Shown here piece by piece: positions 1 through 64,000 of a stretch of DNA of 64,000 nucleotides; positions within the stretch are counted from its first letter, which is position 1, and each line of letters opens with the position of its first letter. This DNA comes from Lama glama (lineage: Eukaryota): the NCBI GenBank assembly GCA_028534125.1, contig CM052816.1, positions 18,602,001 through 18,666,000 on the forward strand. Reading direction: 5' to 3'. The notes under the pieces are model-generated. The model was given only the letters and a program-made list of their open reading frames with translations. It was not told the DNA's origin and searched no databases. The position numbers and the translations under genes are program-made.

Positions 1-459
1 GATCTGCCATTTGCTGCCTGACCAACGTCATGCCTCCCTTTTGCTGTCCTCCCCAAAGTTCTGGGTGATGCTGGGCATCAACGGAATGAATGACATGGTC
101 AAAATAATCTCCAGAGGGCATGCGGCCTTTCTAACCTGCCATCCTGTAGCAAATTAGAGAGCTCTTACGATTCAGTTCCCTAACACTTGCCAGGGAGAAA
201 AAAAAGTGAGTTTTGGCATGAGATCTCCAACTTTTAAAATTATCTGAATCAAATTTGGAGGAAAATTTCCATTCCTTGTACAACACACAGCCCAGAGAAT
301 AGTACTTTACACACAGCCATTATTCCATCCACCTAACAAGCAAATGCAAGAAGCATCCCTGATGACTAAAATTAAGGGGTGATTAGAGTGCCATTTAGGG
401 GATTCAGCTTTGGCTTTTCAAGGATTTTCCATAACTTTGCCTCAAAATGTGATGTGCAA

Positions 460-601
460 ACAGCTGCATCAGCAGCAACCTGGAACTTATTAGTAATGCA
501 CCATCTTAGACGCCACTCCCCGTGCCTGCCCTGAGTCAGACTCTGCATTTTAAACAAGATCTCCAGGCCATCTGTGAGCACCTCAAAGTTTGAGAAGCAC
601 A
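460..601 (+). mobile_element. MER5-type hAT-Charlie DNA transposon remnant
   Basis: Recognisable MER5 motifs: GCAGCAACCTGGAACTTATTAG...TCAGACTCTGCATTTTAAACAAGATCTCCAGG...AAAGTTTGAGAAGCAC. Confidence 0.7.
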
Positions 602-1429
602 GGCCTACAGGTTTATGTTAAGTAGCTAAAGCTCAGATGATTTTAAAATAGGATTCAATTTATGTAAAACTTTTCAAAGCCACAGAGCCACTGACAAGAA
701 AAAAAATACACCTGAAAATCTGTACCAATAAAATGACCACATTGGAAGTCTTCGCTCTCACTGAAGCCCAGCTCACTCTGTGAATGACAGTCAAGACACC
801 GGGGGGACGGGCAAGTGGCTTTTTCTCTAGGTCTAGCTGTTGGGTATTCAGTGACTTCCACACACTGAACAAGGAAAGGAAATTGTGTTCAGTCCGGGTC
901 ACCTTCAATTCTTCTCCCCTTTCAAAGCCTGCGAAGGGGGCCATGGGTGGTCTAACAGGTTTGTAACAGCAAGAACTTAAAATAAACCTGCACCTTCAGC
1001 CTCTACAAGTGATGGAGACAGAACAGCTGTCACAGCCCTAACATGGTATTAGGTCCCCAGTGTTGACTTTCCTAAATGACTTGCTATTTTCACAACTTCT
1101 CCAAACACCATCTTTCGTAATCAGGGCTTGCCAAATGCTACTTGTTGGCTAGAACCCAACTTTATTTTCCAGGGAAATTGATTTTTCATAAGAGAATTGC
1201 TTTGTTTTGGCTCAGATAAAATATCTTGGAGATACTTTAGAAGAGAGGACTCCAGAACGCTTTTGAGGTTGATTCAATTACCTGACCTCAAATACTTTCA
1301 TGGAATAATGCCCACCATAAGGAACTTACCAGATGATGGTCAGCTTGAGAAGCAAAGCTTACCCATGCCTTTCCTCTGCTTCCCTCCAGTTTCCTTGCAT
1401 GGAGGGCAAAAGCCTCAGAGAAGCAATGC

Positions 1430-1870
1430 ATCCCCAAGGCCAATAATCCTCAGAGCTCCTCTGTCTAGCTCCTCTCCCTTTTTTCACTCGTGCCAGTGGC
1501 ATCGCCCAAGGTTGGAAAGCTTGATGCCAGTTTTTCCTCTTTCCCCCCACCCCTCAGTGTAATCAGTCTTCCCCTCACCCCTCAGTGTAATCAGTCACCA
1601 AGACCCTACAAGAGTTCTTTCCAAATCACTCCTAGATGATTCTGATCCCCTATTTACCACTCAAATATCCCAATCCCCATGGCCTCGCCTCTCACCACTC
1701 ACAGCTCCCAGCCAGTCTCCTTGACATCAGCTCCCACAGACTCTCACCCCAGCCATCCATCTCTCCCACCACTGCCTGACGTCTCTTCCCCAAACACCAC
1801 TTCTGCCAAAACATTGCTTTCTTAGGACCCTCTCAATGGCTTCTATTGTTGATGAGAGAAAATCCAGTCT
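1430..1870 (+). mobile_element. Degraded L2 LINE fragment
   Basis: Pyrimidine-rich, L2-like phrases (AATCAGTCACCAAG, CCATCCATCTCTCCCACCACTGCC, CTCTCAATGGCTTCTATTG); boundaries approximate. Confidence 0.5.
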
Positions 1871-2249
1871 TCTATTTTCTTCTTCTTTCTAAAAAAATGA
1901 ACATCTCCCCCCTACCCTACCCCTGATTTAAAAAGAAATACAAAGCTTGGAACACACTGAAAAGGCTACATTAGAGCATAAAACTTGTCCACCCGTAATC
2001 TCTACACCAAAATACTTCTAACGTGTTGCCCTCCCTCTGTTGTGCCTGGCCTCTAAGCCCTCCATGGAATTCTTTTTCATCCTTCTAGGCTGCTCTCCCA
2101 TGTGTCCCAGAGTCAGCTCTGGCTCCTGCAGGGTGAGTACTTCCTCCGCCCTCCCCCCACACAGCCCACAGAGCCCCACTTCTGCTTCCTCTGTGCAGAG
2201 CACTGGGCTCCTCTCTTCCTCCACTTACTCGTGTAATACTCTCCCTTCA

Positions 2250-2330
2250 AGACCAGCTTTGTTACTGAGAAGCTGTGTGTATTCAGGCAAATTCCTTAAC
2301 CTTTCTGGGCTGCTGTTCTTTCAGCTGGTC
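2250..2330 (+). mobile_element. MIR SINE fragment
   Basis: CCAGCTTTGTTACT..AGCTGTGTG..TCAGGCAAATTCCTTAACCTTTCTGGGC resembles the MIR core. Confidence 0.6.
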
Positions 2331-3519
2331 TCTCTTCCATGACCTTCCTACTTCACGGAGACTCTTTTTTGCCGTGTCCAACCTCTAGCCTTTAGCCCTT
2401 GGGTCTGCCATCACAGTTGGCCAATGCTTCTTTTATAAGCAGAGCCCTGCTAACACTTACAGATTCATTAATTGATTGGCTGACTGTGTTCGGAAAGGTC
2501 TAGCCTAAATCCCTGCTGGTGCAATTTATGCCTCTTCCAGTGGATTCTGGACAGAGACTGGCACTGTCTTAGGTGGCTGCTTCACCCCACACCTTGGACT
2601 AGACTGACTCGTGTGGCCCCCTGCGTCAGACAGAGACTCTGAAGGGCCTTAAGGAACATTGGTCCTGACTCTCCTCCCCACCCTCCCTAGCTGGGTGTTC
2701 AGTCCCAGCAGGAAGGAGTCAGAGTATCTGCGGGGCTGGTGCTCCCAAATTCACAGATTATTCCCCCAGGCTAGGTGAAAAGAAAGTATCACTTCATCAG
2801 ACACAAAGCTGTGCCAGCATCAGAGAACGGAAAGGGGAAGCTGCTGGCTCCAGAGCAGCCATTCTGAGAGCCACGTGAAAAGTGCCTAAGAAAACTGTTC
2901 TTAACCTGACACCACTCTGCCTCGCCCATAAAACCCTGGACCTTGGAATCCATGTACAGAAGGCAATCTGTGCAGGCTGGAGAGCTTGGGGGATAAAAGC
3001 CACACAATTCTGCCTGCTGGGTTTAACGTTTTAGAATATGCATTCTCCAGATCAGCACCTTTACACTACTCGGATGAAAGGACAAAATTAAACCCATCAC
3101 TTCACAACACCTGCCCCGACTCCTCTGCGCCCTCCACTCCTCCTCACCTAGCAGTCAGGCTCTGGGCCCCTCCAACAGGACAGACCCAAGGGCACACTTA
3201 CCAGCATCGGCTAGTGCCACAGCCCCTCCCCAACTTCTCCCAGCATTTTCTGCTTCACTCTTTTCGTTCATGGGGCTCCTGACATTTCACCAGACATGAA
3301 GGGGGTAAACGCTATGACAAGAGGAGGCACATAAAGGAGCTTGGATAGCTGCTTCTAAAGACAGCAAAAGCTGTCTCAGAGGGAAGTCTCTGAGGTTCCC
3401 CCAGGTGAGGCAGAGTCCAGGAAAGGCTCTGAGGTTGAGAGTGATGCAGGGAAGCAGGCAGGAGAGTGGCTATGTGCATGCCTGTGCACACAGAGAACAC
3501 TGGCCTGGTAAAGAACTGC

Positions 3520-3700
3520 CGCTTACCAACGGCAGGTGCTGTTCTAAGTACTTTCTACGCATCAAGTCCTTCCATCCTTAAAGTAATCCTGTGGGTTGGG
3601 TATCACCATTTTTCCTGTTTTACAGATGAGGAAGGCAAGGCTGGGAGAGGTGAAACAATTGCCAGAGGAGGGATGAAGCTCGTCAGCAGGAGTCAGCATC
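3520..3700 (-). mobile_element. MIR SINE fragment
   Basis: CAGGTGCTGTTCTAAGTACTTT...CCTGTTTTACAGATGAGGAAGGCAAGGCTGGGAGAGG is the MIR reverse complement. Confidence 0.7.
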
Positions 3701-5284
3701 TGAAGGGCAACAAGCCAGCTTCCAGCACCTGCCCCACCTAGACCACTGCAGTAGGTCCCTCTCCAGCTAGTGCAGTTGTGCATTTTTTGAAATCCTTGGA
3801 ACCTTCTCTCCCTGGCACAGACGTTCACTGAGCAAACCCTTGCAAGTCCCCAGGAGCCGCTCTGGTGAGCAAGGCAGCCTTGCGAAGGAAAGCAGCCGGC
3901 ACAGTCCCTCCCCTCCTACCCTAGACAGACAGGGCAATGGAGCTGCTGGAACCACTATTTAATTTCACCAGGATATCAGTATTCCTTTGAGAGGATCAGC
4001 TCAAGTTATTGAGCAATCCTTAACAACCTTGCCACGGCCACTCCCAGCCTGAGAAAAGAGTGCTCTGTGTTTGCTGCTTGGTGGAAGTGAGGGAGCCAGT
4101 GCTTCCAGGGACGGGGAGGGAGGGGACGATGAGCCCAGGGCTACTGCTGCTCCTGAAGCCCTGGCTGTTGGCTCCTCCAAATCACCCAGTTGCAGGGTCT
4201 GTCTCTGATGAAGTCTCCAGAAATTGAGTTAAACAGATAAGAATGCTCCTTGGCTAGCATGGGCAAGAGGGGATTGGTTCCCTGAGTGTGTGAGAAGCAC
4301 ATCCGTCTTTTCTCGGGGTCTGGGTAGACACCCCAGGGAGTCTGCAGCACTGACACTGGGCCCCCTGCAGCCCAGGACCTCCGGAAGGGCCGTCCCCCAG
4401 CCACACCTCAATTTACCTTCAGGTCTCCTCTGGGCTCCAGGTGCTAATTTACGGTCTTAGCTCATGTGGGATTCTTAAACACACTGCAGCAGGAGCCGGC
4501 AAGGTCCCACCGTGTCGCCTTCACTGTCTAGACCCCTTTTACAGCCTTCTGTGCTTTCACAGTGACCTCTGTCTGACTCTTTGATTGGCAGGATGGATCA
4601 TTTTCTTTCCTAATGTAGTTCACACTGGGGAGGAACTAATATACTAAGAGGTCATTGTTTCTTTTAAAGTACCACAAAAGTATGTAAAATAAGAAGTGAA
4701 AGGTAATTTTTTTTTCTAGTAATTGGCACAATCCCACATGTGACAACACTTTGGCAAGGCATGTTAAAAAAAAATCAACTCTTTTATTCCTTCTTAAATC
4801 ACTGATCAAATATTAATTATCTGTGCCTGAGATGAATTCTCTGTGTCTAGTTCTTCAAACTAATGGTAAGGTCGCTTTAATGAATATTTAATACAATAAA
4901 ATTCCAGGACAATGAAAGAATTAAAATGACTCCTGGAGTCTGCAGAAAAGATTTGCCTCCAAGAATTAGCACGGTTCCGAAGTCATAGTTGAACTAGAGT
5001 TTGAGTTAGTCCTACTGCTCTACATCATTAAAAAACATACTATTGACAATGTATGGACAACCAGCTTGCTGCAGAGAGTGGTTCTGGATGAATTCCACAA
5101 ACACTCCCTGATCTCATGCTACCAGCCCAGCGTGGGCTGCCTGCTGCAGCTCTAGGGATGAGTCAATCATTTTCTAAACACGAGGCGCTCCGTCTGGTCG
5201 GGGAGCCAGGCGCACATACAATGAAATAAGTGCCTGATACATGGCTCGATATGAAAGGGACTCCAAAGGGAAGTACCCAACCAC

Positions 5285-5340
5285 GGGGCGGGGGCGGGGG
5301 CGGGGTGGGGGGTAGTGGAGGGTGGGCGGGGCGGCAGGGG
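5285..5340 (+). promoter_or_regulatory. G-run / GC-box cluster (G-quadruplex motif, Sp/KLF-type sites)
   Basis: GGGGCGGGGGCGGGGGCGGGGTGGGGGG has five G4-6 runs with 1-nt loops, followed by further GGG runs. The motif is seen directly; function is inferred. Confidence 0.5.
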
Positions 5341-8300
5341 ATGGCGGAGTCTTCCCAGAAGAGGTGATTCATCATCTGGTTGAGAGGGAAGCCAAGTGAG
5401 CAAGGTAGACTGCAACTCATCAAACCAGAGACCGGAGACAGGGTTAGTACCAGAGACATACTTGCTGGTCTGGGTTTCTGGTTCTCATTAGTGCTTTACA
5501 GTTCCCGAGACACAAGAATCTGAAAGCCCTGCTTGTCTGTGCATCCATTCTTAATGGCCAAGGAAAATGCCGTCGTGATTATTCTATTTAGGATCATCCT
5601 GCATGTTTTTTTCCCCCTCCATTGTTTAGAAATCTACTAAATATCCTAAGGCTTACTGTTCAGTCCTTCTCAAAAATAGACCCAAGTCTTCTATGTGAGC
5701 ATGTTCCCAGCTCCAAAACCACTAAGCACCAGAGAGGAGCCTGAGGCCTTTCGGGCTCTCCTGCATCTTCAGGGCAGCATCACGACTAATGACGTGTGTG
5801 CTGGTGATATGCAAACACATTCAGGCTCCTTCTAAGCTTTCTAGTTGCTTACGGTTTAAGGAAAGCAGAGGGAGGGGGACAAGAAGTGTGCATCTCTGTG
5901 TGTGTCTGTGTGATGTGCAAACGGCAGACCTGTGTGTGTCCAAATACATGAAGTGCAAATTGTACGGGGCTTCTGAGACAGATGTGGCCGAGTTGTGCCG
6001 ATCTGGGGAGGGGCCTGGGGCTCGAGGCAGAGCTTATAAAGGCTTGGCTTGGTGATTAAAGTCCAACACAATACGCAACTTCAAAAATATGTTTATTTAG
6101 ACACGAAGTTCATCCGAGATCCCATAAAAAGACCTTGGCCTGTTTTCACAGAGTATTGTGACAGTCATGGCCTCTTTTTAACTTTGGTCCCTATAATTTA
6201 CACTGGGGACCCAAGTTGATCATTCCAAACTGGTAAATTAATAAATAGAGCAGCAGAAAGGAAGACTGCAGGGTCATGAGGCCTGGGCTTTCGTGCCTCT
6301 TTCGTCCTAACTGTTTCCAGATGTGGGGCTTGGCACAGTGTCAGCTCGGTGACAATAACTAATGAAAGTCCTTCCTCCCCAGCTAACAGCAGGCGGCTAC
6401 TGGTCCCGGCAAAATGGCCTGTTTGTATTTTCATTTCAGAGGACATGCTTGGCTGAAAGCATGGCCCTTGCTGAGTGTTTAGCGGGCACAGGCCACAGAG
6501 TTGATTATAGTCAAACACAAGAACCTCAGTGCGAGGCGTCTCCTGAGAGAGCTGCCTTCCTCTAACAGGAGACCTTAACGATGTAGAAAGAGGGGGGCTG
6601 GATCTGGGGCAAACATCCCATCACTATGGAAACGGTACATGGCCTTGTCCTCACCTTTGGTGAAGTGCTTCCTCTATAGTTCCTGAAAGAAAAGGTAGGA
6701 AGTCAGGCTTGTTCCTGACTTCAGGGTGCTTACAGTCTCAGGTGGGGCACACACTCCAAGCCAGCAGTGACTCGGGTCAGAGGAGATTTGTCAGGGAAGA
6801 CATTCTACACAATATGCACATTAAAGCACTCCCACAGGACAGTCGGGCCTGCTTTCAGTAGCAAAAGAGGTGCTCTTAGAAAATGGTAGGTCCTGGAAGA
6901 CTTCAACTAGCCAGTCTCCACACATGGGAAACTTCAGCCTGGACCACAGACTCTGGTCATGGACCAGCCAGGCTCCAAGAGGCCCAAGGCCGTTAAGGCC
7001 AGGCCAACAGAGTCTAGGCTTCTCACTTCTGCTTCAATCTTCTTCTGCCTTTCGGGAAAACCTCCTTCTTCTGCTGATTTTTGCTTGCCAGCCAACCTGC
7101 TCATTCCAACCACAGGGAAAATTAACTCTGAATTTTTAAAACTGAAAACTGGTTTGACATACAGGTGGCCTTCTCCAGGAGACAGAGAGGGAGTAAGCTG
7201 GCCTGTGCAGTAGTATCACTGACCACCTTGGAGCCAACCAGAAGAATGAATGTCATGGATTTTCAGACCACAAGTGGCACTTACATGTGGATTTCCAGGA
7301 AAATTCTGTGATTAGGAATGCTCTGAAAAATCGGAGAAAATTCTTGCTTTCGTGCCTCAAAAGATACATCTGATCTCAGTTGGTTTTGATTTGTCAGTGA
7401 CCAGAGCTTGTTTCCCTGAGTTATTTGCAGGCGTAAAATTTGCAGACTTGGACAGAAAGCCCAGAAGGGCAAGAGGGAGAGCATGTGGCTGGCCAGGGCC
7501 ACTGTTGGGTACCAAGAAAGGCCGTCTGTCTGCTGGTGATGAGATCCCACCTGCCAGTGACAGAATCAGAGGGTAAACGGACAAATCCTACATTTCTGTC
7601 CCTGCGGCTGACTATCTGCCCTTCCCTGGTGTCAGATATGAAAGGCAGGCTAACACAAGCCACACATCTCATCATCCCATAGGCCCGTGGCCTCAGCCCC
7701 AGGACCACTGGGGTACACGGCCCAGGGAGGCGAAATGCTTTTACATAATTCTGATTTTCTAATAATGCATGAAAAGATAATTCAGAGCATGGCAGTAGAT
7801 GGGGTTCTGTGAGCCCTTTTCCTGGCTAGACAGGGTTCCATGCAGTGCTGCCCAGACCCACGGAGGTATGAGAAGAGCTCCAGAGAAGCTCTTGGCCTCC
7901 TTTTCTGGTAAGTTCAACACACAATGAGCATTTACTCAAGTGTCGGTGGTGGGCGTTGCATAGTGGAGCACATATTATGATAAATACAAAAGATGCAGGA
8001 GATTCTTGGTGCTTTCCAGGGCATACCATCATCCAGGAGAGGCAACGAAAGGCAAAAGATGAAATCTATGACTGGGAAACCTTCCTCTCCATGGCCAAGT
8101 TTACTAAAGTCTTTTCCATTCTCAGGGTCCAGCAAGGTCTTTCTTACCTCCAAGCCTCTGAACACACAGTTCACAGACAAGCCTGATGTCTCGCCTCCAC
8201 TTGTCCACTGGATTTTAGTTTAGGCAACACTTCCTCCAGGAGTCAGTCCTTCCCTTCCTTGATGCCCTTTCTCTGGGCTTGCCCTGGCCCTGTTTGTTTT

Positions 8301-8759
8301 CCTCCTGTGGCATCTGTCAATGTCATAAATGTCTGGTGCCATAGACTGCAGGTTTGGCGAGTGGGGGTTGAAACACTGGCCTCATTCACTACCCTATTCC
8401 CAGCATTCATTCACTTATTAATTAACTTATTTATGGAGTACCTACAGGAAGCCAGTCAAATGATCAGAGAAGAGAAAGGTTATCATGAGGCTTAATTACT
8501 CAGGGACGGCCTGCTGAGGAAGTGTACTGTGAGGTCTTCTTCGAGGTAGTTTGAAAAGGGAAGACAAGAGAGGCACAGAACCTAGCCGCGTCATGCTCCC
8601 ACTCTCCATGAGACGTACGGGCTTCCATAGGAATAAAAGCTGGTAACCATTAATAAGGGGAAGGGCGCTCACATTCAGGGAGCTCTTACCACATGCCAAG
8701 ACAGTTTTCCGGATGCCAACCACGTTAATAATATCCGCCATTCACCAGAACCGGCTGCA

Positions 8760-8895
8760 GGCCTGGACACTTCTTGGGCTCCCTCATCTGATCTTCCAGC
8801 CACCCTGCTGAGTGGGGATGATTGGCCTCGTTTTTACAGAGGAGGCACTGAACCTCAGAAAGGGCGGGATTGGGCGAAGATCGCACAGTCACAGA
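8760..8895 (-). mobile_element. MIR SINE fragment
   Basis: TTTTTACAGAGGAGGCACTGAACCTCAGAAAGG...AAGATCGCACAG. Confidence 0.6.
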
Positions 8896-9059
8896 ACCAA
8901 ATGTTAACGCTGATATTTAAAGTTTTTATCATATGTTTAAATAACTGCCAAAGATGAAGAATACTGTATTTTGAGTATACGTATTACATTATATTTTTGT
9001 CAAAATATTGAAAATGTAGATTTAGCACATACAATTCATAGAAAATGTCTCTACATAGA

Positions 9060-9290
9060 CCGACTCTACCCCTGACCAGTCATGTGACCTTGAGAAAGTT
9101 ACTTAACTTTACACATCAATGTAACTTTACACTTCTCTATAAACTGGGAATAATAACGGTACCTACTTATAGCTACTGGTATAGGTACTTATAGGGCTAT
9201 TGGGGGATTAAATGGGTGTATTCAGGTAAACTGTTTAGAATATGATCTGGTCCCCACTGCTGGTGTTTGCAATCATTGGTATTAGTATTA
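9060..9290 (+). mobile_element. MIR SINE
   Basis: TGTGACCTTGAGAAAGTTACTTAAC...CTATAAACTGGGAATAATAACGGTACCTAC...GGATTAAATG. Confidence 0.75.
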
Positions 9291-10304
9291 TTTGATTTAA
9301 CTGCAAAGACAGTCCTCAGAGTCAACATGAGCCAGAAACGTACAGTTTCATTTTTCACCTCAAATAAATGTATTCTACCCCGCCCTCCTGACAACTATCT
9401 CTCTGTGAACTCTAATCCCAGCAGAGACAGATAAGCTTTAGGAAAACACATGCAACTCCTTCACGACTTCTTGCTTTAATCTTGGGAGCCTGCATTATCT
9501 AGTGGCCTTTTGTTGGGTACCCTGGGGACTTCTGCGTCCTGGTACAATGCCCCATGTAAGACAGCAGAGAGGGAAATCTTGCTTCTGCAAGTGTAAAAGA
9601 GGACAGTAGGAAAGGGGAGGTGACACAGGTAAATCAGTATTAAGTATTCTGTGTGTGTGTGTGACAATTTATTTAATTTAGGTTGAGCTACCTGTAAATT
9701 CTTCATACCTCTGGAAACAACTTGTATATCCATCTTGAAAATATCAGTAACAACAACAAATATTCATGACACTTGCTATGAAACCCTGGAGCATACAGGA
9801 AATTCTATAAAATAGACAAATTTGATTCTACTACCTTTTAGTCTTAGCCCTTAACTTCCTCGGCCCCTTTTGCTGTCTTCTCTCCCCATCAGCCCTCCAA
9901 ACCAGTTTCTGTCATCAGGAATTTAGGTCTGCCTACATCAGGCAGATCTGCTGGAGGAGAGCATACATGTGGAGGCTGAGAAAATTGATTCTGCTCACAA
10001 CTCTGCATGCCCCCGCCCCCGAAGGGTTTCCTGTAGCCCCAGGGATATGTGTGCTTCAGTTTAAAGTCCCCATTTGTCCCTGAAGGTCAGCAACCACTAG
10101 TGAACAAGGCTGCCCTCCCTCAGCAGGGGCCAAGCATCCCAGAGCCAACTAGATGAAAGAGGCCAAAGGGTTTCTCAGTGTTGCCTCCTGGGAAGATTAA
10201 ACTGCAGGCAGGAGCCCTGCTGGTGTGGCGTGGCCAGGCCCTATAGGCCCTTGATTCTGATTCAGCCCCACCCCACTGAACCAGAATCTGCCACAAACCA
10301 GAGG

Positions 10305-10430
10305 TTCTTGGCAGCACCTTAGAATCACAAATCATGAAGCCCAAGGCCACACCTCAGGTCCTGTGGTCCAAGCAGCAGTTTCTAAGCTCCCAGGCTGACT
10401 CCGCATGCAGCCAATGCTGAGAGCCACCAT
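10305..10430. mobile_element. MER5-like fragment
   Basis: CTTGGCAGCACCTTAGAATCAC...AAGCTCCCAGGCTGACTC..ATGCAGCCAATGCTGAGAGCCAC. Confidence 0.5.
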
Positions 10431-11696
10431 CCGCAGGCCCTCACAGCTGCACACTCACCTCTTCTCACTGGGGCTACTAAGGCAGCCCCTAGCCCTGTCC
10501 CTCCCAGACCCTCCTAAATTGGCCCTGGCTACTCTTCCCAGACTTTCCTCCAAACATTCCCTCACTTTGCAACCAAACTGGAGGACTTACTCTTCCCCAA
10601 GCACACCTCAGAGTTTCCTACACGCTTACCCCTTTGATCTGTCTTCTGTACTATTTCTTGCCCAAATCCTTCCCATCTTGTGAGGCACATCTAAAACACG
10701 CCTCCTCCACCTGCTCCCCTCTGCCTGGCACTGATCTCCCCATCACATTCTTTCTGACTTCCTCATGGCCCTTCCTCGTTTCTACTTTGGATTCACAGGG
10801 GACGTCTTTCCCCTTTCCATCCTGCTCCTTTAGGCTGAAGGCTTCAAGGGCAGACTGGGGTCCCATTTACCCTCGTTTATCCTCCCTCTTGGCTTGGCAC
10901 ACAGAGCTGCTCACACACAACGGCATCCCCTGCCCTGCTCCCTCCCCAGGCAGAGGGCAGGCCCACAAAGGCTCCAGAGCCTGGAACATTCAGGCAGGGA
11001 AGGAGAGCCTTTACAGTGCTGCAGACCGTCTCCACCACTGCTGGGGGTTTTCTGGCATGCCAATTTGTTCCATTAAATTAAAGCCCCTTTAAAATTACTA
11101 CTCTAAAAGGAGTGGGCAAAACCCACATTAGGCAAGTTGCTTTGGTCTCTGCAACATAAAAGTGGCCTAGAAATAAAAAGCTTGCTATCATTTGTAGCAG
11201 TGTTAATACAGAACTTCAAATGTGGGCTCCCTCCCTTCTAAATAACAGCCTTACTTTTTGGCGAGACAAGATAGGTTCACTACCACAGCCAGCAGAAACC
11301 CGACCACCAAACATCAAAGGCAACATTCTCTCTCTCTTCCTCCAGCTCACTCTGGCAGCCCCAGTAGGCCTTAGTTCAAGCCTGTAATGAATGCTCTTTT
11401 AATGCAGAAACTTGCATTAGCATTTGGACTTGGACTCAGCTTCTGTTTTCCCTTCATGCTATGGGAATCATTTAGTAATTTGCTCTTATAAAATTTCAGG
11501 CAGGGAACCAGATATTTAACATCTAGAAACGGAATGCGGGGAGGAGGACCACCGTTCACATCGCTGCCATCCACATGCTCATGAGCAGGGCTGACCACAC
11601 GCCTCCTTCCCTGGGGATCTGGAATCCCACCTGCTGCTCCTTTAGTGTTGGTGGCGCTCTTCCCTTTCATCTCCTGCCCTTGCCAGGTACCCACTC

Positions 11697-12347
11697 TTTT
11701 TTTTTTTTTTTGCCTTATAATTAATATATAACAATGTCTAAGTTTTAGGTTTACAACATAATGACTTGACATATTTTGTGAAATGATCACCACGGTAAGT
11801 CTAGTTAACATCCATCACCACCTAGTTAAAAGAGTTTTTTCTTGTGATGAGAACTTTTCAGATCTACTCTCTTAGTAACTTTCAAATATGCAACACAGTC
11901 TTGTTAACTATAGTCATCATGCAATACATTAGATCCCCAGGACTTATTTACTGTATAACCTAGAAGCTTGTACATTTGGACCCCTTTCACTCTACCCCCA
12001 CTCCTTTATTTGGCCATAACCAGTCTATTCTCTGTTTCCAGGAGTTCTTTTTTTTTTTTAGATTACACATACAAGGGAGATCATACAGAATTGTATTTCT
12101 GTCTGATTTATTTCACTTTAGCATAGTGCTCTCGAGGTCCATGCACATTGTCAAAAATGGCAGGATTTCCTTCTTTTTTATGGTTGAATAATATTACATT
12201 ATATTATATAAATGCATATATTGTATTTTCTTTATCCATTCATCCATCAATGGACATTTAGGTTGCTTTCACGCCTTGGCTACTGTAAATAATGCTGCAG
12301 TGAACATTGTGGAGGGGGCCCTGTATATCTTTCTGAGTTAGTGCTTT
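11697..12347 (-). mobile_element. 5'-truncated L1 3' end (L1MA9/10-like)
   Basis: Poly-T at 11697 followed by the reverse complement of an L1 3' UTR (GTGATGAGAACTTTCAGATCTACTCTCTTAG; TTTATCCATTCATCCATCAATGGACATTTAGGTTGCTTTC). Homologous to the + strand copy at 27308-27873. Confidence 0.85.
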
Positions 12348-14637
12348 GGTCCCATCCTTCCTATGTCTCTGGCAGCCCATTTTCAGACAGGGTTCTGTTA
12401 AGTATCAGTGTGGGTCACATCCAAAGTTGACTTTTTTGCTGAGATCATAATTTGTAATGACAAGGTTTGCAGGTGTGTGGCAGGAGGTGTTTAACAGCCA
12501 GCCATTTTCTGTGTTCTTATCTTAGCACCAAGCCATAGGTCTCAAGAGATATTTTAGAAAGTATTGCTTCCTTAGTACATATGACTTAAGAGAAAGGATT
12601 TGAGCAGAGATTGAAATGAGTCAGTCTCTCCCTGGGTCCCACCTAGACGTGCGGTATGAAGGCAGCACCCCCACAGGGCCCCAGGTTAGGGCAGGGCCAG
12701 CTTATATTACAAGTTTAAAAGATTCTCTTGAGTGTTAGGCTTGGAACGGGTTGCAGAAGCTGCTAGGAGGTGTCCTGAGGAGATCCTTAGGAACATACAG
12801 CCATCTATTACCCTTGGCTTAGGACAAGGGCAGAGAGTGGAGGGGTGGGGAAAGAGACATCTGAAGGCTGCTTCCACCCTGGGACTTTGTGACGTGTGCT
12901 GCTGGCCTCGTCCAGAGCCAGGTGACGCCGCTGTCCTTCTCCAACTTTTGCTTAAGTGCCTGTGTCTCAACAAATGTTCCCAGCACACTGTGTAACTTCC
13001 ACTCAACACAGAAACTTTAGCCCAGAGAGGGAAAAAACTGAGCATTTTTTCTGGGCCAAACACTGAGAAGCATTTGTTCACATATGCCCATACATTCATC
13101 TCTACAGAGATAACACAGTCACCAAAGATCTAAATTCTAAGAAGCCCCTTTTCCCAAAAAACGTTCAAGAAAATGCCACCTCAACGTTAACCAGGCACTC
13201 AGAGATTTATATGCTGAGTTCCAAGTTTCTGATGAGAACTGCAGTTTTGCTATTTATCAGCAAAAGCATGAATTAGACACTTATAGTAAGAAGAGGAAAC
13301 GGCTTACCAAACATCAGCGTTAATCTTTGAGATTCCATTTAATTACACAATACTCTACTTCCCTTTCTTCAATTAATATGAACAAGCAACTGTCTGCAAT
13401 ATTAAATATACAATACCACAGCAAATGGTAACTAATAAATCTGAAAATTATATATGTGTGCTCTTTACAGGCAAAAAAATCCCCACGGCATTATAGGAAG
13501 GAAAGACTAAACAGGGGAAAGACTCCTTACCCTCCCTGAGATCCTTGGAGATTCTAGGAAACCATCTTCCAAGTTCATTTCTGATTTTCAAAACCACAGG
13601 CTAATATACAATAGTTAGCTTTTAAATCTTTGGCTACAACCACCCAGAGTAAATTGCTCCTTTCTTAACCTAGGGAGAATAATTATCAAGTAAAAGATCC
13701 TCTGTTATTCCTCAGCCATGACTTGTTTCAAACACATCTATTCAGCTCATAATTTTTTACATATGTGAACACTCAGACGCTGGAATAAGTTCCCTGTTAG
13801 TTGTCACTGTGCACTGCTTTTCAATTAAAAAAAAGAATTCAAAAGCTTATCAAATAAAAATATTTCAAAGCTCAGAACAAATCCTCTTGCTGTATTCTTA
13901 ACAACTTTCTATCTCTTATCACAAGATTAGAGTAAGCAATTCTTTTGGCTGTTTTCCCAAAAACCCAGACATATTTTATGTGACATGTGAGTCACGGCAG
14001 CACTGATTTCATGGTTCGGGACAGTCTCCTTGGAATGAAGAATAAATGGTAGTCTTACGTTATTGGTGATGATGGACTGGGAACTAGACATTTACCCAAG
14101 TGAAGAAAAACAAAATAGGAAAATGTTGCCTGCCAATTTTAAATAAAAAGAGCTAATTGTCTTACATGAGTTGAGTCAACTAAGAAGCATGGGATTGTGG
14201 CAGAGCCTGGAAAGAACAGACATTAGAGAGGAGCTCTCTCATGAATGAAACAATTTAAACTCTAGGGCAAAATGTGGGCTTGCAAGAGTTTTAGGGAAAA
14301 AATGTAGTGTCTTTCCTCCATCCAATGTGGTTTTCTGTGTTGGTAAAGTTTTACGATGACAATTTCAATGAACAGTGAAGTCAGTTATTTCCTAAAATTT
14401 CTATTTTAATCCAAAAGCTATTTAACATAGGCATGATGAGACAGAGATAATTAAGGTAATTGTAGTATCTCTTAGAGGCTTTACCCTTTGACATCCCTGT
14501 CTGAGGAGAGTTTCATTTCTGCCAGACCACTTACTGGAACTTTTGTGTTTTCGCATCAAGATACTGGACGGAGTTAAAAAGAACCCACAGAAGCAGGAGG
14601 AAAAGGAGAAAACTCGGAAGTCTTCACTGATCTCACT

Positions 14638-14952
14638 CAGTACTGTTCAACAGAAATATAATGTGAGTACAAGTAATTTAATTTTTTCTAGTAGCCATAT
14701 TAAAAAAGGAAAAAGAAACAGGCAAAATTAATTTTAAATATATACCTCATATAACCTAATATTTAAAAGCATTTCAGCAAGTAGTCAACAGAAAAATTAT
14801 TAGATAGTTTATGTACCTTTTTTTTTTAAAATACCAAGTCTTCAAAATCTCATATGTATTTTACACTTAAAGCACATCTCAATTCATAGTAGCTCCGTTC
14901 CAAGTGCTTAATAGCCACATGTGGTTGGTGGCTACCTTTACTGGACAGCACA
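14638..14952 (+). mobile_element. MER33/MER3-type hAT-Charlie element
   Basis: Termini CAGTACTGTTCAACAGAAATATAATG...CAAGTGCTTAATAGCCACATGTGGTTGGTGGCTACC..ACTGGACAGCACA. Confidence 0.8.
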
Positions 14953-16149
14953 AATCAAGATAATACATTACTGGGAGTGGGGAGTAGAAACGAAGAAGAG
15001 AAGCCCTGAGGGCTCTGGGTTTAGGAGTTTGGGCACGGGTAAGAATTCTGAAGAGAGACCTGTTGGAGCAGCTGTGAACCGCCAGGGAAGTGCTGAGAAC
15101 TGCTATGGAGCGTATACAGATCCCTTTCAAATTCTCCAAAGAGTAAAAATAAAATATTTGAGTTTTTTTGAAATTAATTTGGGTAGATGGACTGTGTTTC
15201 TTGAAACTGGACCACTTGGTCCTGGCTTTACAAGGGCTATATAGCTCCAAGCATGGATGGAGAAGAGGTAAATGAGAATGTAGGGCAGAAAGACGCTGGT
15301 GGTTGTGGGCAAATGCCAGAGCTCCATCGTTATCTAGGTCTGTGCAAGCAGTGCCTGCGTCTGGCATGGGTTACAGTCAGCCCAGGAGGGCACAGTGTTG
15401 GCACACAATCAGATGCAGAAGAGGATATCAACTGTAAGGGCCCAGCGGTGCCACTGAGCAATAGTCTCGAAACCCTTGGAGGAGACAGGCATGGACACGT
15501 GGCATAGACCCTGACGTATGGTGTAGTTTGGAGTGGTCACCCTGGGTACAGAAACAGGAAACAGGATAAAGGATGCCTGCCTCCGACCCACTGCCCTTGG
15601 TGCTGTAGACTCAGGTGCTGAACAGGAGAGACTGACACTCAGGCCTTTAAATGCAGCTGCAGCCAGAGAGTCAAAGTAGCCCAGAGCTGGGAACTCATTC
15701 TATGTCAGATGGTAATAGAAGTCATCAGCATGTTAGCACCATTCTGGAGACCCAGTCTTGTGAAATCTTATGAGACAAATACCGTACAGTCTTGCAAGAG
15801 TGATCTACTTCCCAAACCATCTTCCTGGAACTGGGGCCTGTCCACAGGGCCCCGAGGATAATCCCATGAATGTGAGTCCTCAAGTTCCTCAGAGCATTTG
15901 GTTTACTCCATACTTGTAAAAGAGTCAAAGAGTGCCCTATGAGAAGAAATGAGGACCAGAGCTCAGAGATGGAACTGAGGGCTCCAGTTGGCCCCAGGCA
16001 TCAGAGGGGTCATAGTAAATTTCCAGGTTACTCCAAAGCATGGGGCCCCCTGATGTATGGAACCCAGAACAGAGATCTCACTTTGTAGGACCAAGGGCAT
16101 TTGGGAGGAAGCTCTCCTAGAGTAGGAGAAAATAAATGCAATACAAAGA

Positions 16150-16306
16150 GAGAAACCCAATGGGGAAACCAAGTGACAGAGATAGTCCTGCTAACACTGA
16201 GCCTGGAGCCTATGCCTGCAGTGAGTTTCGTCAGCCAGCATATTCTCTTTCTGACTCTAGCAAGTTGGCAACGTGTCTCTGTCACTTGCAACTAAAATAG
16301 CCCTGG
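16150..16306 (+). mobile_element. MLT1 (MaLR) LTR 3' fragment
   Basis: Ends in TCTGTCACTTGCAACTAAAATAGCCCTG, typical of old MLT1 subfamilies. Confidence 0.55.
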
Positions 16307-16559
16307 ACAATGTGGAGTATTCAACACTTTCAAGACTAAAGTTGAGGTTTCCAACCTCACGAGAGCCATTCCCTTCCTCACAGTCCCAGGGCCAGGGCCA
16401 GCCCTCTCCTCTACAGGTCTGAACATGCACCAGAGGGGCAAAGCAAGCAAGGTTGCAGCAAAAGTGCAGTAAGGATCACCTTCCTCCCTAGAAAACATCA
16501 AAGTATGAAGGGTCACCCCCACAGAAGGCCGAGGCCCTGGTTTCTCAAAATGCCTCCAT

Positions 16560-17065
16560 GAACATATGTGCCCCACCCTCCTCCACTGAGCTCAAAGCAC
16601 TTTTGTGGCCTCACAATGCACTGAGCATCATCAGTGTATGATCTGGCTCCAGACTGCCTGCTTCTCCAATCTCATACCATTCACTCCCCACTCCATCTCT
16701 GTGCTCTTCAGTCACCCTGCATGTCTTCCTGTTTCTTTAACGTGCCACACTTAGTTCTGCCTCAGGACCTTTGTACTAGCTGTCTCATCTGGATGCTCTT
16801 TCCTCTCTCACTTCTTTTTGTCCTCAGAGCTCACTTTAAAGGAGACAGGTCTTCCCTGACCCCATTACTATCTATCACCCTATTTTGATTCCTTTAACAA
16901 TTGCTGCTATTTGATTTGTTTCATTGGTTATTAATTATCTGTTTCTCCATTACATTTAAACTCCTTGTAGGTGTGAATCTTATTTGTCCTGTTCACTGCT
17001 CTATCCCCAGTATCTAAAAGAATACCTGGCACATAGTAGGTACTCAATAAATATTTACCAAATAC
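16560..17065 (+). mobile_element. L2a LINE 3' end
   Basis: CCTCAGGACCTTTGTACTAGCTG...TGTTCACTGCTCTATCCCCAG...CCTGGCACATAGTAGGTACTCAATAAATATTT. Confidence 0.85.
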
Positions 17066-17490
17066 AGAAACAAAATGCACCCAGGCTGTTTTGGTGGACA
17101 GATACAGCTATCTTCTCAGGAATGTCATCCTTTCAGCTCTTTAGCTAAGTCTACAGCTGACTTACTTATTTGGCTTAACAAGTCTTTGCTGGGAGCATAT
17201 CCCCTACATGGGCTCCTTCTGAGGTAATAATGGGGTGTGGTTCTTAATCTCCAGGAGTGCAGACTGACAGAAGAGACAGACACAGGCCAATTCAAGACAG
17301 TGTGGAAAATCCTGTGATCCAGCTGGGGCAGAAGAGGAGAGCACGACCTTCCTGGTGCATAATACATTCAGGCAGTGAAGATGGGGAAAGCCACAGAGAA
17401 AGATCCTTTGGAATGCGTACATGTTCCCTTCTTGCAACACATATGGACTAGAAAAGCAATTCTCCCCACCATTTCCCCTTCTAAAGTATG

Positions 17491-17570
17491 GAGATATAGA
17501 TAGATAGATAGGTAGATGGATAGATAGATAGATAGATATACAGACAGATATCTATCTATCTATCTATCTC
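17491..17570. repeat. (GATA)n/(TATC)n microsatellite with polarity switch
   Basis: GATA units run to 17550, then TATC units run to 17570. Confidence 0.9.
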
Positions 17571-19989
17571 AGTTTGTCCTGCAAGAAGGGAAAGCTGGGA
17601 CACCATGTACTTGAAAGGGTGTGTATTTATCTATTCTGTTTGCATGTCAACAGCTAATTAGATTATTTATGTCTCTCAAGTGGATTTTGCATTAACCTGA
17701 ATATCTAGTTTTGGCAGGGTTTTATAATCTGCTCAATTTGCTAAGTGTCCCTCCTATCCTGGCATAGGGTAAGGAGATGTCACAGGAGAGAGTATAGGGT
17801 GGTGGGGTCTTGTGCCTATTGAGTGCTCAGGAGGACAGCCAGCCAGCAGTGTCCCTAGGGGAGGACAGAGCACAGGAGTCCCTGAGGTCCCAGGTCTCCA
17901 GCCCATTGCCCCGGGGGAGTTCATACCCAGGAGCAGCCTCATCAGACAGCAGGGATGCTGACTCACCTCTGCCCGTCAGACACTCACAGAGAATATGGAA
18001 TTCTGAATACAAGACAAAAATCCACCTGGAGCCCAGGAAGCTCCAGGCCAGGTCTTTGCTCACTGTGATGTATCAGATGTTACTCGCTTGTGCCTTAGAC
18101 TCTGTGTCTAAACTTGGTCCAACAAAAGGATTGTGGCTTATTGTCAACATGAAGTATCGTCCAACTCCTTATGGTTAAATAATGCATCAGTCATAAAAGG
18201 GCTTTTCACTTTAAAACAAAGCCTGAAATCCATTTTCTGCTATATTAAACACACACACAAACAGGCTGGATGAGTCAAATAGACAAGACCTGCAAACTGC
18301 AAACTCGTCCAATTTATACGCTATGTTTTCTTTTAAAATCCAGCAAAGAGAAGAACTGGAAAGGTTCGAGCTGGGCACCGGTTGTAGGACCCAGAGCACT
18401 TCCTGGCACTGAGGCTGGACATGGAGAGGTGTCCGTAGTTTCTGTTTCTTTGGCCCACAGAGGTGGTCAATTAGCCAAAGGTCAGCAGATCCCGCTTTTC
18501 TACAGTTTCCCCACTGAACCGCAGCAGCCGAAAAAGATGATGCATGTTGGAGCTGGAAGCATACTGGAAATTCTCTAGACCAATCCGCTCCTTTGTAAAC
18601 AAGGCAAGAGAGTTCCAGAAGGGAGCTCTGCCGAATCAGAGGTCACACAGCAAATCCACGCTGGAGTCAGGAATGAGAAGCCCGAGTTCCTGACTTCCCA
18701 GCCCACGGCACTTCTGGTGCACCGGCAGTAATACTGTGAGTTACTGTCCGTGTGCACCTGCGCTCCCTAGTGAGATCTCCATCGGCTACTTATACTGCTT
18801 AATCTTTGTGATCCCCGAGAGTCCCTTAACTGGAAGATTCCTTAGAACTTTATTTTTAAAACAACACTTGGTTAACAGCCCCACATTAAATGCTCCCAAC
18901 TTCTCTTGAAAATATCTAAGACAACACCGAATAAAGTGAAAACCTCATTCTGTGAATTGGGATCAATAGTCAAGCAAATGCCAGGCAAGACATTGAATTC
19001 AGAATGCCACTTCAGGACCATCCATTCTGGGGGCCAGGGAGCCAGCCCCTAAAACCAGGAGCCCAAGGGCTGAGCAATCCCAAACATAGGGATGCTGTCC
19101 AGAGAGCTCTCTGCCTCCAAGGGCATGCACTCCTCACGTCCTGGGAACAGTGGATGCAGAGGAGCTGGGGTCCACAGTAGCCCAGGAGGGGAGTCCTCAC
19201 AGATATGGCCTTATAGCCCCAGCCTACAGATGGCAGAACTCGGAGGCAGGCATGCCAGGGCATGATTCTTTCTACCTACTCCATTTCTTCAATGTGTCCT
19301 GACCTAGCTATACAGTGGTGAAGGAGAAGGAGGATTTCACCTAACAGATGTCCAGCAAATAAAAATCTGCTGGTCACTAGGAATAAGGCCAGGAAATTGC
19401 ACCACAGTCTATGACTCAACTACTGAGCAGGGCTTTTAACAGAAACCCCTGATGACAGACGCAGCAACAAGCATGAGCCCCCACATCCTCTGTACTGAAA
19501 ATTAATGGATCTAGAGAGATTTTCCAAGTGTTGGAGGACCAGCAGAAGGGGAACAACAACAACTAGAAAATAATCATGGAATGTCTGAAAAAAAGCACTC
19601 AGGTTTGCAAAGTTTTTAATGCAATACCAGAAAAAAATAAGTCCTGCATCAGGTTCACAGGAAACAAAGCTGATGCCATAGAAAAGTGCATCTGTAGCAT
19701 GGAGGATGGGCATGAGACTCAGAGGACACAGAGGAGAAGGGCAAAGTGATGACAAGGACAGGAAGGGAAGGACAGGTTCTTCTCTCTTCCTCATTGTCTA
19801 CCCTGCCACATCCAAGAGTTATAGAACTTCTTAAGGAAGAAACTCACACATTGGATAAACAGCAATAATGAAAGATATAATGAAAGAAAACTTTATTTAG
19901 TAAGCAAACTGAAAGGGCTCACAGTATTCTAAGTGAAAATACATTTAAAGAGGACTGTGCACAAAAGACTTAACAAAGCAAGCCTGAAG

Positions 19990-20554
19990 CTGCTGTCCTT
20001 AGACCTCCAGATGCTTGCTGGTGTCAGGGAACTCGGCTAGTAAATCGCTCCCTACACTGATATAAAACTTTACCTACATGATAAGTAAGAATGGCTCACT
20101 GTGCCTAAACTGTTTTACTAAACACCGTGGTTTAGGCTGAACACCTGTTTTCCTTCTTGGAGTCTGGAATTCTGGTACATGCTAGGGAGTCAGTACAGTC
20201 AGACCCCAATAAAATACCTGAGAACTGAGTCTTTAATAGGATTCCCTGGGCAGACACATCACACATGATGTTCCATTTTCCTCACTAGGCCAAAAGTGAG
20301 CTCTGGGTGACCCCTGATGGGAGGGAGAGAGCATAAAGAAGCCTGCGCCCAAGTTCCTCCAGACTCTTATGTAACAGGAGTGTATACTTGGCTTATAAGG
20401 GAAAAGGCACAGGCTTTTCCCTTATAAGCCAAGTATACACTCCTGTTACGTTGCTGTAATAAATCATAGCCATGAGTACACTTTTGTGGAGTTTTGTGAC
20501 TCATTTTGGTGGATTTCCAAACACAGCAATGGCTCCAGGGACCCGTACCGTGAC
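19990..20554 (+). mobile_element. ERV-L-type solo LTR (MER21/MER68-like)
   Basis: GAGTCTGGAATTCTGGTACATGCTAGG; CCCCAATAAAATACCTGAGAACTGAGTCT; TTCCTCCAGACT; TTGCTGTAATAAATCATAGCCATGAGTAC. Subfamily and 5' boundary uncertain. Confidence 0.7.
20371..20449. repeat. Perfect inverted repeat, 36-bp arms, 7-nt spacer
   Basis: 20371-20406 GTAACAGGAGTGTATACTTGGCTTATAAGGGAAAAG is the exact reverse complement of 20414-20449; loop GCACAGG. Confidence 0.97.
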
Positions 20555-21059
20555 ACAGGGATTTCACTTAAAACACATTCTAGCAAAATATACGCACTTT
20601 AAAAATAACTTACTTTTACATTATAAGCATCAAGGAAGAAAAACAAATTCTTGCAAAGAATATAAAAATTGGTTGGCTTCAGGCTTTTGCAGTAGCCTTC
20701 TATATGCGGTAGCCTTCATGGCATTTTGAAGGAAGAATGCTGGAACCCAGAAATTTTGTAGCCTTCAGAGTAAAGGCAATAGAGAATCTAAGATATGTAA
20801 GAACTCAAAGAAGACTTACACCAGTGACTGAGATCATAAACTTTAAGAATGAGAGAACACAGAATTCTGGATATGAACTTCTTTTATGGAGATCCCAAAT
20901 TCAGAGTCCAGCCAGAGTGCTTTACTGGAGAATTCTGAAACTGCAGGCTTAACCCTTCACTATTTCCCTCAGCTGTTTCTCTGCTTTTGCAGTATTACTG
21001 AGACAAAGAAATTAATTTTTTGTGCCATACCTTTCACCCCATAATTTAGGAGGAATCTT

Positions 21060-21293
21060 GTTACAGTTGATGGCCACTTAAACTACTAGGCAGTATACTT
21101 GTATTGTTAATGATCGCTAAACACACAGTAAGTCTCATGTTGTAAGACTCACTGTATTGAGGGTTGCTGTGTGGAGGAGGATTCTGAACCACATTGGAGC
21201 TCCATGGGGAATAATGAGGGGTCCATGAGTGATAACTGGCCACGGGAAAAAATTGAGCACGGTGATACATGCATCACTCATTTGCTACCCTGA
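21060..21293 (+). mobile_element. MER102/MER112-like hAT element
   Basis: GGAGGATTCTGAACCAC core and terminal CATTTGCTACCCTG. Confidence 0.45.
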
Positions 21294-21661
21294 TCACATA
21301 CTCGGGCTGCTGTGGTTTAAAAATTTGTATAGAAAAAAAATCTTAATTTTGTCCACAAAAGAATAGCTGCATAGTGCAGTAAAAAAGACCACTTGCATTT
21401 CAAGAAGCTTGAGAGAATACTTTATAAAATTAACATTTTCTGTATCAAAAAAATCACAATGAGAAAACAATTACTCCCACTGAATGACTTGGGTCATTCT
21501 TTGTGTGTGTGTCTGTGTGTTTAATGTACTGGGAAAGTTAATAAACCACCCAAACGCAATTATTATCTGTCATCAAGCCCTTCTTTCAATGGTTTCTGAT
21601 ATGGATCTCTGTTCCTTCATTAAGTATGCTTTAAAAAGCAACTAGGAGAATCTCAACTATT

Positions 21662-22434
21662 CAATGGCTTAAAGACTTAAACATAAGACAAGACACTATA
21701 AACCTCTTAGAAGAAAACATAGGCAAAACATTATCTGACATAAATCTCAGCAATGTTCTCCTAGGGCGGTCTACCCAGAAATAAAGCCAAAATAAACAAA
21801 TAAGACCTAATTAAACTTACAAGCTTTTGCACAGCAAAGGAAACTCTAAGCAAAACAAAAAGACAACTTATGGAATGGGAGAAAATATTTGCAAAAGATG
21901 AGAAAGATAAGGGCTTAATTTCCAGAATATATAGACAGCTCGTACAACTTAATAAGAAAAAACAAATGACCCAATCCAAAAATGAGCAGAAGACCTAAAT
22001 AAGCAGTTCTTTGATGAAGACATACAAATGGCCAATAGGCACATTAAAAAATGTTCAATATTGCTAATTATCAGAGAAATGTAAATCAAAACTACAATGA
22101 GGTATCACCTCACACCAGTCAGAATGGCCATCATTCAAAAGTCCACAAATGATAAATGTTGGAGAGGGTGTGGAGAAAAGTGAACCCTCCTACACTGCTG
22201 GTGAGAATGTCCTTTGGTGCAGCCATTATGGAAAACAGTATGGAGATTCCTCAAAGACTAAAAGCAGGGTTACCGTATGATACAGCAATCCCACTCCTGG
22301 GCATATATCCAGAAGGAACCTTAATTCAAAAAGACACATGCACCCCAATGTTCACAGCAGCACTATTTACAATAGCCAAGACATGGAAACAACCTAAATG
22401 TCCATCGACAGATGACTGGATAAAGAAGTTGTGG

Positions 22435-22478
<44 letters not shown>

Positions 22479-23041
22479 TGTGTGTGTGTATATTTGTGTG
22501 TGTGTGTGTGTGTGTGTGTGTATACGCGTGTGTGTGTGTGTATGTATATATATACACACACAATGGACTACTTCTCATTCATGAAAAAGACTAAAATAAT
22601 GTCATCTACAGCAACATGGATGGACCTGGAGAATGTCATTCTAAGAAAGCCAGAAGTAAGCCAGAAAGAGAAAGAAAAATACCATATGATATCACTCATA
22701 TATGGAATCTAAAAAAAAAAAAAAGACGAATGAACTTATTTACAAAACAGAAACAGACTCACAGACATGGAAAACAAACTTATGGTTACCAGGGGGTAAG
22801 AGGGTGGGAAAGGATAAATTGGGAGTTCGAAATTTGCAGCTAATAACTAATATAGATAGATAGATAAACAAGAAGTTCATACTGCAGAGCACAGAGAACT
22901 ATATTCAGTATCTTGTAGTAACTTATGGTGAAAAGAATATGAAAACAAATATATATATGTTCATGTATGACTGAAGCATTGTTGCTGTACACCAGAAATT
23001 GACACAATACTGTAAACTGACTATACTTCAATTAAAAAAAA
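21662..23041 (+). mobile_element. Lineage-specific (camelid/cetartiodactyl) L1, 5'-truncated: ORF2 C-terminus plus 3' UTR
   Basis: Translates to [50 protein letters not shown] (ORF2 cysteine-rich domain with stops). The 3' UTR ends GTAAACTGACTATACTTCAATTAAAAAAAA. Confidence 0.92.
22433..22561. repeat. Compound (TA)n(TG)n...(TA)n(CA)n microsatellite inside L1
   Basis: Read directly; expanded at the L1 TGGTATATA...ACAATGG site. Confidence 0.95.
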
Positions 23042-23194
23042 GTATATATATACAGATAGATAGATAAAAAGAATGGAGTAAAATTAACACAAATTACAGT
23101 CATTGATGAAAACAACCAAAGTGTTAACGCTATTTCTGGATGGTAGACTTCCGAGTGATTTTTAATTTTTTAAATTATTTAGTCAGACTACCCT

Positions 23195-23385
23195 CTGTTT
23201 GCACTGCTGCTCACCGTCAGAGCCATTCTCCACTTTCCTCTGCCTTGCTCAGTGACCCCGGATCTGTAACGTCTCCAGGCCACATTGTCTGGACTCTCCT
23301 GCCCTCTGGCTTCTGGTTGGGTTTGGCCAATGGGGGTGATTAGAAGAGACCAGAGGGAGGAAGGAAAGAGGGGCCAGGGACATGT
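23195..23385. mobile_element. LTR33-like ERV-L LTR fragment
   Basis: TGCCCTCTGGCTTCTGGTTGGGTTTGGCCAATGGGGG...AGAGGGAGGAAGGAAAGAG. Confidence 0.6.
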
Positions 23386-24289
23386 AACACTGGAATGACA
23401 TGGCCAGTCTGTAGTACTTCCCAGCAGTACAGTGGATCACTCATGTACACAGTTTGCTGCTCCTTCCTGCTTTTTAGCTATCCTTCCTCATGTATATGAG
23501 TAAATTACATCATCTCTAAAGGTTTCACAAGTTAGAAACTACCCAAAACTTGTCCACTCATAAGATTTCTATTTCTTCCCTTGGGGAAGAAATTGAGAAA
23601 GCATAGAGGGGTCTGGACTGAGGACTGGAGGCCGAGGTCTGGATGGCACTCCTTGATTCTGCATTCTGAATGTAGATTATATCTTAAATTTGAACACACA
23701 GAGACTGGGTGTAGTTCTACGCTAAAAATGTCTGAAGTCATAAAATGTTGGCTTTATAATAATTATGAGGAAAATTAAGCAACACTTTCTAACATTTAAA
23801 GAAAACACAGTGAATTCCACTAAATTAGATAAGGAAAGGTGAGATCTTCCTGACAAGTCTGAAAACTCAGATCAAAAAAAGGAACACAAATAAATTTCTT
23901 TCCCATATACTTGTGTTATAAAACAAAACAACAAGTATGTTAGTCTACATCTCGGTTTCACTGTTGATGGGTTTCTCAGTTTTGTTCTCCTGGGCAATTA
24001 GCTGATAAGCTTTCTTCATTTCACTCTTTTCCATCACTGAGTTACCCATTCCGACACCTCAGTAGTTCAGTTCACGTTGTGACAAGTTTGATTTTAAACA
24101 AGAGAATAAAAATCCTATTCAATACTAATGTTTATGTAATATTGTTGGGGAGACGGAAGGAAGTTTGAAAAAAGAAAATAGTAGAGGAAGAAAGTACAAA
24201 GAAAAGGGTTGCTGGATCAGCTGTGTAACATTTTTAAATCTTCCTGACAAAAATACAAAAAAAAAGATAAAAAAATATGAAAAGCATAT

Positions 24290-24845
24290 ACATATTTGCA
24301 ACAAAGGCATCAAAGGATCAATGTCTTTAATATAATAAACTTTTGCAAATCAATTTAAAAATGAATTACACAATAGAAAACAGGGGAAAGATCATGAGCA
24401 GTAAATTTTCAAGGGAATAAACTCTCACTGAACGAGTGAGAAAGTGTACTATTTGATCACTAGAAAAATTAGTTTTAAAGTGAGTCAGAAATTTAAAAAA
24501 TCCTTGCCAATCTGATAGGTGAAAGATAACACCCAGTGTTGCAATTATAACTTTTCTTAAGCGCAATTTGCCACATCTTCCGAAACTCTCTTTATAGTAT
24601 GCATGCCCATTCACAGAAATCCCACTATGACCAAACCATGGAAGATGGGCTTAAAGATGTCTGTATTGACTGATAATCTCAGGATTACAATGGCAAAATT
24701 TGGAACAACCCAGAATCAGGGGATTGGCTAAATCTGCTAAAGTAAGTCCTTGTGATGGGAAATATGCAGCTGTAAACATCACATATGGAGGAGTACAGAC
24801 TGAATGGGAAAGTGGTCCTGATCCACTGTTTTAGTGAGAAATAAG
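24290..24845 (+). mobile_element. Ancient L1 (L1ME-like) fragment
   Basis: A-rich degraded ORF2/3' motifs (TTGCAAATCAAT, GATAACACCCAGTGTTG, TTGGAACAACCC). Confidence 0.55.
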
Positions 24846-24929
24846 ACAAACTAGCCCACAGTTGATGCAAAGGTGTGTTGTGGGGTGGCCTGGGGCTGTG
24901 GAATCTACAGTGCCCAGCCTGCAACTGAA

Positions 24930-25100
24930 CCCAGGCCCCACACACCTACCCGGGTGATCCTGGGATGATTTCCTGCCCCTTTTAACCTGCAGTGTCTTTG
25001 TTTGTAAAAATGGTGTGAAGAAAAGCACTGACCCTACAGGGCTGTACTATACAGAGCTAGAGAGTGTCCAGGTAAAGTGCTTAGGATCCTGCCCAACTCC
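24930..25100 (+). mobile_element. MIR fragment
   Basis: GTGATCCTGGG...TGTAAAAATGG...CCCTACAGGGCTGT...GTAAAGTGCTTAG. Confidence 0.55.
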
Positions 25101-26074
25101 AAAGTGTGCTTAAGGTGGTTCTTTGCTTAAAAAATAATGCTGAAAAATATTCATGGAGAAGAGACAGGCAGAACACACACTAAAACCTTTCATAGTGGGA
25201 ATGTCACTAGTTTTTGCTTCTTTTTACTCTTCTAGGTTTCTGCATTGAATGTAGGTTACATTCCATGTGAAAACACACATATTAATAGTGCTTTATTGGG
25301 TTACCAGAAGTCCAGGGAAACAGCTGAAACCCATCTTTCTAGGAAGAAAAGAAAGAAGAAATGGCCAAGTGAGGGGAAACCACCCCCACACTCTAGGAAA
25401 CCAGTTCCCAGCTCCAGCCCATGGGAGGGAGGAGGGCCACTCCCCAGCCTGCCAGGCAGCGGGCCCAGGGTCACGCTGTGGCTGCTCGGGTTGGTTCAGG
25501 CTGCACACTGGCCCATTGTCCAACTGCGGCTCCGCGGCAGGCAATGAGAAGCAGATGGCCCTCCCCCTCCTCACACATCTCGGATGAAGGGCCTGATTGG
25601 AGCTGCTGAGCCCCCCAGGGCAATCTGCTTTTCATTTCATAAGCAGAGAAAAGCTGCAGAGGAAGGAGGGAGGGATGCTATCGTTTTCAGGGTGTCAGGG
25701 GAGTTGATGCAAGAATAATTCAATTCTCCCCTACTCTGAAAGGCAAGGCAGTCCAACGCGGCAGGATGCCTGCGAGCTGTAAACCTCAGCTTACCTCTCA
25801 CCACCTCCGGAGGAGGCAAGCCAATCCCAGAACCTGTGGCCTGGACCCTGAGGCTCCAGGCTCTTAGGGAAAGTGAGCTCAAAGCTTGTTCAGTCTGCAT
25901 TGTGTCAGGGAGCTAGAGAGGACATCACATTCAGCAGCCAATGGAATCACAAACCTGGGCAACTGGGGGTCACCATCCTGCCATCCTGCATGTGGGGCCC
26001 CTCCTTCCCCTAGCCTTGAGGCACTGTCCTTTCCTGGGTAGGAACACAGGATCTGGAGCTGTCCTGTCCAAGAT

Positions 26075-26280
26075 CTCATCCCAGCTTTCTGCTTATGTGC
26101 TGCGTGACCTTAGGTGAGCTACCTAAACTCTCTGAGCCTCTGTTGCCTCACCAGACAGATGGGCACGAAACGTGTGTGACTGCATAGGAAGCATGATGAC
26201 TGCAGGAGATAATCCATGGGAAGTGTCTACAGAGTGCTTGGCACATGTAAGTGCTCATTAGCTACTGGCTATTACCACTG
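26075..26280 (+). mobile_element. MIR SINE
   Basis: GTGACCTTAGGTGAGCTACCTAAACTCTCTGAGCCTC...GTGCTTGGCACATGTAAGTGCTCA. Confidence 0.75.
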
Positions 26281-27307
26281 TTCTAATGGCCAGATTCTCT
26301 GTGTCTCGTTTCCCTCCTCTTTACACCGTGGCATAATTTACAGGGTGACATGCTCTCCTGCATAATTTCTTCTCACAGCAGCAACTGTTTAAGTCTTTCC
26401 TTGAGGGTGATCTCTGCCTGTGCACCACATGGGGGCCCCCACCTCCAGACACTGATGATTTATGCTGTCTTTGGGATGATTCCAGATTATTGCATGTGAT
26501 CATTGTGTGACAGCCCAGCACCGCCCAGTGTTTTCCCTCATCAGGCAGTTGTGTAGTTGTGTAGCAGGGACAAAGGTCTCGAGAGCCACAGAATGGCTAC
26601 AGATAGGCCCAGTAAGGAAGTGCTGCCCTAAAGCCCTAAGATAAAGGAGAGGAGGAGAAGAAAGCCCAGAGAGGAGGGATGCAAAGGCAGGTCTATGAAG
26701 AAAGGGGTGGAGTGGTCCCTAGAGGAAGAGGAGTAAACAGGGGGCTATTGAACAGGTGTGAAGGTGGCTGCAGTTGGAGAAGACATCAGACAAGGGACAG
26801 AGTTTCAAATGCTCAGGAAGGAGAAACAGTTCAGTAGCCTTTTGGAGGTAGTGACAGAAAAGAAAGACCCTAAGAGAAAGATAGCATCCACATGAAAGTC
26901 TGAAAGAACAAGAATCATAAAGATACTTCCATGATGGACAAACAAATGATAGGTGCAGGGAAAGAAAAGAGTGAGGATTTGCCGCAGATTGTGTGGCAAT
27001 TGAGATTTTCGTTAAGAGATGACAAGTAACTGCATCAGGCAGGTCCAAATCAGGTATGGACGCACTGGACTGGCAGCCTTCCCTGAATGTGCTAATTTCA
27101 CTTATTTTTTCTCAAAAATAGCTTGTCAGGAGGGTGTGACAGAGTGACTTCTCTCAGTGAGCGGTGGGTAGTTCTATTTGACAGAAAATCATGGCTTTAC
27201 AGCAAGACAATCAATCTTCATGAAGGTTTTTGGATTGGGTCCTACAGCTCCATCTCACAGTGGTAACTGGATCGGGAGTCTGGCTAAGATGAGAGTCCTC
27301 AGAGAAC

Positions 27308-27873
27308 ACAACCCGAATGTCCACCAACAGATGAAGAGACAAGGAAAATGGAGTCTATACATACAGTGCAATATTATCCAGTCATAAAAAGAAGGAAATT
27401 CTGCCATTTTCAACAACATGGATGGACCTTGAGGGCATTATGCTAAGTGAAATAGGTCAGACAAAGAAAGACGAATACTGTATGATCTCACTTATATGTG
27501 GAATCTTGAAAAAAAGAAAAAGGAGAACCAAGCTCATAGATATACCAAATAGATTGGTGGTTGCCAGAGACAGGTGAAATGGGTGAAGGGAGTCAAAAGG
27601 TACAAACATCCAGTTATAAATAAGTCTTGGGGATCTCACATACAATATGGTGATAATAATTAATAATACTGTACTACAAACCTGGAAGTTGCTAAAAGAG
27701 TGAATCTTAAGAGTTCTGATCACAAGAAAAAAAATTTGTCACTGTGTATGTTGACAAATGTTAGCTAGACTTACTGTGGTGATCATTTCACAATACATGC
27801 AAATATTGAATCACTATGTAGTAAACCTGAAACTAATATAATGTTGTATGTTAATCACACTTCAGTTAAAAAA
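27308..27873 (+). mobile_element. 5'-truncated L1 3' end (L1MA9/10-like)
   Basis: CAACAACATGGATGGACCTTGAGGGCATTATGCTAAGTGAAATAGGTCAGACA...ACCTGAAACTAATATAATGTTGTATGT...AAAAAAA. Confidence 0.88.
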
Positions 27874-28242
27874 AGAGAGAAGGTGGCAGCAAGATTAACA
27901 GTGATGTCCTCCTTTTTATCAGCCAGGGATAGGCTAGGTTATGGAGCAGTACATGTGTGAGCAGCCCCATTGACTACACCAACCACTCATCCCATAACTT
28001 ACCCACCTGCTGTCCTGTAGCTGTCCCTCCCCATCCCTCTCAATGATTCTCAGTCACCTCTGCCCACATGGTCACTACAATCTTCAAATCACATTTTAGA
28101 CGAGATGACTGTTAACAGTGCTTCCAACTTGACTCCATAATCATAAAATAAGGGAAACACAGGGCAGACCCTCTGGGAGGACCTAGCCCAGAACCCCTCT
28201 CTTCACAGGTCAGAGAAACAGGGAGTCAAAAGAACAACCTCA

Positions 28243-28828
28243 TATGGTAGACAGAATCCTAAGATTGCCCCCAAGAATCTCATCCCCTGGTGTATACAAT
28301 GCCTGATCTCCTCCCTGGAACTCAAGGTGGCCTGTAAATAGGATGGATATCGCTCCAGTGATTATATTACTTTACACGGCAAAAGGGATTCTGTAAATGT
28401 AATTATGGTCCCTTGAGTCAACTGGGTAGGCCTGACTTAATCTGGAATGCCTGTGAAAGAGATGAAGCAGCAGCAGGCACTCCTGATCGCCTGCAAGAAA
28501 GCAAACTGCCATGCTGTGACAGCCTATGGAGGGGACCACACAGCTAGGATGTGGGGCAGCCTCTAGGTCAGCAAGGGACCTCCACCCTCTAACTGCAGGA
28601 CCTGAATTGTGCCAACACCATGAATGAGCTTGAGAGAGAACCCTGAGCTCCAAGTGAGAATAAAGCCCCAGTCAACACCTTGGTTTCAGCCTGGTGAGAC
28701 TCAGAGCTGAGAATCTAGCTAATGCATGCCCTGACTCCTGACCCACGAAAACCGTGAGATTAAAAAAAAAATGGTTTTAGCCACTAAGTTGGAACAAATT
28801 TGTTATGCAGCAATAGCACACTAATATA
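28243..28828 (+). mobile_element. MLT1E/F-type MaLR solo LTR
   Basis: Starts TATGGTAGACAGAATCCTAAGATTGCCCCCAAGA and ends TTTGTTATGCAGCAATAGCACACTAATA. Confidence 0.85.
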
Positions 28829-29539
28829 CCATGACAGTGGAAGATTCTGCAATTTCCAGCCCCGGGGCTGCTCTGCTGACCTCCACCACTGGGCATGCCT
28901 GTGCAGCTGGGGAGATAACCAGACTTCACCCTTGAAGCCACTAGGAAAACAAGCTCAAAAGCACACCCACCATTCTCTCTTTTCTTGCAGTCTCTGCTGC
29001 ATTCAAACCATCTCACACACCGGTGACAGGAGAAACTTTCAAAACACTGCTTTCACTCATGCCCTTCCCTTCTTGAAAATCTGCAGCAACTCAAGTCTTT
29101 TGCTTGGGGACAGCAATTCTGGCCTTCAGATCTCAATGTTCAAGGCCTTCCAGCCCTTTCTCTCCCTCTCACTGAACACAGACTCTCTAATTCAGGTCTG
29201 AGGGTATCTGTGTGGCCCCTCCCACCTGCCAGGATTGCTTCCTTCTGTGACCTTCCCCAGCCTGCTCCCAGGGGCACAACCCCTGTCTTCTGGTCCTCAC
29301 TCATCTGACGGGTCTGTAACATGCCACCCCTCCCTCATAAAAGAAAACTCCCCACAGTGAGTTCTGCCCACTGTACTGTCATTCCATCGCACCTGGCTCA
29401 ACTGCTAAACATTCTTGTAGTGGATTCCATCCAATAATAAACCTCCGCAAGTATCACCTCATTTAAATCTCTTTCAGCCAAGACTACCTCTAAAGGCAAT
29501 AACCATGGTCAGTCCAGGTGCTCCATCCAGACTCAGAAA

Positions 29540-30005
29540 AGGCATTTGTAGTCATAATACTCCTAACTGGAAACAACCAAAATGTCTGTTATCAGCTGAA
29601 GAGGGAAACAAATTTCTATTTCCATTCAAAAGACTCCTGCTCAGTTAAAAAAAAAGGAATAAATTATTTATAACATGCTATCATGTGGATGAATGTCAAA
29701 AGCATGCTGAATATAAGACACAAAGGTGTACATACTATATTATTTATTTATACAAAATCTAGAAAAAGCAAAATGAATCTATATTGACAGAAAGCAGATA
29801 AGTGGTTACCTGGGGCTGGGGTTGGGGGATGATGGCAAAGGGGCACAAGGGGACTGTTTGGGGGGATGGAAAATGTTCTGCATCTTGATTGTGGTGATGG
29901 CTCCATGAATGCAGACATTTGTCAAAACTCATCAAACTGTATACTTAAAATGGGTGCATTTTATCATTTGAAAATGACGCCTCAAAGTTGACTTAAAAAG
30001 AAAAA
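29540..30005 (+). mobile_element. Old L1 (L1MB/MC/MD-like) 3' end
   Basis: AACTGGAAACAACC...ACAGAAAGCAGATAAGTGGTTACCTGGGG...GTCAAAACTCATCAAACTGTATACTTAAAATGGGTGCATTTTAT. Confidence 0.8.
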
Positions 30006-30918
30006 CAATTTTATCTATTCCAAGGCAACTAAAGCTTTGCTGGAAAAGTCACAGGACATACCTTTGTGAAATGGAGATCTGCGTGTGAGTTGTAAAAAAA
30101 GAGCCCAGGAAAATGCCTACAGACTCCTACTCAGGCACTGGTCCCTAAGATGCAGGTAGAGTCATGACTCCCGGTTAGAAGAGCTCCCAGGCTGACAGCA
30201 AAGATGTGGCTTGAAAGGTGAGTTCATTGACTTAAGGAGGGATTGCTCAACAATGGAAGCCCAGGAGAGGGAGAGGAGGGCAAAAAGGGGCATGAGTTCA
30301 GGAAGAGAGGCCTGGATTTGGAGGTTCAAAGACTGTCCACCCACCAGATCTCCCCAGGTGGTGTGGTGGGTAGGGCTCTGGAAGAGACCTCAGCCTGGCC
30401 TGGAGGAAGAGCTCTGGGAACCAGCCCCACCACCTGGCTCTGAATCCAGACACTAGCCTGGTTATAGTCTGACTTCCAAGGGAGCCAGGTCCAGGGAAGG
30501 GGCTTGGGGTTTCCCACCAATGAAAGGCATCCCTGCCTGGACTAAGTGCCGGAGAAGGGGCCACAGCCCAGGTCGCGCTGTTTCTGATGGAGTCTGGCTA
30601 CCAGCCATGACCTCTTCTTCCTGCTATCACTCAGGACACCTCCTGCTAGATAAGAGGCTGGACCGGAAGGAGAAAGCAGCAGGGCTCCAGACCTGGAGAG
30701 AGTCAGATAAACAGAAAGCAGTCCCTTCTGTGGTTGGAAAGAGCTCTTACCTGAGCAACTCGCACCCTGACTGGAAAGAGGCGGAAACCAAGTTCCGAGG
30801 TCAGAAAAGAGAGAGTGCTCAAGGGCTCAGGCTGTGTGAAAAGCCTAGTGAAAAGCAGAGGCTTGGGATCCAGGCAGCAAGGAGGCAGAGGAGGAAGCCG
30901 TAAGCTCAACTGTGGCCA

Positions 30919-31566
30919 CGAGACAGGAGGGAAGGGGGCAGGGCACAGCCACTCAAGGAATGACACAGCAGTTAGCACCACGACGGCAGAGATTCAACTC
31001 CCAGCAGGCCTTGAGGCCCAAGATGGTGGAGATGTGCCTTCAGGTGGACCTTGAGCTTCATTATACACTCACTGTAACATATTAGCGTGGTGAATGACAC
31101 ACCCACAGGCGCTATGACAGTTCCCAAGCTGACTATAAAAGGTCAGAAAGTGGGCAGCGGCCCAATTCCTGGGAATCCCTGCCCCTTCCCCAAAGTAGTT
31201 GGAATAATCCTTCCACTTGTTATCACATGAAGTAACTGAGCCCATAAAAACTAACAACCCCACACCTTGTATCCCCTCTCCCCTGTGAGTGAGACGGACC
31301 ATGCTTAATGGAATGTATCTACTTTTACTTTAATCTGAGCACCCAACCCCTACACCTCTTTGTCTTTCTCTGGCCTTGTGAGACAGCCTGCACTCTGTCT
31401 ATGGAGTACGTATCTCTCTGAATAAATCTACCTTTACTCAACCTTGGTTCACTCTTGAATTCTTTCCTGTGTGAAGCCAATGACCCACATTGGCAGGGCA
31501 TACCCGAGGGACTCAACCGAGACCTAGGACATGGCCATCCTCTTGCCCCACATTTTTCCTGTATCA
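30919..31566 (+). mobile_element. ERV1 solo LTR, MER41-like (artiodactyl type)
   Basis: Inverted termini CGAGACAGG...CCTGTATCA; imperfect 4-bp TSD GCCA/GTCA; TATAAAA, AATAAA and the MER41-like phrases CACCCACAGGCGCTATGACAG and TTGAATTCTTTCCTGTGTGAAGCCAA. Confidence 0.75.
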
Positions 31567-31929
31567 GTCAGAGCAGCAGCAGAGACGAAAAGGGGAGGAG
31601 AGGGCTCTGGAAGAAAGGAAGGGGGAGACCAGCTCTGTGGGCTAGCTGGGGAGACACCAGGCCTGTTTGTACACATGGATGCCAGGGGGCCCCTCCACTG
31701 GACCAAAGCCCACACGTATCTCTTTTCCCCCTGAATCCCTGAACACTGCTCCATCAGAACCCCCAGCACCTCCCTGACCCATCAGCCATACCCCAGTAAC
31801 CCGACTCTGCTCTGCTCCCATAGGCCCGGGCTTGCCAGCTCCTCCTGAGGACGTTGCTGGAATTAACCTTCTACCACCCACTTGCTGAACCTCGTGGGGA
31901 GGCACCCAGTCACAGAGAAAGGAACCAAC

Positions 31930-32095
31930 ACATATTTAGTGTGTACCACCCTGGATGGGTTAACTGTGATTCTCATAACAAGGACGCTATCCTATCTCCA
32001 CTTTGCCGACAAAGAACCTGGGGCTCAGAGGGTTGACTTAATTAGGTCAAATCCAAACAGCTGGTGAGCGGCCAGCGGGGACTGAAACCTCCTTC
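31930..32095 (-). mobile_element. MIR fragment
   Basis: ATTCTCATAACA...CCACTTTGCCGACAAAGAACCTGGGGCTCAGAGGGTT. Confidence 0.55.
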
Positions 32096-32379
32096 CGTCT
32101 CCTCTGTATTGCTCCCAGGTGGACTTAACTACAAATCCATTCAAGTCATCTCCCTGATTAAAATACTTCACCAACTGCCCACTGCTTACAGGAGTGTTTT
32201 TCGATTTGTGCGTATGTGTGTGGTTATAGGCTATTTTCTCCAAAAATTGTTTATACAGAATGCTCACCAATTGTCCAGATAACTGCAGAGCTGACTCAGG
32301 GCACGTGGAGGTGAGGCCCAGCACCCTGCCTGCTTCCCTAGCTGACACCGTCACCTGAAGTCTCACCAGCATGCCAGTT

Positions 32380-32680
32380 TGTTTAATTCTCAACTCCTGA
32401 TCTGAGACCCGGCTTTTTCCTGCATCATCTATCTTAATGAGCGGTCAGACCATCCCCTCAGGAACCTGAGGGCTACCTTCTTCCCATCTGCTCCCTCACC
32501 TTCCATAAGTCATCAGCAAGTCCATTTGATTTACCTTCTGCATCTGTCTTGAACTAGCCTCTTGTTCTTCATCTGCACTGTGAACATCAAGCACTCAAGT
32601 ATTCTTACCTGGAATAGTGATATAGTCTCCCACTGCCACCCTTGTACCCTGACAGTCCATTCATTCCCCACACAGCAGTT
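32380..32680 (+). mobile_element. L2 fragment
   Basis: AGTCATCAGCAAGTCCATTTGATTTACCTT...TCTTACCTGGAATAGTGATATAGTCTCC. Confidence 0.55.
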
Positions 32681-35600
32681 GAGCTAACACAAAAACCCCA
32701 GCCCAAGAAGAGGGCCACTCAGACATAAAAACTTCCTGACATTTGAATGGCATTGCCACTCTCCTCTGCCCTCAATCAAATACGGTCATGTATTTTGTTC
32801 TTTTATTAAAAGAAAAAAAAACTTTTATAACCTTGAGATGAAACCATTAACCAAAAAGTTATCTGAGAGCCAAAAGAATGAATATGACCCATTCTTGAAT
32901 CATTGCGTGACCACTGAGTTTCACCAGCCGCAGAGCAGAGTTCATAGAATCTGCCCCTTCTCTTGACTGCGGCTGCTATAGAAATAACTTAACGTAAAAT
33001 ATTCAGATTACAAGGAACACATACATCTAAAGCACTCATGTTTCACTGACATAAAATAATAAATGTGGGTATGTGGACATCTGGTTGACAATATGATGTT
33101 CTAAGATCTAAAACAAATCTGATGATGTAATTAAATACCTATCATTCTACTTTTCCTTATATTTAGAACAAGATCCCTCTCAAAATCTATTTATACAAGG
33201 AGTTGGCCACATGGTCATATAAATCATGAGGATATCTGGAGCAGATGTCATTGGGCAGCTGGAATTCTGTTAGGACTGCATGTTAATGGAAAAATGACAT
33301 AGAGCAGACTTCCTACATGTTTCATGGATAGAGAATATAGCTACTTGAAAGGAATATTTATATTCTATACAGGCTGACCTTTAACCAACAAATGTGATTG
33401 CTTATTGTCTGGTCTCAGGTGAGCTGGACAGTCGGGGGTACAGGCATTTCCGGGCAGGAGGGGAGTGGGCCCCTGGGAGAAGGTTTTACGGTACCTTCTC
33501 TGTCAGTGTGCCGCCGTGCGCTCTTCCTCCTCTGCTGCTGACGGAGACGTTCCAGGGCCTTTTCACGGTAGCCTCGCAGCCTCAGGAACTTTTGTTTGGG
33601 AGGGAAGTGATAAATGACAGCTAAACCTGAAACGCCACCAATTAGAGAAAACAACTCTCTCCTGTGCACATTTCAAAGATTTCTGAAATCCTCTGTTTTG
33701 TTGGTGTTTACTCCTTTGTGTCTATATCCTCTGATTTCTATGTTTTGAACCCTGTTTGGAATAATTTTTCAAATTGCGATTTTCGAGGGCTGCAGCATGT
33801 CCTTCTGGAGACAGATGCCTGTGCTTTTGAGATAAAGGAGGTGATGTTCTGTTCCGTGTGGCCGGCCTCTGGCTCCCCTGCTTTTATTCCTCCCTTTCAA
33901 GTTACTGAGTGGAGTCCCACAGAGCTGTAGTCCAGATTTTCTTCTTTTTGTGTAACTTGGAAAACGAAGAATCTCCAACCTTCAACATGGGAGGTCTGGT
34001 GGATAAATGGATTAGGAAATGACTTAACCCAAACAATAACTCAGGTTTTCTGACACAGAATAAGGTTGTTTAACTCTGCTGATCCCAAGTTGGATTAGGT
34101 GTTCTGAATAACAGCAAACACCATCCTCAGTTGGGCAACTGTCTGTGATTTCAGGGGAGAGTTGGGGTGGGTGGGCAGAAGAAGAGGGACTGTACCAGGT
34201 CCCCCTGGGTACATGCTGGTGTTTTCGGGTGGGTGGATGCTGAGTATGCTTCTCTCCCTGCACTGAGCACCTGGGGGCCAAGGCCCCACCATTAGTGTTT
34301 GCACAGGAAGACTCTTGGGTTGGAAAGGCAGCCACAGACCCAGCACCTGGCTTAAGCCACCTAAGTAGCCTGGCTTCAGTCTGGCAAATGAATGACAGAC
34401 ACAGAAGAATGGCAAAAATGCCATAACTGAAAATCTTTGCTGATTGAGGTAACTATAAGGATCACTGAAAACAGAGTCGATGTTATCAACCTGTTTCATA
34501 GAGGGAGGCTTGTGCATGCCTATTAAGGTTCAGTGCCAAAGCTAGAACCTGTCATTCTATTGCTTCAGACATTCACTGAATGCTTACTTTGTACTAAACA
34601 CTTATGCTTAGTGATCATGTGACACCCCAATGAAGCAGATTTCCATGTTGTTTTCATCAGTGCAGCACAGTATTCATAATATATTGCTAGATAAAAAAAG
34701 CAATTTGAATCACAAAAAGAGGCACAGACTGTCAGAACATAAAACAAAGTATTAGCCATAGCTCTTTGGATAATTGGATAATGGGCAATTTTTATGTTTA
34801 TACAGCATTTAAATATATATATATACCACTACCTAGGATGTGTCTAACTCAGGCTACCAGGAAAAAGTCCTCCCAATGATGAGTCATGTACAATTAGCAA
34901 GGGCAGCATGTTATTTGTCGCTGTAATGACACAAATCTGTCGACTGGTCACTTGCTGCATGTGTCACTGGATGCTGGTTGATCTAGATTTCTAACTCTTA
35001 GGAAGCCCCCACACTTAGATCCTCTTAGATTTTTTCATACTTCCTTTGTAGTACGTAGTTCCTAGGTGGACAAGTATGGTTCAAGTCCCAGAGAACCCAT
35101 ATGTCAAGGCCTAATTTGTTTTGACGTTACTGTATGTGCAGGAAAACTGAATTGATGTCAGTTTCAAAGCCAACACAGAAACTAGACCTTCGGTTTTCCA
35201 CCAGAAAACTGCATCATGCTACTGCTTTTAATCTCTTTACTTGGGCCAAGTTTAGGTAAGTGACATCCACTCCAGGTCATTCCAAATGCACTGAGACATG
35301 CAGAGACATCTGCTGCTGGAACACTGAGGACTCCGATGAGTAGCACTGGGGATGCACCACTGGTGAGTGATGGCCACGCACTTGCTTCTTATAAATAATG
35401 ACTGCGTTAAGTAAGCTTTTTTGGATTTCATAGAAATGTTTCTATCTTAACATACTTGTGGAATTTGCAAGAAAAAACAATAAAAACATAATATCTGGTG
35501 AATTAGGGATTTCCAAAGGTCATCTAACTGCAGGGGAAAAGGCGTGTACTTGTTCTAAATGAAATTTGATGTTGTTATGAATCATGATACACCCCAAAGT

Positions 35601-36519
35601 CACCTGACACTTTGATAATTATCCATAGTCTGAGAAAGCCTGCCTCACTGTTGCTATAAAGTTCAAGTACAAAGTGTATGAATATTATTTTCACCTTGTA
35701 GTCCACCAGTGGAAAATACCAGTTTTGAATTTGGACCTGCTAAAGTGTACCTCTAAATTATGCTTTGATTATCTCAGCATAAATTTTCTTAACATGTTTG
35801 CTAAACAGGGTAACATTGCCATGGATACTTTCCACTGCCTTATAACTTCCCTCACACAATCTGGCACCTTCTTTCAAAGCAACCACATATGATACCAATT
35901 GAACCCATTAGCATGTCATTTGTTCTCATCATGGATGGGAAATCCAGAGAAAAAACTGCATAAAAATATGATGACGAGAGGAAACATAAAATGAGATGAG
36001 AAGGGCAAAGACCTGCAACTTGACAGAAAATGACTGAACCCTTTCTGAGCTCGTGTAGCCTCCACAGTTACTCTAATCAAAATCACCTCCTGTGGGAAGG
36101 GAGGGAAAAGACGGAGGTGGAGAGGCCACACTGAGCTGAGCTAGCTGACAGTGGGACAGGGAGAGGGGAGCAGGGGCGCCGAGAAGGTGGGAGATAGCCT
36201 TCCCTCTCCTCACTGATGAGGGAGCTAAGAGCCAGTGGCCCCTCTACGCCAGGGTGCCTACACAGAGGAGCCCTGCTCGGCTTCCAGCTTCTCCACACAC
36301 CTGAGCTGTGTCGGATAGAAACTTCTGCCCTGCAGTCACTCAGGAAGGTCTGTCTGGGAACTGACCACTCTGAATTCTGTGATGGGCTAACCAGAGAGGC
36401 CACCAGGACTGCTGACCTGCATCCAGATACTTTCCACTGGCCTGTGAGAGAGGCTGCGTGTGAGCACAGCACGGTACAGACAAGTGTTTCTGTCCTTTTG
36501 CTGCCTGTAGTCCCTCCTA

Positions 36520-37120
36520 AATGCCTCTGAAATCTGTCCGCTTCTCTCCATCTCTGCTGCTACCACTGCCACGTCCTCCTCCCTGCCCTTGTCGGCCATT
36601 CTCCAAACCATCCTCCTCCTTGCAGCCAGAGTCCTCTTCTCAAGATACAACCACGATTGTGGCTTTACTCTGCTTAAACCTTTCAGTGATTTATTCTAAC
36701 ATACTCCGAAGTCTCTCACGGGGGCTATGACATCCACGTGGTGGGCTTCTCCAATCCTCCCCACCATCCCCACCGCAGGCTCCTCTCACCCACATGTCCC
36801 TCCTCCTCCCTGGAGTGCCCTCCCTTCCCTGCCCTCGGTGCCGCCCCAGGGCCAGCCCCTCCCACGCCCCGCCCTTCGTCCTGGCCCTCAGCCTAGGCCA
36901 GGCTCCACTGGTGTTTGCTGTAACAGAACATGTCCTTTCCCTTCATGGCACTTACTACAGTTGGGGATGAGACAGTAAGCAACCAATCCCACTGTGGGGG
37001 CTATGGCTCCTCCACTGGAATATAAGCTCCATGAGGAAGAATTGCTTTTGATTCACTTCTTTATCCTGAGTTCCCCCGACAAGGCTTGGCACTCAGTAGG
37101 TGCTTGATAAACATTTGTAT
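36520..37120 (+). mobile_element. L2 3' end
   Basis: CTTCTCTCCATCTCTGCTGCTACCAC...CTGGAATATAAGCTCCATGAGG...TTGGCACTCAGTAGGTGCTTGATAAACATTTG. Confidence 0.75.
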
Positions 37121-38084
37121 TCTCTCAATTTACACCCACTAACCTAGTTAGAGAGCAACTTCCCAACCCCCACGGCCAGCCATAATGAGCACGTGACTTT
37201 CACCTCTGTTATCCTTGTCTTTCTCCTTTCAGACTTTACCTCCAAAGAGCTGACTTCATTAAATAAAAAAACAAACAGAAAAAGAAAAAGGGAAAAAACC
37301 CTAAGATAAATGCATTCTTTTATAGATGACTTTTTAAAATATAAGTCATGCTTAAAGAATAGGAGAAAAAACATGGTGTTATGTCTTTATCTCTGCTATC
37401 TTTATTTGCCCTCTTGAATTGACAATTTCTGGTCGATGTTTAACTGTTAGTCAGCAGGCTGAGACCACGTGGCCACACCAGATCACAGACAATTCAAAAT
37501 GGGCCCAGGTCAGAAACCAGGACTTAGTCAACAAAGATCCCTCTTCTACTAATGCTACCCGGAGCTGACTAGCCTCTCTGCCTGCACAGCCAGAGGGATC
37601 ACACAATTCTAAGCCAAGTACAAGTAAACAGGCCCTGAGGTGCCCTCCTTAGCCATCTACTTCTCAGGAGCCAAGGTGCTAGGACAATACACATCCTCTT
37701 AATGACAGTGAGAGACATGAAGGCTTAAAGTCACACGTGGCTACAGTAATACTACTACAAAGAGTTCTAATTGATATTAATGCACAAGAAGGAATCCCAG
37801 AGGATCTCAGCTTAGAAACTGCCTAGTAGATAAGCATACCGAAAGAGCAAGTATTTCTGTTCTAGGATTGGTTATAGGGAGCATATGTTGACTTTGTATC
37901 TTCATTTACAGAACATTTGGGGAACTGGGGGTGAGTCAGGAGCCCATCTTTTGATAAGTTAATTTGGAAATAGAGACATACAGAGAGTTGTCCAAGTTCT
38001 CAGAGCGAGCCAGAGGCAGAACCATGCCAGAGAACTCACTCTGGTCACAGCCAGTTCAGGGTTCCTTTGCTCAAGCCACAATTA

Positions 38085-38252
38085 CAAAAGGGTGTTACAA
38101 GTTGTGGTCCAGGGACCACCTACATCAAAATAAATCCAAAGAGTGTGTTGCAAACACTTTGACTCAAAAACCTCTGGGGATAGGACCCAGACATATGCAT
38201 GTTCAGCAACCTTATCAAGAATTCTGATGTCCACAAACATTTGAGAACCACA
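38085..38252 (+). mobile_element. MER5-type element
   Basis: GTGGTCCAGGGACCACCTACATCAAAAT...ACTCAAAAACCTCTGGGGATAGGACCC...GATGTCCACAAACATTTGAGAACCAC. Confidence 0.65.
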
Positions 38253-39237
38253 TAGCTGGACTTAAATTTTTGCCTTGACAGTTCACTTCTTTCCCAAGTT
38301 CATTCTTCAGTCTGCATCTGTGAGTTTTTGGGATAGGGAGGAAAAAGGATGTAGAATGAAACCCATGGTCTTCTTGAATGTCCCATTTGAAGTCACTGGT
38401 AACTTGAGTTGAGGAAAGGGACTTCTACATTATAAAGACTTGGGAGAGAGGAGTGTAATGTTAAAATTAGAGGGATAGGCATTCTTCTCAGTGGCCTCTG
38501 GTGGAACTATTCCAACCCACGGCTTACACTTAGAGTCTGAACAGACTTTTTACAGCCAAGGGGATCAAGCAGTGGAATCCAGGGCCTGCCAAGTGGAAGA
38601 AGATAGAAGTGATTCCCCTTGCTTTGGGTTGAGACACTGAAGAGCTACATCCCAGAAATAGAGGGAAAAAGAAGTAGGTAAGCCTTTTCAGGGACTACAA
38701 TGCATCTCAATCCTGGACTGAGCTTTTCTGAACTCATCCTGGCTTGCTGGGATGCTTAGGGGTCTGGCTAAAGCAAACACAATTCCTCTCTGCAGTTGTA
38801 ACATCATCTTAATACTCTAAGTATTTCTACAAAAATTTTTGTAAGTACAACGGCGAAAACAAGATAAAAAATAACTAGAGCCACTCAAAGACAAGAAAAT
38901 GTGAGCAAAAAACAATAGAGAGAAGAAACAGACCTGAAAAGGCTTCAAATTTGAGAATTACCACACAAACATTAAGGTAACTCTGCTATACATACACAAA
39001 GACCTGAAAGACAAGCTTGAGAATTTTTGCCAGAGAACGAAAATTATTTTTAAAAAAAGAATCAAATGTAAATTGGGGAAATTAAACATCTAATAACTGA
39101 ATTCAATAACTTAATGGATGGGTTTAACAACAGATTAGAGAAAACTGGTAAGATAGGTTGAATACTATATTTAAACTGTCATTTGTAGACCAGCAGCACT
39201 GATATAACCTGGGAGTGTTGCTTTTTTTTTTTAAACA

Positions 39238-39547
39238 CAGGCATACCTTGGAGATTTTGTGTGTTAAGTTCTAGTTAAGTTCTCACCACAATAAAGCAAG
39301 AGAGTAAAATGAGTGTTTTCATCCCCCAGTACATAGAAAAGTTATGCTTATACTGCACTGTAAACTATTAAGTGTGCACTAGCATGATGTTTAAAAAAAC
39401 AACATACATACCTTAATTTAAAAATACTTAATCATTCAAAATTCTTACCGTCATTTGACAATGCAGGGTTGCCACAAACCTTCAATTTGTAAAAAAAATT
39501 CTGTGAAGCATTAATACAGTGAAGCACAATAAGACAAGATATGCCTG
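39238..39547 (+). mobile_element. Tigger2/MER28-type Tc1-mariner non-autonomous element
   Basis: TIRs CAGGCATACCTTG...CAAGATATGCCTG followed by TA; internal GGTTGCCACAAACCTTCAATTTGTAAAAAA. Confidence 0.85.
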
Positions 39548-39994
39548 TAGACTATTTTAGAATACTTTTCAGATTTCAGAAAAGTTCAAAAGATAGTACA
39601 GAGAGTTCTTGTGTAACCCACATCCAATCATTAACATATTATATTAACATGGTACATTTGTTACAATTAATGAACCAATATTAATATATTACTATTGACT
39701 AAAACGTATACTTTACTCATACTTTCTTAGTTTTTACTTAATATCCTTTTAATATCTGGGAGCTTTTTAGAAATGTGGAATCTTAGCCCCTACTCAGATC
39801 TAGTTGATAAGAATCTATACTTTAAAAAGATCCCCAGGTAATTTTAAAGACATTAAAATTTGAGAAGTGTTCGTTAGAAAAAGGAACATTTTCAGAATGA
39901 AGCATGAAAAGAAAACAATAATTAAAAAATATAAAAGAGAATGTAAGAGCCAGAGTAAAGACAATGAGAAGTAGGTCTTATAATTAGAATATAA

Positions 39995-40064
39995 TTGCAT
40001 ATTATATTATATTTGCATATTATATTATGTTTGCATATTATATTACAATTGCATATTATACTAT
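39995..40064. repeat. 18-bp AT-rich minisatellite (TTGCATATTATATTAnnT), about 4 copies
   Basis: Units start at 39995, 40013, 40031 and 40049. Confidence 0.85.
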
Positions 40065-41019
40065 AATTATAAGAACTGCATCTAATTACATCATCAATAA
40101 TATAACATATTATATTATTGTATAATTGCAGTCTCCTTTGGAGACTGCAAAGAGAATGGATCGAAAGCAGTATTTTAAGAGACAATGGCTGGGAATTTTC
40201 TAAAACTGATAAAAGATATCAAGCCTTAGATTCTAGAAGCTCTAGGCACCCAAAACAGGAATGAAAGAAAATCCACACATAGGTACATCATATTAAACCT
40301 GCTGAAAACAAAGACAAAACAAATGAGAACAGACTACCTTCAATGAACTTACAGCTAACTCTAAACAGAAAAAATGGGAGCCAAGAGACATTGGAATGAT
40401 ATCCCCAGAGGGCTGAAAGATATAACTGCTAATCTAGAATTCTATACCCACAAAAAATATTCTTCAGAAATTTTGACATGATAAAATTCAGACAAATAAA
40501 AAATAAGGGATGTTTTACTTCAACTACTTTGCATTAAAGGAAATACTAAAGAGTATCTTTTAGTAGAAGGAAACTGATCCCAGATGGAAGCTTGGCGATA
40601 CGGAAAAAAACAAAAAACAATGAAGACAGAAAATATGTGAGTAAATCTGAGTAACTTCCAACTGCATAAAATAGTAATAATGTATTGTGGGTTTAAAAGA
40701 TATAAACATTAAAATACAAACAATATCAGAGAATTAAAGTACTAAATAAAACTATTACATTATCCAGAAAAGAAACAGAAACATCAGTTAAAACTGGATT
40801 TTGATAATACATGCAATAATATCTAGAATAAATATTCAAAGAATGACTACAAATCATATAAAACTTTCAACTTAATAGAGGCATAAATGTCATACAAAAA
40901 TAATTAATAAAATGGAGGCCAAGAATGGGGAGAAATAATATAGAACAGGAATTGAAAACAGAAAGCACTGTTAAGCTGGTGGATTTAATTGAAACTATCA
41001 GGTTTACATTAAGTGAACT

Positions 41020-41428
41020 GGTCTAGGCAGTAAAAAGTCTGCCTCCACTTGAGGATGTTTGAGTGCTGACAGTTCTTCATTCTCACCCTTCCCTCTTCCC
41101 CTCTGCTCCACATGTAGGAAAGCTGGTAAGAAAATATGAGTACTCCTTCCTATGGCACCAATGGGAGATTCAAACCACACAAGCCTTTTTGTTTGAGGGA
41201 ATCTCAGTCCCACCCCAACCCCCTAACCATGGTCTCCTTTCCTTGCTCTCAGGCCATTTCAGGTCTGCTTGGGAAGTCTCATCTGTTTTCTCAGACAGCC
41301 TCAATTATGTAAGTAGTATGTAAACCTTTTCATATCCTTTTGGTGTGTATGTATGGTGTCATCAGTTTCAACATCCAAACCAAAATATGGGTAGAGGGCT
41401 ATCCTGCTTCTTTAGAGGGGCTAAAACA
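41020..41428 (+). mobile_element. ERV-L-type solo LTR (LTR41-like) inserted in L1
   Basis: GC-richer block interrupting the A-rich L1: CCCTTCCCTCTTCCCCTCTGCTCCACAT..AAGCTGGTAAGAAA..TTCAAACCACACAAGCC; ends AAAACA. Family name tentative. Confidence 0.55.
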
Positions 41429-42084
41429 GTTTAACATGTCCTAATTAGAAGACCAAGATTATGAGGCTTGATTGAAAATGGAAACCCAAGTATATGACAT
41501 TTACAATAGATATATCTGAAACAGAAGGATACAGAAAGATGAAAGTAAATGATTGAAAAAGTAATATAGAAGTCACTAAATACATTTGGTTTTGTTATAT
41601 TAATATCCAAAGATAAAGTAGACTGCAAAGCAAAATGCATTACTAGACATAAAGAAAAACATTTTCAAAAAATAAAAAGTTTAATTCAGAGGATGATGTA
41701 AGTACTCTAAAACTGTACACATCTAATAAAGGAGCCTCAAAATACTTATGCACAAATCAAGTTTCAAACATTAAGATAAAGAGAAATGTGCAATCACAAT
41801 AGAAAACTGTTGCACACCAATTTCAGTAACTGAAAGAACAGGCAGACAAAAAGCCATGAGAAATACAGGAAATGTAAACTACATGATTAGCAAACTGACA
41901 GGATGGACAAATTTTCTACACTTCAAACTGCAAAAGATACATTTTTTTCTCAAGTGCATATGGAATATTCACAAAAATTGACCAAATGGTATGATAGGAG
42001 CTTTTTTTTTTGATAAATCATTGAGCTGTATTGAAAATTTTATTCACATTACTGTTTTTGTACTATTTTTCACAATAATCTGGA

Positions 42085-42400
42085 GGTTCTCCATCCAGGA
42101 TTAAGACCCTTCATGGTGTCAGAGACCCAGCCTCATTCTATCTTGCCGCTCCATTTTCCATTTTTAAGGCTGCCTTAGTCCAAAATGGCTGCTGAAACTC
42201 CAGCCATTAGGACCACGTTCCAAGCACAAGGAGGAGAAGAAGAGGGATTTCACAACCTCCTTTTAAAAACACTTTCTAGAATTCACAAGTACTACTTCTG
42301 CTTATAATCTCAATGGCCAGAACTTAGTTACTTTCACATCTAGTTCCACAGAAGGCTGGGAAAAGAGTCTTTATTTTGGTTGGCCATGTTCTAAGGAAAA
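42085..42400 (-). mobile_element. MLT1J/K-type MaLR LTR fragment
   Basis: CAAAATGGCTGCTGAAACTCCAGCCAT...ACTTCTGCTTATATCTCAATGGCCAGAACTTAGT...GGCTGGGAAA. Confidence 0.7.
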
Positions 42401-43629
42401 AAAGATTGAGGGCTTCATTGCTACACAGGGAAAACTATAATGATATCCAGATATGGAAATAAAGAGAGAGGGGGAAAAAAAGATTCACATTTTGATCTTA
42501 TTTAATGGACAATTTCTCCAGCCCCAGGCTATCACCATCAACAAAAATCACAAACTTTGTTCCCTAGGATCCCCTTTGCCTATATTCCTTTGGTTTGGTA
42601 TGAAGGGGGACTGGATGGGCTGGGAGGAACAGGCAAGTAAGCAATTACTAAGTCAAGTGAGCTTTGTATCCATATCCTAAATACAGTAGGTTTAATGAAT
42701 AGGCTGCAGAGGTCCTTCAAGTTAAAGTGAGTGATTGCACAGAAACTGAAGTCATTAATAAATACAGCCTCTATTTCATATTTCATGTAGGATTCCAAGT
42801 CTAAATCAAATACAACTGTTGAAAGGCCAGATGTTATTCCCATTGCTACATTTCAGTGTTTTCCTGGAAGTGATCTCACCCTCATGGTAACGCTCATGTC
42901 CAACTGTTCATACTATTTATACATAGGGACCCAGCTTTAAGGTTTAAAAATGCATCAAGCTGCAAACATCTATTGCTCTGAGTGCCGAGACTGTCACGGG
43001 GAATTGTTAACTTTGATGGCCATTATGTAACTTGTAAACATGTGGGTATATCGTTATGGACGGTTCTGAGCCACACTTTCACGTTAACCAGGGTGGGGAA
43101 TCAAAGTCTTCGCTGCCCCCTTCTATGAAGAAAAAAGTTAACTGCCATTATTCACCTCCTACAGATTAGAAAGTATGAAATCCCAAAGCCAAAAGGGATA
43201 TCTGGTCAGAGCCATGAACAGAGTGTCAAATCTTGAAAGGAAAAACAGAAACAAAAACAAAAAACAACTATCAGGAAGAAGTGGGATGATGCCTTTCACC
43301 TGGAATATTTTCTTCTTTTTGTTCTTACCTTTTCAAGTTTGAGGGTAAAGAGAGGCATCGTGAGAAAATAAGCTTTTTTTTTGAAGAAGAGCATAGATTT
43401 CCTCTGAGGATAATTATACAATTTTGGTTTTATGCATTCATCTCACAAAATCATTATTGGCATGATGAAGTGAAAACAATACAGTTATTAACACATTGAT
43501 AGCTATACACACTTAAAAAATTTTTTAACACACACTTTTAATAGTTAATTCACACTATAAATGTGAAATGGAACATTTAGACGGTTCTTATACTGAATAT
43601 CAATATGAAGACAACTAATGTAAGACTGA

Positions 43630-43950
43630 TAAAAACAACAGCTCACATTTCTGGAGGTATTTCCCATGGGCCCAGTCCTGTGCTAAGTGGCTTGTATGCT
43701 TTATCTCACCAAACAGAAGGAGGCTCTATTATTATGCCCAGGCTCAGCAGAGGGAAGTGAGGTGCAGGCAGGGTACATCACTTGCCCAATCCGCATGGCC
43801 TGTGAGCCATGGAGCTGGGATTTGAGCCCAGGCTGCTTGCTCCAGAGCCTGTCCTTGTAAGACTAGACTGCATAGCCTGGGATTAAATGAGACATAATGC
43901 ATTAAGGGAGTTTAGCCCAACGCTTGGCACATAATGAGCTGCCAAATAAA
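43630..43950. mobile_element. Adjacent MIR fragments in opposite orientations
   Basis: Minus: CACTTGCCCAA...GGAGCTGGGATTTGAGCCCAGG; plus: GGATTAAATGAGACATAATGCAT...CTTGGCACATAAT. Confidence 0.7.
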
Positions 43951-46900
43951 GGCAAAATGAAGGACTTTCACACAAAAACAGACTAAAGCAAGCTGCAACT
44001 CACATACCTTCCACATCACTGAAGGTGCCTGGGAGGACAGCTAAAGTAATGAAAGTACCGGGACCACCTGGTCGAGGGTCCCTTTTTGGTTCTACGTCTG
44101 TTTCACAATTATTCCTGGGTTCCAGCTCTGAATCACTCCCTGATGGGCGGGGTGGCTTTGGACTAATCACTGCTCCTCTCTGGACCTGACATTCTTCTGT
44201 AAAACAAGAAGATTTGGCTGGAATGATTCTTCAACTTTTCTCTTGCTCTGAACTTCTACAATTTAAGTCACCTCTAAGATTTTGCCTGTGAAAATTAGTC
44301 CAGGAGCCCAGAGAGGCTGATACTTTCCTTCAATATGTAGAAAAAGATTAACCACCCTATTAAGAAAGACAGCAATGCACTATAAGGATCAGCATTTTCC
44401 ACAAAGAATGAACTCTGTTTCGATGGCAACAGGCTGTCGTGGCAAAACTGCAGGCTTCCAGAGTAGGCATGACTCAAAACCAGACAGCCAGGGAAGACCT
44501 TTAGAATAGCTGATGGAATCAAATTATGCCAATGACTTTCATAAGCCTGCTGCATTTCAGACCCAAATGCGTCAGTCCTGATGGGAAATGCACGCAGGCT
44601 GCTTTCAAGGGCAGACACAGAGGTTCTGAAGTCTGCTTAATGGCGCCCACTAGTGGAAGGTCATGTTGTGGCGATGCAGACTTCCTGGTCACAAGGTTTC
44701 CAACAGCTTCATAATGTCCAAAGTCCACCCATGCTCCCCCGGATAGGGAAACAGATGAAAGAGGAAGTGCCTTGTCCAAGGCCATCAGCTGGTTAGAGAC
44801 AGAGCTGACCTCTTGGCAGCCATTTTGGTCCACACAGAGAGGTCATTTTCTGTACAAAACACTGATGGGTCTCTATCATAAACTATCATTTAACATTTAT
44901 TTGTTGCAAGATACTGGTCACCATATTAAAAGAAAGTGCAAATTTGCTCTATCCTTAACCCAAGGAAATATAAAATATCTGGACAGAGCCTTAGGTCTTC
45001 TGATTTTGTCATCATTTAATTTAATAACTGTGCAAATAAATGTTTGGGATCCTCTTGCCCATGAAAATTTTATTAGAGTCAAGTGATTCAGAGAGAGAAA
45101 TTATTGGAAATAAGAATTATTTGACAAATACTTTGAACTTCTCATGAGTGATCAGGATAGCACATTGCAAACTCTCGAACATCTGACAAAACCTACTAAG
45201 TAGTCTCAAAATAAGTGTACGGTTATAGCACCATTTATTTACTGGATGATCAGCCAATACTTTAAACATTGTGTATTATCTGTATTCAAACAATGTTTAA
45301 GCATGTTAGGGAAATAAAAGCAGCACGTGACTCAGGTCTTCTCCCCAGAGAGGCTGCATGTCTTCACAAGGAAATGAGATATATACAATGGATATAATAT
45401 ATATGATTGTAATTCTGAAATAATTTAAATGCCCTAGAAAAGTTTTGAGGGAGTTTCGAGAAGGAACGTCAATAAATTTACAAACAGCTAGGAGAACTTC
45501 ATGAAGCAGACAGGACTCGAACTGAATCTCAAAGAGTGGGAAGGGCATTTAAGTAGAAATAAAGGAGGAAAAATTTTCAGAAAAGGCAAACTCACAAGGA
45601 TGCTTAGTGGTGGCGGAGGCAGGAAGGAATTCCTTGGAGAGAAAGGGGGTGTTCAAAAAAGTTCTGTCATGTCTCATTTCATTATGACTTTAGTTTCTCA
45701 AACCTCTCTCAGTTCCCAGCTGGCTTCTTTCTTGCCTCTCTGTCTAGGCTAGAACTCACAGTCAGCACTGCGAATCTAGCTCGTCGACCCTGTGCTTTAG
45801 TTACCTTGCAACCTCCCTCTGCTGGTCATGTCCGCTGTTCCCACTCCTGGGCAGCCAGACACTCCTGGAGAGTCACAGACACTGGCTTCCCAAGACCCTG
45901 CTGCTTGGCAACCTTTTCCTTCATTTCCTATTTATCAGCTCCCGTGGACAGTCCAAACCAGGCTTAATCTCATGCTCATGGTCATTTCCTTGCCAACCAG
46001 ACATTTTCTACTTATCTCAGAAGACTAAGGCTATTTGACATGGACTCCAACATACCTTGTCCCTACTTTAAAATGTTTCTTTATTGTCACTTATCCTTCA
46101 TGCACGTTCCAATGTTCCAGACTACCCTCTCACCTTCACACATCACTTCCTCAGGCAAGACTCTATAATAGGACCCCTGACTCCCCACATTTTCAGCCTC
46201 TTGGAGAACAGAGCACTGTCTTTGCTTTTAGGCATTCTATGTGTTAGGTGAATGAGAGACACATAAGGGAAAACCTCTATTCTATTCAATTCTGGAGCTC
46301 CTGTGATTCCAAGAGACATAGGATTAGCAATTGTCCTAGGGAGACTGTCCTTGGAGAAAGGAGAATGAATGTAGAAGAGCGTCTCAGGAGTCGAGGCCAG
46401 ACAGTCATCACTGCATGTATCTGAGCTTCAGTTTTCGCACAAATGAGGAGCAAGGACAAATGAGGTAGTAAATGCAAAAACAAAAAGGCGCTTTGTTCTC
46501 TTTCAAAGAAAGAAACACACGAAGGAATGAAGGACCCTGAATTGTTAAATGGACGATTTATGTGTAACCCTTCTAAGTGTGCCTTAGTAATGTTTTCTTT
46601 TCTTTCTCTCTGTCTTTTTTATAAGGTTTTGGGAAGAAAGGGACAAACTGTAACTTTTGATAATAAAAGGATGTTTCAAAATATTCGATAATGATCAAAA
46701 AAACCCTAAGTCATTTAGTAGGTGATTTTTGTTTCAAAAACTATGGGTCAGAAATCACTTTTCTAACTCACATTGTACTTAAATGATAAACTGGAACAGC
46801 TGATCATTTGCTATTTGCTATTGAAAATGCGGGCATCGCGGGCTAACCTGAATGCATACTTCCTTGTGGGATTCTGTTTGCTCTCACACACCACCCACTC

Positions 46901-47293
46901 TTTGCTCTTGCTTGACAGCCCTTCTGTTTCTGTATGGTTTGGCACTGGTAAAATGCAAAGAGATGTGTAGAGTGCTCATGAAATGCAAAACATGCTAATG
47001 AAACGTGGGAATTAGGGATTTTCTCCGAGACTCAAATCATTTCCATTATGTCTTATTTCTCCTCTAATGCCTCATCAAAGGTTCTAAAAAAATTGAACAG
47101 ACCATAAGGAAAGTTTTCAATGAGATTGTAATTGGGTATATAAAGATCCATAAATTAAACCAACAAAATGAAATTTCCTGAAGTCCCATGAAGGCTCCCA
47201 TGGCATGCCAAGCTTTGCTTCTGTTCTAGTTTGGCTTTTCAAGTGAAAGCACATAGTTAGGATTTTTATTCCTGAAACAAAGGTGATGGATGT

Positions 47294-47789
47294 TGTGATG
47301 GTTAATTTTATACATCAACTTGGCCAGGCCACGGTACCCAAATATTTGGTCAAAGATCACATAAATACCTCTGTGAAGGTGTTTTTCAGATTAACATTTA
47401 AATCAGTAGACTTTGAGTAAATTATTCTCAAATAACGTGGAAAGGTCTTAGTGAATCAAGTGAGGTCTTAAGAGAAAAAAGATGGAGGTCCCTCAAGGAA
47501 GAGAGAATTCTGCCCTCAGGTGGCCTTCGGACGCCAAGCTGCAACATCAACTCTGCCCTGGGTCTCCATCCTCCTGCCCACCTGCCCTGAAGATGTTGGA
47601 CTTGCCAGCCTCCACAATTGCATGCACCAATTCCTTAAAATAATACATACTCTCTCTCTTCAGAATATAGTATGAAAAGGATTTTGTGTATATCTATTCT
47701 ATACATATAAATAAATACATTGTGTTTTGTATACACATACCCACACATAGAGCCTGTTGGTGCTGTTTCTTTGGCGAACCCTGACAGAT
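47294..47789 (+). mobile_element. MLT2 (ERV-L) solo LTR
   Basis: Starts TGTGATGGTTAATTTTATACATCAACTTGGCCAGGCCACGGTACCCA; ends TTGGTGCTGTTTCTTTGGCGAACCCTGAC. Confidence 0.88.
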
Positions 47790-49489
47790 GTTTAATGTGG
47801 AGAGAAAACAACATCTCCAGCAGAAACAAACTCTCTAAATTTGCAATTACAAAAGATACTTCTGGACTAGGGCTGTTATATTTTCCCTGAAAACTTCTGT
47901 TTACCCTGCTGTCTGGCAAAAAGTTCAGTTTAGTAGAGTAATCTACTCTGCAGGTCACACTTTCTACCTGTTATGTCCAACAGGTCTGACCAAGTTCTTT
48001 TTCTTGATAGTTCCTATTCAGCAGTAACAGACAAATATTATATCTCTGATACACATCAAAAAACAATTTAGAAGTAAACTTTGAGAACAGATAAAAACAC
48101 AAGTGTATCTTGTACAAATACTTGCACAAATATTTAAATATCCAGTAATTACTTCCCTATCTTCTCTCATGGTATCCAATATGAATATTCCTGGAGCAGT
48201 TGCAGATCTCCCTAGGGTCAAATGAAATTTTAAAATTCCATCTTTATTGTTGGAAACAAGCAAATCTTGGGAGTAGCCTAGATTTATAAGGCCCTTTGAA
48301 ATGCTTCATGGGCTCAGACAACTACAGGACCATCAACACTCCTTCCACCTGCACTCACCCTTATTCTCATATCCAGGATTGACTTCTGCCATGTTCTCAG
48401 TCTCTCCTGGCTTGCTTGCCTCCCTACTCATCTTCACATTCTTATAGCGCTCAGTTTAGTGCCTTGCACAAAATATGCACTGAATGTGAGCTTCAGTCAC
48501 TGAACAGTGAAGCAGTACTGTAACTTTGAGAGTCATTCATGTTGACAGTTCCTTTTTTAGGAGGTATTAGTGGCCAGAGAAACATTTTAGTCCCCAAACA
48601 GGAGAGTATCATTTCTTTCATTGTCATAATCCACTTATTACTTAGTTTAAGATGTTCAGCTGGTCTGAGTCAATCAGAACAATGGCGCCAAGAATGTGTG
48701 TGTTGTAACCTCTGGCAACGTTCTGATGATGTCTGTGTGTGGTGCAATTTCAGGGTTCAAAGCTCAGTGGGCCAATCGCATCTGTTTACCACGGTCTGGG
48801 GTAATCTAAGTCTTTGTTTTTCTAGGTGGCCCTGGGATATTTGCTTTCTGTTGATCAAAGTACTAGCAGATGGTGAAACTGGGTGAGGAAATATGTCCAC
48901 TGTGGATCTGTAAGTATCTGAAAGACTAAGGACTGTCTATTGACTGGGCTTAGTACATTCTGGAACCCTAAAATCAAATGAACAGTCCTGACACTAAATT
49001 CCCTGGCAGGATTTTAAAGCCAAGAGACTCTCATTTGAAAATGATGGATTTAAATAAAGAGTAGGTCTTCCATGATTACACATTTGTATGCAGTGAGAAA
49101 AAGAAAAGCTTTAATGGGAAAAGTTCATGTTTAATTTAAGTCTCATAGGCTAGAAAGTGATCTTATTTTATTCTGTGTAGATGACCACCACTGTCTTTTA
49201 GCTATAAAAGTGTGCCAGACACAGAGAATCAATTGATTCACAAGAGTTCTTGAGGGAAACCTTGGGTAAAATATTAGTGGTAAGCAATGAAGGCAGATAT
49301 TATAATTTATGAGTTGTGAGGAGCAGATTCCTCATTTTTGATCCTTTGCCCTTAGTACACAGTAGATAGATGAAGGGCCACTACATTCTACATAGGTACA
49401 AGCATTTCCCCTAAGGTCATGGTTCTGATGGTCAGACACAGGCACACAACTGACTGAGCAGGATCGAATTCAATAGACACTGTCTGAAA

Positions 49490-52400
49490 AACCAGACAAG
49501 ACTATGAAATATTAAAAGAATAAAGGGAATCATGCATAAAGAAGGAAAGTGTGATAACAAAGTCTTACCAAGTAAAGAATTTCAATAAAGAATAGAAATT
49601 ATACATAAAAGAACCAATAAGAATTCTACACTTGGAAAACACAGTTGCTGAAACACAAAATTCTGTAGAGGGACTTAACAGCAGATCTGAGCAAGCAAAG
49701 GAAAAAAATCAGGAAATTTGAAGATATGTCAGTTGAGATTATCCAGTCTAAGAAACAGAAAGAAAAAAGAACAAAGAAAAATGAACAGAGGATTAGAGAC
49801 CTATTGGGAACCCTCAAGAATACCAATATATACATAACGTTAGTTTGAGAAGGGCAGTAGAGAGAGAGAGAGAGAAATGGGCAAAAGAATATTTAAAGAA
49901 ATATTAACTGAAAACTTCTCAAATTTTGATGAAAACATTAACTTACAGAATCAAGAAGTTCAACAAAATCCAGGTAAGATAAACTAAAAAACTTGAAGAT
50001 TGGACACATCATAACCAAAGACAAAGACAAAAATAGATTCTTGAAAGCAACAAGAGAGAAGGAATTCTTCACATACAAGGAGTTCTCAAAGAGGTTAACA
50101 GCTGATTTATCATCAGAAATCAGGGTGGCCAGAGGCAGTGGTATGACATAGAAGAAAAATACTAAAAGTACCAGAAAAAAAAAAGCTGCTAATAAAGAAT
50201 TCTGTATCTGGCAAAATTATCCTTCTAAAAATGAAGGCAATGTTAAGACATTCCTTGATCAACAAAAACTTAAGAGAATTTGTTGCTAGCATATCTGTTC
50301 TACAGGAAATGCTAAGTTAGTCTTTCAGGATGAAACCAAAGGACACCAGACAGTAACTTGAATCCACATGAAAAAATAAAAAGCACTAGTAAAGGTAACT
50401 ACATAGGTAAAAAAAAGCAATAAATATAAATCCATATGTTGATGAGCATACAATATATAAAGGTAATTTGTATAACAAAGCACAAAGGAGGAAGGAAAGA
50501 GTGGAGCCATACAGGGGCAAAGTTTTTGCATACTATTGCAATCATTTCAGTATTAATCTGAACTAGATTGTTGTAAGTTAAGTCATACTCACCAGGGCAA
50601 CCACTAAGAAAATAACTCAAAAATATAAAGTAAAAAAAATGACAAGGAAGTTATAAAGTGCAATAGAAAATATTTATTGAACACAAAAGAAGGCAGTAAA
50701 TAGATGAATAAAAAAGATTATTTTCAGATGACATGAACTTGTATATGGAAAATTCCAAGGAATTCTTAAAAAATTAAAACTGTAAGAGCTAATAAACTAA
50801 TTTGGCAAGATTGCAGGATACAGGATATATATACAAAAAGCAGTTGTGTTTCTATGTTAGGAATGAATAATCTGAAAATGAAATTAAGAAAACAATTTCA
50901 TTAATAACAGCATCAAAAAGAATAAAATACTTAGTAATACATTTAACAAATGAAGTACAAGATACGTACCCTGAAACTACAAAACCTGTTGAAAGAAATT
51001 AAAGACCTAAATAAATGGAAAGACATCATATGTTCAAGGATTAGAAGACTTCATAAAGCTAAGATGGCAATACTCCCCAAACTGATCCACAGGTTCAAAT
51101 CAATCTCTATCAAAATTTCATCTGCCTTTCAATTTTTCTAGAAATTATCAAGCTGATTCTAAAATTCACATGGAAATACAATGGACCTAGAATAACCAAC
51201 ATCATTTTGAAAACAATTTTAGAAGACTCATTCTTCCTGATTTCAATATTTACTACAAACCTACAATTCAAGTCTGAGTGGTACTGGCATAGGTTAGACA
51301 TATAGATCAATGAAACAGAACTGAGAGTCCAGAATAGCCAAATGAATTTTGACAAGGGTTCCAAGAAAATTAAATGGGGAAACAATAGTGTTTTTAATAA
51401 ATAATGCTGAGAAAACTGGCTATCTACATACAAAAAAGAAAAAAAAGAAGAATTTGGACCCCTTACTTCACACCATATACAAAAATGAATTCAAAATGGA
51501 TCAAAGACCTAAACGCAAGAGATAAAATTATAACACTCTTAAAATAAAATGCAGACATACATATTTATGACCTTGGATTAGACAATGGCTTCTTAGATGT
51601 GATACCTAAATCACAAGCAGATAAAGGGAAAAAGAAGATACATTTAACTTCGTTAAAACTAAAATCTTCAGTGTTTCATAGGACACTATCAAGGAAACAA
51701 AAAGACAACCCACATATGGGACAAAATATCTGCAAATCATCTAAATGACAAGGATCCTGTGTCCAGAATAAATAAAGATGTTCAACTTCCCTGGTTATGA
51801 GAGAAATTCAATTCAAATCCACAATTATATACGATTTTACATCTACTAGGATCGCTATAATTAAAAAGACAGATAATAATATGCGTTGGTGAGGATGCGG
51901 AGAAATTGAAACTCTTATACATTGCTGGTGGGAATGTAAATTGATGCAGCCACTTTGGAAAATAGTTTGACAGTTCCTCCAAAAGTTAAACACAGAGTTA
52001 CCACATGACTCAGTAGTCCCATGCCTAGGTATATACCCAAGAGAATTGAAAATATATGTCTACACAAAAACTTGTACATAAATGTTCACAGCAGCATTAT
52101 TCATAATAGTCCAAAGTGGAGATAATCCAATTGTCCATCAACTGATGAATGGATAAACAAAATGTAATATATTCATTCAATTAAATATCATTCAGTCATA
52201 AAAATAAATAAAGTACTCACTCATGTTACATATAGAAGGACCCTGAAAACATGACAGTATACTGAAGAAGCCAGACGCAAAAGATCACATATCCTATGAT
52301 TTCATTTACATGAAACATCCAAAACAGGGAAGTCCACAGAGTGAAAAAAATAGATTAACAGTTGCCAAGGGCTAGGGAAAGTAGGGAATGGGGAGTGACT

Positions 52401-52557
52401 GCTAATGTGTAAGGCTTTTCATTCTGGGGTGATGAAAATACTCTAGAATTAGACAGTGGTAATTAGTGTATGATTTTGTGAATATACTAAAAAGCACTGA
52501 ATTGCGTATTTTAAAAGGGTAAATTTTATGATATGTGAATTAAATCTCAATTTAAAA
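49490..52557 (+). mobile_element. L1MB-type LINE: ORF1, internally deleted ORF2, 3' UTR
   Basis: ORF1-like 49490-50350; RT motif LFSDDM at 50718-50735; ORF2-like LLKEIKDLNKWKDI; 3' UTR TTCTGGGGTGATGAAAAT...ATATGTGAATTAAATCTCAAT. Confidence 0.88.
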
Positions 52558-53025
52558 CAGATTAAGTTTGCTAGCAAATATAAACATATATATTTTGTAT
52601 ATATTTATATACAAAAGTATATTGTCATTATTCCTCTTCCTTTTGCCCCATTTCCAAATCCTAAAGAAATATTGACAACCTGTGTCACCATGTTTACCCT
52701 GTGGCTTTCTGTGTTATCTGGCCAACCTCCAGGAACTTCTGGTTGAAAAACATGGCCTAGGGGGCTGGAAAGGGAATCAAGGAGCAAGAGGTTTATGGGC
52801 CCATTTGGTGTCATTCAAAGGGGAAACATTTTCTAGTCCACTTTATCATGGAAAGGGAAAGAGATTTCAGATTGGATCACACAGTTGGTTGAAAACACTT
52901 AAAATTCTTATCTCTTTTTGCTCTCATTCCACATTCATCAAATCACTTTCCCAAGGGTTTTAACACCAAGAAGGGAGCACATCCTTCCATTAGAGAGGAA
53001 TAATCTCCACTGAAAGTCACCTATC

Positions 53026-53376
53026 GAGGCTGAGCCAAGATGGCGGAGTAGAGAGACTCACAGCTCGCCCTCTCCCACAAATACACCATGAATTACATCT
53101 ACAAACCCACTGAACTGCACAGAACACCTGCTGAACTCTGGCAGAGTGTCTCTCACTTCTGTCTCCTCCATTCAGAGGATTCTCACAAAATCCAATAAAT
53201 AGTAAGTGTATATTGTATAGCACAAGGAACTATATTCAATATCTTGTTCTAACTTATGGTGAAAAAGAATATGAAAATGAATATATGTATGTTCATGTAT
53301 GACTGAAGCATTGTTCTGTATATCAAAAATTGACACAACATTGTAAACTGATTGTACTTCAATAAAAATAATTTAA
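53026..53376 (+). mobile_element. Bipartite L1-derived element (L1 5' start fused to L1 3' tail) with 13-bp TSD
   Basis: TSD AAAGTCACCTATC at 53013-53025 and 53377-53389; 5' part begins GAGGCTGAGCCAAGATGGCGGAG; 3' part (~53195-53376) aligns to the local L1 tail at 22864-23040. Confidence 0.85.
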
Positions 53377-53533
53377 AAAGTCACCTATCTATCTGTCTCT
53401 CTACCTATCTATCTCTGTACATTTATTAGGCTCCCTGTAACTTGATGAACTTGAATCACTCTCCCAGAATCTGAGTCTTAGGCACTGAAAAAACTAAGGG
53501 CCAGACTCTGGATTAAGGTAAATTCACCTTAAT

Positions 53534-53722
53534 CAAGGATGACAAGTAGATTTTAATATATATGCTAACTTTAATAATTAAAAGTTGGGAAAGACTGTGA
53601 TGAGCAAGATCGTGAGGACATGCCTGAGTGTAGTCTGACAGAACAGCATGCTTGACTAATAATGTCTACCTTGCATACAGGCAGGAACATAATGGTATAT
53701 GTACTGCATATTTGCTACCCTG
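53534..53722 (+). mobile_element. MER112-like hAT element
   Basis: Degenerate TIRs CAAGGATGACAAGTAG...TATTTGCTACCCTG. Confidence 0.55.
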
Positions 53723-54151
53723 ACTTAGCATATGCTCCCTCAGGGGCTTCTAGCCAGAAAACCTCCTAGCCACATCCCTCGAACCCTGAAGTACTGCATC
53801 ACTCAGGTAATAAAGTTGCATTATGTGTCCACATTTCACCAAAGTTTTTCACCTTCAGTAGCTTACAACTTAATTAAAGGCAAATCAAACCTAATACTGA
53901 CTCGACTGTAAGGAACATAATCTGTCCCCTCCATTATTTCATCAATGAAAAAGGAAATGGTTGATTAGAAAAGGCTTCTTTAGGTTCCTATCTTCTAGGA
54001 TAAGTCAACTACTTCATACACTAGAAAATTCAGAAACACTTCTCTATATTAAAATTATTTTTGTAATCAAACCCCCTTGCTTATTTCACCTCCCAAAGCA
54101 GTGGTGACTATCTCATACTTGTAATTCTTTCCCTTCTGTGTCATCACAGAT

Positions 54152-54210
54152 TGTGTGTGTGTGTGTGCGTGTGTGTGTGTGTGTGTATGTATGTGTGTGT
54201 GTGTGTGTGT
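54152..54210. repeat. (TG)n microsatellite
   Basis: About 29 dinucleotide units with a few CG/TA interruptions. Confidence 0.95.
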
Positions 54211-54599
54211 AGGGGGGTTGGGACAGGTAGGAAATATGATTTCAGTGTTTACTTAGCTTTTTAAAGTCACAGCTGTAAGATGCCAAGTGAGGCCTCATCA
54301 TTAAACTAAGGCTCCCGCTAGCCACAATGTGAGTATTTACTGCCTTCTTCAGTCTAATCATGACGAGGCGGACCTCCGTAGAGTGATTCTGGATGCAGTT
54401 TTTCAGGTTTCTCTGTGCATTTGGTTAATAAACCAGTGGCTTATTACAGCCTGCTGTTTCTAAGTAGGTCCGTTCCAGTGAAACACAGGAGAAGGAGTGA
54501 GGAAGGGAGGGCGCCAGTGTATTCAGTCTGGGCACCCAGGCCAACAACCTTTGGTAAAGCACATTGGCCTCACCCCTTTCACAAAGGCCTTCAAACTGA

Positions 54600-54620
54600 A
54601 GATCAAAGCAAAGATCAAAG
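54600..54620 (+). promoter_or_regulatory. Tandem TCF/LEF consensus sites
   Basis: AGATCAAAG at 54600-54608 and 54612-54620. Confidence 0.5.
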
Positions 54621-55189
54621 ACACTGAAGAAATGATTTCCATGCCCTCTCAGCCATTCTTCCTACAGCTAAAGAGAACCAAAAAGGTTTCATGTAAATTT
54701 TACCCAAGTGAAAACACCCAGACATACCCAACAATTTAACTTTCATTATTTAGTGTTCTATTGAAATGCTTGGTCTTGCACTTTTAGTGCTACGCTCAGT
54801 TGAAAATAGTACCTATTTGATAAAACACGGGTATGTTTCCAATAAGAGTGACTAGATAAAAATAAAGAGAAGCATAAGCCTAAATGTTAGTGGGGAACTT
54901 ATATTTTATACTCTTGGGAAAATTTTAGGGTAATTTTTGTAATAAGAATGCATTACTTATAAAATCAGAGCAATATATATAGCCACTTCTTAAAAATCCA
55001 TAGAGATATTATTAACAGAAGGATATAATATCTCAAAAGGCTTTAAGGAGAGCCTTAAAAGAAGAAAATCAAGGGCTTTCTTTGGCTAATAGATTATCAG
55101 AGAGAAGTAAGAGAATAGGAGAGACACTGGGCAAGGAAAGAAGCCTACATACTCACACCAGAGGTTTAAACATCTGTAACATTTATCTA

Positions 55190-55277
55190 GCAGGAGGGTA
55201 TAGCTCACTGGTAGAGTGCATGCTTAGCATGCAGGAGGTCCCAGGTTCAATTCCCGGTACCTCTGTTAAAAAAAAAA
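55190..55277 (+). mobile_element. Camelid tRNA-Ala-derived SINE (Vic-1 type)
   Basis: GGAGGGTATAGCTCACTGGTAGAGTGCATGCTTAGCATGCAGGAGGTCCCAGGTTCAATTCCCGGTACCTC plus A-tail; A box 55201-55211, B box 55244-55254; TSD TTATCTA at 55183-55189 and 55278-55284. Confidence 0.85.
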
Positions 55278-56416
55278 TTATCTACAACAGAGAAAGGGCC
55301 TCAGAATCAGCACTTGGATATCAGTATTTTTGAAGTGCACATCTCACATATAAACACGACCTACAGGCCACCAGAGTCTGCCCACAAACATGTCATTCTT
55401 ATGATGAGATCTTCTCAGGGCTTCCGTTACCTATCCCAGCCACAGGACACTGAAAGCGGACTGAGGCTTACATCCAATTCCACTTACTAGAAGATGAGAA
55501 GGCAGAGCTATACGTCCATCAGCAAGAATAGTTCTGAGTCCTTCCTGTGCTCTAGTTCAGCCCCGCAGTGGGCAAACCCGGCCATCTGTGAGATGCTGGG
55601 CCATGGCCAAGGGCTCTGTCCCAGCTCAAGGACACAGGGCTACCTGACCCACACAGCGATCTTCTACGACACCAGCTTCATTAGCCCACTGCCCTCACCA
55701 AACGAAAGAAACAGTCTGTTCTGATTTGAACTGGAAAACACTGCCAATGATTGACTTTCAGGAACAGCTGCCCTGTGCTGTGTTAATGGTTAGGAGCAAC
55801 TGACACCACCAAAAATTAGTAGGAATTCCCTGGTCCTTCTCATCCTAACATAGTCTAAGTTTTGGGAGTTTGTCAATCTCTATTAAAGTAGAATAGAAAG
55901 TGGCTATTTCCATAGTGATGTGGGTATGGTTTGGTACCATTCAATTCCATGAACAATTGTCAAGGCTTTGTGTTGAGGTTTGGTGGCAGAAGCTTTTTCT
56001 TCATCCCAGTATTGAGTCTAATTTTTCTTTATTCTACGTCCCTTGTATTGAGGACATCCATTTATACTTGCAGCACATCAACAGTGGTGATAATTTCACT
56101 AATTTTGAACAGGTTTCTAGACTTGGTGAAAGCTGAGCATAGTTAGCGGCACACATGCAATGATGCCAAATACTGCATTCAACACAATATATAGGAGTGT
56201 GTGTGGGCAGGGTTCCCCCAACCTTTTCTTCTAGCTAATCCATTCCACTGTCTTACATCTCTAAAACTTTTCTCCCACAAACTCTGTATTTTTAATCTGG
56301 AGAAGAATAGGACCCTATGCTGGGAGGTCATCTGCAAATTTATAAGTTGGCCATCTCTATCAAACAGTTTCTCTCCGTTGTTTTCAGGTTACGATTAAAT
56401 ATTAATCGTTCAATAT

Positions 56417-56772
56417 TGTTATGGTCTAAATGTGTCTCCCCAAAATTGTAAGTTGAAATCCCAATGCCAATGTAAGAGTATTAAGAGGTGGGACCTTGGG
56501 AAGCGCTTAGGTCATGAGGGTGGAGCCCCTGCAAATGGAATTAGCGCCCTTAAAAAAGAGACAGAGAGAGCTTCACCACCCACTTCGGCCATGTGAGGAC
56601 AGAGTGGGAAGTCAGCAGCCTGCAACCTGGAAGAGGACCCTGACCAGAACCAGCCATGCTGGCGCCCTGATCTCGGACGTTCAGACTCCAGAACTGCAAG
56701 ACATAAATTTCTGTGACTTATGAGTCACCTCATCTATGGCGATCTCTACAGCTGCCTGAACAAACTATGACA
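56417..56772 (+). mobile_element. MLT1A-type MaLR solo LTR
   Basis: TGTTATGGTCTAAATGTGTCTCCCCAAAATT...GCCATGTGAGGACA...CAGACTCCAGAACTG...ACTATGACA. Confidence 0.88.
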
Positions 56773-57733
56773 AACACAAAATATTAACATATCAAAATCA
56801 ACTTGTTCATAAACTCCTGCAATTTGGCCAATCTTCTCACTTGGCTATTTTGGCATGAAGTCACTATCCACCTCATTGGAAGCAGAAGACAGAGTTACAG
56901 AGAAGCAGAGACAGCGTGGGAGTTGCAGATCTGACCCTTGCAATTGGGTGAGCTCTTATTTTATCTCAAGCTTTTCTAACAAGAGATGAGAATCATGTGT
57001 TGAAAGTAACTTTTAGTTAATTTCAATATAGGAAAAATAGTTTTATCACCACTGCCATCAAATTTCAACTAGAGCCAGTTTTAAATACCTCCTCATCCTG
57101 GGCCCCTCTACCCTTGGTAAAAGTGCTAAGAAAAATAGAATGATCAATGCACGAGGCATGGGTTGGGGGATGAGGGGTGGGAAAGAAACATGAGGTCAAT
57201 TTACAGTGCTGTTTGCTATGTCTTGCAAAAATTAAATGCCCATTAGTAACAGTAGCCCAACAAGTATCTGTACTTCCACATGTGTTCCTTCGTGAAATAG
57301 AGCTCAGAGAAGATACAGGTCTCCTTCAGACTTGCTATTAACAGATCAGTGTTTCTAATCAAAAGATCTCTAACATGCAGCAACCAACTGAACATTCCTT
57401 ACAATCACTGATTATACACAGAAAACAGTGACTCTGGCTTCTGGCCCATTTCAAAATGGACATTTGCCCACCCTTGTTCAGAACAAAAGTTCAGTTAGAA
57501 AGCTTATAGTTGCTTTAATTCCCCTCTATTTCCTTAAACACAATGGAGTTTAATTATTGTATTTAATAATATTGAAATCTGGTGATTTTCTAATGTAAGG
57601 ATTATGGTGCAAGTAATTTAATATGCTAATGCCCACTGTAATATTCTTAAACCTGTCAGTAATCATCTAGATAACTGTAATTAAACAAGTCCTTCATTTG
57701 AGTTATAAAAAAAATATTGGGCATACCTTAGAT

Positions 57734-57944
57734 TAGGGTTTCCCAACCTTGGCACGACTGACATTTTAGGCCAGATAATTCTTTGTTGTGGGGTCTGTTC
57801 TGTGTCTGGTAAGAGGTTTAGCAGAGCTGCTGGCCTTAATCCACTATGTTCCAACAGCACCCCTATAGACAGGACAAGCAAAAATGTCTCCAGACAGTGC
57901 CGAATGTTCCAGGGGGACAAAATCCTCCTGGTTGAGAACCAATG
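57734..57944 (+). mobile_element. MER20 hAT DNA transposon
   Basis: TAGGGTTTCCCAACCTTGGCAC..TGACATTTTAGGCCAGATAATTCTTTGTTGTGGGG...GGTTGAGAACCAATG with perfect 8-bp TSD CCTTAGAT (57726-57733 and 57945-57952). Confidence 0.92.
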
Positions 57945-58019
57945 CCTTAGATAAATATCAGTTGTCTAAAAGAGAACCTCTTTGGATGATTCTAACACAG
58001 CAGAACTTACTTACTTCCC

Positions 58020-58225
58020 CATAGATTTGAATTCCAGATCTGCTACTTCCCATGTGACCTTGGGTGAATTTACCTAATCAAGCTGTGCCTTTGTTTTCTC
58101 CTCTGGAAAATGGGAATTATAATAGTGCCTACAATAGTACCTTCATGAAGAGTAAATCAAATGATCCATAAAAAGTGTCAGAAGAGTACTAAGCAAACAG
58201 GAAGCACTCAGTAAGTGTGGGCGGC
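58020..58225 (+). mobile_element. MIR SINE
   Basis: TTTGAATTCCAGATCTGCTACTT..TGTGACCTTGGGTGAATT...AAATGGGAATTATAATAGTGCCTAC. Confidence 0.75.
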
Positions 58226-59399
58226 GACTACTGCTATTGTTAATGTTTTCATCCCAATTTCAGCTTTTAGAGGTTCTCACTATGCAATTCATGAGCTAGG
58301 GCTCTCAGGATATTCAGCTGGAAAGTAAAAATCTGAGTAAGGACCGCTGCTCCTTTGAACAAGCAATATGATGCAGGGGTAAAATATAAATTGTGGAATC
58401 AGAAAATTAAGGTCTAATTCTCATTTCCTTGGGATTTCCAAATCCCAAACTTTCTATCTTCAGGAACATTATCTGCAAAGCAGGGCTGGGAGGAACATCA
58501 TCAAAGTTATATTTGAAAATGAACAATAAAACCTCTACTTTTAAAACTGCTCTGAAAATTACTGCAACATGTGACAGTTGGCCATGAAAACACTGCTCCC
58601 AGGGTCCTGTCTAGGGAGGGTAATTCACCAAGGTCTCCAGCTCGTCTGTGCTTTGAAATCCATCACCTCACCTGCACCAAAGACTATGTCTCTCTCTGGC
58701 TGCTCCCCAGTGATGACTGCACTGGAGGGAGGATACAAAGGTAGGCCCATTCCTGGGAGACACAGCCCTCCTCCGTCCCTGGCTCTAGTGAAAATGAAAT
58801 AAGATAAGCACCAAGAGGAGGCCTGACACATACGCTGCACTGTGCAGTAAGTACTTGGTACTATACTTACAAACATTAGCCCAGTTCCATATGTTAATTC
58901 CTCACAACTTTTGTTCTTAGATATCCCATGAAGGAAAAAGCATATCTGAATTTAATAATATCACCTTATTGCTTGTGATATTTTGCCACACACAGTTTCA
59001 CAAATCTAAGCATTTACACATTTTGTATGAATGTGTTTGATATTACATTTTGATGGATTAAATTATATTGTTATACCCCATGTATGACTATATGATAATT
59101 CATCTTTTCCTCTACTTATGGGTATTTTGGATGCTGTTAATTTTAGATTATTATAAATAAGCAAATATTTAAAAGCACATATTTAAAGGAAAGAAATACA
59201 ATTTTATCAAAATAGTAAAAATTATTTGCAAATATTATACAGATGAAACATAACTGAGCTGATAATCCAAAAAAATCCAAGGAATATACTAAAGAATATG
59301 TTATAGAGGGTCATACATTATTAACGGTCTTTTTTGAAATATGTCCTACCCAGGAAATGAAAGATAGATCTACTAGCAGATAGTAGTAAATGTTCAGTT

Positions 59400-59737
59400 T
59401 TTCACATGGATATTCTTCCCCCAGGAGACAGTCACTCTTCACCTAGCCTTATCACTTTCTGTTAATATTTAGCCAGCATTTCCAATAAAGTTAGCTTCCT
59501 CAGATCAAAAGCTTTTACATAGGACCTACATGGGAACCAAACAGCTATCCATGGAATATTAGAATCTGACTTCCTACAATCTCCTATTTTTTTGTGTCTC
59601 ACACGAAATTAATGAGAGATGCAGAATTCTAAGGCTAAGTAGCTAGAAGATACTGAGTCAAACGTGATCTCTCAAGAGAGTGTGGGGGCAACCCTAATTA
59701 TCAGAGGAAGAAACATCCAAAGGGCGACCAAAGCCAA
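59400..59737 (+). promoter_or_regulatory. LECT2: LECT2 proximal promoter / 5' UTR
   Basis: Immediately upstream of the ATG; HNF1-like GTTAATATTTAGC at 59461-59473 and AP-1 TGAGTCA at 59654-59660. The TSS cannot be located from sequence alone. Confidence 0.6.
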
Positions 59738-59783
59738 ATGTTTTCCACAGAAGTCCTCCTTCTGGCTGTTCTGATTTTGCCTG
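59738..59783 (+). CDS. LECT2: LECT2 coding exon 1 (signal peptide)
   Basis: ATG...MFSTEVLLLAVLILP plus G, then donor GTAAGT; matches the LECT2 signal peptide (human MFSTKALLLAGLIST). Confidence 0.95.
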
Positions 59784-61242
59784 GTAAGTCAAAGTTACAA
59801 CTTTAGAATCTTGGCTATTTCTTAAGAACTGACTTCAAGGATAGATCTGAAAGTCATTAGTATCACAATCACAACAGAAACTTGTATATTTGGTTACCAA
59901 AAATGGAACAGGAAGGGCACACGGGGGGAAGGGTTGCTCTCAATGATTTGCACAGGAATGTTCTGTTTCTCTAATGAGAGAAACAAGAGTGGGACGGGAG
60001 GACTTTAAGAAAAGTCCATTGTAGTCTAGGACTTAATTGTAACAAAATTAGAAAGTAAAAAGTTTGTGTAAGAATCTGATTTAGAAAATCCCTAATTCAG
60101 AGGTTGGTGCGGATTAGAACAAGGGGAACACTCCCTTAACTGTCATAGCAGGAGAGGAAAATGAATAAATTAAGAAACTGTCTAATACATGCCTCATTTC
60201 CCAAGAACTATTAGTTGCCAAAGTGACTTGAAGCTTGGCTGCAAGGTATAAGACTTTTGAAATCCATCTTTTATAAGTATATTAAAGAATAAGCTTACTG
60301 GCCATATTCTGTAGCTTCTCGTCATAGCACATATATTAAAGAATAACAAAACATCCTCAAATGAAATCAACAACTGAATTAGCAGATTCTTGCTTTTGCT
60401 TTTGTTTTTGTTAGTCTGTTCTGAAGTGGAAGGATGAGTCTACTAACGCGTCTCTCTGTGAATGTTAACAATTGGAAACCTGGAAAACTGAATTCAATTG
60501 AACATTTGTTAAGTACTTACGATACTACGGAGAAGTTGTACTGAAAACAAAGGTTGCACAAAATACACTGAGAGCCAGCCCCTTCCTCCACATTTCACAG
60601 CTTCATAGTTTTTCACATAATTGTTTTACTCCCTTCCCCGCCTTCTCTTCTCACTCCATTCTAGGCTAAACTGGTTTATGTTCTTATTTCTAAGAATCTC
60701 CTCTTCCATGTTTGCAAATATGAAAGAGATTTATTTAGTGTTAAATAAACCAGTTCAGAGTTTGTTTCTCCTTTAATTCAAACATTTTCTTGAATTTGAT
60801 TACCAGGACTAGCAATAAAGAGCATATCAAAGTTCCTTTAGAACTTCTAGACTTACTTGTTTGAGATAAGCTATTTGATTATTATTATTTAACCTAAACG
60901 CAGTGGTCCCCATGCCAAGCCATGAGCAAAGAAAATTTGAAAAGCACAATCTATACCATTTATTAGTAGACAATCTGAAACAAACTACAACAATGAAGGT
61001 TAATGCTTATAAGTAAACACATTTACAAATATTTTGTATGTCAGGAAACAGATTTCTATGGCCAGGGAAAAAGTCAATTTCATATCTGAATCAGGAGTTA
61101 AAGGAAGTCTACCCCATAAACTAGAGAAAATTAGAGAAAAAGTACAGTGAAAACAATTTCTAAATCCACTGGGAGACACAAGGATAATGGAGATTGGAGG
61201 TACATGGTCAGGAAATCTGCTTCTCATGTTTCTCCTTTTTAG

Positions 61243-61339
61243 CACTGGCTGGACCATGGGCTACTATATGTGCTGGCAAGTCTTCCAATGAGATCAGGAT
61301 GTGTGACAGCCATGGCTGTGGCCAGTACATTGCTCAAAG
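61243..61339 (+). CDS. LECT2: LECT2 coding exon 2
   Basis: Acceptor TCTCCTTTTTAG; encodes (A)[31 protein letters not shown](R); donor GTAATG; phase consistent with exons 1 and 3. Confidence 0.97.
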
Positions 61340-61559
61340 GTAATGGGGTTTCACAAACAACCATAAACTCTTTTGGCTCCTAACTTCTTTGCTTATTAGC
61401 ACCCTTGCCCTAATCATCTCCCTTCTGACAGCAGGAAAATTCGGAGATGAAACCACTTACATTACTTTGTTTGGAGCAACTTTCAAGAACACTGCTCCAA
61501 CTCTGGGCTCTGAACTGGGAACAGAGCACTGAATAAGGAAAAGAGAGAGGGGAGCAAAC

Positions 61560-61740
61560 TGTTTTCCCTCTCAACATTTTCACGTGTTGACTCATCTTAC
61601 CTGGTCCTTCCAAGGTGAAAAACATTACCATTCCACTTCATAAATGAGGAACTTGAACTGGGGCACCAAAGGGTTAAGGGACCTGCTGAATACAGTTGGA
61701 GGTGGTGAAGGCTGGACAGGGAGTCAGGCTTTTAGATCCT
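61560..61740 (-). mobile_element. MIR fragment in LECT2 intron 2
   Basis: ATTACCATTCCACTTCATAAATGAGGAAC...AAAGGGTTAAGGGACCTGC. Confidence 0.55.
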
Positions 61741-62800
61741 GTTCCCATCAAACCGTAGTGTTATTGACCCAGGCTCTGGGATGGGAACTGAACACCAGAG
61801 GCTGGCCCTCAACAGGTAATTTCTTCCAGGCAATGGGGGACACTCTTGTGAATTTTCAATAATGCACAGTACCACCTTGGGAGAGCCACTTTCTGATGAA
61901 ATAGCCATGTGTCCAAGTACATCACTGATCTCCATCCTAACCACAGAACTCAGCACTCATATAGATACTACATACAAAGTAACCTCAAATACCCAGAATA
62001 GGGCAAAGAGATGGAACATATGGGAAAATGGCCTCTGAATTATCAAAATAAGGCTCAATTACTTCACACCCTAAAGTTTATGCACTTGACTTTACAATAA
62101 CTTACTGGCTCTTCACTTGGAACCTGCTCAATGTTGCTTTACACATAATTCCAACAATTTCAGTGAATCTGATTTTCCAGTAGCTTAATAGAAGGGAGAA
62201 GAGGCTGCAATGCATAGGTATCAACAGTGAGGATTGTTAGAGACAATCTCAAGAAACCTCACCATCTGGGATCATTTTGTGCTTGTGCTCCACACACTTT
62301 AATAAACACAAAAGGTATTACTCACCATATTAAAATGCTATACACAGTAAATGATGTTTATAGAGACTTCTGGATCACTGAGAGAAAAATAAGACTAGGG
62401 TAACATATGATTCTTTTATAATAGGTTCCCGTAAAAAGACAACTCTTTTCTAAGTGGTCTTGAAGGGGTCAAGGTTCAGGTAGCTACAAAATTTACTTAC
62501 ATGGATTGCCTCATTTCCCCCAAATGCCGTATAATAATAACGGCTAATAGTTTTTAAAGGCTTCCTGTGTACCAAATACTATCTTAAATGCTTTAAGTTT
62601 TACAACATGGTTATTACTACTTGCAAGGAGGGAGGGTAAAATTGGCTAAACAGAGTGAGGAAACCTGGGACATCCCAACATGTTCCAGCAGCTTCAATTT
62701 TTGATACCCTAGTCTGAGAACAGCGGGCTAACACCTTGTTCCTGGGCAATAAGGTTCCCAGGGCAGTCCCTCAGTCTGTTCGTTCTTATTTACTTCCTAG

Positions 62801-62946
62801 AAATCATAGGCTTCACCAGGGTGTGGATGTCTTGTGCTCAGATGGATCTACTGTGTATGCACCTTTCACCGGAATGATTGTGGGCCAGGAGAAACCTTTT
62901 AAAAACAAAAATGCCATCAATAATGGTGTTCGGATCTCTGGAAGAG
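62801..62946 (+). CDS. LECT2: LECT2 coding exon 3 (M23-like fold, zinc-binding HxxxD motif); exon 4 lies beyond the window
   Basis: Acceptor TTACTTCCTAG; encodes [48 protein letters not shown](G); donor GTAAGA. Confidence 0.98.
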
Positions 62947-63539
62947 GTAAGAGGTGGTGTATGTACCTGGGACACATACTGGAAATAACTGATGCTTATT
63001 TATGTAATGCATATCCTATGCATAGAAGTTTCATTCTTCCTTCAAAATGACAAAACCTAGAACATAAAGGACAAAGGTACCAAACTAAAACAGACAATGC
63101 ATTTTCAAAGATGTTCCACACTTTCCCTGAAACCATCTTTGGTATGAATACACTCCCCATCTAACTATAGTTGACTGAACGGCTTTCTTCCTGTGGCCCA
63201 TGTGGCTTAACAATCTGTGAGCGAAATCACTCTCAGCGATATTAACTGTAATAAATACTTTCATTTACCAAAACCCACACAATTCGAAAATGCTGGCATT
63301 TCTACCATAGTTGATGTGAAGTATTTTCAAACGCTCTATGTTCTAGGTAAAGTTGGGTCTCCTGGACTCCAGGCACTGGGCTTGTTGTCTGTTTGTTTTG
63401 TTCTACTGAGGGAGAACACACAGAGCAAAGTGAACGGCGGAACGGCTCCCTGAATTGTCATAAAGTGACAACATTCTGGTTACCTTAGACCAAGAACATC
63501 AGGTGCAGCCCAGAGACCCCTTGTGTTACTTTTTAGTCA

Positions 63540-63895
63540 TTATTCCCAGGAAGAGCGATCACCATCCCACCATATAGTAGTTTTGCCTGTTTTTGAAAAA
63601 TGATACAAATAGAATTAAACAGCACGCAGTCTTTTGGGTGGGGCTTCTTTTACTCCACGTAAGAGACTTTTACTCCACATATAGAGACTCACCTGTGTTT
63701 TTGCGTGTAGTTTTAGTGCCTTCACCCTTATCAATATACAGTATCCCGCTGTCTGCATGTATCTTCATTTATGTAATCATTCTTCTCTAAAGGGACATTT
63801 GGCAGTAAAGGCGATTACAGAAATGCTCCTGTGAACTTTCTTGTACAAGTCTTTTCATGAACATGAACATGCATTCCTGTGGGGAGTGGGGCCGG
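63540..63895 (-). mobile_element. Old L1 (L1ME-like) 3' fragment in LECT2 intron 3
   Basis: TAGTTTTGCCTGTTTTTGAA...GGGACATTTGG...AATGCTCCTGTGAACTTTCTTGTACAAGTCTTTT. Confidence 0.6.
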
Positions 63896-64000
63896 AAGAC
63901 ACCCCCCCACCAAGGCTGTGAGAAACATGTCCTTGAGGAACTATCTGATGGTTATCCTCTCTAGGCCTGAAACCATAAGAGAAACTGCTGCCATTAAATG

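What the first reader, a model, noticed from the sequence alone, without database searches (positions are those of the whole stretch)
20371..20449. Perfect 36-bp hairpin of pre-miRNA dimensions born inside an ancient LTR
Seen: two 36-nt arms that are exact reverse complements around a 7-nt loop (79 nt in total), inside an LTR that is otherwise heavily decayed. The right arm continues into native-looking LTR sequence (CTTTTCCC...TTGCTGTAATAAATC), so the left arm looks like a recent inverted copy. Established: template switching can create such hairpins in one step, Microprocessor favours ~35-bp stems, and LTRs supply promoter and polyA signals (AATAAA follows at 20458). Inference: a candidate lineage-specific de novo miRNA/endo-siRNA precursor or cruciform fragile site. 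The loop is shorter than is optimal for Drosha.
Basis: partly seen in the sequence, partly recalled or inferred. Interest (0 to 1): 0.7.

Follow-up and report, generated by a model that had tools for sequence, protein, structure and literature searches.

The report
Copy-slip hairpin in old retroviral repeat
A real, perfectly paired 79-base hairpin sits inside an old retrovirus-derived repeat far from any gene; it most likely arose in one step by a well-known DNA-copying slip, and nothing found here shows that it is made into a microRNA.

Summary
In detail: two 36-nt arms (20371-20406, 20414-20449) are exact reverse complements around a 7-nt loop, far beyond chance. The hairpin lies in a ~600-bp LTR-like element (19956-20557; MER21-like by recall only), 39 kb upstream of LECT2. 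It is probably not an assembly error: 11 of 24 listed runs hold 0.98-0.99 of the sampled words, whereas about 0.94-0.95 would be expected without the hairpin. Best explanation: one template-switch mutation wrote an inverted copy of the right arm, probably with the loop, into the LTR. No orthologue or second LTR copy could be obtained, so the ancestral state is untested. The miRNA idea has no positive support. The four RNA-like runs hold no more than their genome-wide background. There is no Rfam match at threshold, and 0 of 87 alpaca novel miRNAs match. These tests are weak for small RNAs. In primates only 57 of 6,054 such hairpins are annotated miRNAs. One lead: five runs at 0.94-0.95 may lack the hairpin, or carry two SNPs. 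Verdict: an ordinary instance of a known process.

The parts
19956..20557 (+). Solo-LTR-like element, 602 bp including the extra arm (MER21C/MER21-like by recall; not tested against a consensus)
   Evidence: Starts TG, ends CA; flanks AGGAC / GGGAT agree at 3 of 5 positions, both differences transitions; TATAAA 20061, AATAAA 20208 and 20458. Ends were picked by eye with the recalled family anatomy.
20369..20406 (+). Left arm (36 perfect pairs from 20371, plus 2 outer pairs); inferred to be the new, inverted copy
   Evidence: Pyrimidine fraction 13/38, against 19/28 in the flank before it and 25/38 in the right arm: weak support that this arm is the intruder.
20407..20413 (+). 7-nt loop GCACAGG; possibly inverted together with the left arm (event type 3-1-2-4 / 1-3-4-2)
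   Evidence: 2/7 pyrimidines on +. Inversion is an inference from composition and from recall of the family; untested.
20414..20451 (+). Right arm; inferred native LTR sequence that served as template
   Evidence: runs on into the AATAAA at 20458. Native status rests on composition and recall.
20458..20463 (+). AATAAA, candidate LTR polyadenylation signal, starting 9 nt after the perfect stem
59738..62948 (+). Nearest gene identified in the window: first exons of LECT2, 39 kb downstream (context only)
   Evidence: Exon in 62718-63047 matches LECT2 at E 1e-25 and Peptidase_M23; start codon read from the sequence.

Best explanation
A single short-range template switch during DNA replication or repair, some time after the LTR inserted, copied ~36-45 nt of the LTR from the opposite strand and wrote it in inverted orientation just upstream of its source. 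This made a perfect hairpin in one step. Most likely it was an inter-strand switch that inverted the 7-nt spacer as well (type 3-1-2-4 / 1-3-4-2); a fold-back followed by a later loop flip gives the same product. The result is most likely a neutral scar in intergenic repeat DNA that is rarely transcribed and not a functional miRNA. Shown: the hairpin, its local-only symmetry, and its presence in independent sequencing runs (by word share). Inferred: which arm is new, the loop inversion, the mechanism, and neutrality.
For: Perfect symmetry stops abruptly after 38 nt. No 12-mer of the arm occurs elsewhere in the window, so the only donor seen is the partner arm. No target-site duplication flanks the hairpin and it is not a tandem or simple repeat. 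Left arm plus loop (15/45 pyrimidines) interrupt a pyrimidine-rich tract. If both arms had decayed 10-20% with the LTR, a perfect 36-bp match has probability 5e-4 to 1e-7 (decay range assumed). The two event types that make such hairpins account for 31% and 23% of 794 human-chimp template-switch events (PMC5453318). 6,054 miRNA-sized ones arose in primate genic DNA alone and 57 (0.9%) are in miRBase; 99 of 111 template-switch miRNAs are intragenic (PMC10710096), while this site is 39 kb from the only gene found. RNA-like runs hold 0.14-0.34 of the words, while their contig letters amount to 0.41-0.48 of the DNA runs' size.
Against: The defining test, an ancestral or orthologous allele without the left arm, could not be run: no genome is held, the read-laying run returned no data, and 0 of 252 motif-matched loci were homologous. 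Which arm is native rests on weak composition data and on recall. The geometry fits Microprocessor well on the + strand (UG at -14/-13 with a cut 13 nt into the stem, 22-nt products reaching the loop). 8 of the 12 intergenic template-switch miRNAs lie within 1 kb of a transposon promoter, as this one may. A 31-mer search cannot see small RNAs: the 79-nt hairpin alone is only 3.7% of the words, under the 5% listing limit.
Confidence: 0.8

Rival explanations
1. Same origin, but the hairpin is a working proto-miRNA or endo-siRNA source: it lies between the LTR's promoter region and its AATAAA, so a short LTR transcript (germline, early embryo or placenta) would carry it to Drosha/Dicer.
For: 36-38-bp stem, near the preferred 35 bp (PMC10710096). 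Basal UG in the right register on +, owed to the single non-Watson-Crick letter at 20370. AATAAA 9 nt downstream. A MER21C solo LTR drives GPR1-AS after fertilization in primates (PMC12129452 passages). The two runs on record as RNA that hold part of the stretch are labelled reproductive system.
Against: Loop of 7 nt against a preference for >=10. No CNNC at +16 to +18 in any of 5 cut registers on either strand; apical UGU only on the - strand, which lacks the basal UG; no basal mismatch (motifs recalled). RNA shares at or below background. No Rfam family at its gathering score among 16 weak matches. 0 of 87 alpaca skin novel miRNAs match. Base rate 0.9% even in genic DNA. This LTR is ~600 bp against 938 bp for MER21C, so it may lack promoter parts.
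Confidence: 0.06
2. The LTR subfamily, or this copy at insertion, already had an imperfect inverted repeat here, and a later template switch or gene conversion only made it perfect (classic quasi-palindrome correction).
For: This is the classic Ripley-type mechanism described in PMC5453318. No consensus could be examined.
Against: Pairing beyond the 38-nt tract is at chance level (4 Watson-Crick pairs in the next 22 positions), with no decayed outer arms. My recollection of the family shows no second arm (recall only).
Confidence: 0.07
3. A small palindromic DNA-transposon derivative (MITE; MADE1-like in size, 80 nt with ~37-bp terminal repeats, recalled) inserted into the LTR.
For: Size and geometry resemble such elements (recall).
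Against: No TA or other duplicated target site at either boundary. No second copy in the window. No Rfam match to a MITE-derived miRNA family at threshold.
Confidence: 0.03
4. Assembly or library fold-back artefact.
For: Reads were not seen directly. 9 of the 16 high-share runs are flagged as a possible source of this DNA. Five runs sit at 0.94-0.95, the share expected without the hairpin.
Against: 10 runs hold 0.99 and one 0.98, under five organism labels and four studies; X5 and X6 (0.99, one study) are not flagged as a source. Missing at most 1-2 of 130 words if 60-67 of 1,171 31-mers were artefactual has probability 0.004-0.03 under random sampling. Loop orientation alone is invisible to 31-mers and remains unverified.
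Confidence: 0.02
5. The hairpin matters as a cruciform-forming fragile site.
For: Longer, more identical arms with shorter spacers raise recombinogenicity (PMC7999016 passages). DNA fold -42.9 kcal/mol.
Against: The human fragile palindromes in the passages read are 200-600 bp and >90% AT, or Alu-length arms; this one has 36-bp arms of 37-39% GC and a GC-rich 7-nt spacer. It persists intact across five organism labels.
Confidence: 0.03

Closest known systems
Template-switch mutations, four-point model, types 3-2-1-4 and 3-1-2-4 (Loytynoja & Goldman 2017, PMC5453318; parts 1-3 of 6 read)
   Same: [quoted passage not shown]
   Different: Those calls rest on an aligned ancestral sequence, which is missing here; that study masked repeats, whereas this case is inside an LTR.
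Template-switch-born hairpins and miRNAs in primates and mice (Monttinen, Frilander & Loytynoja 2023, PMC10710096; parts 1-4 of 6 read)
   Same: Stem within their 30-55-base miRNA-like class; transposon promoter nearby, as for 8 of their 12 intergenic cases.
   Different: No expression or processing evidence; intergenic (89% of theirs are intragenic); no post-event stem mismatches except one basal wobble. It resembles their ~6,000 unannotated hairpins more than the 57 annotated ones.
MER21C / MER21B solo LTRs (PMC12129452, passages read; assignment of this element is from recall)
   Same: Ancient LTR with TG...CA ends and poly(A) signal; MER21C is Boreoeutherian-wide per that paper, and one copy acts as an embryonic promoter.
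   Different: This copy is ~600 bp against 938 bp; no alignment to a consensus was possible; no promoter activity shown.
MADE1-type MITE and MITE-derived miRNAs (recalled)
   Same: ~80-nt near-perfect palindrome with a 6-7-nt loop.
   Different: No TA target duplication, no further copies in the window, no Rfam match.

Membership tests
Template-switch mutation (four-point model) | Reverse-complement copy of nearby sequence, >=14-15 nt | tested here: met
   36 perfect pairs, 38 with one wobble
Template-switch mutation (four-point model) | Parent/orthologous sequence lacks the hairpin, and the switch alignment beats the forward alignment | not testable with these tools
   No genome, no laid reads, 0 of 252 loci homologous, no match in plasmids or phages
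Template-switch mutation (four-point model) | Not a simple or tandem repeat | tested here: met
   None of the 9 TRF rows overlaps the site
Template-switch mutation, type 3-1-2-4 | Spacer inverted relative to the ancestor | tested here: inconclusive
   Only composition (2/7 pyrimidines amid pyrimidine-rich native-looking tracts) plus recall; a loop flip is invisible to 31-mers
Canonical animal miRNA gene | Stem of about 35 bp | tested here: met
   36-38 bp
Canonical animal miRNA gene | Unstructured apical loop >=10 nt | tested here: not met
   7 nt, partly paired in the fold; 11 nt would lie between predicted 22-nt products at the best register
Canonical animal miRNA gene | Microprocessor motifs (basal UG, apical UGU/GUG, CNNC, basal mismatch; recalled; enhancing, not obligatory) | tested here: inconclusive
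   + strand: UG only; - strand: apical UGUG only; CNNC in 0 of 5 registers per strand; no mismatch
Canonical animal miRNA gene | Locus is transcribed | tested here: inconclusive
Canonical animal miRNA gene | Precise ~22-nt reads from both arms with 2-nt overhangs | not testable with these tools
   No small-RNA reads; proxy: 0 of 87 alpaca skin novel miRNAs; five camel papers' supplements uninformative
Known miRNA families (Rfam 15) | Score at or above the family's gathering threshold | tested here: not met
   0 of 16 matches reach it; best 40.5 bits against 245
MER21C-type solo LTR | TG...CA ends, target-site duplication, poly(A) signal | tested here: inconclusive
   TG 19956, CA 20557, flanks 3/5 alike, AATAAA 20458; ends chosen by eye
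MER21C-type solo LTR | Alignment to the Dfam/Repbase consensus | not testable with these tools
   No repeat library; motif searches in papers found nothing
MADE1-type MITE | TA target-site duplication | tested here: not met
   Boundaries of the 36- and 38-bp versions show no duplicated site
MADE1-type MITE | Many dispersed copies | tested here: inconclusive
   None in 64 kb; genome not held

The most novel reading that the evidence does not exclude
One copying slip placed a Drosha-sized hairpin between the promoter region and the poly(A) signal of a solo LTR, creating a self-contained, lineage-specific miRNA cassette expressed in germline or early embryo. If the five runs at 0.94-0.95 lack the hairpin, carriers and non-carriers still coexist, so the birth of a miRNA gene could be studied before and after in living animals.
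Probability: 0.05. Interest if true: 0.6.

Novelty: new member of a known kind. Interest (0 to 1): 0.2.

Why it matters
As it stands it matters little: thousands of such hairpins arise per mammalian lineage, and an earlier, unchecked note reports a 46-bp one elsewhere in this same genome. It would matter if small-RNA data showed processing, or if it proved to segregate. PMC10710096 says repeat-overlapping events were excluded from its polymorphism data, which prevented closer analysis of transposon loci. A clean case inside an LTR, with promoter and poly(A) signal already in place, would test that paper's claim that a promoter is the limiting step for new miRNA genes, in a non-primate, non-rodent lineage.

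Tried and rejected
Own-genome search: no genome held. Laying four runs on the region returned no data, so neither alleles nor RNA coverage were seen. Looking for other copies of the LTR as host DNA in microbial collections: 0 matches to a 24-letter motif in metagenomes. No match in plasmids or phages. Arm motifs in paper full texts: 0 papers; LTR motifs: 0 papers. Supplements: the alpaca list has sequences, 0 of 87 match, and its file 4 is a scan and was not searched. In PMC12467276, PMC12292283 and PMC6454748 the novel-miRNA rows shown carry names and counts but no sequences, and the first two files were cut when stored; PMC9933125 and PMC10718809 gave no hit even for 'novel'. These five are uninformative. 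The bacterial promoter scan does not apply to a mammal. Rfam miRNA hits are generic stem matches. Earlier-findings look-ups by place and sequence were empty. One paper search was swamped by Camellia.

Full report
Observation. The window holds two 36-nt arms, 20371-20406 and 20414-20449, that are exact reverse complements around the loop GCACAGG. Outward the symmetry runs two more positions (a T.G wobble at 20370/20450 that looks like CpG decay, then an A-T pair) and then falls to chance, with 4 Watson-Crick pairs in the next 22 positions. The RNA fold is -71.4 kcal/mol, z = -11.7, with 0 of 200 shuffles as stable. Chance predicts ~1e-15 such repeats per window. It is the longest of the 15 perfect hairpins with arms >=10 that my scan listed; the next is a 21-bp microsatellite one.

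Setting. The window is mammalian: an exon near 62.8 kb matches LECT2 (E 1e-25; Peptidase_M23), whose start codon reads at 59738, 39 kb from the hairpin. I found no other gene among the 51 frames of >=100 codons, read by eye apart from two scanned; I did not view 44000-52500 as sequence. The hairpin sits in a 602-bp element with TG...CA ends (19956-20557), flanks alike at 3 of 5 letters, TATAAA at 20061 and AATAAA at 20208 and 20458. I recognise it from memory as MER21C-like; no tool could test that. PMC12129452 (passages) gives MER21C as 938 bp and Boreoeutherian, so this copy would be shortened.

Is it real? Of 24 listed runs, 16 DNA-like runs hold 0.94-0.99 of 130 sampled 31-mers of 19800-21000, under five organism labels and seven studies; 9 of the 16 are flagged as a possible source. 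Ten hold 0.99 and one 0.98; X5 and X6 (0.99, one study) are not flagged. Without the left arm, 60-67 of 1,171 31-mers would vanish, giving 0.943-0.949; losing at most 1-2 sampled words then has probability 0.004-0.03 if sampling is random. So an artefact is unlikely. Two cautions follow. All 37 loop-spanning 31-mers lie inside the palindrome, so the loop's orientation is not checked by this. And five runs (X12-X16, the same organism label as X5/X6) hold 0.94-0.95, which is what absence of the hairpin would give but also what two SNPs would give (0.947). The list is ranked by share, so it is no allele count. The read-laying run returned no data, so this lead is open.

How it arose. The symmetry is local and sharply bounded. 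No 12-mer of the arm occurs elsewhere in the window, and no target duplication flanks it; it is not a tandem repeat. Arms that had decayed 10-20% along with the LTR (assumed range) would match perfectly with probability 5e-4 to 1e-7, so the match was made or renewed after insertion. That is what short template switches do. In PMC5453318 (parts 1-3 of 6 read), type 3-2-1-4 gives an inverted repeat (31% of 794 events) and type 3-1-2-4 an inverted repeat with an inverted spacer (23%), mostly by inter-strand switching. Here the flank before the hairpin (19/28 pyrimidines) and the right arm (25/38) are pyrimidine-rich, while left arm (13/38) and loop (2/7) are not. This weakly suggests that left arm and loop together are the inverted piece, which agrees with my recollection of the family. 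The test that defines such events, an ancestral allele, could not be had: no genome, 0 of 252 motif-matched loci homologous, nothing in plasmids or phages. Age is loosely bounded: zero differences in 72 sites allow up to 19-42 Myr at recalled rates, and palindromes can be re-homogenised.

Is it a miRNA? For: the stem length suits Microprocessor (35 bp preferred, PMC10710096). On the + strand a cut 13 nt into the stem puts UG at -14/-13 and gives 22-nt products at 20384-20405 and 20417-20438. An LTR promoter and AATAAA may bracket it (inference from LTR anatomy), and a MER21C copy is an embryonic promoter in primates. Against: the loop is 7 nt (>=10 preferred). CNNC is absent in all 5 registers on both strands, the apical UGU is only on the - strand, and there is no basal mismatch (motif definitions recalled). 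None of 16 Rfam matches reaches its threshold. Only four RNA-like runs hold any of the stretch (0.34, 0.21, 0.19, 0.14), and their contig letters equal 0.41-0.48 of the DNA runs' size, so these shares are at or below background. That search cannot see 22-nt RNAs, and the hairpin alone (3.7% of words) is under its 5% limit. No arm motif occurs in the paper library's full texts or among 87 alpaca skin novel miRNAs; five camel papers' supplements were uninformative, and unseen or cut supplements may bear on this. The prior is low: 57 of 6,054 (0.9%) miRNA-sized template-switch hairpins in primate genic DNA are in miRBase, and 99 of 111 such miRNAs are intragenic, although 8 of the 12 intergenic ones lie within 1 kb of a transposon promoter (PMC10710096, parts 1-4 of 6 read). 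I put a processed small RNA at about 6%.

Fragile site? Longer arms and shorter spacers raise risk, but the human examples in the passages read are 200-600-bp AT-rich palindromes or Alu-length arms (PMC7999016). Perfect arms in human reach 140 bp (PMC13155455 passages). This 36-bp, ~38% GC stem persists across five organism labels. There is no evidence of fragility.

Verdict. A real, single-copy-looking hairpin, best explained (0.8) as a neutral template-switch scar in an old LTR: a new instance of a documented process. An earlier, unchecked note describes a comparable 46-bp hairpin in this genome (e1-7801956); it is a lead, not support. The two open questions worth a cheap look are whether the hairpin segregates (X12-X16) and whether germline small-RNA libraries show stacks on its arms.

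Noticed in passing
window 17519-17568: A second perfect hairpin 2.8 kb upstream: a (GATA)n tract followed, after an 8-nt spacer, by a 21-bp inverted copy; looks like a fold-back template switch in a microsatellite.
   Followed up: no
window 39963-40150: AT-rich quasi-palindrome (49-nt arms, 73% complementary) around an 18-bp tandem array, followed by two small perfect 11-bp hairpins.
   Followed up: no
window 59738-62948: First exons of LECT2 on the + strand.
   Followed up: partly
window ~21660-23040: 3' end of a young-looking LINE-1 on + (by recall), with a long (TG)n array inserted at 22447-22545; no Pfam hit for its short frame.
   Followed up: no
window ~55190-55275: tRNA-derived SINE with A tail; its head resembles entries 36, 38, 59 and 80 of the alpaca 'novel miRNA' list (by eye), which suggests those entries are tRNA/SINE fragments.
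   Followed up: no
window ~31050-31560: Another LTR-like element (AATAAA near 31422; family not identified), unrelated by blastn to the one holding the hairpin.
   Followed up: no
runs X12-X16 versus X5-X6 on window 19800-21000: Same organism label, shares 0.94-0.95 against 0.99: either two SNPs or absence of the hairpin.
   Followed up: partly
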